From: Hydrolagus affinis
Taxonomy: Eukaryota
Assembly: GCA_012026655.1 (NCBI GenBank)
Contig: JAAILG010000403.1
Span: 1 to 64,000 of the forward strand
DNA length: 64,000 bases
Direction of reading: 5' to 3'
The notes beneath the pieces were generated by a model. That model saw only the letters and a program-made list of their open reading frames with translations. It ran no database searches and was not told the DNA's origin. Of the stretch, positions 1 through 64,000 are shown piece by piece. The translations under genes were made by a program, and so were the position numbers. Each line of letters starts with the position of its first letter. The stretch's first letter is position 1.

Positions 1-1117
1 ATTGAGGGAATATATTTACAGTACTGTATTTGTAAAACAATCATGTCCCCAAATCATTGTTGCATTATTGCAGCAATTCTCCAGTGAGAATTCATGTATA
101 TTAAAACAATTTGTCTGGATTTTCATTACCATTTGAAACAATTTCTCCACCCCTTCCAATCTGTTCTGGAGCTATTAACTGATTGGGAGCTTGCCTCTAG
201 GCTCAACAGTGGGAAAGATGATGTTTGCTTCAATATTCAGATTCTGTTGAAGCTGGGTGGGGGGGTGATGGATTTTTGTGCCAGTGATGGCATGTTGTTA
301 TGTTTAATGAACAAATAAGGGTTAACTAGATGCAATTTAAAGATGTAGGACATAATGTGGAGCATTTAATGTGTGTGATCAAGGCTGTAAGGTAGAATAC
401 TTAATTTGCCTTTTGTTTTTCCTATAATTGTCCCCTGTTGCTTTGCTATGTTGCTTCATTTTTTTTCTTTCAGGAAAGCAAGCAAGCTGTGATCTTTCTG
501 ATGGAGTTATTTTGTTATCACTATGACAACCATGTAGGCAATGGGAAGCAGTACAATTATTTTATATGCATTATCTGTGTGTGGATAATAAATGAAAGTC
601 TTTCAGGCAGAAGTGAGATAATAATCGCAATATAATCTGTAAATTGCCCATCGGAAAATGGTATGAGAATGTAGTTATCACATAAATCAGAAAGCATTTA
701 TGAAATGTGTTGAAAATCCAAATGGGCTTGAAATAGATATCAGATGAGAAACATTTGAAAAAATCAAGTTTCACATTTGGAGGAAGAAAATATTTCTTCT
801 GACTGGATCACTTGATTTATATATATTTTTGTCTTCTGGGAACATTGAGGTGTAACCCTTATTCTGTAAAAGCTGATAATGTTTTCAATGCAGCTGAATA
901 GTTTGCTTAGGGATGAGCTTATTTCTCCCTTTCCCATGCTTTATTTTCGATGTTTCTGTTTTTCTTCCCCCCTCAAACAAGCTGTTCTTGTCACAGTCTC
1001 CTCCAAGCCTGCCAGCCTAACGGTTGCTCCCACCTTCCAAGCTGGAATGTGAGAGCTGAAAGAAAGTAGAATAAATTAAGTAAATTAAGTTTAAAGTTAG
1101 AGGTAGAAAACCAAAAA

Positions 1118-1265
1118 TTGCATTTTGTCTATGCCTTTCACATCAGGAGGATGTCTCAAACCACTTCATAGGATTCACTGTAAAGTGTAGTGACTATATT
1201 TTAGCTTATAAGGTGCATCGTGACTGCCAATATATGCATAGCAATGCCTCACAGAGTGAATGACC
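1118..1265 (-). mobile_element. Degenerate SINE 3' part with L2-type tail (DeuSINE-like)
   Basis: TTGCATTT..GCCTTTCACATC..GATGTCTCAAACCACTTCA..AGTGACT..GCCAATATATGCATAGCAATG..CACA resembles the reverse complement of the 3' halves of the copies at 37412 and 36297. Confidence 0.6.
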
Positions 1266-1559
1266 AAGATTTGAGGGATTGCTGCATGTGGTTAATAACC
1301 CTTGTATCTTCACAAATTGTTTGGGGGACATCTGGACTCCCTTATCAGAAGAGAAAAGAAGAGGCAAAGGAATGAAATCAGGCAACTTAGCAAATACACC
1401 ATTGTTTATAAAGATTTTATGTGTACTTTCTAATTTGGTTTAGTATTTATTTTAGTGAGAGGATTAATATTACAGTAATAGTAATGTATCTATTCCTGAT
1501 GGTTGACTAGCACCATTATTGAGTATTATATATTTTTTCAATGTCACACTGCTTGACCT

Positions 1560-1720
1560 GAAATGTGCAGGAAATGCTCAGCAGTTTGGGCAATACTGCA
1601 CTCTAAAGGTTGCAACATGTTGGGTCAAATTTGATGCGATTTTGTTGCATGAACTGGGTGGGCCACTGATGTTTTCACCTCCTCTCCTGAAGTTGCCTGG
1701 CTCTGCTCAGTGTGTTAAAC
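1560..1720. mobile_element. Old, degenerate copy of the Penelope-derived palindromic element
   Basis: Left arm AAATGTGCAGGAAATGCTCAGCAGTTTGGGCAATACT and right arm CTCTCCTGAAGTTGCCTGGCTCTGCTCAGTGTGTT resemble the two arms of 7464-7641; ribozyme core not retained. Confidence 0.5.
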
Positions 1721-2051
1721 TAATATACCTTACATGAAGGCATGATCCCAACTTCTTCTAAATGTTAGGAAGAGCTCAGTGCAAAACGTCTGTCAACATC
1801 CATTCCATAGTCAAACCCTCCTCTGCCTCTGGAGACCGCAATCATTTTGCTGTGCTTAATGAGGGTAAGATTCCTTTGGACTGAGTCCAACAATGTCTGG
1901 AGATTTCTGTCAGAACATACTACAGCTATTGAAGTAAAAGCTTTGATCTAAGCTGGTGGTCCACAAGTTAAAGTGGCGTTAAAGATTCACAATGGATATG
2001 TCATTTTGACTCCTGCGGTTCATATAACCTTTGTACATTTCAACAGGATCG

Positions 2052-2105
2052 TTAAGTGCTTTGGGACGTCGGCCTGACGTAAAAAACGCTATATATATGT
2101 AAAAT
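2052..2105 (+). mobile_element. Isolated L2-type 3' tail
   Basis: AAGTGCTTTGGGACGTC..GACGTAAAAAACGCTATATATATGTAA, the tail motif shared by the SINE/L2 copies in the window. Confidence 0.65.
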
Positions 2106-2186
2106 TGTAGCATCCCAAAAAGAGGCTTAAATGTTACATACTAAAGTACTAAACACAACAGCAGAGCCAAAGGTCCCTTCATTTAT

Positions 2187-2255
2187 AACAACAACAGCAA
2201 CAACTTTGATTTATATAGCGATCTCCACGCCGGACGCCATCTCAGAACGCTTCGA
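2187..2255 (-). mobile_element. Isolated L2 3' terminus with (TTG)n tail
   Basis: ACAACAACAGCAACAACTTTGATTTATATAGCG..CTCCACGCCGGACGCCATCTCAGAACGCTTC matches 7411-7463 and 17309-17370. Confidence 0.75.
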
Positions 2256-2804
2256 ATAATTGATGATTTGAGCGATTTAAATAATTGATGACTACAAATT
2301 ACAGGAACATTCTCATACAATGTACTTTTCCCACTGAGTGAGTGTGTCATTTTAATTTTGTATTCTTTTCGGCTGGAATCGTATGGAAACTCAAAATGTT
2401 TCATTTTTATAGTTATTAGTTACCTACCCAGTCAAACCCAGAGTTCCTCCTGGTAGCTGTGTCTACCATGGCCAACTGTGCACACCGGTACAGATCAAAG
2501 CTTTTCACAAGATAAATGAAAATACACACGTGTGCTATCAGAGTTCTAATTGTGCAGCTCTGCTATGATGCATTCCAACTGAAGGTTAATTATTACTTCA
2601 ATCAAAAAAATAACTTAATGCTCTATAAACAATAATTTTCCCATTTAATTACATAATATTGGAAATTCTGATTGTACTGCTATTAAATGAGTTGTGAGAT
2701 TAAATGACCTTCATTGCCAAGCAACAGGCTTTCTGAGGCTTTTATCACTTACTCCATGATCATCCCAGGTAATATCAGGCTGTGGTAGAGATCAATGCTC
2801 TTCC

Positions 2805-3110
2805 TGACAGATCAGTGCCCACCCAGCTTCACTGACCTATCTATCCCCCAGAGGATAGAGTTCAAAATCTTTGTCCTTGCTGCTCCCTATCTCTATGACC
2901 TGGTAACTTCATACAGATCTGTCTGGTACCTTCACTCAGTGAACTCTAGCCTGCTCCATAGCCTCCGACCAGCTCAACCCACCATCAGAGGTCGGTCCTT
3001 CAGCTTTTCTGCCCCCACCCTTTGGAACTCCTTCTCACAGTCCCTTCAGCTTGCCCCCTTCCTTGCCTCGTTCAAGACCCATTTCAACCCCTCCCCCACA
3101 CCCCCTCTTT
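2805..3110 (+). mobile_element. L2 LINE 3' fragment (ORF2 C-terminus)
   Basis: Translates to PQRIEFKIFVL..APYLYDL..TIRGRSFSFSAPTLWNS..SFKTH, typical of the L2-clade ORF2 C-terminus. Confidence 0.85.
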
Positions 3111-4448
3111 GCTTCCCATCACAATTTTAAAAACAAATTGGTGATTTTTATTGCCAACAGACTCATAGGAAAACCCCAAACGCCCTCGGACTGGCAAACT
3201 GACACTTGTAAGAGGAGTACCACTCTATCGTTAATCCCTACAGCATCAGAGCTCAAGATAGTAAAATAAAATCTGACACCCTGACAGTTGAGTCCTCTTG
3301 TCCTGATTTGCTACAATGTTTTGGCTTGACTTGCACAGCTAAGAGACATTCCTGTGTAGACCTGTTTGAATTAATTATATTTCATGTCGGTGTTTCCCTT
3401 GTTAGCCATATTGAAGATGACACTTCAATCGAATTAGAAGTGCTGGCCTTTGAATGTTCACAGAGATAGTAATTTGATATCTTAGTAATGATGTGACCTA
3501 TGTCACTCTGAGCTGGTGATGTGCCACTCTCCATTTCTGCGCAGATATGTTTGAGGCACAAATGCAAACTCAATGTTCACAAGTCATTTGCATTTGTTTT
3601 TGTGCGTGTTGCTGATGTTCCACAAACTGTAGTGTTCTAGTTATAGTATCTTTCCATACAAAATATATATTCTGTGCTACGAAGTCACCATTAACCATTT
3701 TGTCTGTTAATTGCCGACTACAGCTGTTCAGATATCTCAGCAGGAAGGCAGTGCCAGATTACAGAGGCTCTGGGGACTGTTTAGTTCGGCAACTGGAATG
3801 TTCTGGTCTTTCTAACCACCTTTACTGCTTTCTGGAGGAAATATATAAAGAGAAGTGAACAAGGCTATTTCGGTATTCTTGCTCTCTTGGGAATAGATTA
3901 GTCCAGAGAAGTGGCTGGTGGTTAATGGAATAAGGCAAGTGAAAAAGATTGAAACATGTTATCCCAGAATCTCACAAATGATCAGGCACCTCTTGTAATT
4001 GGTTATCATTTAAGAGTAGATGTTCAAATAATGCAGCTTTCAAATGCTCACATATTCTGTTTCAGGCTAAATAGATAGGGTTTGCTGAGATTTGCTGAAA
4101 CCTGTTAACATTGCAGAAGAAGTGGGCCTTTAATGCCCACTTTATGCTGTTATTGTAAATCGCTGTGTGCTTCCAATTGGCAGCTTGCAATGTAAACAAT
4201 GCCTGTGGAGGAGAGCTGATTCTCACAGTCCTGTGATTATTGATGCTTTACTTAGTTGATTTTGGCACAGAAACATTTTGTTCCAGCTCCTCTGTGCTGG
4301 GAGCCAGGAAAGTAGGGAAATGAGATTCAAACTGCCCAAAGGGATCAGATACTTTGACGTTGACCGACTGATCAGATGAGTATCCAAACAATGTCCTGTG
4401 ATTGTCACGTGATTGTGGCAAACATGGTATTAGGTAGTGTTGAAGAAA

Positions 4449-4852
4449 GACTTGCATTTGATATAGTGCCATTCATATCAGAAATATGTCTCACAACACT
4501 TAAAAGAATTTACTATACAGTGTAGTAAATGTATATTGTGAAGGCAAATGCCGCAGTCAATTTGCACAGAGCAATGTCCCACAAATAGCCACAAGGTGAA
4601 TGACCATTTCATCTTGGAGATTGTTGTGTAGGAGAGATCTCGTGTCATGGGATCTTTATCGTCCACCTAAACAGCCAAATGGGGCCTCAGTTTAATATCT
4701 AATCCAAAGGATGACACCTCCAATGATGCAGTACTACTCAACACTGCATTGAAGTATCAACCTGGACTGAGTTCAACGTCCAGATATTGGGCTTCAACCC
4801 TTGATTTTTTGACTTAGATCTGAGTTCGACTACCAACTGAGCGAAGTTGACA
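4449..4852 (-). mobile_element. Near full-length DeuSINE (SacSINE1-like)
   Basis: On the minus strand: tRNA-like head (4790-4852), Deu-type core (plus strand CATGGGATCTTTATCGTCCACCT..GGGGCCTCAGTTTAATATCTAATCCAAAGGATG) and L2-type tail. Confidence 0.8.
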
Positions 4853-5434
4853 CAACCCTTATTTATGTTTTAAACATTTTTAAAAAACTTACTGAGCAAG
4901 TCCTCTTTGAAAGCTGTTTCCAGTCACGTTTCCTCAGCATTGCCTGCGGGAAGAATGAGGAGCCTTTGACAGTTTTATTTCAGTACTTAAGTTTTTCACT
5001 GACTGCTTGACTCTCCCTAAGCAGCTCCTGAAATCTTGTTGGATCACTGAGAAGAGAGAGCGTCAGACTCCCTGATGTGAGTTCAAGAGCTGCATAGGGA
5101 AAAATTGAACAGACAATTAAACAACCAAGTGATGGGTGAAAACACTGAAAACATTTAAGTTTTAGTCGGGTATTGTACTGGAGTTAAAATGTGCACTATT
5201 CCAAGCTGCAATCATGCATTAATTTATCAATTTATAGGTCTTTTGCTGTGGTCTATACTTGGCTGCTGATAACACTGTTGAACATTGCCTGAAACCTTGT
5301 TTCATTAGATGAGTTGGTTATCTTATGCTTGCTCTTCTCCCCTTCCTTTATCAGGCTTCTTCTTTCATGTAATTCAGCATTTCGGAAGGGTAGCCTGGCT
5401 TCTGCTGTTCTGGCTCAGGTACTAGTTGTGTAAA

Positions 5435-5595
5435 GCTCCTATAGCTCAGCGGTTAGAGCACTCGCCTTACAAGCATGAGACCTGTGTTCGAATCCAGGCA
5501 GATCAGGGTGAAACCTTGAGCAAGTTTCCTTACTCCAATAATAATCCCCCACCCAAAAAAAAATAAAAAATTGATTATTTTCAATTCATGACTAT
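5435..5595 (+). mobile_element. tRNA-derived SINE, 5' half
   Basis: GCTCCTATAGCTCAGCGGTTAGAGCA (Pol III A box), GTTCGAATCC (B box), then GCAAGTTTCCTTACTCCA; collinear with 36297-36440. Confidence 0.9.
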
Positions 5596-5889
5596 TTGAA
5601 AACATAGCTAAATAAATATAAATATATTATATACTGTGTGTATATATATATTTATAGTGTATATATGTAAATAAAGTGCATCAACCCAAATTTCAGTCTG
5701 CTCAAACTTGAAACACAAGTAAATGAAGTCCTCTGCAGATAAGTGTAACTCCTACCTGTTAACCTGTTCATCAGTGTGTGTCTTGCTGTTCTCCAAATTG
5801 TGGAGACAGTAGTGTACAGCAGGGGTTTCAATCTGGAGATTTTAGTTGAAGTAACAATATGAGGTAATACTGTAACTTAGTATAGGAAA

Positions 5890-6142
5890 GTACACCCCAC
5901 CCTTATAAAGCTTTCAATTATAACCCAATCTTGGGTGATACACCCTACCATCAGTATAAAGTTCTCAATTATAGCTCTCTTTCTATTACACAGCCCTTCA
6001 TCAGTATCGGACTCTCAATTATAAATCTATCTCTGTTACACATCCCTCCAACATTATAAAGCACTCAATTATACCTCTATCTCTGTTATACATCCCATTC
6101 TTATTTTAAGGCTCCCATTATATGTTAACCTTTAGAATGAAA
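5890..6142. repeat. Degenerate 50-bp minisatellite, about 5 units
   Basis: Anchor TCAATTATA (last copy CCATTATA) at 5914, 5965, 6015, 6065 and 6115. Confidence 0.85.
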
Positions 6143-6562
6143 CAGGCATTTGTCTTTTACTGCACTGTAGCTTGTTGAACTATTGAATTCTGTTGCTTTG
6201 CTGTTTGATTTGCTCTTTAGTAAAGAGGACAGAGAGTTATAATTTAATTTCTGGCACGTGTATAAAGAAACAGTAATTAAATTAAGTGTGGGTGAAGGAG
6301 AGCAGATTTCATATTAGCATCGAAGTTGGAATTAGTAGATTGTGCCTGTCACAGCACTTGTGTTCAAGTTAATAAGGAATAATGCTCTGCTTATTGAATG
6401 ACTTGTCTCGCTTTCCTGGAGGGGAGGCTTGTGCATTTTATCATCAGGAAACCTCAACCATGGCCAAATAATTGAGAATAATTCTACTACCTTAAGGACA
6501 GCATAGATCAGTCAACTCAGAACACACAAAAAAAAGCTCTTCGCAGAATATACTGTTAAATG

Positions 6563-6621
6563 TGTTATATATCCCACCTTTATTTTAAGGCTCCCATTAT
6601 ATGTTAATCTTTAGAATGAAA
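6563..6621 (+). repeat. About 60-bp direct duplicate of 6084-6142
   Basis: TGTTATAYATCCCA..TTATTTTAAGGCTCCCATTATATGTTAAYCTTTAGAATGAAA occurs at both sites. Confidence 0.9.
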
Positions 6622-7139
6622 TAAGGCTGAACTGCCTGTGTATTTTTGTGGGTCAAAATGAAAGAATCCTGCAGTGTAATGTTTGCAGATGGCGATCCAA
6701 CTGAAAACAATGCAGTGAATAAAACATTATTATTGTACTTCCACATGAAAGTTTGTAAAAGTGGGCAACCCACAGCTTTTCTGGGGCGTCTCCCTCACTG
6801 TTAAGTCAAAGTAGCTGGTTTTGTGATTTCCCTATCAGGGTTACACTACTAAGGAGAAGACCAGTGTAACTCGTACGAGTATGAGTTGTTTGGAAACTAG
6901 CGATTATCGGATTTAAGGGAAACAGCCGTGAACTGTCAGCAATATTAGACGTCATTCTTTTGATATATTGTCTGGGAAAGTCAAAGAGTCATGAGTTCCT
7001 CAGGAGGTTTCCTGTTTAACTCCTGCAGCCCTCCTTGCATTAGAATACATTGTTCAATACTATTAAGGATTGAATCTTTTGGATGACAAAAGTAGATTAA
7101 GGAGATACACCCGAGGTAGTGACTTCACATGTTAAATCT

Positions 7140-7240
7140 GTTTATATTTTCATTTCATTTATTTATTTATGTATATATATGTATACACACACAATACACA
7201 CACACATAGACAATACACACTACACATGTTTACTATACAC
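7140..7240. repeat. Low-complexity (TTTA)/(TA)/(CA) microsatellite tract
   Basis: Direct inspection. Confidence 0.8.
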
Positions 7241-7463
7241 AGTAGAGTGAAGTGACTACAGTTATGCTTACCTGTCTCATCTTCTCCCACCTCATTCCTC
7301 TGTTCGCCCAACTCAGAGACTCGCCACGCATCCACCCTTCTCTCTGATAGAGGCTGAACCTTCAGTTTCTATGAAACAAACAACTATTTGCATTTATATA
7401 GTGCCCTTCAACAACAACAACTTGCATTTGTATAGCGCCCTCCATACCAGACGGTGTCTCAGA

Positions 7464-7676
7464 ACAAAAACAAAAGTTGCTGGGGAAACTCAGCAGGTCA
7501 AACAGTATCCATGGAGAAAGGAAAAGGAGTCAACGTTTTGGGTCCTGACGAAGGGTTGTAGACCCGAAACGTTGACTCCTTTTCCTTTCTCCATGGATAC
7601 TGTTTGACCTGCTGAGTTTCCCCAGCAACTTTTGTTTTTGTTTCAGATTCCCAGCATCTGTAGTATTTTGTGTTTT
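7464..7676 (+). mobile_element. Penelope-derived non-autonomous palindromic element with 10-bp TSD
   Basis: TSD GTGTCTCAGA at 7454-7463 and 7677-7686 (single copy in the uninterrupted L2 at about 17354); inverted arms 7464-7544 and 7561-7641 with one mismatch; Penelope origin inferred from the ribozyme motif. Confidence 0.85.
7540..7578 (+). ncRNA. Minimal type I hammerhead ribozyme motif (Penelope-like-element type)
   Basis: Stem I GGGUC/GACUC; core CUGACGA 7545-7551; stem II GGGU..ACCC; GAAA 7566-7569; loopless self-complementary stem III (ACGU); NUH triplet GUU. Confidence 0.7.
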
Positions 7677-8143
7677 GTGTCTCAGAGCACTTCACAATAG
7701 CGGAGCCTGGGGCCGAGCCAAGGGGAGGGGAAAGATGACCGTAGGCCCAGTCGAACAGCAAGGTCTTCAGGTGAGATCTGAAAATGGAAAAGGAGGGGGC
7801 GAGGCAAAGGGATTGACGGAGGGAATTCCAGAACTTCGGAGTGTAATGGCTGAAGGCATGGCCGCCGATGTTGGAGCGGAGGATTCAGGGGACAAGGAAG
7901 AGGCCAGACCTAGTAGAGTGGAGGCAGGAGATACTGCTGTGAGGAGAGAGGAGGTTATAGAGGGAGGGGGGGTGCAGAGGAGTGGAGGGATTTACACACA
8001 AGAGTGAGGATCTAGAAGTCGATCCGCTCTGTGATAGGGAGCCAGTGAAGTCTGGCGAGGACTGGGGTAATCGGGGAGCAAAGTTTGGTTCGCTTGAGAA
8101 TGCGGGTGGCAGAGTATAACTGTATCAGTTGGATTTTGTGAAT

Positions 8144-8315
8144 AATAATAACAATAATCTTGCATTTGATATAGCGCCTTATCATGTCTCCTAGGCGTCT
8201 CAAAGTGCTTCACAGAATAGAATATAAAATAAATTGACTATATTTGAAACAGTGTGAAACATAACAGCCAATTACACACAGCAGTGTCCCACAAACAGTC
8301 GTGGATTGAAGTGAA
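8144..8315 (-). mobile_element. tRNA-SINE 3' half inserted in L2
   Basis: (TAA)n..TTGCATTTGATATAGCGCC..CAAAGTGCTTCACAGAATA..CAGCCAATTACACACAGCAGTGTCCCACAAACAGTCGTGGATTGAAGTGA. Confidence 0.9.
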
Positions 8316-8354
8316 CTTTTTATTTCCTGAGGTAAGATGTTCTTATCTTGGGTG

Positions 8355-8425
8355 GTGGTGCCTTGGGACGTCCTCCCGACGTGAAAGGCGCTCTATAAAT
8401 GTAATTTGTTGTTGTTGTTGTTGTT
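8355..8425 (+). mobile_element. L2-type 3' tail with (TTG)n
   Basis: GCCTTGGGACGTCCTCCCGACGTGAAAGGCGCTCTATAAATGTAATTTGTTGTTG, near-identical to 55296-55354. Confidence 0.85.
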
Positions 8426-8469
8426 GGTGGAGGGGGAGACTGGCGAGGAGGGCGTTGGACTAGTCCTGG

Positions 8470-8690
8470 TTCAAATGGTGTAGCTTCTCACAATGTTTCC
8501 TTCCTCTACCCATCCACCTTGAACCCTCTCTATCTGTCTTTAAATCCTGTGTTAAAGCCAACCCCTTCGACTGTGCTTATGTCCGCCTCTCTTTCTTTCT
8601 CCCCCATCTCCCAAGCTAGGCATCCAATCTCCTCTTTGTCCATCACTCTGAGTCATGATCCTACATGAAAGGCACTGTATAAATTCAGGT
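8470..8690 (+). mobile_element. Old L2 3' end
   Basis: CTTTAAATCCTGTGTTAAAGCCAACCCCTTCGACTGTGC followed by tail TACATGAAAGGCACTGTATAAAT. Confidence 0.6.
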
Positions 8691-8784
8691 GTTTGTTTTA
8701 ATTTTAGACATCAAGCGTGAACTGGTTCAGAACATATTGATAGGGCGTGATATTGATTTGATCAGAACATTGATTTGAGTTGTT

Positions 8785-8982
8785 GTGATCTGGAAAGCAG
8801 TGCCTGAAAGGGTGGTGGAAGTAGATTCAATAATAATTTTCAACGTGATATATACTTGAAAAAGAAAAAAAATTACACGGCTATGGGGAAAGAGCAGAAG
8901 ACAGGGATTAATTGGATAGCTCTTTCAAAGAGCCAGCACAGGCAAGATGGGCTGAATGGCATCCCTGCTGTAAGATTCTATC
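8785..8982 (+). mobile_element. CR1 LINE 3' end
   Basis: TGCCTGAAAGGGTGGTGGAAGTAGATTCAATAATAATTTTCAA..GGCTATGGGGAAAGAGCAG..GATAGCTCTTTCAAAGAGCCAGCACAGGCAAGATGGGCTGAATGGC..GATTCTAT; paralogous to 60790-60910. Confidence 0.85.
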
Positions 8983-9909
8983 ATTCAGTGGAATAGCTAT
9001 GGTGTCCCTAGTGAGTGCAGGAGTTAGTTGCTGGTAATCATCTTTCGGCAAGTGGACAAAATCAAAGATTGTTGTATCTATGACTACTGGCAATAAATGT
9101 GGATGAGTCCTTGATACTGTTATTGATGTCCCATGTTTTGCTATTTCCTTTTTCTCTGTAGAACTACTTTCTCCTGCTCTCATTGCAGGAACAGCTGACT
9201 GAAAACTTTCCTATTGTTCTGTGAAGCTGCCAAGTTTTCTTTTCCCAGATTTGCATCCAGCTTGTGCCCTATATTAGCACTGAAGTTATTGGCTAAGCAC
9301 ATGTTGCAAAATGACATTTACACCAGAGCACCAATAATCAGAATACTTTTTCCACATAGTTGATCCAAAGATTAGTTGAAAATAATTTTACGAGTCGTGG
9401 CAGAAGCTTGTTCTACCGCACATGCCATCAAAACGCCACTTAAATTCTGGAGGTTCACTGGATCAAATGAAGCTTTCAGCAATTACTCATATATCTATCA
9501 TGTGTGCCTTCACATGTATTGATACGAATGCATACTGATAAAAAATAATTAAGAGAATGGAGAGCTCGCACTGCCGAGACAGACTCTGAAGGTGTTTCAA
9601 CTGGTAGTTCAAAGTACAGTACTGTGCTGGGAATCTCTGATGTTTCCACACTGAAGCTGCACTGCAGAGACTGAGGCTGCTTCCTGCAGTTCCAAGGGAG
9701 GCTTTGCAGCAGCACAAGATTAAAAGGACTAGTAAAAATGATTTCTGTTTTTTTAAAAAAAAATGCTTTCCATGATTGAACACTGGCCTCTCCTCACTTT
9801 GATACCCACCATTGATCACTCTATTGGGTCTTGCACCACATTGTAACAGCTGCCGCCATTCATGCCTGTTGTGAATTGTCTTCATTTGTGCATCTAAATT
9901 GGCAGCAAG

Positions 9910-10010
9910 TGTAGGAATCATAACAGAAAGCCTAGAAAGATAAGCAGATCATTCAACAATTAGAAAAACAAAGATAGGTTCATGTTCAAACATGACGCTT
10001 CATCAGAACT
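9910..10010 (-). mobile_element. Degenerate Penelope-derived element (single arm)
   Basis: Minus strand reads GAGTTCTGATGAAGCGTCATG..GATCTGCTTATCTTTCTAGGC, matching the start of 60234; GAAA box decayed. Confidence 0.5.
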
Positions 10011-13000
10011 CCTTGCAATGAGGGACTTACATAGAGGTGTGAGTAATCTACTTCTTGTTGAGAGGTAGGCATATTTGCCAACAAATTGCATTCACTTCCA
10101 GTAATTCTGAATGAAATAATATACGTTGTTTTGGTACAAAAGTTAAAGTACATTCTGCTGGATCAGCATATGATCAGGCGAAGATCACGGTAAGATGATA
10201 ATAATAATCCTTCATTTTGATATAGCGCTTTTTACGTCTTCTAGTTGTCTCAAGATTGCCTCTGGATTTTCCTGATAGTTTCAGTGCTGTGTTTCTGAGT
10301 TTGCTTCCTGTGCCCATTTTATTAGTCTCTAGAGCTAACATCACTACATCTGTTCATTGGCTATATTTGATATAGAAACCAGCAATATCATAGAGAACAT
10401 TGAAGGGACATTTTACAGTGCAGCTCAGGCACCAAAATTCCCTCATATGTGGTAATACAGTAGCTGGTACACATTTCTATATTGATAACCATATATGTTG
10501 CATTACTAGCATCTACCCCAAGACTTTTTCGCTCTGCAGTTTGGTGATTCAGAAATTGATCCAATTCACATCGAGCGTTTCAATTGAGCAGTATCTGGAA
10601 GTACTAGGTGACAGCCTTTTCCACCAGGTATAACCGTATAACCAGCTATAACAGTAAGAAGCTATTGACTATTAGCTTTGATTTACAAAAAACTTTTTAT
10701 ATAGGGTCAGGCTGAATTTTGTTACAGCAGTCTGACATACACCACCCAATTTGGTTACCCTCTCTGTGATAGACTGAGATTTACTGGCAAATTATGGGCA
10801 AATTGGAAGACAGGGATTTGGAAGTGACATCATTATTAGACTCTTACAGCCATCAAACAGAGAAGTTCATCAGTTGCTCTGGATGGATTCTGAGTTGAAG
10901 GGATAGGGATAGTGTCCAGCAATCCAGGAAGCTTAACCTATATCACTGTTGAGATAATATCTCAAAAGTCTCTCGGGTTGTTTAATGGGGAAAGTAAGTT
11001 TACCTTAAATCAGGCAAATTTTTTCTTCCATTTGTGCCAGCTGATTTTTTAAATAAAAATTCAAGTCTCCGGAATGTCGCCAATAATCCTTTTTAACATT
11101 GAACTGAATACACATTTCTATCGATTGCCTAAAGCTTTATGGCCCGTAACTATAGCAACACCTAAGGCTGTTGAAAATTGTCACCACAATGGCTCTGTGT
11201 CTCTGGTCCCACATTCACCGCAGTGCCAAGAAACCCACTGAACAAATGGACAGCCTTACTCAAAAAAGATTCAGTAAGATTAGCCGAGAAAAGAAAGTGT
11301 GCGCAAAGAGAGCGAGAAGCTGTCATTTCCAAAGTCTAATTGCAGGCTGTACAATTGAAATGAAGGTTCAGCAGTGAGCACCTGCCACTTTAATTACAAA
11401 TGCCAGAGAATTGAGAGGACGAGAGCTGTGATTTGGTTTGAAAGCGGATGTTAACAGTCTGTTCTGTTATCCCGTACTCTGCCTTATAAAGGTAGAACCT
11501 ATTGGATTGTTATTGAAATGTTAACCCTGTTGGTGCTGGAATTCGGTGAACCTTCCAAGAGACATATTTGGATCCCATGACATAAAGTCATCCACAGTTG
11601 ACACTTTTAAAAAAAATTCCACAGGGAAGGTTGGCAAAAGTCAAAGCCTAAACTCAGGAAGTGCTTTTATGTTAAAAGGTACTTGATTTTAATTATGGTT
11701 TATTTGTTCGGTCGGGTGGCTCGCTGACACATGTTTAAGAATATCCAATCAGACTGAGAGCCACATTAGGTATGCCACATACACATGGAAATGACCCTGA
11801 GCCTGGAATAGAAAGACACACTCTTTCCACAGAGAGGTGTTCCATGCTACTTGCAAACTTGTTTCCAGAGAGTATTAGATGCAGGTTGACATGAGCCAGG
11901 GCTCTGGTGCATTATCCATTAAAATTAGCATTGGGATACTTCCTGCTGAAGTTTAACCATATAAAACTGCAATGTTTCACATTGAGAGCACTGACTAACT
12001 GCCAGGACCACCCACAGAGTGTTGGCGCAATGGTTTTAGCAGGATCTGTATGACCTTTACAACTTTCTCTCCGTAATTTTCAAAATGTTGCAGTATTCGG
12101 AAATGGCATAGGCCTTTCAGAAACCTCATTACTGTGTAAATTACTAAATATTGTGCAAAGCAATACCTGACTACTGCTCCTACTGCATTTTCTCCGGGTC
12201 TGTCTGCAAATTAGAACTAACTCTTCTAACAAATTAGAAGAGTTCACTCAAATTCAGAAACCCAATTCTCCAAGAGAAACTAAATTCCAGATTTATCAGT
12301 GGTCTGTGCTTTGACATGTAGGTTTTTACCCTACGAATGGATAACAAATTTCTACCATGTGGTTCAGAAAGCTGTTGTGGTGGAACAAAACACTGAGCAG
12401 GTTTTTCACTTGATTTATTTGGTGATCCTGCTACTGACCGCTATAAGTCACAACAGATCAAATGAGAAACTCAAAGCTCTCAAATCTCTGGATCATGAGC
12501 TGACTTCTCCTTATTCACGGTCCAGCAGTGTCTTGCATCTACCCTTTCATCAAAGTTTGCAGGGTGGAGCCCAACTAGGGATACAGTAAATGAAGTAGTC
12601 AACCAGATTGCTAGTCTTGCATCAATGTCAGAAGAAGGCCACTTGCTCTCAGATTTTATGGTGTCATTTGAACCAATAATTAGATTACAGCTTGTAATGA
12701 TTCCTTTGAATCTATTATGTTCTGTATTAACTATCTGAACCCCTTGATTGGATGAGTGCTCTGTACTGTATGTATGCATTAAACTACACAAGCTCCTTGA
12801 ATGTGTTTGTGCTGTGTAATCAGCCCTAGGTTTTCAGCACCCCATATATGTGAAGTGTTAGTATACAGTGAACTAGTACTTTTAGTATTAACATAAGTAA
12901 GTGATTGCCAATATAGAAAGTGGATGAGGGAGGTTCAAGCAATAAGCGAAAAACTGTGTAATACAATGCAAACTTAGAAACCGATGATAAAATTAACAGC

Positions 13001-13559
13001 AGTAATTTCAATTTCTACTCAAAACACCTAGAATTACACCTGATCATTACAATGTGGTTGTTTGCTGACTATACTTATGAAGGGGTAAATGGAAGCTATT
13101 TGTTCAGGTAAGTTGCCATTAAATCACAAACCATTACCCCCCACCCCCCTCCTCCCACCCGTGAAAGCAGGAACTCAGCAAACAGAAGCACAGCATTTTC
13201 CCATCATCTCTCTAGTGCTGCACAATATGCTGTGCTTCTGTATCCTACTAAAGTAATTACTTACTATAAATAAATTTGAGAGAGAATTGTGGGCAGACAG
13301 GAGGGGGAGAGAGTGATGGGCTAATATTGCTAGAGGCTAATAGTAAACATGCACACTATATTGTATTGACACCACTTGGTTATATTCTTATGTTCTTTTT
13401 AGATTGTCAAAGTCAAGGAGCTAAACACGTGAACTAGGAACATAATCAGTTCATAAAAGCCTTACAGTTCCTTTCATATTGGGTGGATGTCTCAAAGCAC
13501 TTCATAGGATATACTGTAAAGTATATGTTGTAGGCAGTTATTTACTTGCCTCAATGCAT

Positions 13560-13745
13560 TATTTGGAAGAGCAAAGCAGAGCAGCAAGAAGTTTGATAAT
13601 TCATTCACTAACTATTGATAACCACAAGAGGGAAAGGAGAATAGAAGGGTATGGGAAGAAGTAAGGAATGAGTGAAGACTTGTGTGGTGTATAAACACAC
13701 TGGAGAGGCCAAATGGTCTGTTACCTTGCTTTATATTGTTTCTTT
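13560..13745 (+). mobile_element. Degenerate CR1 3' end
   Basis: GAATAGAAGGGTATGGG..GACTTGTGTGGTGTATAAACAC..GGCCAAATGGTCTGTT. Confidence 0.55.
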
Positions 13746-13787
13746 GACCATGAGCCTTAAAGAGGGGTGTCTGTCTACCTGTTTGAT

Positions 13788-13860
13788 ACAACAACAACAA
13801 CAACAAAATTGTACTTATATAGCACCTTTCATGTTGCGAGGACGTCCCAAAGCGCTGAAC
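13788..13860 (-). mobile_element. L2-type 3' tail
   Basis: (CAA)n AATTGTACTTATATAGCACCTTTCATGTTGCGAGGACGTCCCAAAGCGCT. Confidence 0.75.
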
Positions 13861-15151
13861 AGTTTGGTGGGGGGGTGGGGAAGGGTCGCAGTAGGGGGAA
13901 GGAGAGTGTGAGAGAGGGAAGAGTTAGTGGGGCAAAATTCTCACTGGGCAGGCAGAGTGCTTGGTTTGAAAACTCTTACAGGGCCTGGTTTAATGGTGAG
14001 TTGAGGCTGTACCTGTTCCCATTCTAATCCCCACTAACAGGATTTTCAAGATAATGCTCAAATCTCTTCTTGAAAGGGGCGAAAGCCAGTTCACACAAAA
14101 GGCATGGGCAGCATTAGGGAATCTTTCATATTTTTAATACCTCAGCCTAAAACATCATTTAGATTTTAATAGCATTTAATTACATTTTTTGTATTCTCTT
14201 TTGTACCAAGCTCAATGGAATGCTCAACGTTAAGCTGTTGACTACAGAATTGATGACAAGTCTGTTTGCAGTCACATGAACTGTTCATTCCTGCTCATTT
14301 ACAGGATAGATTCTGCATTCAGCATCTTACATTGTATTCATTATAAATGTATAATATTCCCCGGTAACATTCAATTAAATAAATCCCAAGGGAGCCATTT
14401 TTGCATCAGTTTGTGTTAAGGCAATTTAGCAATAAATGAACAGTGATCCTGTCCACTACTGACAAACTGAAAAAGTCTATTTTCTGACCTGAAAACCAAA
14501 TCTGTGGGAAAATCATTTCATTATAACTGAATAACAGCATTTCTGGTGTAAATCAGCAACCATGTGACCCCACAAAGAAGCTTAACCTTGTTTTTTTCTG
14601 TATCATTTACAGCATTAACACAGTGTGCATGCCTGTGCCGTGTACTTAATCATCAACATTGATAATGCTAATGTAACCATTTATAGAATGATCCATGCTC
14701 TTCTAATCTGAGCCACCAAGCTAACCTTGCATCAGCGATTTAAATTTAAACACATTGAAGTAGCTGGAGAAAGGAGTTTGCTCTTTCATCATTGCTCTGG
14801 CAGCAGACTTTTTAAAAGGTTATCTATCTGTAAAAGTTACAAGAAAAACTCAATACAGTAATTAGTGCTCAAGACAGGTTTTGAGTAAGACATTTGTATC
14901 TAAGTCTGTCTTCTACTGAAATAGAGTTGAAAAGTAATGCCAAGAGAACACAGCAAGCTGTTATTTTATTATAAGGTTTTAAAGCGAAAGATGCTGTGTG
15001 AGGTGGAAGATATAAATTGAATGGGTTGATGAGACATGCAATACCAAAGTGCAGGATCCATCCTCCAGGACTGACCGCTACAGAGGCTGCAGGACAATAT
15101 GATATTATAGTAAATATAATTCCTCACTCCCAGTGATACTTAACAATATAA

Positions 15152-15482
15152 TAACAATCCTTGCATTTGATATAGGGCCTTTTCATATGGTTGAGATGTC
15201 TCAAGGCGCTTCACAGAATATACTGCAAAGTGGATTGACTAAGTATAATTTGTGGGCAAAACTCAATAGACAATTTCACACAGCTGTGTCCCACAAATAG
15301 TCATGGATTGAGTGATTCATTTTTAAACGTGATTATTACCCCTGGAAAGAAATCCGTCAATTGACTAACAACCAGATTTCTACTTAATGCACAAAGGCAT
15401 GTGGAGCTTGGAAACGAGCTAGGAATTGAACCAGGGTCCTCTTGTACACGAGGCAAATGTGATAGCCTCTATGCTACAGGAC
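15152..15482 (-). mobile_element. Full-length tRNA-SINE, long-centre variant
   Basis: Tail 15152-15310, extra central block (plus strand CAATTGACTAACAACCAG..GGCATGTGGAG) and tRNA-like head 15415-15482. Confidence 0.75.
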
Positions 15483-15734
15483 TCCACTTAAGCATTTTGA
15501 ATCATTCAAGCCATTAATTTTTTTTGAGAAGTTCTGTGATGTTTTAAAAACTTTTTTTGACAAAATCTCATCTGAAAAGTTTTGTTTAACAGAAGCTTTG
15601 TGAACTGTGACAGCAAAACTTGTTCTTTTTATTCTTAACATCTCAGAGGGTAGTAAAAGATTAAGTGAATTCAAAAATCAGCAAATAGAAATATCTCATT
15701 CGATGGTCCAAGATAACAATCATCTGAACAATTC

Positions 15735-15910
15735 ATAGAACATTAACGCACTGAAACATTCCTTTTTGGCCCAGCAAACCTTTGAGGGTGTGTTTATCTC
15801 CACATGAACCGTCTAATCTAATTATATTCTCCATATACTTTAATACTGCTTTTTTGAATATCTATTCTATTTCCTTTTGAAGTTATTTATTATGGATTCT
15901 GCTTCAACAT
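15735..15910 (-). mobile_element. Degenerate CR1 3' end
   Basis: CATAGAACATT..TTTGGCCCAGC..GTGTTTATCTCCACATGA..CTCCATATACTTT..TATCTATTCTATTTCCTTTTGAA..TCTGCTTC. Confidence 0.55.
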
Positions 15911-17308
15911 TGGTTTTGAAATATTTCAACTGTTGCTCAACCTATTTTTGTTCCACTACATAACTCCCCAAGTGGAACATGGAATAAGATACAAGTCAGT
16001 ATTTCATTAACTGGAGTATTTGGGCTGTTTGTGCAAAATGAAGTTTGAAAACTTCTGGGGTAAATTTATTAGCATGAATGAGTGTTCTGCAGCAAAACAA
16101 CAATGCCAGACACATAGGTTGCTAGTGTATTGATCAGAAAGATGTAAGGGAAGCTTCCCAGAGCCATTAGCTCCAGTCTTTTTCCGGTTTACTTTTGGTT
16201 TGGGATGTAAATCTACTCCCAATTTGACAGATAACACAACAAATTAACTGCACCTTCCAACACTGGTAATGATGGCCATTAAGGGATCATAACTTATTGT
16301 TTAGAGTGCTTGAATGGTATTCATGACATATCTTCATGGACAGCTGTGTTCTGCTTTTGTTACTTCCTTTAGAAATGAGCAACTATCATTTATGCTATCA
16401 TAGCAAATTACTGCCAGGCTAGATGACTATTTTATCAATTAATCAGTCAAACGTTCAGCTCAGCTTAATTTGAGCAAGGTGGTATACATCTAAATCATCA
16501 TCATTACATTCAAATGAATTTGTTGCTATTCTTGCAACAGTCCACCCTCCCTGATCCTCACCCACTGCTCGGGGCCTGACTGTTCAGTGCCGTGGGTCGT
16601 CCTACCGATGTGAAAAGTGCTATACAATGTAATTTTGTATTGTACATATGGAGCACTGCTGGTGGGGGCATTGCTGCAATATAAAATAGAGCTGCAATAT
16701 CAATTCAATATAAAAATGGTGGCTGGGGCAGGTATCAGTCCAGGGCAATGTCCTGTACTGAAAACAGCCTGAGGATTAAACATAATTGTATCTATTTAAC
16801 AGTGATTTGAGGCAATCTGAGTTCAAGTCATTTGGTTCATACAAATCCATCTTGTGCTTCATTTGTTTTGCTTGTTTGGCAACTGCTTGATGGCATTTTG
16901 GAAAAATACCAATAATCAGGCACAGAAGAGAGAAAGGTGCAGCTCTTGCCAGCATTAGCCTCATGATGATGAAAAAGGAGGTAACATTAGGAGGTAAAGG
17001 GCTCACTAATCCCAGACATTTCACTACTGTACTGACAATAGACACACTGACATTGAAAAAAAAAACTTTTAAATGAGCTATTAAACGCATTAGCAAAAAC
17101 TTTGGGAAAGCAGATTTAGAAAATGTTGGAACTTTGTTCAATCTGAAATATTCTTTTTCAGTTTGGTTTTATTCCCAAACCCAATCTTGTTCAGCACAGA
17201 TATGACTTTATGCAAGGTTACTGGTCAGTTTGTCAGCCATGCAGCCTATGTGAGCCTATTCTATACTATTGTTCATCACTACGTTGGTGTGTATTAGCTT
17301 GATTCTGT

Positions 17309-17935
17309 TAACAACAACAACTTAGATTTATATTGCGCCCTCCATGCCAGGCGGTGTCTCAGAGCGCTTCACAAGAGCGGAGCCCGGGGCCGAGACAGGA
17401 AGAGCGGGAAAGTGACCGCAGGTGTGGTTGAACAGAAAGATCTTCAGGTGCGACCTGAAAATGGAAAAGGGGTGGGGAGGCGAAGGGAATGAGGAAGGGA
17501 GTTCCAGAGCTTTGTGGTGTAGTGGCTTTAGCACGGCTGCCGATGGTGGAGCAAAAGACTTGGGGTCAGGGTGGAGGCCAAATCCAGTAGAGCGGAGGCA
17601 GCGGGTACTGCTGTGAGGAGAGAGGAGGTTAGAGAGGTAGGGGGGTGCAGAGGAGTGGAGGGATTTAAACACAAGAGTGAAGATCTTCAAGTCAATCTGC
17701 TCTGTGGCAGGGAGCCAGTGAAGTCTGGTGAGGACCAAGGTAATCGGGGAGCAAAGTTTGGTTCAGATGAGAATGCCGGCAGCAGTGTTCTGTATGAGCT
17801 GGAGTTTGTGAATTGTGGCGGAGGGGAGACCGGCAAGGAGGGGGTTGGAGTAGTCCAGCCGAGAGGTGACAAAGGCATGGACCAGGGTTTTGCCAGCTTT
17901 TGGGGTGAGATATTGGCGGAGATGTTACAGGCATT
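17309..17935 (-). mobile_element. L2 LINE 3' fragment, comparatively young
   Basis: Encodes VLTRLHWLPATEQIDLKIFTLVFKSLHSSAPPYLSNLL..FRSHLKIFLF; (TTG)n tail; CpGs partly retained. Confidence 0.92.
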
Positions 17936-17969
17936 CTCTGAAGGTGTAGGTTCAAGGTTGGAAGTTTAT

Positions 17970-18200
17970 AATCTAACATGATATTCTAGTGCAGTACTGG
18001 GATGTGTTAGCCTTTTGGAGCTGCTCCTCTTGTGAAATGGTGTTCTAGGTGAGATGTTTAAACTGATGTCACATCTGTCTGTTCAGATGGATGTTCCCAT
18101 TATGTTGTTTGAAAAGAGAAGGGGGATTCTCTCCGAAACTCCTGGAAAATCACACCACAAGGGGAGATTTAAAAGCAGACTCCTGCTTGTTCATCCCCAT
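17970..18200 (+). mobile_element. DeuSINE internal fragment
   Basis: TAGTGCAGTACTGGGATGTG..GTGAGATGTTTAAACTGA..CTGTTCAGATGGATGTT..TTTGAAAAGAGAAGGGGGATTCTCTCC. Confidence 0.65.
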
Positions 18201-21200
18201 ATATACACTAGCAAATTGAAACCAAATTGTCTTTTGTTCCAATTAATTTGACTCGCTGTTTGCTAACATTAACTGAATAAAAGCTACTAAACATCAGTTC
18301 AAAATTAAAGCCTATTCCCAACAGCCTCTTGCTCCTGTGGTAATGAAGAATTAGAGTAAACCTGCTTCTGTCAGTCAGCCACCTTGATGGCCACACACAT
18401 AGGTCAGAGTCATTGTATCGCTAGTCATTAAGGCTATTTGCCAAATAACTGCCTGTAATTTCCACCCATCTGCTAATGGCAGATTTATCACTTCTTTACT
18501 TTACAGGCAGCTGTACATTAAGGTGTTCAGTAGAACATGCAATGTAATCATTCTAATTAAACAGCTTCAGAATAGGAAATGAACCACTTGACCTTTTGTA
18601 ATGAGTCCATTTGTACTGGTGGCAGCAGAAGGAAAATGATACAAACCACCACTGAGGAATAAGATATGTTTTACAGAGGTTGAAAAATAAGTATTTCTTG
18701 AATTCACAATGATGGTAAGGGGAGAGTTCACCTGTGAAGCAGGACCAAGGCAGCAGATTTACCGCCAAAAAGTAACTTCTGCAATTGAGGAAAAGTTGCA
18801 TTGGATCTCCTGTTTGAACTGGCCATGCCAAACACATCCGTGAAACCCAGTGCTGATTTTACATTATGAAGTGTAATTCAGTGTTTAAAAGATAATCACA
18901 TGAAATTTCTGCTACTAATATTGATGTCAACAGCATGTCATACAGGATATAAAATATTTGCCAGAGAGCTTGTAAAGCAAACATTGTTTAATAATGCCGA
19001 CTTTAAAAAACAATTGAATTTAGCAACACATCTGCAGCAACAGTTGATCACAGCCAAAGAAGGTATAGGTTCAAGATCCATGTCAGAATTTAAGTTTCTA
19101 ATCTAAGATGGCACTCTAGCGCATTGTTGAAGTGAATGGCTAATTGTATGGTAATTATGCAACAATATGTTACACTATGACACAGAAAATCTAGATACTG
19201 TAGCATGACAAGTTATTGGGCTACATTGAAGACTTATTGCAAATTACTCAGCATTGCTTGAGGAAGCACAGCTGTTTATTTGTAAGCTTTGTGAATCTCA
19301 GCTTCATATTTCTGCTCACTGGACCTTCTCTGCTTTTTGGGGAAAGCCTCTACTGGTCAGCAATTAATCTGTTATTTGCATTGTTAGTCTATGCTGAGTG
19401 GCCAAAGAGAAATGAGAAGCACCCTTCACTTTGCTGTTGCAGCATTACAGTAAAACTGCATATGATTAACTCCCGGAATTCAACAGGAATTCCAGTAGCA
19501 AAGGAACAAATGACGGAAGGTATGAAACAGATAGGAATAATTGGTTCATTTTATGTGGAAATTGCTCTTACACTGACTAGGTTGTACTGGTAAAGTAGAC
19601 CGTAAACTATACCCAAGAGATTTAAATGAACCAATAATAATGATTTGTGTTGATGCTAATGGCTACCTCTAAGTGAAGTAATCTATTCAAAATAAATAAA
19701 ATAATCTCTGCATTTGATATGGCATCTTTCATATTGGGAGGACACCTTAAAGTGCTTCACAGAATTTACCGTAATTCAAGGAGTAAGTTTGTATAGTTAA
19801 TCAGAGTCAAATTATATAATAAACAAGTCAAACCATCTTTGAGCCATTTAACCTGGTCTGAGTTTGAACCAGGACCTTAAACTGAGGAAGGTGGATCTTT
19901 TATTTATGATACATGAAGCATGAATTCCGATTGTAAGTGTGTTTGATGACTCCACAGGATTTGCCTTAAAGCTGAGAAGTTTTCAACTAGCTCACTGTGA
20001 AACCAGATTGTTTGATCCAAAGTCAGACCAGTGGTAACTCTATCATCATGGACATATCTACGAAGATGTTCAACTGGCGCATTTTTACTTAATGTGTGAG
20101 GGAAAGCTTTGTACCATATTACTTATTCGTCATTCATGGGTTTATGCCAGGATGATAATGGCATTATCTAGTAGCTGAGTATTCTCATAATACATTCACA
20201 CCTTGTTACATCAAAAAATATTATGACTATTTTATATTAGTTCCATTATTTATCCTGCCTCTTTGCTCATAATCTATTCTTTCTTATTTTACCATAATCA
20301 ATTATTCATGACAATTGCAATCTATGCATTTCATACTTGTGAAGTAACCTGCTGCTTATCCTGTCTGTTTCTGTCATATAATATCATACTAATTGATATT
20401 GTCACCTGACTCATTGCTTTCTTTACGTGTGAATTGCCTATTAAAAAATTTTTATATATATTACCATGATCTGAGTGCAGCATTAATCTATTCACACTAA
20501 TTTTATAATTAGTACATGTTGCTTCTTTAGATTAAATTTATCTTCATTTGGCATGTCTGCTTTATTTCATTTTCCACTCTTGCCTCCCTTCTGTTCAGTT
20601 TTTAGAACCTCTTGCTCTTCAATGACCTCTAACATCATGTAAGAAACACTCTGACAGCTTGTTCCCAGGCCTCTACAGAATGTTTCCCAGCAACTAGGAT
20701 CTTGGAGAGGTATATCAGCTGTCAGGTAAGCACCCCAGGCATGAAATTCCACTTAGTTTCACCTTAAAATTTAAGATGGCGCAAAAGTTAGGACAATTCT
20801 TCCGTTCAGCGTCAATTTTTTTTAAAAAAACAAGCCATTTTCTATAATTTTTTCAATAAAGAACCAACTTCCAAATTAAGGATTTTCTTCTATTCTAAAT
20901 TTGTCTTAAATTTGTAAGGCAGAGGGATTTTTTAGGCTAAGACAAGTTGGAATTATTAGCCTGCGAGTCATTGCAATTCACTTCCTTGGTGGCTGAGATC
21001 AGTTCACCGTTTGGGGAAATCTCGTGCATAAAGCCTTGACCTCCCACCGCACCTCTGTGAACCAGGCTGTTGTAATTCTCGTCTCCTTTTTGTTTCCATC
21101 TTTCAATTTTTCATTCATCTGCTCACTTTCAGAGTGATAAATCTGAAATGAAAATGAGAGCTTGAGGTTAGTCAAATAACCCAGGACGATGCATGGACCT

Positions 21201-22439
21201 TTTAATGCTGCTAATAGTTTCATAGGATCAAATGAACACTGCACATTAGCATGCCACGCTTCAGCACTCCAAATTGAAAAGCGCTCTTTAAGTTGTGTCT
21301 CAGATGAGCAGTGATCCAGCCACACTGGGATAAACAGATTGTAAATGATGAGAGCTAGAGCTCAGGCCAGATCAGATAGGAAACTTAATTTCCCATCCAC
21401 TGCTGCCTGCTTCATTTCCATTCCTCTAATCCTGAACTCCCTAACCGTCATGCTCTGTCAGGCTTTGATATATTTAGCTGACTGCATAAAGTCATGGGGG
21501 CAAGCTGATGGATCTTTTCCACTTACACCTTCGACAGATCAGGCAAGAGGCCTAAGCAGGAAGAATAGATTTCACATATATATCATCATGGCAGACAGGG
21601 TATCAAGAGTCGTAATGAAATATTAGCACAACGTGCTGTGTTATTGTGTTAAATCACTTATCTGCATGGTTTGGGTGCCTTGCCCAGCAATTATAATTTG
21701 TATTTTGTGCTGATAATTGCAAGAACTTCCTTGCTCAAAAGAGTTATGGAAATTGCATTGATTTGTTAGAAATATTGCTACTGGACTGTTTTGTTTCATT
21801 GTGTCACTAGTCGCGGCACATCGAAGCAGGTTATAAATGACCTGCTGTCTGATACTACAGCTAATCATTGAACACCCAAGAAATGGAACGTATTATAATC
21901 CTAAAGGTTTAGAACAAGGACACTGGCATTAATACAGTCAATTTTACTGATGGATCGTTAAAATAGGCTTATTATTGTGGGTGTACAATGGGTGTCTGGC
22001 ATTCCATGTAACCCGATTGAAGTTTTGAACACTGTTGCCCATCACCTTCTCATTCAAATTTCAGCGTCCCTGATGACCAGACTCATAAAAAGCCTACACT
22101 GCACCCACTCCATGTTCTGAATAAATCCAAAACATCTGCACAGAATGTTTCCAGAAGTGTACAACATTTTTCTCCTGCCTGACCTGCTCATTCTGTGCAG
22201 GTCTGTCTTTTGTCTGCGGAAGTTGAAACACCACATTAACCACTACGTGTGGAGCACGCATTAGGCCATGGGAAAGCTCCACCTTGCCCTTTGGAGGCCC
22301 AGCATAAATTCTCTGAATCCTTTTCCGCTCAGCAAAGAACAAAAGTCATTATCACGAGACATCTGTTCTTGTTACAGTTGGCCATGGCTGTAACTTGTTA
22401 TGCATCTATTCCACAAAAACAAAACAAAAACACTGTCAG

Positions 22440-22592
22440 AGTAAATTAGAAGGAAGTGCACTACTCTGCTTGAAACATGTGCACTATTTGACCTGAGAGT
22501 GCTTGATGCTGTCATTGGGCACTAAATGGAAAAAAATGCTCCTTTCAGCAGCACTGCTTTCCCTTACCTTGCTGAGAAAAGCACACAAAATA
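22440..22592 (+). mobile_element. Ancient SINE 3' end, AmnSINE2/LF-SINE-like
   Basis: TACTCTGC..TGACCTGAGAGTGCTTGATGCTGTCATTGGGCACTAAATGG..CAGCACTG..CCCTTACCTTGCTGAG; similar to 25545-25682 and 41265-41330; family name from memory. Confidence 0.55.
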
Positions 22593-22829
22593 AATCAAAC
22601 TATCACTGGGAGAACCATAAGCATTACGATAATAGTACTGGGAAATTGAACCTTTCACAACTTTAATATTTATGCTGATATAAATGCGTTTCTCCCTTTC
22701 TCATTGCTGCTCTTCTCTCTTGCACTTGTGCCTTTTCTTCTGCTGGAAATTAGGTTGTTTAAAGATCCAGTTGCAAAACGCCTTTGAAACACAGTCACAT
22801 ACCCCCAAAACAACTCAGGGTGATGACAT

Positions 22830-23470
22830 GGGAACATAGAAACAGAGTAGGCCATTCAGCCCTTTGAACCTCTTCCGTCATTTAATTAAATCATGGCTGA
22901 TCTGTACCTCTCTCTACTAATCCTTTCAATTCCAATTTCTCGCTTTCTCCCCATATCCCTTAATACCCTGACCTACCAAAAATTTAACAACTTCATTCTT
23001 GAAGATGTGGTGGATCAAGCATCCATGACCTTTTGGGGGAGAGAATTTCATATTTCTACCACCCTTTGAGTGAAAAAATGCTTCCCGTTTTCACCTTTAT
23101 CTCCTTGTTTTGGATTCCCCCAACAGAGGAAATAGCTTCTTTCTATCTACCCAATCAAATGCGTTATTGTCTTCAATACCTCAATCAAATCACCCCCGCA
23201 ACCTTCTAAACTCGAGGGAATACAATCCAAGTTTATGCAGCCTTTTCTGGTAACTTAACTCTTTTAGGGCTGGTAACATTTCTGGTGAACCTGTGATGTA
23301 CCACCACTCCCCACCACCCAGGGCCAATATACCTTTCCTGAGGTGTGGTGCTTAAAACTGAATGAGTACCCCAGATGGGTGTCTGACTAACTCTCTGTAC
23401 AGCTGAAGCATCATTTCCTCCTCTCTGTATTCCAGACCCCTTGAGATAAAGGCCAACATTTCATTCCCCT
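22830..23470 (-). mobile_element. CR1 LINE 3' fragment
   Basis: Plus strand AACATAGAAACAGAGTAGGCCATTCAGCCC..TCATGGCTGATCTG; minus translation GNEMLAFISRGLEYREEEMMLQLYRELVRHP, typical of CR1 ORF2. Confidence 0.9.
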
Positions 23471-23489
23471 TTGGATATCGACCACCTAA

Positions 23490-23760
23490 CCATCTTCCTT
23501 TTAAGAACTGAAAACCTTCCCCCACCTTCTCTAGGTCACGCAAGATGGGTAAACCTTTTTCTTTAAAAAACAGAAATTTGTTTCTATATGGCTTTAAAAA
23601 CCTCCTGAAAATGTACTTCTTAGACCATGCTATGGTCACCTCCCTTCTCTGCACCCTCTTCTCTAGCAATCCCTCACTTTTCACGCAATCCCCACCAGCT
23701 GCCTCATTAAAGCATTTTGAAATGCTGCCCTGCATGACACACTTATATAGATGAAAGTAG
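23490..23760 (+). mobile_element. Old L2 3' end abutting the CR1 fragment
   Basis: CTTTAAAAACCTCCTGAAAATGTACTTCTTAGACCATGC then tail AAAGCATTTTGAAATG..TTATATAGATGAAAGT. Confidence 0.55.
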
Positions 23761-24714
23761 TTATTTCAAGAAAAAAAATTATGTCGCATGGAGTAAAGAG
23801 ACTGCTAAGATATCAGGGTCTAATTTGGAATCATCCAATGCTAGCAAAACTCACAAATCATTACAAAATCAAGCTGAAAGTGCCCCAAATCTGTTCACTG
23901 CTAATGCCAAGGAGACAGAAGAATTGACAGCTGATACCTTTGTACCTGGTAAGGTCAATGAAACAAAATGACACTTCTCACTTTGACAACAGCAGCGAGA
24001 CTTACTACCGGTAAAATTGAGCAGTTTCTTAGCTTTGCCTATGGCAAGGTGAGACATTCAGCCTTTCTGGGGATAAAATCAGGTTTTCAAACCTGTGACT
24101 GCATCAGACAAATCGAGCATCTTAACATTGGGATCTAATTTGCAACAATCATAAACTTATTGTGAAACATGACTTCTGTTGCGTAAATATTGGACAGAAA
24201 TCCCAAACTGGCAAATTATGAAAGGGTGTGGGGGGGTGGCGACAAGCAAAACACTGATGGGAAAAGGCCAGTGTCCAGGTCTCAAACATCCTTCTTGTTA
24301 ACATGCTACAGCTATTGATTGCTCTCTGTATACAGAAATTCTTCTTGTTGTTTATTCTAAAATTGGTCTCTGCAGTTCTGAGTCTGTGTTATTTTGTCAC
24401 TTTGCCTTGAAATTTCTAAATACATATATAACCTTACCATTTAAGTTTGCATTTTATATACTTTTGTAAGATTTTCTCTGAGCTATCTCTTTTTGGTGCT
24501 GAAGAGCCCTATCTTATCTAATTATTCCTCTTGGCCTCATCCTTTTAACAGTGGAGTTTAACCTGGTTGTGCTACTTCAGGCCCAGGGTCGCTCCCATAT
24601 GTCTTGATGTCAACAGTTCTGTCTAAGAACTGAATACCTTGGAATTGATGGCAAGTTAACAGTTAAAAGACTGATTTAATGCTGAGTCTGTCAATGATTC
24701 TTTAATGGCTTGGC

Positions 24715-25042
24715 TTGGAGTTCTGAAGCTTAGTGGTTAGAGTGCTTGCAAGCGAGAGACCTGGTGGGGTGAAATGTTGGACAGAAACGTTTCCTTACTC
24801 CACACACCTCTGTTTACCTAGAGGTGTGTAGGAACCTGGTTGTTAGTCGATTGGCAGAATGCTTTTCTAGGGGCAATAATTCCTTTTTTTTAAAATAATC
24901 AATTGCACTGTTGTGTGCAATTGGCTGCCATATTTTCTCCACAAGAATAATCTATTCACTTTGCAGTATAGTCCGTAAAGCGATTTGAGGCATCTCGAAG
25001 ACATAAGACGCTGCATCAAATGCAAGGTTTATTATTATTATT
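24715..25042 (+). mobile_element. tRNA-SINE, long-centre variant
   Basis: GCTTAGTGGTTAGAGTGC head; TTTCCTTACTCCACACACCTCTGTTTACCTAG..CCTGGTTGTTAGTCGATTGGCAG centre; ATCAAATGCAAGG(TTA)n tail. Confidence 0.85.
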
Positions 25043-25314
25043 GTTGCCTTTTCTACAGAAACTATGATTCAAACATGCTTTTTGCGGATAATTGCCAACC
25101 TATACAAGAGACGTCAAGGATGTGTCACAAATAACTCCAGCGACACTGAATGTAAACCCATTTAAATATATAGAGCCAGCCATGTTAATGAGAAATGCCT
25201 GGATTTAGATCTGTATACCATTAGATTTATACTGAATTATAATTTCCTTTTCAGCGAGGCTTTAAAGAAGTCACTGCAGCCAACTTCAGAGAAGCAGATC
25301 CAAGGTTATAATTC

Positions 25315-25682
25315 CAATGCAGACTTTTCTTTCACTTCTTAGACCTGAGTTTGAATCCAAATCTAATTGCATAAAAGTGTTCTCTCTGAAAGGAGTGTGG
25401 GCAGTCTCAACCTGCTCTCTCGTGGGCATAAGCTGTCAGCACAAAGTGGCCTATAATTTGGTATGAATTGATCATCTCACTCAAAGAAAGAATAAGTATA
25501 GCTGGTATGGGAATAGAAATGTCACAGTGGTGTAGAAAGGGTAGCAGATTATAGGAAGCTTTCATACCACTAAACTGTGCGCTATCAGACTTGGAAGTGC
25601 TTGGTGCAGACACTGGAAGCAAAACGTTGAAAATGTTCCATTCCATAGGATTGATGTTCCTTGTCTTAATAAGATCACAAAT
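25315..25682 (+). mobile_element. Ancient SINE, LF-SINE/AmnSINE2-like, near full length
   Basis: CTTTCACTTCTTAGACCTGAGTTTGAATCCA head; GGGCAGTCTCAACCTG..GCACAAAGTGGCC..AATTTGG centre; GGAAGTGCTTGGTGCAGACACTGG..TGTTCCATTCC tail. Confidence 0.55.
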
Positions 25683-27789
25683 TGACCCCCTAATCGTGAA
25701 TTACTTCCTGCTGGTTCCCATTTGCAGAGAATTAATGATCTCAAAATAAGATGCTTCTTAATTCAATGCTTTTAATGCTAATCTAGAAACCCATAACATT
25801 TAGATTGAGTTGATGCAAAATGTTTTAGAGTTCAGTGTTTTATGTTGTAGAGCTGATTGCAGAATCATTAAATGGGCTGTGATACAAAGCTTTGCACTGT
25901 GGTTATTTTTATCTGGATTTCACAGAAACTTTGATTCAAACAAGATTTTTTGGCAGAGTAATAATGCATTTATTATAAATTAACTGGACTGTAGTTCAGT
26001 ATTCCATGTCCACATTTCAGGCTGATAACAGTCACACTACTTGGCATTAAATCTGAGGGCAATCTGATGTCAGCAGTTTCTTTTCCTTTTAAACTATTAT
26101 TAAATACATTAGTCACCATTCAATGAGCTCAGTCTGAGCAGCCAGATTGAATGTTCGCAAAACCCCTCGACATTGTCTGTGAACCTTGGATGTAAGATTA
26201 GGCAGCGCTGTGATGTGATCTTAGCATAACTGGAGTTTGTTTTGAAAATGTTGCATTGAAAGCTCTCTTGATTTCCTGTTTCCAAAATTATTTGTGCTGT
26301 TGGATTTGGGGGAGGAAGATGTGGGAGATTGGAAATTCTGAAACCACTGTGCAACAAGGGTTGTGAAGGAGCAGCCTGCTATCACTGCTGCTCTTTGAAA
26401 CTAACTTTCTCCATGCTGATACCCAGCTAGGTGGATGCCCTGGGGATAATTATGACTATTACTAATGACCTTTTAGTGCATGGTAATACTCAGGTCAGCA
26501 GATTGCTTATGAAGCAGGGGTGACAGCTGTGCACTGCTGCTTTGGTGGGCAGACAATCCAAGATGAATGCTGGAACATTAATGGTTACTGCACTAAGAGT
26601 TCTGGTGGGAGGATTGCTCAGAGAACTTTGAAGCACCTGTTTGCCTCTTAAGTACGATTGCTGGCAGAGGTGATTAATGTGGACAGGTGCCTTGGATTTG
26701 GCTCAAATAAAAACTGCTGGTTAATGGTGAAAGCTGCTGGTGTTGGCACAATTTCAAAGAACTGGGAGGTCTCTTGGTGACCCAGTCAAGTTTTATCCTT
26801 CAACAAGAAATGGTTTCAATTTGCTCATTTGTCTCATTGCTCTTTGTGGATTTTGCCAGCACAGATTAGCTAGCACATTTATTCTATAATAGGAGGCACT
26901 AAAAAGATAGAATGATCAACATAAGATAGATTCCCCCCCACCATCCCTCCACCCCACCCCCATTAAATGAGGCGGTACAAGTCATTTCAGTGTAATAAGA
27001 ATAAAACATTACATCAAATGGAATTACAATTTATTATTTATTTAATGAGTTATCTTAGTTGTGACTCTCTCAGCAGAATAGAATACTGTTAATCCATTGA
27101 TTTTTTACTCTGTACATTTTGCAACGATTGAACAATCAGGCACAAATACAAAGTAGGCGAAGGTATCTTCCATCTCCACATAATTAAAACTCAACACTAG
27201 AAAATACAGTGAATCACAATTCCCACATTATCTCATCCATTAAGGCATTCCCCACTCAGCTGAGGGTGTAGCCACAAAACAGGACACAATGATTACGCAG
27301 TTCCAATGCACTGAATGAAGTGATGATTAATCATTGTTCCTATCATAATGGTATTGACCATTGTCGTAGATATTGACCTTCTAACTGTGATAATCATGAG
27401 ATTTTACCCTTCCAAAGCATCCTGTATCTTTCATGTCAGATGGCTTCCTTTGTCTTGGTAAATCATCTGCCAAATCTCAATCTCAAAAAGACTCAGGAGA
27501 TCGAAAAGGCTCTGCGACCTAAATTATTTGGAAATGGCAACAGGGTCCAGGAGGATTTCAAGTGATTATTCTAACCTGTGAGCCCACTCAGTGAGCATCA
27601 ACAGGTTATCTGACCCTGAGTACATTACAACCAAAACTGCTCTTAACCTCATTCCACATTTGGAGAATAGTGCACTGGATAAGAATCCCGAATAGGAATG
27701 CTTGCTTATTTTTGTCTACTCCCCACAACTCCTCCCCCATCCAGTGGCACTGAGATGTTTGCAAGATCAGCTATTATAACATTATAATG

Positions 27790-28015
27790 ATAATATTGTA
27801 TTTGATATATCGCTTTTCACGTCTTCTAGACGTCTCAAATCGCTTCACAGAATATACTGTCAAGAGAATTGATAGTATATATTTTGCGGGCGAAACGTGG
27901 CAGCCAATTGCACACAGCAGTGTCCCACGATTGAAGTGACCAATTTATTACTTTTTTTTAAAAAAAAATTGCGGGATTATTATCAGGCGAATGGAGTAAG
28001 GAAACTTGCCCAAGG
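27790..28015 (-). mobile_element. tRNA-SINE lacking its head
   Basis: Collinear with the reverse complement of about 36375-36612. Confidence 0.9.
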
Positions 28016-29134
28016 CAAGATTTGAACAAGATTTGAGTCTAAGATCTTCCTGGAATCTATGGCTGTACATAGAAATGTTCAGGAAATTCCGAGACTCCTT
28101 TAGCCACCAAGCCTGAGAACACTCTCTCCAAGAGGATAAAGTGAGATTGGTTTTAGATTATTATCTTCAATACAAATGGTCTGTACACCTCCATTGGATC
28201 ACACCCTTGTAACTACTCCCAGATATCAACCCTTTCTCACGTAACATCTGAGCTCCTTACTTAAATTATTATTATTATTGCCCCAGATATCATTATGTAT
28301 TGTTCAACACATGCTGTTATTTTCCATATGAATTTGCGATTGTTTAACAATAACTGTTAGAGGCTATATAAAAAAAAATCTTGCTGTGGCAGTTTAACGC
28401 TGTGTTCTAGCTTTGCAATGATGCACAATGGAGTTTGTACTTTACAAACCAGTGGACAGAAGAAGCTTCCAACAATAGTTTCATGAGAGCCCAATTCTCT
28501 TCGTTTGTTATACTGTGCAAGGTGGCATCAGCCAGTCATTTAGATGTATGCATATAGTTTTATCTTGCCTGCCTTTCAGATGGTACAGTCCTTTTCCATC
28601 TCACCCTAAAATGCCTGTTAAATGAATTCTTCTCAGTCAGAGCCCTGCAGAGAGCTGTCAGGAGCGTAGGTAGCTTGTGTGAGCGAACACTCTCCAGAAT
28701 GGCTCAGAGACATCCAATGGTGTGTTTTAGAGGAATTTGCAGTAATTAGCTGCTGATACTTGGCTTGCTCAGACAGCCTCGGAACTGCACTGGATCACAG
28801 ACAGGTAAAAAAAAACCTTAGCTGCGAATTAATTGCAAAGCAATGGGTTTTGGACAGCAGAGTACTTGGGCATTGTGGTAATGTGGTTTAAGGACAGTAA
28901 CTGGGAAGTAAGTGTGGGCACAGCAAAGGGATTAACTTACTAAGGCTCTGAACTAGAAGGCGAAACCTGCAGCCAGAGTGCTTCAGCTGTTGAACTGTTG
29001 GCCACACAATTGTAATTGTGAAATCATTTGAATACTAACACAAAGATCGTCACGTTCAGTAATGAGAGTGGGGGGGGAGAGACCAGTAACAGTGCTTCTC
29101 TCTGTTTTGCTATCATAGAATCTAGGTTAAAATG

Positions 29135-29175
29135 TTTTTAAGTGTATATATATTTACTGTATATATATATATATG
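29135..29175. repeat. (TA)n microsatellite
   Basis: Direct inspection. Confidence 0.8.
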
Positions 29176-29874
29176 AGAAGCTGTTACAATCATGACAGTG
29201 CCATATATTATATTTAAGACTTCATGTTGTAAGTTTGTTACTGTTGTTATTTGAATATACATGTACATATAGCAAAGGGGGACATGGCATTATTTCAAGT
29301 TCTGTCAGTTTCTAACTCCCACTCATGAAGACAGTTGCTACCTTTACCTTTACAACTCCTTTCTCTATTCTCACTTTTTACGTTACAAAAAAAATCTGTG
29401 TACGGTGAAGAAATGTACCACAAGCAACGGAATGTTTCTTTTTGTATCGAAAGGAAAAAATGGAAAAGAAGATATTTGTTTGGGATTTCTGCTGTACCAA
29501 ATATATTTAGAAATAAATATATATTTTTCCCCCACAAAAAATTGAAGTAAAATCCTGATGTTCCAAAGCCTTGAGCAGTCTATCATGTTCTAAACTGTAA
29601 GTATGTAAATAATCTAATCAATGGAAATTACCTGTACTATATTTAGCAAGGTTGGACTGCGAGAGGTGATGACGTTTCAACAATATTTAAAGCCATCCTC
29701 CAATAAATGGTTTGTTTACCTGCTCTTTCCCCTCTTTCTCTACATTCTTTCTCTCTCACTGTAGCCCCAAAACATGTATGCAGTTGGAAAGTGTGCAACC
29801 GCCTCTCCATCGTTCCTTACTAAACCAACCTTCTTTTTCCTGCCCAAGAGTGGGAGGCGTGCATGGCACTAAAA

Positions 29875-30052
29875 TGAGATATAGTGCTTTTCACATCTTA
29901 TCGACGTCCCAAAGCGCTTCACAGAATATACTGTACAGTGAATTGTCAGTATATATTTGTGGGCAAATCGTGGCAGCCAATTGCGCACAGTAGGTCCGTG
30001 GATTGAAATGACCAATTTTATTATTGTGTTTTTTTTTGGAGGGATTATTATT
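29875..30052 (-). mobile_element. tRNA-SINE 3' half
   Basis: GATATAGTGCTTTTCACATCTTATCGACGTCCCAAAGCGCTTCACAGAATATACTG..GGCAGCCAATTGCGCACAG. Confidence 0.9.
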
Positions 30053-30244
30053 TCTCAGTCACATACATTAATGTGAGAAATATGGTGTAAGACTACTGAA
30101 TACACACAGTATTTATCACAGCATTTGTTGTTAACCATAGCTCATCCCTCAATTATTTTGCAATGATCTATCTTTCTATAAGGAGAGCTGGATGGAGTAC
30201 CCTTGTTATCCCTTTCTCTAGGAAGACAGAAACAAACAGAACAA

Positions 30245-30560
30245 AATAATCCTTGCATTTAATATAGTGCTTTTCACATCTTATCGACATCCCAAAGCAC
30301 TTCACAGAATATACTGTAAAGTGACTGTATATTTATGGGCGAATCACGGCAGCCAATTGCGCACAGCAGTGTCCCACAAACAGTCGTGGATTGAAATGAC
30401 TAATTTTATTATTGTGGTTTTTTTGGATGGATTATTATTATGTGTGTGGAGTAAGGAAACTTGCCCAAGGTTTCGCCCTGACCAGCCTGGATTCGAACAC
30501 AGGTCTCCCCAGCTTGGTCTCCCCAGCTTGTAAGACAAGTGCTCTAACCACTAAGCTCCA
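30245..30560 (-). mobile_element. Full-length tRNA-SINE (short variant)
   Basis: Complete reverse complement of 36297-36612, with a 14-bp tandem duplication GGTCTCCCCAGCTT in the tRNA-derived head. Confidence 0.93.
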
Positions 30561-32744
30561 CTCCAAAACAATGAAAAAGTTCCCAGAACCAACTCCACAG
30601 TGATACTATAAAATGGTGATACCATCTAATTTTAAGGTTTCACAAATGACTAGAAAGGTCTCAAGATTAATTCTTGTTTTGCAGTGTCACCCAAACCCTT
30701 TAATACAGTAATATGTTTACTTATAGTTATGTATGTATCAACGCATCCATCTCTATAAATCAATCTGATTTTCAGAACTCTTTCCATCTTAAATGTTGCA
30801 GGTTGATTTCCTTAATTTTGATAAATGGCCTGCTCACTGACTGTACCAATATTCCAATATCTAGCTTGAATTGCCCATTTTGTTGCTTCCAGGTATTGAT
30901 TGGTGGATGTATTGACATCTACTAAGAAGTATTCAATGGGCAATAAATCTAAGTTAGTGGATAGAGAGCAAGAAAGGCATGTGCGTCTATCTTGTAACTG
31001 TGGCTAATCGGCTAAGATCCTTGTTCTCTCTTATGGGAGTATATGACTGAAATGAACTTATTGACAGATCCTCCGATTGACCCACTAAAATGGGTAAACA
31101 AAGAACATGACAAATTGATGAGCAACATACACTAACCAAGTGATCAAGAAAGATCTAACACAACTGAGTCATCCGACTTGCAGAATGGATATTTCCTTAA
31201 AGCAACGCGTTCTTGAATGGCTCCAAAATCCAGATGCTGTATTGAAAAACGAATGCAACTTCAGTAACTGTTCCATCCCCATCGATCAGATCCAGCCTCC
31301 TATTTAGTCATTTGAACATTTCCTATCTCCCCACTTGTTTTCTAATAATGCTACTCAATCTCATCCACTGGGTGAACACTGTTGACTCTCTGATGATTGA
31401 TCTACTTTGGTGACAGTTTGTTCTTAAATATAACTGTTAGCTTGACATTTCCTACAATATGATTCCCGACAGGCAAGCTTCGAAGTGCTTTGTGGTGATG
31501 TCAATGATCTAGCTCGGTGGATAGCGTCCTGTGTTCGCCATTCCCTGAAAGTAATGCAACTTATCTTCGCATCTGTCCAACAGGCATTTAGCTGACTTCG
31601 TTTGAAGCAATATCAACACATTTCATGCAAAGCTAGGAATATGCTGCCGCAGCTATCGCCATGTTCGCTATTGGAGAAGCTAAACATTGCATTATTCCCT
31701 GCACATGCTGTAAGACAAACACTTTTGTTTTTACCGACAGATCTAAATGGGGATACAATAATATTTTTGGCTTTGCCCTTTGTTCTCCTCTGTTCATTTT
31801 GTTCTTCAAATGAAAAAAAAGCCCCTGCTTTAATTGAATACTTTTAAGTCAAGGTACCTACAGATCAAATCCATTTTGCTCAGAATGCACACAGTCATCA
31901 TCTGTGTAATGGTTTGTATGACTTCTAAATGAACCCCTAATGAATTGTAATGAGTTTGAAGCATATTAATAACAGTAATTTTAGAATATCTTCCTAATGA
32001 TTGAAAGTGCACACAAAACAGTGCAACACAAATCATTTTTTTCAGAAGGATTTCATGTTGTTTTTCCCCTTTCTCATAATGCTACACAATCTTCCTTCCT
32101 GCATCATGCAGCATTCACAGCGAAGAGAACAGTTCAGCAGTTTGCTTCAGGCATCTGATGATGCCACTCCGAGCCAGTCACTCTTATGTCTACTAGAATG
32201 AACTGACCATGGCAAGGCTGAGATAGATCAAGGGAATTGCAGATGGAATCTTTCATTTCAGCTGTCGAGGATAGTGTACCAGAATTCCAATGGGACGTCA
32301 CATGCAGTGTCCCCAAAAGAAAAAAAAATCACACAGTATTTCATTGGGAACTGATTTTTGCCTGAACAGAAATAGACCATCATTTACATCGCTTGGTAAA
32401 TCAGTAACAGCATGAGCTCAGAATTGCCACTGGAAGAGTTAAGGGGTTGGGGGAGATGAGAAGAAAGATTTTCATCCAGAGAATCGTCATAATGTGAAAT
32501 GTTTTGCTACCAGTGGCTAACAGGAAAAAAAGGAATCAAGTGAATAATTGACTGGCATGTTTCTAAGGAGCTGAATGTCCCACCATATATTAATTACCAC
32601 ATACATAATGGTTTCAACACCAGAGGAAACCTGAATTTTATGTTGCAAAATGTTACACCGAAGGCTATACTTTAGTGCATCAGATATCCGGAGCATGCAT
32701 TATGTTTCCATATTATGACTTTGGTATATATGGCATTGTCTAGA

Positions 32745-33082
32745 TAATAATAGTTGTAGCATTTGATATAGTGCTTTTCACGTCTTCTGGACATCTCAAA
32801 GTGCTTCACAGAATATAATGTAAAGTGAATTGACTATATTTGTGAGCGAAATGTGGCAGCCAATTGTGCATAGCAGTGTCCCACAAACAGTCATGGATTA
32901 AAATGTCAAGATAAAATTTAAATGACCAAGACAAGCCCAAGATTTATTATTGTGTTTTTTTTAGGGATTATTATTAGGCATGTGGAGTAAGGAAACTAGC
33001 CCAAGGTTTCGCCCTAACCTGCCTGGATTCAAACACAGCTCTCATGCTTGTAAGGCGAGTGCTTTAACCACTGAGCTGTAGG
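32745..33082 (-). mobile_element. Full-length tRNA-SINE (short variant)
   Basis: Head, centre and tail all collinear with 36297-36612. Confidence 0.92.
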
Positions 33083-36000
33083 CCTGAATTTGATCTGGAA
33101 CATTGTTATGCAATTTACTATCGTGTTGATCTGAAGTCTTGGAAAGCAGCTCTCTGCCACATTGACCTAGATCATAATGTTGAATTATAACCACATAATG
33201 CCACACATTGCTAAGAGAGCTTGAAGGGCTATGCTTTGATATGTCCAGGAGGAATGTTAGACAGTGGCATTGAGCAAGCTTGCTATGCCAGCTGGGTCAC
33301 TCCAAAAACCTTTGGCAGCTGCAGTAGTAAAGGGTCTCAGGACATTAGTATCTTTTTAGCAAATCCTGCTAATGTTCTGTCCCCTGCTGAAGCCAACTGA
33401 TTCCCTTATCTTTTCAGCTGATTAGTCCCAAAGGTGCCGGTTGACCTCCAGCTAATGGACTCCTATCATGTCTTCACTTGTTGACCACCCACACACCTCC
33501 AGCAACGGTTGCTTGTTAAATGATCAAAAGTGGGCTGCTTCTCTTCCTCGCTTCCTGACTACAAGCAAATGCCCGATCCCCACCCCCACCCCTTCCCTAG
33601 CCATTACCCTGCAGACACAGCTGAAACAGGGAACATGCATGTGAGGTGATGGATGTCAGCCTTCATTTACAGCATCATGTCATATTTGTTGGTGATATTC
33701 ATACAGTGCCAATTGCAATGGAGTGTTTCTGGAGAGTTTTATGTGCTGCCTTTGTCACGTGTAACAGAGATACTGACAGCTTCTGTACAGCAGAAAAGCA
33801 GGACTATGTTTCCGAGGCAACAACAGCACATTACAATGCACTGACTCATTTTCTTGTTTATATATAGAACTTATTTTAGTAGTGCGCTAGTGATTTCATC
33901 CCTCCCTCAAGGATTTGACATGATTTTTCCTAAATCAAATGGGAACGGTAATACATGAAAGGTAGCGTTTAACACAGGCGGTGCCAGGTGCTGTGCTTTT
34001 TATAAGTTTATTTCAAGCAATGAATGTATGTATGTACTGTATGTCATGCCACCTGCAGCTAAGCACTTCATCGAATGAACCTCTTGCCAGTTCGGGGGTA
34101 TTCTTTAACCTGTGTCACAGATATTAACTGACACTAGCCTGCAGTATTGAGGTTAGATGCAGAAGAATGTTGTTAACATTCAGCACAGCTTAGTTACATA
34201 TTGGGAGCAGTGACAAGATTCAAAGCCATCACAGTGTGGTCACCTACCTGCCCATTCCCATGAGCGGTTTGTCCCCTCCTGCATATCACAGCACCCTTCT
34301 TCGCAGTTTCTTGATAATTAGGGATCATTAGCAAACTTGGAAAAGAAAATTCCCAAATTGCAGAAATCTACGCGCGCTGAACAAACCAGTTGTCATGGCT
34401 TATTGAGCGAAATTCCTAACAATTGACTCCAAATCAGTATTTGATTTACCTTATACAGTATTATTGAACTGGCGTGGAGAGTAAGATGCATGGAGCACTG
34501 ATAGCCCTCAAACTACTCGAGTAATGACCAGGAAATATTATAAACTGTAATGGTGCCCTGGAGTGTGTCCAATCTAATAAGAACTCTGGATGGGACTCTC
34601 CTGGTTTATTTCATCTGCAACCTTTGATTAGATAACTACCTTGGAATCAGCCCCTTGCTCTCCGCTGCTCTTTACATGATGTCGACTGGACCAAATATCT
34701 CCCATGGAATTAATTGCACAATATTTCTTGACCAGAGTATAGTACAGTACTGATAACAAAATTAAGCACCTGTACTCTTTCTTTGAACATCTCCCTGTAC
34801 CGCCTGCATTGGTGATTTTTTCTCCGAAATAAGCAGTGCACTGTTGAAAAATAAATCTACCAAGACAGCAAAAATTCTGGATGTGACCGTTTGATTCCAT
34901 TAAATGTGACTGATCGCATTTCAAGGATAATATGTGTGCTTCAGACAATGTCATAAACTGCTCCAACTCTCCCAGTCTTTGCTGACATCTGAACCCTTCG
35001 ATACAATTACATCCCTGTGATTGACTCCCTCCTACATTATCAGCTTTCTATGTTTAGTGTAGGAAGGAAGCAGCAAATGAACCACGGCAGAGCAGTAATG
35101 CGCTTTAGCTTTTACTTGTACTATTCACTTGTAACATGTACTCAAATAACATGAGAAGCCAATTAGGTCCTTCCACTGCTTGTACCCATCTGGCTTGGAT
35201 CAGTTTACAGTTTGATGGAGCTCCACACAGACCCCATGAGTAAAGAAACTATCCGACCCCAACAGATTCCATCAAACACAGGCAGCAATACCTCCAGACC
35301 TGCCTCAGAAATACACTCGAAGAAGAGGATTCAGCCCTGCTCCTGTTTGTATCATATGTTTTTTTTATTTTATTATGTGTTTAGGATGAGGGGAAAAAAC
35401 CCACGAGGATTCAGTCACCATAGAAACGCAACTAACATGTCATAGCCAGGCTGTGGTCCTGCAGAGCATGTTGCTGGAAGCAGGGTTATTAAATTTCCAG
35501 GAGTTAAAAATGAACTGTTGTTTGGCTTATCAGTTAAAAAAAATACTATATGAGTGTAAAAAAAATGATTGCCCGTTGTCTCCTCAAAATCCTGTTGTTA
35601 CACAGCTATTGGTTCTACTGTTATAAGTCGTAGCTAATTTCCTGCCCACTCCTCGGATTCCACGATAAAATCTCACCTAAAAGTCAAGGCTGAACTCATG
35701 CTGTGCAAATGAGGTCTGTGTTCACAGGATTGACTGTAAAGCTCCAGTGACTGGGTATTTTGTAAGTGAAAGTGTGAACTCTGAGCCAGGAGGGGCAGGC
35801 AGGGGTGGCAGAAGCAACTGCAGTCAGATAAATTTTGTGCTTCGATTCAATCAACGTTAAGGAAACTCATAGCTCAAAGCAAGTAAAAGGAAACAAGCAA
35901 AGTGATTGTAACACCAGGCATACAAGAGAGGTGGGGGGGAGGGAGAAAAAGAGAGAGAAGAGGAAAAAAAATCAGCTTTTTAAAAAAAAATTGAGAAAAA

Positions 36001-36296
36001 AAACAAAGCTCTTGCATGATTTTTTACAAATGCTTTTTGAAAACATAACCTTTATACTGGACTGAGTCAACATTATTTGGGCAACAAATCTAACTTGTAA
36101 TTTCAGTGAAGTACAGGATCAGGCTTGATAGTATTTGATTGTATGCGTGTCAACACGGCTCTAATGAGGGCCATTGTTAACCATGAGTGAGAAAATTGTG
36201 GGTCAGGATTTTACTTTGACATTTTACTTCCTAGTCAATATCTCAGTTGACATTCCGGCAAGTCGGAGTGATGCATTTTTAGAGGTATTGTTTTTT

Positions 36297-36612
36297 GCTC
36301 CTGTAGTTCAGTGGTTAGAACTCTCGCCTTACAAGCGTGAGACCTGTGATCGAATCCAGGCAGATCAGGGCGAAACCTGGGGCAAGTTTCCTTACTCCAC
36401 ACGCCTGATAATAATCCATCCAAAAAAAAGCACAATAATAAAAATTGGTCATTTCAATCCATGGCTCTTTGTGATATACTGCTGTGCACAATTGGCTGCC
36501 ACATTTCGCCCACAAATTTACAGTCAATTCACTTTACAGTATATTCTGTGAAGCACTTTGAGACATCGATAAGATGTGAAAAGTGCCATATCAAATGCAA
36601 GGATTATTATTA
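36297..36612 (+). mobile_element. Full-length tRNA-SINE with L2-type (TTA)n tail
   Basis: GCTCCTGTAGTTCAGTGGTTAGAAC (A box), GATCGAATCC (B box), GGGCAAGTTTCCTTACTCC (CORE-like), CTGTGCACAATTGGCTGCC, GAAGCACTTTGAGACATC..ATCAAATGCAAGGATTATTATT. Confidence 0.93.
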
Positions 36613-36629
36613 ATAATATTATTACTATT

Positions 36630-36990
36630 ATAATAATCCTTGCATTCTGTATATTCTATCACATTGTCAGATTGTTTCACAAGATTTACTGTAATATGTA
36701 GTGACTGTATTTTGTAGGTGAACCAATTTCGTACAGGAGTGTCCCAAGACAGCTATGAAGTGATTCAATTTTATTTGGAGGATTCTTGACCAGGACAATT
36801 GGAGAAACTCCTTTTTCTTTTCAAATAGTGCCATGGGATCTTTACTGTCTACTAGAAGAGGCAGAGGATGGTATGTACCTCCACAATGCAGCCCTCCCAG
36901 CATTGAACTGGAGTTTCAACCTGGACTGTGAGCTCAATGTCCCATTGTAGAACTTGAATCTTCTGACTCCAAGGCTCTCAACTCAGTCCA
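36630..36990 (-). mobile_element. DeuSINE (SacSINE1-like), tail-to-tail with the preceding SINE
   Basis: Plus strand TTCAAATAGTGCCATGGGATCTTT (Deu-type core), CAATGCAGCCCTCCCAGCATTGAACTGGAG and TTCTGACTCC (head). Confidence 0.75.
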
Positions 36991-37329
36991 ACACCTTGAT
37001 GAATCATTCAAACAAAATCTCTTCTGACTGATCAATGAATATTAAGGATCCAATGATACTATTCTAGAAGAGATGAAGTTTCTCTTTGTATTCTGCAGAT
37101 CATTCACCTCATGACTGTTTTGGGGATCTTCCTGACGCAAATGGTTTCTGGTGCAAAATTAGTCACTAGACATCACAGCAATTCCTATAAAGCGCTTGAA
37201 AATATTTCAAACATGATAAAACATTATAAGTTCTTCTTTCACTCTATTTAGCAATACATAGCTTGGGCATTACTGAGCAATAAATATTTTAATGTTTCTT
37301 CTGATTGGGCACTACCTTAAATAAAACAG

Positions 37330-37395
37330 TAGTAGAAATTGGGGAAAATGAGCTGGAGAAAAGTTGTGTATCATCCAAGTGCAACTGTTGGTCTC
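37330..37395 (-). mobile_element. Small L2 RT fragment
   Basis: Minus translation LHLDDTQLFSSSFSP resembles the L2 YADDTQLY motif. Confidence 0.4.
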
Positions 37396-37411
37396 TACTG
37401 ATGTTATTACA

Positions 37412-37838
37412 GCAGCAGCCAGTCTGGCTCAGTTGATAACACATTGCCTGTGAGTCAGAAGGTTGTGGATTCAAGTTGGAAATTGGAGCTCATAATCTAG
37501 GCTGATATTTCAGTACAGTATTGGGGACTTGCAGGATTGTTTGCAATACCATCCTTTGGATGAGACATAAAACTGAAGTCTCAGCTGTTTGTTCAGCTGG
37601 ATAATAAAGATCTCATTGCACAATTTGAAAAGAGAAGGGTGTGGCAGTCAGTGCCTTGGCCAACAATTCCAGATATAACAAATCTTGGTCATCTACTTCA
37701 TGTTAGTTTGTGGGGTATTGCTATGTGAAAAATGGCTATTGTGTTCTGCTACAAATATCCTTCATGGTAAGACTGAATGAAGCACTTTGAGATGTTTTGA
37801 CATGATGAGGTGCTATATCAAATGCATGATTATTATTC
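37412..37838 (+). mobile_element. Full-length degenerate DeuSINE (SacSINE1-like)
   Basis: GGCTCAGTTG..GAGTCAGAAGGTTGTGGATTCAAG head; TTTGGATGAGACATAAAACTGA..AAAGATCTCATTGCAC Deu-type core; L2-type tail. Confidence 0.8.
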
Positions 37839-38569
37839 TCATTGCTAGTATTATTATTAAGACCTCTGACATCATCAGACCTGGTTCAAATTGAATTTGA
37901 GACTCATGATATACAAGTGCTTTCTCCTTCATCATGAGCCAGTATGATAACAGTTTTTGAACTCCAGTCAGTGAATCATGTAGAGTTAAACCAATTTATT
38001 TAAGACAAATGGTACGGATCTGAATTTGCAAAGATCGAAATTGGGCCATTAATCTGCACATTAAGTGTGCAGGCATTTGCTGAATTTAGCACTTTAGTGG
38101 AAATTAACATTATTATAAACCATTGGAAGCTTCAATAAAATATATATATTTTTAAAAGTCCATACTTAAATGCAACTGAAGTATATATTTAAGTGAAGTA
38201 TATATTTAAGGACTGCATAATTTAGGTTGGATTGAGTATTTAAAGCTGGTTGAAAAGACATTGGGATGAGTTAATGAGATATTTTACAGCCAGAGAGATG
38301 AACAGTGAGACAGAGCAAATCAGCCCACCTCAATGGTACACTTACTAAATGTTTTGGTTTATTTTGGTTCGTTCTTGTTTTTTTCAAAGAGATTAGCCTC
38401 ATTGGTTAGTGAGAAACAAAGAGTGAAAGAGAGGAAGAGAGCAAGAGATTCATACTTCAGTGTCATTCAATGACACCCAGGTCATCTTTATAGGTGAATC
38501 TATAGCTTAACAAGGAAGATTCCTAGAGTATATTGGTATCAGACAACTGCACATAACACCAGGGTTTGC

Positions 38570-38765
38570 AGTTTGGGGTTGAGGACCACAAAGCCAGCTG
38601 ATTTCCGCCTTCTGCCCTATATTCCAGTCAAAAAACAATTTTTATTGCACCCCACATCCTCAGTAACATCAGCTAACTCAGCAAAAAAAACTGGAATAAA
38701 ACCTGTATTTTTCTGATTTGCACAGTTTTTGCCACATCAGATAGTGCCTTTAACTACTGAGCCTA
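38570..38765 (-). mobile_element. Old tRNA-headed SINE of another family
   Basis: CAGCTAACTCAGCA..GGAATAAAACCTG..TGCCTTTAACTACTGAGCC reads as a reverse-complemented tRNA head; possibly related relics near 27570-27770 and 33400-33620. Confidence 0.4.
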
Positions 38766-41164
38766 ATGGATTGATTATTTATGTCGAAATTCCATCCAGT
38801 GTCCATAAAAGTGGAAAATCTTCCTTTTTCTTGTCTTGTCGTGTTTCTCCAGGGAGGTTAGGGTGAGAATTTAAGTATATTTACCATACACAAACTGCTG
38901 GGCCTTTATCCACTTCCTCCCCTAAGGAATTCCACATAATGACTGAGCTTCTGAATTTCTGATTTCTTCAATGTCACCCAGTGAGTATAATTCTCATACT
39001 GGACACATCAATGGCGTTTGACGCAGCATGTTTCAGAATCAGACATTGTGGACTCTGACTGTGTACTAGACAGTTGTCACATGCTTCAATTCAGATCACT
39101 TCGACATACATTGTTCAAGTTGATACTGCTAAGTTTGTAATACACTTGTCCAATCAGGAACTGCAAAGCATATTTACAGAAGACAGGCACTGTTCATACA
39201 GCTGCTGTGCTATCTGAGACACTGCATAGACGAATACAGGTTCTTCCACTGCCGTCTACATGCAGGTTGTCATGTTCTCAAATATCAGCCTCTTTTGCTG
39301 TAGGGAGCTGACGACTTACATTCAATCTATATTCACAGTAACTGAAATTGAGCCAAATAGCTGCATGTGTTACTAGTGTCAGATTACTAATGTTAACATT
39401 TCTGTGCTCAACTGCCAAGTGATGGGATATCAGTAAAAAACATCTACTTTCCTGCATCAAATTATCTGCAGATCGGATATTGCACAGGATAGATATAAGT
39501 AAAAGTGTTCCTGTATTGCTTTAACAATGTGTATTAAACTGCATCACACAAAGTAGTCAGAGTTAATGGTTCTAATTGTTGTTTCATATTTTAATCATAT
39601 TTAATCTCCATGTTGGTGGCCTGTTCCATGCGCCTTTGCCATATTTTTGTTGAATAAGAGCAGTTCCAGTGGACTTGAATAATACCAAGCCCACATCTTT
39701 GTCCTAGCAATACACTTTAGCGCCATATCTTTGGGTCCAATGAACCTCATCCATTTACTCAATATCACGCACCATTTGGCTGTCTCTGCTCCGTCTGATA
39801 ATCCTATTAAGGATATGAGCGCAGCAGAATGCATTCAGCTACATTCATAGCAGAAAGCAATGCAATTCCAAACCTGTGTTTATCAGCTCCTCCAGCAGTA
39901 GCAATATTTATGGTTTCCAAGCAGGCTGTCATATGTTATACTATGCTGCACTATTCCCCAGAAACATGAAGGAAGCTAAAACCCAATTATCACTCCAGTT
40001 CAAATCATGTGGTTTAACCATGGGAGGCTGCTTCATTGCCACAATTCACCCTAGCAGCACAAAAAAACACATGCACAAATTCTGCCTGTGCATATTACAT
40101 ATAAAGCTAGTTTCAGTGAATTTCAAAGAGATAAATTTGGGGTTTGTGAAAGGCATCTGATTTGGGGTTTGTGAAAGGCCAGCGTGTGTGCTGCCTCTGT
40201 ACACCACAAATGTAATAATGAGCTACCTTTATAATCAAGCTATGATGTTATATAATGTATCATATGCTTGTGATATGTTGCTCTACATGTTTGAAATTTC
40301 AGCTGTAATTCAGCCATTTTGCCACCAGATTCTGGAACTCTGGTTACCTGTCCCCTCCCAATCAACCCCTCAGCTCTCCCCACAGCTTGGGTGGCCATCC
40401 AGTACTGCGAAGCGCTTTGAGTCCTCTAGAAGTGAAAGGCACTATGGTACAATATATAAATTTCAATTGTACTGTAAATATTATAATCTATTTGGGGGAA
40501 TTGTGATCCTAGAAGTTGTTCCTTTGAATCAGACTCAAGTTCTAATGAATTATCTCCCCAAGGTTTTGCTAGTACAGGTAAACAATTAAGCGTTTCATGT
40601 TTCTAATTGCTTGTAATGGAAGATGCCTGACTACGGTTTCTTTTTCATAATTGATCTTGTGCCTCCGTTTCTGATTGAATACTGCAAGCTATCTGGAGAC
40701 AGTCAAGAGACAATTGAGAGTTGATACAATCCTCTTGTACTAAACACTTTGAATCTAGCAGGTATACAGTAAAGAATTGTTTTTCTTCAAAGCTCTGGCA
40801 TGTCAACCTAATCCTTCTTCTATGGAACGATTGGTAATAATAATAATAATTAATCCTTGCATTTGATCAAGTGCGTTATCACATTGTTGAATTTTCTTAA
40901 AGCACTTCACAGGATAGAATGGTACAGTGATTACCAATCTCTTTGACCATGTGCATGACATTGCAAGAGCAGCTTTCAACTAGCAATTTGTACACTGAGG
41001 GAATGTCCCCAAACTGTAAATAGTCGTGCTTTGAAGCTTTGTAACAAGTGCTTGTGTCACGTTGTGGATTCCATCCCAAGATAGAAGGTGGGCTAACGCA
41101 TTGCACTGGCAACCTCGGCCTTTGCATTAAACCCCACAATATAAATAGTAGCATTTCATCTCAT

Positions 41165-41335
41165 GCCAGAAAAGCCTTTGGTCGGGTGATGTGGAAAGTG
41201 GAAATCTTCACACCAGTGCAATATGAGCTATTTCTCTGAGGTTGCTCTTAAGATGTATTGTTGGGGCCAGTGTGGAAGGAGCTACTCTGTTAACACAGTT
41301 ATGCTATGCCTGACCCAGTATGCTTCATACTAGCC
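41165..41335 (+). mobile_element. Ancient SINE fragment, AmnSINE2/LF-SINE-like
   Basis: ATTGTTGGGGCCAGTGTGGAAGGAGCTACTCTG..TGCTATGCCTGACCC..TGCTT. Confidence 0.55.
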
Positions 41336-41589
41336 CTAAGGATAATATTATTTTACACTCTCTGCACACACATTCCTTAGCTTGATGTACACTGCATTGT
41401 CCAACAAATGGAAAACATTTTTCACTAGCAATTCCAGTTCTACAAAAGTTCTGCAATTCCAGTACTGTGCATTTAAACAGAAAAGAAGAGGGAGAAAAAT
41501 GTGCCTGTGCTGGTGCATAGCATGTGTTTGGGTTTAGTGGTTGAATAAGCGTGTCAATCGGGTATTGTGCAAGTAGAATCACTTCTGAT

Positions 41590-42240
41590 GCCGTGTGAAG
41601 AAGTCCTAAACTTCTTTATTTCTAAGATAGATAACATTCACCTGGCTGCCTCCTCATTCTCTGGCCTCATGCCTCTTTCATCACCCTCTCTTCCTACCAT
41701 AGCCCCTAACCTATACTCCCCCTTAGTTCCATTGCTCTCTCCTCCCTTTGCTCCAACATTACTCAGATGAAGCCCACCACCTGCTGCCTGGATCCACCCA
41801 GCTTCTGGTCACTTCCCCTGCTCTGCCCACTGTTGGCTGATATACTCAACCAGTCACTCAACCAGTCTCTCTCCTCAGGCTCCGTCCTACTCCCTCTCAA
41901 AGCTGCTATCATTACTCCTCTTCTAGCTTTGATCCCTCCAACTGCACAAATGTCAGACCCATCTCAAATCTGTCCTTCCTGGCCAAAGGTCTGAGATGTG
42001 TCTTTGGAAATCAACTTCACTCATACCCCTTTCTCCATTCCCCACTCGAATCCTACACCTTGCCCAAAGTACAGTGACAGTACACATACAGTGCTATTAA
42101 AAGCAACAAATGAGATCCTATCTCTCTGTGGCCAGGGCTCCCTCTACCTTCTCATTCTCCTGGGCCTCTCCGCTACATTCAACACTGTCAATCACGCCTT
42201 CCTCTACTGCTTTTCCTCCCTCATGCACCTTAGTGGGAAC
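41590..42240 (+). mobile_element. L2 LINE ORF2 fragment (N-terminal part of RT), frameshifted
   Basis: Motifs NFFISKIDNI, KPTTCCLDP, LKAAIITPLL, RPISNLSFLAK, STHTVLLKATNEIL and LLILLGLSATFNTVNH. Confidence 0.88.
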
Positions 42241-44849
42241 TGCCAGAATACATATTTCCTGATTTGTATGTTTGATGCTATCTCAGGGTTGATGAAGGTA
42301 AAATGGTCCATTTTATATACTGACATCCCTTATATTGACAACTCAAATATTCACCTAACAATATAAAATAAAAACAAATGAACAAACAGTTCATACTGAG
42401 TCACTGTAATGGCATTAGTGAATAATCCACAAAGTCTATTAATGGAATAATAGGGTTTAAGAAGATTAAAGTGTTCAGATATGCATTGCTCAACTTTGTT
42501 TCCATGACATCTGCTAGATCAGTCATTATAGCATTAGTAATACAGTACTTGTTTTATTAGATTCTGTCTCAATGGCGACCACAGCTAAACTGTAATGCTT
42601 ATTCAATAATTACCTATTGACTGTAAGTGGTGATCTTCTTGATATTAAGCACTGTGACACGGTAGCACCAGGGCTAACAAAGTTATTATCCATTAATAAC
42701 TTTGTTTTTATAATCAGATGACTTATATCCCATTCTCATGCTGTGCTAATAAATTGCTAATAATAGCCTGCTACATCCAGATTGTTTCCAAGTCCCAATA
42801 GTGGCCATTGCAAACAGTGATGCTGGTTTTATACTCAACAGGGAATATGTTTCTCTTCTCACTGTTTGCACCAATGTACAGTTGAGAAAACAAATACTGA
42901 GCTCAAATGAAGCCCTACCCACCAGCTTCTAATTACCAGTTGCAGAAGAATGAGAAATGCTAAAAAGACTTGAACAGATTTGATATTGAATGTCATTTGT
43001 ACATAAGGGTTGCAACATAATATGTTTAAATGTGATGCACATTTTTATATTGTATTGGACAAACGAATAAATAAATGAAGTTCCTCATTTTACTTATCCA
43101 GAAGATAGTTCCCCTTTAATCTGCCAGTCAGTATAAACCAGGGCATCCGTGTCATGTGGTCTAATTAAATAGCTAAGTGACAAGCAGTGCTGGAATTTAA
43201 ATTCATGACCTTCTTGTTGGAAGTTGAGTTACTGAAGAATCCTACAGGACCACAGGAAGGCAACACAGTGTTGAAAGACATAATTATCGGTAATCTATAT
43301 TCCATATTTATCTGAAATTCATTCATTTATTGTGGATTTATGGAACTATAACCAGTTTATGGTCGGAATCAAAAAGTGGAAAATGGTGTATGGATGAAAT
43401 ATGTATAAATGGGATGAAACTCAATGAGCTTTGAAATTTGGATCTTAAAATGCACTCTCTCTCGTGGCACATGTAATAAAGTAAATTAGAGCTCTATTGC
43501 ATTGCTGACTGCATTCATTCAAATTGAATTTGAATTCACCTTAACTCAACATTCTCATCTTAAAGGTTAATGTCCCTATATTAATTCACTCAGATTAAAC
43601 CAAACTGAGGCTCCATTTCTCTAGCATATCTCATGCTGTTCTTCAGTTTGAAGTATAAGAAAATCTTGAGTGAGAAAAGGCCTATTGATACATCCCGATG
43701 CACCAAACAAAGCACATACACTCATACACACTATTTATTTATTCTAGAACTCTCGTTCTGTCTATCTCTCTCAGGGGAAAGTTACGAAGAGATACACCCT
43801 GGCAAATGAGCAAACATTCCATAATTTGGCATCCATCTTCACCATTCAGCCCTGGCCAGACAGCTCTCCTGATCTGCTGTGAAGCGTCTCTTATGCATAA
43901 ATATCCCTTTGATGTAAGAGTTCCCAAAGCTTACAGTATTCCAAATGTACCCTGCCAGTGAGCAATTACAAGGTCAGAATTTGGCATCTGTTCCAGTCCT
44001 GAAGATGTAACCCAGGATTAGATTATTTTAGTTGATAGCAGTTTCATATTGTCTGGAAATCTTTAGTGGACGATGAACATTAACAGTGAAATCATTTCCC
44101 TTTATCAATGATTACTTCATTTTGTATAATATGTTTGTGTTGGGATCCAACATGAAATATCTTGCACTTAACTGCATTAAAATACATCTACAGAAAAGTG
44201 CCTAATTTACAATGCTATTTACACTAATTTACCATCCTGCATATTTTGGTTATCAACAAATTGTAGAACACGAGATGCCTCCTTCTCTTCCAAGTTATTT
44301 ATTAAATCCATATTAACAGCAGGGAACTTCAAATGAATTTGTGGAACCTCTGCTTTCAGTACAACTGAATTAGTGCTCGCTCTTGCCTTTCTCATAAACA
44401 ACTCCTATTTGCCCATTGAGGGTTTTTAAAACAAATTTCAACTGATGTGATAACCTTCAAAGCAAGATGTCACCCAACATGGCCATCCATGTTTTACCTA
44501 GTTAAATTGCCATAAATATTGCTGGGGATTCCTAACCTCCTCCTTAAACTCAAGTCTCCAAAGTACCAGAAAGTAATAAACCCTTTTAAATAAAGGAAAA
44601 TGTTGAATGATGAAAAGCTCAATTTTTAAAAAATCATATAATTTTCACGTTTACATAAAAATTGACTTCACAGGCTACTCGTATTGAGAGATGTTGGTTT
44701 ATTCATTCCAGCAGCTGACTTGTAAACATTCCAAAGCTTTTCAATAGCATTTTGGAAAAGATTCTGACAGCTGATGCTTATGAAAGATAAGCCAATATTC
44801 CCTTCACTTCTGGGTTATGACAATATTTTGCTGATTCAGAAATATGTGG

Positions 44850-45105
44850 AGTCCTGTGGCTTAGTGGTTAGAGCACAAGTTTCCTTCTCCACATGCTTCT
44901 GTTTACCTAGCAATAAGTAGGAAACCAATTGTCAGTCGATTGGCAGCTCGCTTTTCCGAGGTAATAATTAATTTTTAAAAAAATTGGCCACTTAATCCCA
45001 CACCAATTGGTTGCTATGTTTTGCCCACAAAATATACAGTCAATTCACTTAATGTCTTGAAGATGTGATAAGGTGCTGTATTAAATGCAAGAATTATTAT
45101 TATTA
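44850..45105 (+). mobile_element. tRNA-SINE, long-centre variant with internal deletions
   Basis: GTCCTGTGGCTTAGTGGTTAGAGCA..CTCCACATGCTTCTGTTTACCTAGCAATAAGTAGGAAACC..GTCGATTGGCAG; (TTA)n tail. Confidence 0.8.
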
Positions 45106-45782
45106 ACTTGTGAAGGATGGAAGAGTGGCACAACGTGGTGACAATAGGAAGAAACATTTCACATCCAGAATTTGTGATGCTACATGGTTGCTGACCACGA
45201 CACACGACAATATTGAGTAAATTGCACACAATTGTTTGGAAAGACTGCAACCGTTGTAGTAATAGCCTTTACAAGAATCATATCCATTTTAAGGTAACTA
45301 CTCTGTCATAAGGAGGGTTGGAAATGGCCAAAATAATTACACCACTTGCATTTGCGGCGTTGAAAGAATCCAATGTAGGATGTATTGGGCGTTTCAATGG
45401 AAAAATTTGGTGGAGTTTGACAGTCATAATAATAAATAATAATAATTATTACATTTGGTATGGAACCTTTGAAGTCTGGAGGAGTTTCCAAATTGCTTCA
45501 AAGGATATATTGTAACGTTCAGTGGTTTTGTGCACATCAGTACAGTACTGTACTGTACAGTCGTTGTTACAGCTTGGTTTGTGTAAGAATGTATCTGTGT
45601 GATGTCATTAAAAGTGGGAAACCCTGCTAGCTCACTGAAATAAAAATAAGTTTGCCTGTAAGTCCCCAGAACTCTCATTGCAACCCACAACAAGTTAGCC
45701 TGTAGGTATGTATGTCTGAAATATGTCAGTAGGTATGTCTGAAATAAATATATATATATTTAAACTGTGTTCATTAGGTTGA

Positions 45783-45989
45783 NNNNNNNNNNNNNNNNNN
45801 NNNNNNNNNNNNNNNNNNNNNNNNNNNNNNNNNNNNNNNNNNNNNNNNNNNNNNNNNNNNNNNNNNNNNNNNNNNNNNNNNNNNNNNNNNNNNNNNNNNN
45901 NNNNNNNNNNNNNNNNNNNNNNNNNNNNNNNNNNNNNNNNNNNNNNNNNNNNNNNNNNNNNNNNNNNNNNNNNNNNNNNNNNNNNNNNN
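45783..45989. other. Assembly gap (N run)
   Basis: Run of N. Confidence 1.
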
Positions 45990-46542
45990 GAACCTTTATC
46001 AGAACCGAGTCTCTCCCGATTTAGGCATCTGATTAAAAATTCAAATCAGTGTATCCAATCACAGAATCACAACCAAGGATAAAATGTGCAATCAATCAGT
46101 AACTTTAAATCTTTTTTTTAAATCTGAATTTGAGCTTTGGAAATTCCAGGTTAAAATGGCGCAATGAATAACAAAAGACTCCTCCATCATTTCAGAATTG
46201 TAACTTTTCGTCTAAAAGCTTTTTTTTTCTTAAAAGAATAGCAGTTTGACATGTGTCAAAAATCCTGGGCGATGTAAGTTGTTGCGGAGGAGGTATTGTT
46301 TTTCCACGGATAAGCAATTATTCCAGTGTGTGTGCAGCAAGTGAATTGTGCTGCAGCCACTCGTGTTTGACTTGCTTTTCATTTCCAGCTTGGCCAGCAC
46401 TCTGCCCACAAAGTATGAGTTTATTGAATTCTGATGAAGCACAGCCTAGTTTTTGGCAAGATACGGATAATTAAAATAATCTGCGTAGGTGTGCTTTCAG
46501 CCAATGTGTTTTGAATTGCTGATGTGTTTGTGTTCCACTAAA

Positions 46543-46660
46543 GTAGGATGGCTCAGTGTGTTTCAATTTATTCTTCAGCTCTAGGAACTGGGTTTGATTT
46601 GCAGCCTAAATCCAACTGGTATTTGGAGATGATTGGTACCAGTGCAGCAAACTCTCCCTC
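46543..46660 (+). mobile_element. LF-SINE/AmnSINE2-like tRNA head relic
   Basis: GGATGGCTCAGTG..TTCAGCTCTAGGAACTGGGTTTGATTTGCAGCC resembles the LF-SINE 5' region as I recall it. Confidence 0.4.
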
Positions 46661-47233
46661 CAAGGCAACTGGCGTGTCCGGCTGGAACAACAAGGTAAGT
46701 TTTCTCCTTCATATATGTCAGTACATTATCAGTGGACCCACTGCAAATACATGTACCGGTTTCATTTTAAGCTCTACTAGAAATAACAATATTTTGAAAA
46801 TATGTACTCAAGGAGTCTTTCTGAAATAACTGAAACACATAATAATAATAATAATAATAACCCTTTCATTTGGTATAGCACCTGTATGCTGCGAGAGAAA
46901 ATATCACTGACAAATCACTAAAATACTATAAAGCCATATAAAAGAGAAATGTAAAATCTCCTATTGGCAATGGAGATATGGAGCAAATAGATAGAGATAC
47001 TGGAGGCAACAGCAAGTTATTGAGGAGGGCCAATCAAACATCATGAGTCTGGGGCCAGTTTTAAGTCTCTTCATAGGCAGGGTCTTCGGTTGAGCAGACC
47101 AGAAGGACACCCTATATGCTGCCCCTGCAATTCTCCTGTGCCTTTAATCATGTAGCCTTGTCTTGCCTTTCGCAATTCATTATTTGCTGCCTTTTAGCAT
47201 GGAGGGTTGGAAAGCTAGCCAGGTGATAGTGTA

Positions 47234-47609
47234 CCATATATCTCCGCGTATAAGGCGCACTCGCGTATAAGGAGCACCCCCTACTTTTGACCTTTTCTTG
47301 GTGAAAAAAAACGGAAGCATTTTCGATGATATTGCAGACTGGGTTTGGCAGAAGGCAGGCAGCAAGCACAGCACTGAAGTCCGCTGCTGCTGCCGCTGCC
47401 CGGGTGGTCGAGGCCGAAGCCCCGTCACCCGCTCCTCCCAACCCCCGCCGGACACTGACCAAGCCCCGGCTGACAGCGCGCCGGCCGTCCCTCCTGTTTA
47501 CTGTATTTCCGAGGCTCAAAATTTCTTGTACCTGCGTATAGGGCGCACCCCCAACTTTCGAGATCTTCCGACATGCAAAAAAGTGCGCCTTATACGCGGA
47601 GATATACGG
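47234..47609. mobile_element. Non-autonomous Tc1/mariner-superfamily MITE (Tc2/pogo-type TIRs), 376 bp
   Basis: TA TSDs at 47232-47233 and 47610-47611; 28-bp TIRs CC(A/G)TATATCTCCGCGTATAAGGCGCACT with one mismatch; internal GCGTATA.GG.GCACCCC repeats; no transposase. Confidence 0.92.
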
Positions 47610-49249
47610 TACTCTATTTGCACCATTCCCACTAACCTTGTGTTTGGGTTTTTTTTTACCTTCAACTCTCCCCAGCCCCCTCAATCTGTTTCCTCTTCCT
47701 CTCCATCTAATATCTCCCTCCTGGTAATCTAGCCTTGGATTTCCCTACAACAGAATTATGCATGTTTAATTGTCAATCACTTTCTATCCTGGGTGTGAGT
47801 CACAGGTATATTTGGAATGTCGGATGGCAAGGTAACAAGAAAGCACTGTTCTTATGTGGCAAGGTAAAAAAAAATACCCTACTCCACAGCATTTCTTTGT
47901 TTTACGTGTATTGAATAAAATTGTGTAATTTAAGTGCTGATAATGAGGACTGCCCCATGCAGAGCAAGGTGCTGCATTAAACTGAATGAACTTCACATCT
48001 TTATCTCTGATTACTTCCCTCTCTCAGGAGGTTTGAAAGTCAATGATGATGTAAATAATGCGGTCTGTTGGAAGGAGTGGACTTTTCTTAGTTTGTGCTT
48101 TCTTAAATCCTTATATTGACTTTTAATTTTCAGTTTAAAGAACAAGGGTATTAACAGTGTTTACAATGGTGTCAGGTAACACTCCTGCCAAGGGAAAAAT
48201 TAGAATGTTTTTCTCATGGGAGGATTGCTTTACCTAGTTTTTATCCTTTACCTTTCCAGTTTCAAAGCTGGCCAGAAGATTCAAAACAAATGCAACTTCC
48301 ATAGTTGTATAAATTGGAGCTGCTGGTTGAAGTTGTGAATTATAATTATATTAATTTTGCACATTATTTCAAACATTTTGCAGGAACATTTGATATTTTC
48401 CACACAAGGATTTTTTTTATTTCTTTATAAGTTTCTTATTCTGTGTCCACTTTTAATTCCTCCTCCTGCTCCTCTTAGGGGTACATTTATGTCTTATCTG
48501 CTGAGCAGCTACACATTTTTATCTACGAACGTCGATTTATCACTTCAATAACCACAAACTGCTTGAAACCATTGATTTATTCCTTGGTTGAAGTTGTGGT
48601 GGACTTAACATTCTGGCAAAGGTAAAGTAAATGTTCAGGCAAATTATTTTATACTCAGTTGTAGAAAAAAATAACTTGCATTGATATAGCACTCTTCAAG
48701 TAGAAGGGGTATAATTCCATACATTCACCGCTTTGCTTAGTCCATTTCATCAAACAACTAAGCATTCAAAACATTGCTTGTCTCAAAGTAAACCATTCTA
48801 TACTTTATTGCTGTCATCTTGTGTAGAGCTATGAAATTAATGCCTCACCCCTTATTTTCAACATTTTCTGAATGAATGCTTCCAACTTCTAATCTGCTGG
48901 ATTCTTTTCAAATCCATCCAGGAATCATCACAGGGCATCACATACCACATTTGTCAGCCATTCTGGCAGAATAATAAGTTGTTACCTCAACTACTTCCCC
49001 CCACCACCACACACACACCTTTATTTTACAGAGCTTCTGTGACTCCTTTGTAACTGTGATAGGCTGAACATACCTCTTGTATCAGATATTGGCTACTTTT
49101 ACAATGTTAGGAACTCTTTGGAAGGTGAATTTCATGTCTTTGGGCAATTTAATTATCTACAATGTTTTTGATGAAGTAATATTGGATTAATCGACTATTC
49201 TCTGATGGAGTATACATTTTGAATGCAATGAATTTCCCATCTTTCCATT

Positions 49250-50570
49250 CTTGTCGTACGATTTAACAGTGATGGAGCCTGACTCCAAGCTGGGGGGAGG
49301 GGGATTGGGGCTTAGTGGCCATAAGCACGGCCAAAGTGGAAAGTTTTCAGGTGGGACTTGAAAGAGGGGAGAGGAAGGGCAAGGCGTAGTGATTGAAGGT
49401 GAGTGACCCAGAGTTTGGGGCATAGTGGCTGAAAGTGCGACCTCTGATGGTGAGGCGGAGGGTATGAGGGACGAGCAAGAGGCCTGTGCCAGTCGAGCGG
49501 AGGCTTCGGGTGGTGGTTTGGGGAGCGAGGAGGTCAGAGAGGTAAGGAGGTGCCAGGGAGTGAGTGTATTTGAGCACGAGTGTGAGGATCTTGAAGTCAA
49601 TCCATTCAGTGATGGGGAGCCGTGGAGTCTGCCCAGAACTGGTGTGATGTGGGCATGGAGATTGGTCCGGGTCAGTATGCGGGCCTCAGAGTTCTGAATC
49701 AGCTGGATCTTTTGGATGGTGGAGCTGGGGAGACCAGTGAGGAGTACATTGGCATAATCCAAGCAGGAGATGACAGATGCATGAACGAGGGTTTCAGCCG
49801 CATTCAGGGTAAGGTACGGTCAGAGGCAGGCAATGTGGTTGAAGTGAAAGAAAGCGGTGCTGGTCAGAGACCTGATGTGGGTGAGGAAGCACAGCAGGGG
49901 GTCAAACCAGACGTCTAGGTTGGGCACTGATTCAGTGAGTCTGAGGGAGAGCTCAGGGAGATTGAGGAGTTTGGAACCACAAGAGTGAAGGCATTGACCG
50001 GAGCCAAGGAATATGGCTTCCAGCTTGTCCATGTTCAGCTGCAGGAAGTTTACACTCATGCAGGCCCTAATGTCTGCCAGACAAGCTGATAGAACATCAC
50101 CGGAGTTGCAGCTGGAGGAGACAAAGTAGATTTGTGAGTCATTGACATAAATGTGGAAGTTTACCCTGTGTCTGCGGATGACATTGCCTAGAGAGAGCAT
50201 ATCTATATATATAAAAGCCTTAGGTATGTTTCCGCAATTGTAACAATGAACTTCTAAAAAGAAAACAAAAACCAATACAGCTTAAAAAAAACAAAGAAAA
50301 ACAACCCAGTGATTAAAGCTCACTCTTTTTTTTGTAAACAACAAATACATTATTTTTAAAAAGTTTCAAAATATATGAATAAACATGTACAAAAACACTA
50401 GGCCGTGTATGTTACGTGGGGGTATAGCAAGTAGATAAGGAAAAGAAGAGGGTAAAGCATGAAACCCTGGGGTACCCACCAGGCGGGGGCAGGAGGAGAA
50501 ACTATTTGCTGAGATAAAATGGAGGCGGTTGGTTAAGTATGACTTGAATCATGTGAGTGCGGATCCAGAA
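49250..50570 (-). mobile_element. L2 LINE ORF2 RT-to-3'-end fragment, interrupted by an AT-rich stretch at about 50215-50440
   Basis: FKSYLTNR, LGNVIRRHRVNFHIYVNDSQIY (YADD-like), NFLQLNMDKLE, DYANVLLTGLPSSTIQKIQLIQNSEARILT..HITPVL and LAPPYLSDLL. Confidence 0.92.
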
Positions 50571-51469
50571 TAAAAAGATAATCCAAATCTATTAACCGGC
50601 CCGACTGAAACTGCCTTGTGAGAATTGAAATATGCAGCATTCCACAAATTGCCAGAATGCCTTTTACACATTTTAAAACCATTTTCAAGTGCTATAAATA
50701 GTTGGCCTAGTTTGCTGGGAAATTATTGCATGTAGCATTTTACAATTGGATGTTTTATCTGTTTTTAGATTTGTGTATGTGCTCCCCGACAAATATTATC
50801 ACTGAATATCACTGAATCAATATTAAACGAGACTGCAAGCTGTGTCGGTGTGGTAAGATATTGCACTAAGTAAGATAAAGGCACAGACCTCCTCCTGCAA
50901 ATATCTAAATAGGAGCAATTTTTCATGTTGTCTGATTAAAGCAGGCCGGCCGGCAATGCTTGAAGCAAGTGTACCACCAAGTGTATGTTCATATTGAGGA
51001 AAATCCTATTCTAAACCATCAACGCTTTTGTTAATATTTAGTGCCAAGAGAAATGTCACCCTCTTTGTGATAATGCATCTTGTTTGAGCTGGTTGAGACT
51101 TGACTTTATGCTTTGCTCAATGCTTGCCATAAATTGACACAATGTGTTTGCAATTTCAAAGCTAGCACGTTGAAACTTTGGATTGATGTATACTAATAAT
51201 TGCGTTCCAGGGATAATTACATTTTCTCAATTCATTCTGCCTGAGCTCCAATTCCTGCCAATTTTATCAATCTTCCTTTCTGCCGCTTTGTATCTAGTCA
51301 CTGAATGGACTGTTTATTCCCTTTGAGCTGAGTGAACTTACTCTTTGACCTGCTTTTTCCCAGCTGGTGTAAGATGTGGGCAATCCAAGGTTTTAGTAAA
51401 CCAGCATTGCTCACCATCTCATGTAGGGGAGCACTGACAGAGGCTTTATGAGGGATTATGACCTCCTCA

Positions 51470-51640
51470 CCAGCCTCCTAGGCGCCGCTCTCCAACCTCC
51501 TCACTCTCCAATCTGTCACCCGATGCCTCTGCTCGACTGGCACCAGCCTTCCACTCATCCTCGTACTCTTCACCCCACCATCAGAGGGCCTGCTTCTTCC
51601 CCAAACTTTCCTTCTGTCCCTCCACTTTTCCACCTTGGAG
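51470..51640 (+). mobile_element. L2 3' fragment
   Basis: CTCTCCAACCTCCTCACTCTCC..CACCCGATGCCTCTGCTCGACTGGCACCAGCC..CCACCATCAGAGG, paralogous to 49440-49545 (reverse). Confidence 0.75.
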
Positions 51641-51757
51641 GGCAATTGTTGATGTGTCCAGTTCATGCTTTCGGGTGCACGGGAGAAAACTATTCTTCCC
51701 GAGGGAGTGTGATTACATTAACTTACCAGTTCACTGTTCAGGTGGACAATAAAGATC

Positions 51758-51857
51758 NNNNNNNNNNNNNNNNNNNNNNNNNNNNNNNNNNNNNNNNNNN
51801 NNNNNNNNNNNNNNNNNNNNNNNNNNNNNNNNNNNNNNNNNNNNNNNNNNNNNNNNN
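51758..51857. other. Assembly gap (100 N, probably unsized)
   Basis: Run of N; left flank ends in DeuSINE-like GTTCAGGTGGACAATAAAGATC and right flank starts inside a different SINE. Confidence 1.
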
Positions 51858-52023
51858 ACGACTGTGTGTGGGACACTGCTGTGCGCAATTGGCTGCCGCG
51901 ATTCGCCCACAAATATATACAGTCAATTCACTTTACAGTATATTCTGTGAAGCGCTTTGGGACGTTGATAAGATGTGGAAAGCGCTATATCAAATGCAAG
52001 GATTATTATTATTATTATTATTA
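51858..52023 (+). mobile_element. Young tRNA-SINE 3' half
   Basis: CpG-retaining copy GTGCGCAATTGGCTGCCGCGATTCGCCC..AAGCGCTATATCAAATGCAAGGA(TTA)n. Confidence 0.92.
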
Positions 52024-52289
52024 TCTCTCAGGTTCTTCAATCTAATGAATACTTGTGGCCCTTTATTGTGCCTTATACTGGCTATTACTTTTCCCTACAA
52101 AAAACGATCACTACACTTGGCAGTTAAGAGCTTTAAGACATTTAAAGTTTCAGATTGTATACCAAATGTAAGGATTACATCTAGATGATGTCAAATGCCC
52201 CATGAAAATTAAATTAATCTTGTCATTTGCTTTTTCCTTGGTGATTAAACTGTGTTCCTTGGGGGTTCAAATGTTACTCTCCACTCCAG

Positions 52290-52398
52290 TTGATTTGTAT
52301 GCAAAATATACAGTCATTATTCTTTACAGTAAATCCTGTGAAGTGCTTTGGGACGTTCTCCTGATTTGAAATGCGCTGTATCAACTGCAAGGATTATT
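52290..52398 (+). mobile_element. SINE 3' tail fragment
   Basis: TACAGTCATT..TGTGAAGTGCTTTGGGACGTT..GCGCTGTATCAACTGCAAGGATTATT. Confidence 0.75.
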
Positions 52399-52927
52399 TC
52401 TGGTGATTACCAGGCCTGGAGTCTGTAACTACCACTCGTCTGCAGGGGACACCGACACATGCTCATTACTAGACTGCCAGGAAAACCTGATCTTAAACTC
52501 ATCAATAGTCTGCTAGGAAAATGACATATATCCAATAAAGTATCATAAGAAAACTTAGGCAGGCAGAAGAGAAGAGAAAACGCTAACTCATCAGTGAAAA
52601 ATCAATATTGTAAACATAAAAACATGTAATACCTGTCACTCACAGACATTCTCAACACTGACACCTAACAAATTATGACACGAACACTCAAGCTCAAACC
52701 CTTATTTGTATTGTCGCAGTCAAGGGAAGATCTGGACCCAGCAATGCATAGGATTCAGGATTCAAAAGCTGTTACTGCAATAAATCCCTCCAATCTGCTG
52801 TTATGTTTTCTTAGTTTTGGTGAGGGATCTGTACAGATTTAATTAGTTTTAGCTAAAATATTTCAATAATTGGAGAACTGCCTCGGATTTACATAAGTCA
52901 TTTTAGTACATTTAGTATTAATGTACT

Positions 52928-53005
52928 AGAGAACCTGGGTTTGATTCCCGGGCAGGGCGAAACATTGGGCGAGTTTCCTTATTCCACGTGCCTCTGTTTA
53001 CCCAG
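52928..53005 (+). mobile_element. tRNA-SINE 5' fragment, long-centre variant
   Basis: CCTGGGTTTGATTCCCGGGCAGGGCGAAACATTGGGCGAGTTTCCTTATTCCACGTGCCTCTGTTTACCCAG. Confidence 0.75.
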
Positions 53006-55292
53006 GAGAAGAAAACAAGTTTTACAATTCTAAATGGAATTGATTAAGTTGATTCAGATAAATTGTTCACATTGATTAAAGTTGTATAAAAAGTAACAAA
53101 CATTAAAAGTGAGGAAACTAGGAGTGAATGGAAAATTGAGCAAAACAATTTCAGATCAAGGTTAACAGGTGTGTATAATGTACTAGAGATTGTTCCTGAA
53201 TCAATTAGAATTGATATTAAATGAGTTAAAGAGACAATGAGATGAAAAAGATTAAATAGACATAAAACGGTGAGTCTTTTGGATAATATCTTTTGTCATT
53301 GGTGTGCCCTGCATTGTTGTGCTCATTCATTTCATAACAAAAGCAACAACAACTTGAATTATATCCTTCATGCATCTCAGAGCACTTCCCAGTGATGGAG
53401 CCTGATGGAGCCTTCACTTCCTCTCTCTTGATATTCTCCATGTCATAGCATTTCTTACTCATTGTTTAGTATTTTCAGAGGAAAGACATCTGCTTTCACC
53501 ATTTTTAAGTAATCTTCACTTGGCAAACATCATGAAACCTCCTCAATACACATGACACTATAGGGAAATCACTTTCAGTTAGCCCACAGCATGAACTATA
53601 CACAGCGCTAACCCACAGGGGTAGTCAGTGTACTACATTTGCTGCTATAATCCACACAACTACAAGCCATTGATTCAATCAACATCATGTCACACAAAGA
53701 TCCAATAGCAGTATTGGGCTGGGGGTTTGGGAACTAGGAGTCCCAATCGGAGGTCTCGACCTATCATTCTGTCAACTTGTTTATCCTCAATTCCCTATAC
53801 AATTTGCACAGACATTTGTACTTAACTGCTGTCATGGATGAAGCATTTGCCAGTTTTTTGGGGAGTTTTGGAGATTAATGTCGAATAAAATGGTGAATTT
53901 TTTTTATTGTTGGCACTTGGTGTGCAAGGGATATGATAATATCCGCATGTGTGCTCTCAGTAAAATGAGAATCTTTCCTGTAGCCTTTGTTCATGAAGAC
54001 AGTGACTTTCAAATTTAATTACTTATTGAAACTTTTCCAATGAGGTTCTCAATTTACCATTGATCAGATCAAGTACGATCACTCACAAAGCTGCGTCTGT
54101 GGTAGCTCACCCAAGACAGCCTGAGGGAAACAATGTGAAATAACAAATTCCGTATATACCTCTGCTGTTAGATTGCATTCATATAGAAAGAAAATTGAAA
54201 ACAATAATGTTAGGACTAGCATTTGTCATGGTTTCTACTGACCTCACTGAGCTGTGTCTCATTCTATTGTAGTCTTCGAATAGCAAAGGCAATGTTGATT
54301 TACATTTTTTTGAAAAAGCATCAAATATGAAGTTAACTATTGCTGAAATTGCGAAGTTGTTGAGCAGGTAAGAGTATGCAATGATTGAGAACAATTGAAT
54401 GAAAGACCCAGCCTTGATCATTCAGCCTTTTATCGATCTACCTTTTCTCTGTTATCACTGACGTGTGCTGCTGACAGTCATAATACTGTACTTTTGTTTC
54501 ATTTCTAATCCTTCATTTTTAAATTTTTAAGAAAAATCCATAAAAAAGTAAACTTCACCTACATCAAAAATTTAGTTTGCACTAATGTAAAAATCAGATT
54601 CTATCAGCAAAAACTTGAGACCACACCCTGCAAGTACCCTAGCATGTACCCCTAGGATTGCATGTCATAAAAATCTGGTACAATAGTACAACATGTCTAC
54701 AAGATTTGAAAGCAATGAGAATGTTTGTCGAACTTTTGCTGGTGCTGTGATTTCGCTAGATTGGTAAAAAAAAATGTATTATAATACAGTATAATGATCC
54801 TGCAGTTTATGCTATATTCTCAGGATTTCACCATTACGCATTCACCTACAAAGTACACAGTCACTACAATTTACAATGAATCCTGTGGTGCTTTGAGGTT
54901 TACCTCCATCTAAAATTCGATGTTGCAGCTTGAATTTGTATATTAAATGGAACTACTAAATACACGAGTCAGAATCTTGCATCTTTTCCATTTCAAAGTG
55001 GAGAATAGGCTTGAGGAACAAATAGGACCATTTCTGACTGGGTTTTTCATTAAGAGTTAAGGTGCAGGTTATAGAAGGGTTTATTAGATTGCCATTCAGA
55101 TAGCTATTGAGTTATGAGAAAGGAGCAGCATGCAGACAAGGCGAAAAGAGAGGGCAGTCAGCACTACAAGATGGATCTTTGCCAACATACCAAAATGATA
55201 ATTTTTTGACATTCTGTACATACACTAGCGAGACAAGCTTGAAGAATCGACCCCAGTTTTTATTTTATTTGCCTACTGGTTGCTACAATTTC

Positions 55293-55354
55293 AGCGCCTT
55301 GGGACGTCCTCCCGACGTGAAAGGTGCTCTATACATGTAATTTTGTTGTTGTTG
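55293..55354 (+). mobile_element. L2-type 3' tail with (TTG)n
   Basis: Near-identical to 8360-8425. Confidence 0.85.
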
Positions 55355-56084
55355 TACAATGGACCTGAAGAATAAACTCTTATTTCAATGTTAAAAAAAT
55401 ACTTGGACATTTTAGAGAGGGACAATTTGGATCTGAGGGAATACTGTGTCTAGGTTCCCTTCTGTTAGCAATTGGGTTGTGGAGCTCCAGGTGCCTTCCA
55501 AAGAGAATGAGTTATTGGTTGTGAGCAATAAGCTTAAGGATTTTGTGAAGTTGTCCCATAGAATAAATGCACGTACTCTCAGCAGAACACAATCTTACAA
55601 TTGATGTAAGAAGACTGTTTCTGTGAATCTTCTCATTTGTCTTTAGACTCTTTGAAAAATGCTTTTCCTCAAAGTCGTTCTGATTTTATGCTCAGGATAG
55701 CTGATGATTTTGTCTATTACACCAAAACTAATAAGCCCAAGCTGGCTAGCCATAATACTGAGATTCCCAGTCAACGTAACTGAAATATGGTATTGCAGCT
55801 CTCGTGTGAGATTACCTCATGATAGTACTAATAACTAAGTGCAGAAAAAATTCTAATTCCTAACAAAAATATGGTGATGATTGGGGGCTGCAGAGAAAAA
55901 CCATTCCCATTGAGAGAGAATGTACTGTATCAGGAGGCTGTGTTGTGTTACAGAAGTAGCAGAGATGTAGGAGGTTATTTGCCTTCCACTCTCACGAATA
56001 GGATGCACCAAGCAGTAGGAGATATATAAATGGAGACAACTAAGTAATAGTCTTTTCATTTGGAATTTAGGGTTCATTAGTTAC

Positions 56085-56552
56085 TTCTCCAACTGACACT
56101 GATAACAATCGTGATATCTCTTCTACATGGATTGTCCATCTACCTTGGAATTACTCTCTTCCTGGCAGACATCAGCTGTAATATTTCACTTGCGCTGCTT
56201 GACTGTCTGACTATGGATCACTGTCTCACAGTCTGACAACAGCTGGGGTATCCTGCATACACTGACTGACCATCTGTCTGTGGCTTATTGTGTCTAACAA
56301 AAAGACAACAGCTATAATATCTTGACTACATGGACCATCTGTTTGTTGGTCATTGTCCAACTAATCCTGATAACTGGCGTAATATCTCACCTTCACGGAC
56401 TGTAAGTACATATTTCTACATTTAACAGTCTAACAAATAAAGTAATATACCATGTATATGTCCAACCTTCTCTGCCTAGTGGATGGAAACAGCTTGAAAT
56501 AACATGTTTCAATGACACATCACTGTTGATAACTGCAATATCTCACCTTCAC
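56085..56552. repeat. Highly degenerate tandem repeat of about 67 bp
   Basis: GAYAACAGCT.TAATATCT-like anchors at 56101, 56168, 56235, 56304 and 56369, plus an offset copy at 56528. Confidence 0.7.
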
Positions 56553-59500
56553 AATTAGGAATAATAAAGTGTTGAATTCAGTTTCAATATAATGATACAC
56601 TGACCTCCCACCCCCCCCCCATCTCAGTTTCCACTGTGGCCTATAGAAGGAGCTTGGGTGAAGTGTGAAGATTGCAATAACTCTAATGCACGGGCAGATG
56701 TTTACCAAGCAAAGAGCCAAATAAAAGCTTCCTACCAGGAAAAAGTGAAGAACATTTATTTAAGAAAATGGCAGGTAGAAAGCTAAGGCTGAATTATGAG
56801 AATTTTATTTTGAGTCTTCTCTGAAGCATTCCTTTGAGGGTTGTTTGGGTTCAGATCTAAACTTCTCTACAGAGTTTGTATTTCAATAAAAGGCTGTTTG
56901 GTTTCTGTTTGGCTGAACTCAGGTGGCATTAATCATAATTTCAAATGCCCTAGAACCAATGTGTAAGTGGTTAAAAGGGAGAAGATCTGGCTCCTCTATT
57001 ATTTTTAGCTGTCAGGCTATTCACTTTCTTCCTAAGAATATTAACACACGGTAAACTCTAGTGCTTATTCTTGCAGAAACCCTGGGGGCAACAATACAGA
57101 AATACTGTGCATATTGTACCTTAGCAAAGACAACATGTACATAAATAGATCCTAATAGGCAGCATGTGTATGGGCTTTTTTTTTAAAAAAACAGAGTTAA
57201 TACAATATATTAAAATATGTTGCTGGATATTTTAGTGACTGGAGACATTTATTTACCAGTGTTGCCTCTCTCTGGTGCTTTGCACAGTGCCAAGTGTCTG
57301 AGTATCTCAGAGATTATTTGCAATTTGGTCGCTCTTCATCACACCGTACTGCTGAGTTACTCTTCATCACATCATGTTTCTGGGTCACGCTTCATTGAAC
57401 CATATTAAGTAGCAAGTTTACTGTACTAAATAAAATAGCCTTCTCCCAACAATGGCACACAAGAGGCCACAAGTATAGAACACTGGTACCCTAAAATGGT
57501 CTGTTTAATAGGTAGAAATAGATGAGTAAAAATCAAATATAAATGACCGAATTTTATTCCCCATTCCTTCCATAGGTCTTTCACAATTTTAACGTGTGAC
57601 ATAACATGTTATGCTGCCCCATCAATCATTGATAATACTTAAGTAACAACACTCGATTCTTGTAATTTCATAATTCAGCTCTATGCTGTGATTTCTTTTG
57701 TGCCTATTGTTTGTCTCCATAACTCCCACATTTTGTTTATAACATTATTCCGTTTGTTGTCTGCAGTGGGATTTTCATTCTATCTGCTTGTAGAGAATGC
57801 AGAGTAATTAAATGAAGGATCTTTAAAGTTTCTATTAATAAATAGTTTCTTTCCCCAAGGAAACAGAACCTTGGGATGGGCTCAGCCTCTTTGCAACAAT
57901 AACAACAACAGTAACTTGCATTTATATAGCAACCTTCACTCAGGGTTGTGTCTCGGAGTGCTTTAGGGTAGGATATTGTGGTGTATTTTTTTCTGGTGAT
58001 GAAATTGTTAGTGCTGGAAAATCAAACAATCTTCCTTTGTTGGTTCTCATTAAAGCATGGATCGAACCCTTTACTTTGCTTCATTGATTGCCTTGAATGC
58101 CATCCTCAAAGCTTTGTCCAGCAAAGTAACTCTCCTCCAGCTAAAGAGAACCTGAGTTTCACTTAGGAATCAAAATGGCAGACAAATTAACTTTGCAGTT
58201 CTTCTTGTGCCAGGTTCAAAAATGCCTTCTTTAGATTTCCAAATAGTGCGAAATGTGTGTCACCAATCAAATAATGTCAAGGGTTAACCAAAGCGGGAAT
58301 TGCACAGATCATATTTCTTCTCTATATGCAGAAGTAACATAACAACCAATCATTGATGCAAAGCATTCTCACTTTGGGCGAATACAGCAAAATACATGGG
58401 AAATATGCAGGAAAAAAGCTGCATAGTAGACAGAAAAAAAAGCTTCTTCATGTTCTGGGACCACTGCCAATGTGACATTTCCATTTTGAACATCAGCCTT
58501 CAGTGATTGCCAATTCAATGCCAATTTATGATTTTTTTTAACTGTGGATAATTCGAGACAACCTGAATTCATTTCATATGGAACCCTTTTAGTCAACAGA
58601 TAAAGGAATCCTCAATTCTCTATAATTGGATTTGAGCCCAGGTTCCAGGAATGAAGGGATGGTGTGTATAACCTGCCGTGCAAAGCTGCTTTTTATCACG
58701 TTGGTAGCTTAGTAGAGAATTTTAAGGTACGCACAGTGCATAAGTGATCCAAAAATTCTACTGCAACATCGTGCACCAGATAAAGCATGCACCATATTAC
58801 ATCCATACTGGGAAGAACTATCGACTACCCACAATTATATAACACCTTTCATCTCAGGAGGACACACGTTGGTGCCTGTCTTGTATAATATTCAAGGTAA
58901 CATAGGCTGCTTCATTTCGCCCGCAAAGTATACAATTGGTGCACTTTACAATATACAGTATTTTCTGAAGCACTTTGAGACATCTCAATGACATGATAAG
59001 GCGTTGTAAAACCTGTCATTATATTTAATGTCCATATTTATTCCTCTACTCTCTTTTTTTGCGAACGCTGACCTTTGATCCAAAATAGTGCACCAACTTA
59101 TTTGCATTGATGATCTTTAAATCCAAATTACAGTAACCAGTGTATGAAAGAAACAAACAAATATCTGGGAGATAGAAGTTCATAAATTATTTATGTAGTT
59201 CAGGACAGCTTGCTAAACTCATCCACGATGGTTGTTGGGGGCATTAAAATAGATCTCAGCACACCCAGACTGGAGGGAGGAAAAACTGCCAAGTTCTCAC
59301 TCACAGAGAGTGGAATATCTGGTTTCGATATTCGTATGATTGTCAATGCCTGAGTCTTAAGCGTATGTGATTTCCTCTTGGTGCAAAGATTTCCTCTCAC
59401 TGTGGTTTACGCAAGCCCAAGGAGCTGGATGGTTTCCTCTTACTGTGTTTTCCTGATAGGCCAAAATGCTTCTGATTCTTAGGCGAGTGATAATTGCGGT

Positions 59501-60233
59501 AACCTGAGCGAGGTTGTGGAGAATTTGATCAGGTGTGGGAAATGCCACAATGGCAATCAGTGAAGCTTGACCAGGATAGTGAGTGTGGGGGTGGGGTATC
59601 TGTTACAGAACTACCCACACAGGTTGGAATGAGTTGAAGTTTGTGGAGTAGAGTGAGAAAAATCAGCAGGAATCATCTAGAGCCTATCTCTTTTTTACAG
59701 GAGATAAAGATCTTTGATTGCATTTGGAAATGGTTTCACAGGTGCCACATATAGTACAGCACAAAGTAAACATAGTGAAAGCCTGCAAGAAACCCACTAA
59801 AAAAACTAGTTTTCAAACAACCTAACCCAAAGGTCTCTTGAATACCACAGCCTTGGCCAACAAGCTTCACGTATGTGTGAATTTCAGTAAAGCCACAGTT
59901 TAAGTGACGTCACTGACCACTACCGCTTTTCTACCGTAAAAGGGAAGTATGCGTGATTCAAGCAGCCCACTCAAGTGCATCACGAGAATTCCACGTGCTA
60001 TCATTAATTTACCATGTCATCTCCTTCCATTTCTAAAATGGTCAGGAATTCATGCTGAGTATGGTGTGGGGGGGCTGGTAAAGGTTCCATTTTGAATTCC
60101 TGGTAAAGCCATTCTCTGAACTAAGGGTCTAAATGTGTGAAGCAAAGAAACACCCTCAAAGTTGCATCAATTCAGAGAGATATTTGCACTTTGAGTTGCC
60201 CTCTTGATGTGAAAAAGACTTTATCAATGGAAT

Positions 60234-60272
60234 GAGTTCTGATGAAAGATCATTGACCTGAAACGTTAATTC
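60234..60272 (+). ncRNA. Second minimal hammerhead ribozyme motif (partly decayed)
   Basis: Stem I GAGUU/AAUUC; CUGAUGA 60239-60245; imperfect stem II AGAUC/GACCU; GAAA 60260-60263; GUU triplet. Confidence 0.55.
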
Positions 60273-60370
60273 ATTTCCTCTCTCTATGGATACTGCCTGA
60301 CCTGCTGTGTGTTCCCAGTGATTTCTGCATTTATACCAGATTTTCCAGCAGCTGCAATATTTCATGTTTT
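60234..60370 (+). mobile_element. Penelope-derived element, single arm
   Basis: Collinear with 7540-7676: CTGATGA..GAAACGTT..TGGATACTGCCTGACCTGCTG..CAGATTTTCCAGCAGCTGCA. Confidence 0.8.
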
Positions 60371-60789
60371 TTAAATCAACAGAATGATTATTATTATATT
60401 AAAGTGAAAGACTAATTTTGCATTACAGATAGCATCAATATATTAAGAAGAAACCTCTTAATTAGGGGATTGCCTGAGGAGCCAGCCAAGGAGGGAGAAA
60501 AATAATCTGAATTTATGATTAGATTTATACCTAAAATTCATTTTGATCTCATAATAATAAATAATTAAATATTCAATCTCAGACTTTCTCAGTAGCTCAT
60601 CCCTTGGTGACCTGTTTTTCCATTCCCGAAACTGAGGATGCTGATGCAAAATGTGCTTCCAACAATACCCTAGCCAGAGATCCAGTCCATGACTGTCCTG
60701 ATCTCTGTGGCTTTGTTTCAAGTTGGCAATGGCATTAATACCTGAGCCATTGCAGGAACCTAGGAGGAACTCGGGTGTGTATCTGGGGA

Positions 60790-60910
60790 GGACCAGTTTG
60801 CAGGGCTATGGGTGAATGAGATTGACTTTGAATAGCTCTTTTCAAAGAGCCGGTACAGACACGATGTGCTGAATGGCCTCCTTCTGCGCTGTACAATTAT
60901 ATGATTCTAT
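60790..60910 (+). mobile_element. CR1 LINE 3' end
   Basis: TTGCAGGGCTATGGG..ATAGCTCTTTTCAAAGAGCCGGTACAGACACGATGTGCTGAATGGCCTCCTTCTGCGCTGTA..ATGATTCTATG. Confidence 0.85.
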
Positions 60911-61159
60911 GGTTTAGCTGTCAGTGGTGAGATAGGAGGAACTGACACAATTAATACCAATCATTATTTTACTTTCTAAATGGAATATAGGTGGAATTTA
61001 TATGGAATTTTGAGGAACCTGGAGTTTGCTTTAAAACCAGTCCCAAATATCAATACATTAAAAATAACCAGCTGTGCAAGTCACGTCAGACAGCGCTGTT
61101 AAATTCTGCAAACTAGCTCCCCAGACTCTTCCAAATGTTTGAAATCACGGCAAACTCGA

Positions 61160-61345
61160 TGTCGTTCGGATGAGATGTTAAACCAAGGTCCAGTCTGCCT
61201 GTTCAAGTGGATTTTAAAGATCCTGTGGCATGATTTAAAAAAGGGATGGGAGTTTTTCTTTATGTCCTGGCCAACAATCTCCCAGATAAAATTGGTGATT
61301 TATTTTATGGATGTTTGTGGGAAGTTTGCTGTGTGCAAAATACAG
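61160..61345 (+). mobile_element. DeuSINE core fragment
   Basis: TTCGGATGAGATGTTAAACCAAGGTCC..AAAGATCCTGTGGCA..TGTCCTGGCCAAC..TGTTTGTGGGAAGTTTGCTGTGTGCAAA. Confidence 0.8.
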
Positions 61346-61367
61346 TCACTACACTGCACAGTGTACA

Positions 61368-61450
61368 CCAACAACAACAACTCGCATTTATATAGTGCCC
61401 TCCATGCCGGGTGGCATCTCAGAGTGCTTCACAATGGTGGAGCCCGAGGC
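61368..61450 (-). mobile_element. Isolated L2 3' terminus
   Basis: (CAA)n CTCGCATTTATATAGTGCCCTCCATGCCGGGTGGCATCTCAGAGTGCTTCACAATGGTGGAGCC, matching 17309-17390. Confidence 0.8.
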
Positions 61451-64000
61451 TGGAGAACATGACTGTAAGCATGGTCTAAGAGAATATGCAAGTGCAAGTT
61501 GTTGTTGTTGATAATGTGAAACAACAAAACAACAAAATGACATTTATAGAGCACCTTTCACCTCGGGAGGACATCCCAAGGCACTGAAAAGTGCTATGTA
61601 GCATTTTTATTTTGTTTTATTATTCACTTTAAACTCCTTTTTATTGAAGCTGAGAAAGAAATAAGAGATGCAACTCCCTGTCAGTTCCCTGAATTTCATT
61701 GATGTAGGTGAGATCTTGTTCACACAAACACAAACAGCAGTGCTAGGATCTTCTACTCACACACTGCGTTGGGCAGCTTTGAAAATACTTGTAATCAAAA
61801 CACTTGTCAGCTTCCCAGTAGCAATATCTGTGATTGCAGAACTTCTGTTTTATTTCTTTATACCTCTTCCCTCCACTAGTCATTTGCCACTCGCTGACAG
61901 TCAGCGATGTACGAAAAGTCAAATCTTTCTGATGGTTTGATGGGTTTGCCCCTTTCTAATTTATTGGTAGTTCAGATACACTCATTCCTAGCTGTTCCAT
62001 GTATGGGGGGGCCACAGTGTGCGAGGACCAGACCTCGAGCTGTCAACGAACTGACTGCACTGTTGACCTTCACCTTTGGAAAAATCAGATATATCATTTC
62101 CGGAATGTGAATGTGAGTGATGTGTTTAGATTCTTTCCTGATATCACCCCAAAAGAAGGGGACATTCAAGAGAATGGACACTTACAATCTATTTTTGCAG
62201 AGATAGAGGCATCAGTGGAATAAATTCTCTATATATTCTGGTAAACTGAAAGGTTGTGTTGCAAAAGAGCGGAGTAGGCGAAAGTAAAAATAATCTGGTG
62301 TCAAAAGTGTAGAGTGGGACACTACCGTGGCATTTTAAGGTGTGAAACACTGATTGTAATCAGTTATCTCTCATTCTAAGAAGTAATTTCTGAACAATCT
62401 GTTGAATTAGTGTACCTCACTCTGTCCCCGGTGATTAAGAGAAAAATGTATTTGAGGTGTGACATTTTGGTCCTATTTTGATGTTTATTTAATCAAAAAA
62501 AATGCAAAAACAAGGAAAGGAGATTAAAAGTTTCCCAAAGATTAGCTTTTACTTGTTCATTTAATGTGACAGCATCACATTTGCTATCAAGCTGCTTAAT
62601 TTGATATTTTGTATACTTTTCAAGGTGTTGAGTGACTAGGTCAAGGTCAGCCTTGGGGTGTTTTTCTACTTAATACTTTTATGTGCATCAATATTTAATA
62701 TCATGACTAGCTGGTACAGTAGATTTCACTTTTATCTCTTGTGAATCTAATTCAGGCTGATGTCTGAAGTATCCTTTGTCTGCTGTTTGTAATGGAATCT
62801 GGTTAGTCAAATCTAAACTATGTCCCTAATAGTCAACATTAAAAAATCCAATATTCGTTGACAAGATCACCAAGAGATAACAAAGTGGCCGCAATGTGAA
62901 ATAGCCTCCACATACTGATGATAATATGGATCATGTTAAATCCCATTATTCAGGCAGATAAAGCATGTTGTTCCCTCCCTGTATGTGCTCAGCATTAAAG
63001 GCGAGAATATGTCCTGTTCCTGTCCAGAGAGAGAAAGTCACCAAAAGTGAATGAATAAATCAGTATATCACTTAGTATTAGATTTGGTGACAGTGTTTGG
63101 ACCCAATATATCAGCACCAGCAGCTAAACTACGTGTGACAGATTATTTTCATAGAAGATATTGCATTGGCCTCTCCCAGTGGTGGAGTGCCAAACCCAGG
63201 AGCACACAGAATGCAGCACAAGCACAGAACAACTCAATTGTGCCTGATCCTCATTCAGGAAAATGACTGAATGTCTTTTGAGAGACCCTTTCTTATGTAA
63301 TTGCTTATAGTTCCAAGCACCACACTGATCCTTCTATTGAGCATAATTATCCATTTGTTCTCAGCCTTCTCAATCTATTTGGATTGAAGTTGTTTAGGGA
63401 GTAATGTTGACCCTCAGTGAGAAAGGGAAGGGAAAGAGAAAGTAAGATTGTCTGATAATAGGCAGCTGAAGGTAAATAAAAGCGGGAGCATTTTTTAAAT
63501 ATTACCTTCCTTGTACCAATTTGTTACTGGCATCTAAGGAAAGGACATCTAAAGCAGTCAAAATAAAAATGAATTGAAAATGAGGAAATAATACTTCAAA
63601 ATGTCAGGGAAGGGCATATGCTGGTGCATTTAAAGAGAAGCCAGTGAGAAGTAAATGACCTTTAGTAAGTGCTTAGGAATTCACCAAAATATTTTCATCA
63701 GGTCAATGACACAGTTTACAGTAAACCGCCCCCAATTTTTGTCATTTAATTTCTCATGAAGAGGAAACATCATGGTTATTCTCCACTGGGCTGTCCTTGG
63801 TCACCTACAGAATGATTAATGGAAGTAAGATGTGAAACTGCCATCCCACATTGGAATTTTAGCATCGTTAGAGAACCAGATCTTTCCCAGATGTAGTAAG
63901 AGCTACAATTATGTGTTAGTGTGCATCTGGAAACATCTAGATGTCATTGTCTAATAGGAAATAGCCATTGTAATTTGGGAAGTACAGAGCTATTTTGCTA

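Follow-up and report, generated by a model that had tools for sequence, protein, structure and literature searches.

Endonuclease-bearing (EN+) Penelope-like elements (PLEs) of the Penelope/Poseidon, Neptune, and Nematis types are described as inserting in units that consist of a pseudo-LTR (pLTR), an adjacent inverted 5'-truncated copy, and an optional tail (PMC8557442; PMC3846280). The inverted 5'-truncated copy is a frequent feature, with a tail of 30 to 40 bp present at one end only (PMC8557442), and inverted pLTRs have been reported together with a 31-bp tail and target-site duplications (TSDs) of 8, 9, and 10 bp, self-priming being proposed for the inverted junctions (PMC3846280). The purified protein of an anole PLE, Poseidon PAc, cuts and extends both DNA strands, and its two reverse transcriptase (RT) start sites bracket the tail; this PLE prefers AT-rich targets, its hammerhead ribozyme is protein-dependent and dispensable for insertion in vitro, and RNA-seq showed no ends where the hammerhead would cut (Frangieh et al. 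2024, PMC11167929). The minimal hammerheads of metazoan PLEs are characterized by four named features, namely, the lack of loop III, a palindromic 15.2-16.2 segment, an extra base between positions 9 and 10.1, and a G10.1-C11.1 pair; they are described as mostly single motifs from truncated PLEs that cleave weakly as dimers (Cervera and de la Pena 2014, PMC4209133). Animal retrozymes are defined as tandem repeats derived from PLE pLTRs (bioRxiv 10.64898/2026.07.22.740005; PMC7229834), and they carry canonical hammerheads (PMC7229834). The retrozyme preprint sampled one chondrichthyan (bioRxiv 10.64898/2026.07.22.740005). No dedicated paper on chondrichthyan PLE hammerhead termini was found in the literature, and the supplements of the preprint may list the family described below.

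We analyzed a 64-kb stretch of Hydrolagus affinis DNA (contig JAAILG010000403.1), referred to throughout as the window, by which all positions are numbered. A preliminary description had claimed a 213-bp insert with a 10-bp TSD, 81-bp inverted arms with one mismatch, and a 16-nt spacer, and a script comparison confirmed each of these measures. The insert spans 7464 to 7676 (213 nt) and lies between a left TSD at 7454 to 7463 and a right TSD at 7677 to 7686, both given on the plus strand and identical at 10 of 10 positions. Its arms, at 7464 to 7544 and 7561 to 7641, measure 81 nt each (82 nt if the left TSD contributes its last A) and flank the 16-nt spacer at 7545 to 7560. Their one mismatch, T7539 versus G7566, is a G.U pair in RNA; the arm has two CpG sites, and at one of them C has changed to T. 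The two halves of the insert are unequal. On the plus strand, a forward copy of 132 nt (7545 to 7676) comprises a hammerhead core, body, and tail, and family depth, loose ends, and a second copy mark it as the 5'-truncated 3' terminus of a repeat family. The left arm, on the minus strand, is an inverted, tail-less copy of 7561 to 7641 that carries the C-to-T change at CpG 7539. The inverted copy stops 34 nt short, at 7641/7642, and the forward copy outruns the arm end by these 34 nt; the tail (7643 to 7676, plus strand), in which a weak 5-bp hairpin is found at 7644 to 7660, is thus present on the right end only, a feature that the preliminary description had overlooked. The right boundary of the insert is uncertain by 2 to 4 nt, because the start of the right TSD extends the TTTTGTG repeat of the tail, its initial 2 to 4 nt doubling as a continuation of that repeat (microhomology), and the family ends at 7676 to 7678. 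The 81-nt hairpin is by far the longest of the 6 inverted repeats (at least 25 nt, within 600 nt) in the window, and its folding z-score is -21.8, with 0 of 200 shuffles equally stable. Around the arm/tail boundary (7607 to 7646), the plus strand has a run rich in T and then CAG, which looks like a 3' splice site, possibly by chance.

The insert interrupts a repeat on the minus strand that looks like the 3' end of an L2-type LINE. This label is based in part on an ORF2 C-terminal motif of the L2 kind, and its backing from tools is weak (the lead from the repeat atlas was an RT family, at 0.89). The extreme 3' end of the host LINE, with a (GTT)n tail, lies at 7410 to 7453, and its 3' region with a decayed ORF2 C terminus lies at 7687 to 8143, where a tblastn match extends up to 8036 and likeness was found to 17573-17912 and 49190-49819. 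The preliminary description had held that the insert splits an L2 3' end that is intact near 17354. In line with this, a paralog of the host LINE end at 17310 to 17813 (minus strand) is uninterrupted and contains the 10-mer of the TSD once, at 17354 to 17363, so that it can stand in for the empty site. It matches the host at 88.9% over the 54 nt left of the site (7410-7463 to 17310-17363) and at 81.7% over 458 nt right of it (7687-8143 to 17364-17813). Other repeats were also observed in the window. The extreme 3' end of the host LINE occurs a second time, over 32 nt (84%), at 7379 to 7410, directly ahead of the interrupted copy, and decayed LINE ORF2 frames (RT and C-terminal region) that are kin of the host repeat lie on the minus strand at 49187 to 50281. 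A 392-nt MITE-like element with 36-nt terminal inverted repeats (94%) is present at 47226 to 47617, and weak tRNA matches at 5435 to 5500 and 36301 to 36363 are probably tRNA-derived SINE heads.

The center of the insert carries a minimal type I hammerhead motif, which we now read at 7540 to 7578 on the plus strand, with a core plus stems I and II, no loop III, and a predicted cut after U7573. Stem I pairs 7540-7544 with 7574-7578, the core occupies 7545 to 7551 and is followed by an extra A at 7552, and stem II (5 bp) pairs 7553-7557 with 7561-7565. GAAA follows at 7566 to 7569, overlapping a 6-nt palindrome at 7568 to 7573 that would allow a stem III to form in a dimer. The descriptor for a minimal type I hammerhead gave a single match on both strands of the window, at 7545, and on 30 Markov shuffles it gave one loose match in total and no strict match. 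The Rfam hammerhead models gave no match at gathering score over the window and none at an E value of ≤10 over 7300 to 7850, where the 19 matches of any kind were below gathering and mostly to generic miRNA hairpins. The hammerhead claimed in the preliminary description is therefore upheld by the descriptor, though Rfam is silent. Furthermore, the core is kept in the second family copy in the window, which is 74% identical. Across these two copies only, stem II has one pair altered on both sides (G-C/A-U), one altered on a single side, and one that no longer pairs; the same comparison for stem I is confounded by the inversion.

Like the minimal hammerheads of metazoan PLEs as they are described, the motif has all four of the named features, a 4- to 5-bp stem I, and the character of a single motif (Cervera and de la Pena 2014, PMC4209133). 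It differs from those described there in its GUU triplet, in being sequestered in a hairpin, in a 5' strand of stem I that was likely donated by the inversion, and in a stem II of 5 bp versus 7 to 8 bp in the Schistosoma families (PMC4209133). The GGGTC that precedes the core is most simply read as the end of the inverted arm (the reverse complement of 7561-7565), because the native upstream sequence of the family differs. The 5' strand of stem I in the insert thus probably derives from the inverted arm, joined to the core perhaps through short microhomology, and the native stem I of the family would be about 4 bp. We also considered that the forward copy might begin at the 7539 mismatch, but discarded this reading, since the family's native sequence there differs.

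Folding predictions indicate that the hammerhead would be silenced by its surroundings. Stems I and II are predicted in an RNA of 7540 to 7578 (0.78 to 0.98), and an RNA of 7540 to 7676 likewise forms both, but 8 further nucleotides of the left arm abolish them. In the whole insert, the hammerhead fold is predicted to be disfavored by +30.3 kcal/mol, with a probability of 5e-22, so that the full 81-bp hairpin is predicted to block the hammerhead in any plus-strand read-through RNA from the locus. For the RNA proposed earlier for in vitro cleavage, 7535 to 7585, the predictions give a misfolded structure (stem II probability, 0.006); 7540 to 7578 is the stretch predicted to form both stems. When two strands of 7540 to 7578 were cofolded, the predicted structure was an intermolecular fold that differs from a clean hammerhead dimer.

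Within the window, nhmmer found two loci of the repeat family only. The second, at 60233 to 60370 on the plus strand, is an older monomeric copy with a decayed hammerhead, body, and tail, without an inverted arm and without a convincing TSD; it matches the insert at 74% identity over 139 nt (E value, 2e-18). The family was surveyed at 85% likeness with positions 7535 to 8134 in three contig sets (X1, X5, and X6) and one RNA run (X19), that is, in 4 of the 20 listed sequencing runs. Since the left arm lies outside the surveyed stretch, the joints detected could not include the junction of this very locus. Summed depth over 7575 to 7654 reached 2.0, 2.8, and 3.2 million in the three contig sets, and the median depths of the 8 pieces listed per run were 36, 52, and 58. 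The resulting ratio is near 5.5 × 10^4 in each set and is to be read as an order of magnitude (about 5 × 10^4), not as a copy number. By this rough ratio the repeat family is very abundant, with which the two copies in 64 kb agree.

The preliminary description had suggested a check for shared ends, and such ends were found in all four runs. Among the loose ends listed (24 of 2,678 rows), 3' ends at 7676 to 7678 occur in 631 contigs of X1, 656 of X5, 350 of X6, and 754 reads of X19, and beyond them the DNA runs enter unrelated AT-rich flanks (agreement, 0.38 to 0.41). The listed 5' ends at 7545 (218, 215, 196, and 428 in X1, X5, X6, and X19, respectively) have in common a native upstream sequence of about 15 nt that ends in AGTT; the consensus holds for about 15 nt in DNA and about 25 nt in RNA and then decays, and at 7544, T makes up 78% of the depth in X1. 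This upstream motif is absent from the window. No end at the inner position, 7642, is among the 24 rows listed, and the depth of the tail bin in contigs is 0.53 to 0.56 of that of the arm bin, a drop that edge effects could produce likewise. Two of the 15 listed joints (208 in total) change strand, at 7540/7608 and 7545/7605, with 0 to 2 contigs per run, and both differ in geometry from the junction of this insert. None of the listed pieces spans the junction of this locus. By word matching, no RNA runs were listed, and the best DNA runs had a word share of 0.75, which is compatible with an empty site or with about 1% divergence. In the RNA run, reads of the family fall on both strands (45% versus 55%), and no pile-up of RNA starts or ends was seen, this polyA single-cell library being a weak test of cleavage; two-strand RNA without such a pile-up fits passive read-through. 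After 7676, 415 reads of X19 run on into an (AAT)n-type tail that belongs to a different abundant repeat (agreement, 0.67), which may reflect either a target preference for such tails or one highly expressed locus.

These ends invite comparison with the anole element (PMC11167929). The insert resembles PAc in that its inverted and forward copies end about 90 and 124 nt, respectively, downstream of where stem II begins, on either side of the tail, and the family resembles it in having AT-rich flanks and in showing no RNA ends where the hammerhead would cut. In contrast to PAc, where RT starts in an AC-rich stem loop, the family ends are GU rich on the hammerhead strand; the insert has no start codon in stem II, where the PAc ORF starts; and its target here is 50% GC, unlike the AT-rich preference of PAc.

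No RT or GIY-YIG domain was found by Pfam among the 133 ORFs of at least 70 amino acids in the window, the one weak match (DUF687) lying below the cut-off, and tblastn with P0001 across the window found no RT/GIY-YIG ORF. DNA pattern scans for family loci returned 0 in viral contigs and 0 and 0 in metagenome contigs, and those of genome contigs returned 3, 0, and 0 loci, none of the 3 from this family. Locus L002 was rejected as a hammerhead, being a chance match without stem I, and L001 and L003 were rejected as family members, being minimal hammerheads of other organisms that are alike in motif only. Both of the latter (L003:2001-2967 and L001:2001-2027) are animal-type minimal hammerheads on contigs of one bacterial MAG and are probably animal host Penelope DNA contaminating it; L003 contains a GIY-YIG ORF with a CX4CX2C linker, and some 90 nt downstream of that ORF is a hammerhead shaped like the one in the insert.

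A profile-free search of protein representatives returned 3 matches, one of which is a chance bacterial repeat protein. A Callorhinchus milii Ig-like gene model (P0003) reads in frame through the repeat, and a whale-shark gene model (P0004) reads in frame through a mirror-image copy. The repeat can be placed in cartilaginous fishes because these two models contain it. In P0004, an antisense arm with tail is accompanied by a sense-arm match that ends at 7641, which suggests the same fold-back architecture, mirrored, and the same inner end, as judged from a gene model rather than from DNA. The read-throughs in P0003 and P0004 are probably annotation artefacts. Word searches of proteins, in which the repeat was translated in its sense and antisense frames, found nothing.

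On these findings, we read the insert as a copy, in fold-back form, of a repeat abundant in cartilaginous fishes. Most likely it represents the 3' end (pLTR), truncated on its 5' side, of an endonuclease-bearing PLE, which likely inserted by target-primed reverse transcription and was likely dead on arrival. The head-to-head inverted copy, the 34-nt tail at one end, the 10-nt TSD, the hammerhead in the terminus, and a target that is another non-LTR element are all shared with EN+ PLE units as these are described (PMC8557442; PMC3846280). Unlike such units, the insert has no ORF in its 132-nt forward copy. In its workings the insert resembles a PLE insertion unit and very probably is one, although the defining telomerase-like RT plus GIY-YIG ORF was not found linked to the family in the window or in the contig scans. 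Other observations also speak against this reading: the inner end is absent from the 24 loose-end rows listed, the target is GC balanced, the ends are GU rich where the one PLE tested in vitro starts in an AC-rich stem loop, and the upstream consensus fades quickly. Of the two origins offered in the preliminary description, it is thus the second, an extremely truncated Penelope insertion, that the minimal hammerhead, inverted arm, one-sided tail, and TSD fit.

In the mechanism we propose, the GIY-YIG endonuclease of a PLE would make staggered nicks 10 nt apart, and RT would prime at the outer start site (7676 to 7678), aided by the 2 to 4 nt of microhomology, and stop at the hammerhead. The inverted arm could then arise in one of two ways: the cDNA may fold back at the complementarity between stem I and stem II, or the same template may be primed again, from the second nick, at the inner start site (7642), with the two cDNAs joining head to head. 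The 34-nt tail would represent the gap between the two RT start sites, and an inner end that falls right at the boundary of the tail is consistent with RT starting a second time. The CpG in the left arm would have decayed later, and in the parent RNA the minimal hammerhead may work as a dimer or with the help of protein. The arms have in common three minority bases, at 7599, 7603, and 7604, where the family majority in X1 is 98%, 81%, and 60%, respectively; they therefore go back to one template, and fold-back is the simplest account.

We give a smaller but real chance to another source RNA for the same, unchanged integration mechanism, in which PLE enzymes acting in trans copied a short, ORF-less, SINE-like pLTR family of about 150 to 200 nt whose 5' end is fixed a short way upstream of the hammerhead. 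There is room for a short non-autonomous source because the upstream consensus fades so quickly, in DNA and in RNA, and because no ORF link to the family was obtained, either from the window ORFs or by tblastn. The rough abundance of about 5 × 10^4 also favors such a source, and non-autonomous PLE derivatives have been reported. However, heavy 5' truncation of autonomous PLEs looks the same, as described in these sources (PMC8557442; bioRxiv 10.64898/2026.07.22.740005), and the copies in the window begin at different points, 7545 and about 60233, with no fixed 5' end demonstrated.

With respect to age, the arms and TSD show 1 difference in 91 paired sites (upper 95% bound, 5.1%), and the sole arm difference falls at a CpG. 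Host and paralog diverge by 18%, and the insert and the older family copy by 26%. The earlier statement that the element moved recently accordingly stands relative to the host and the older copy, with an arm divergence of at most about 5%, but not as an absolute age, since arm homogenization is possible. An old insertion, with the identity of the arms kept by intra-strand gene conversion or by template switching at the palindrome, would alter the age only, and we consider it improbable. It would agree with the non-majority bases that both arms carry at 7599, 7603, and 7604, and no empty allele was seen, though no listed piece spans the junction. Fold-back copying, however, directly accounts for the variants common to the arms, and the identical TSDs are out of reach of conversion between arms. 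At 10% divergence, moreover, ≤1 difference in 91 sites has a probability of 0.0008.

Much less credible is the first origin offered in the preliminary description, in which the 213-nt hairpin is itself mobile, as a retrozyme-like RNA that cleaves itself (as a dimer) and reinserts. The insert resembles animal non-LTR retrozymes in being short, non-coding, and probably PLE derived and in having a type I hammerhead (PMC7229834; bioRxiv 10.64898/2026.07.22.740005), and an intact core, near-perfect arms, a clean TSD, and a palindrome at 7568 to 7573 that would permit a dimer stem III are what a mobile hairpin calls for. Retrozymes as described are nevertheless head-to-tail tandem repeats with canonical hammerheads and circular RNAs, whereas the insert has a single minimal motif and a head-to-head inversion (PMC7229834; bioRxiv 10.64898/2026.07.22.740005); at this locus there is one hammerhead in 64 kb and no head-to-tail tandem array at 6000 to 9500, and by the fold predictions the hairpin keeps the hammerhead from forming. 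The hairpin looks like an integration product rather than a mobile unit because the commonest listed 5' ends run into other native sequence instead of a fold-back, although contigs show the junction poorly and the left arm lies outside the surveyed stretch. X19, weak as a test for the library reason given above, likewise has no site where many RNAs begin or end. A fold-back or MITE-type DNA transposon with a chance hammerhead-like loop would also explain long inverted arms plus a TSD, but its probability is close to nil, given that a 34-nt tail on one side keeps the arms from being terminal, that the family includes a monomer without inverted arm at 60233 to 60370 and has a fixed 3' end and a T-rich terminus, and that the strict descriptor matches in 0 of 30 shuffles and its core is kept in the 74%-identical copy.

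The probable PLE terminus described here, in fold-back form, is a small and neat instance of an insertion pattern already published, and it matters little alone. The family to which it belongs presents an annotation hazard, in that copies of the repeat enter gene models predicted for a chimaera and for a shark. Because the genome evolves slowly and the family numbers tens of thousands of copies, its countable ends and junctions could test how the inverted copy and tail of PLEs are formed, a step left unvalidated in the anole study (PMC11167929). As a more specific conjecture, of low probability, the repeat may be an ORF-less, SINE-like Penelope satellite of 150 to 200 nt, present in chimaeras and sharks in tens of thousands of copies, in which the complementarity of stem I and stem II serves as a recurrent self-priming point for fold-backs. 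If so, the hammerhead would shape integration as a DNA or RNA structure rather than through cleavage, and the family would constitute a large natural test of fold-back versus two-primer models of PLE integration.
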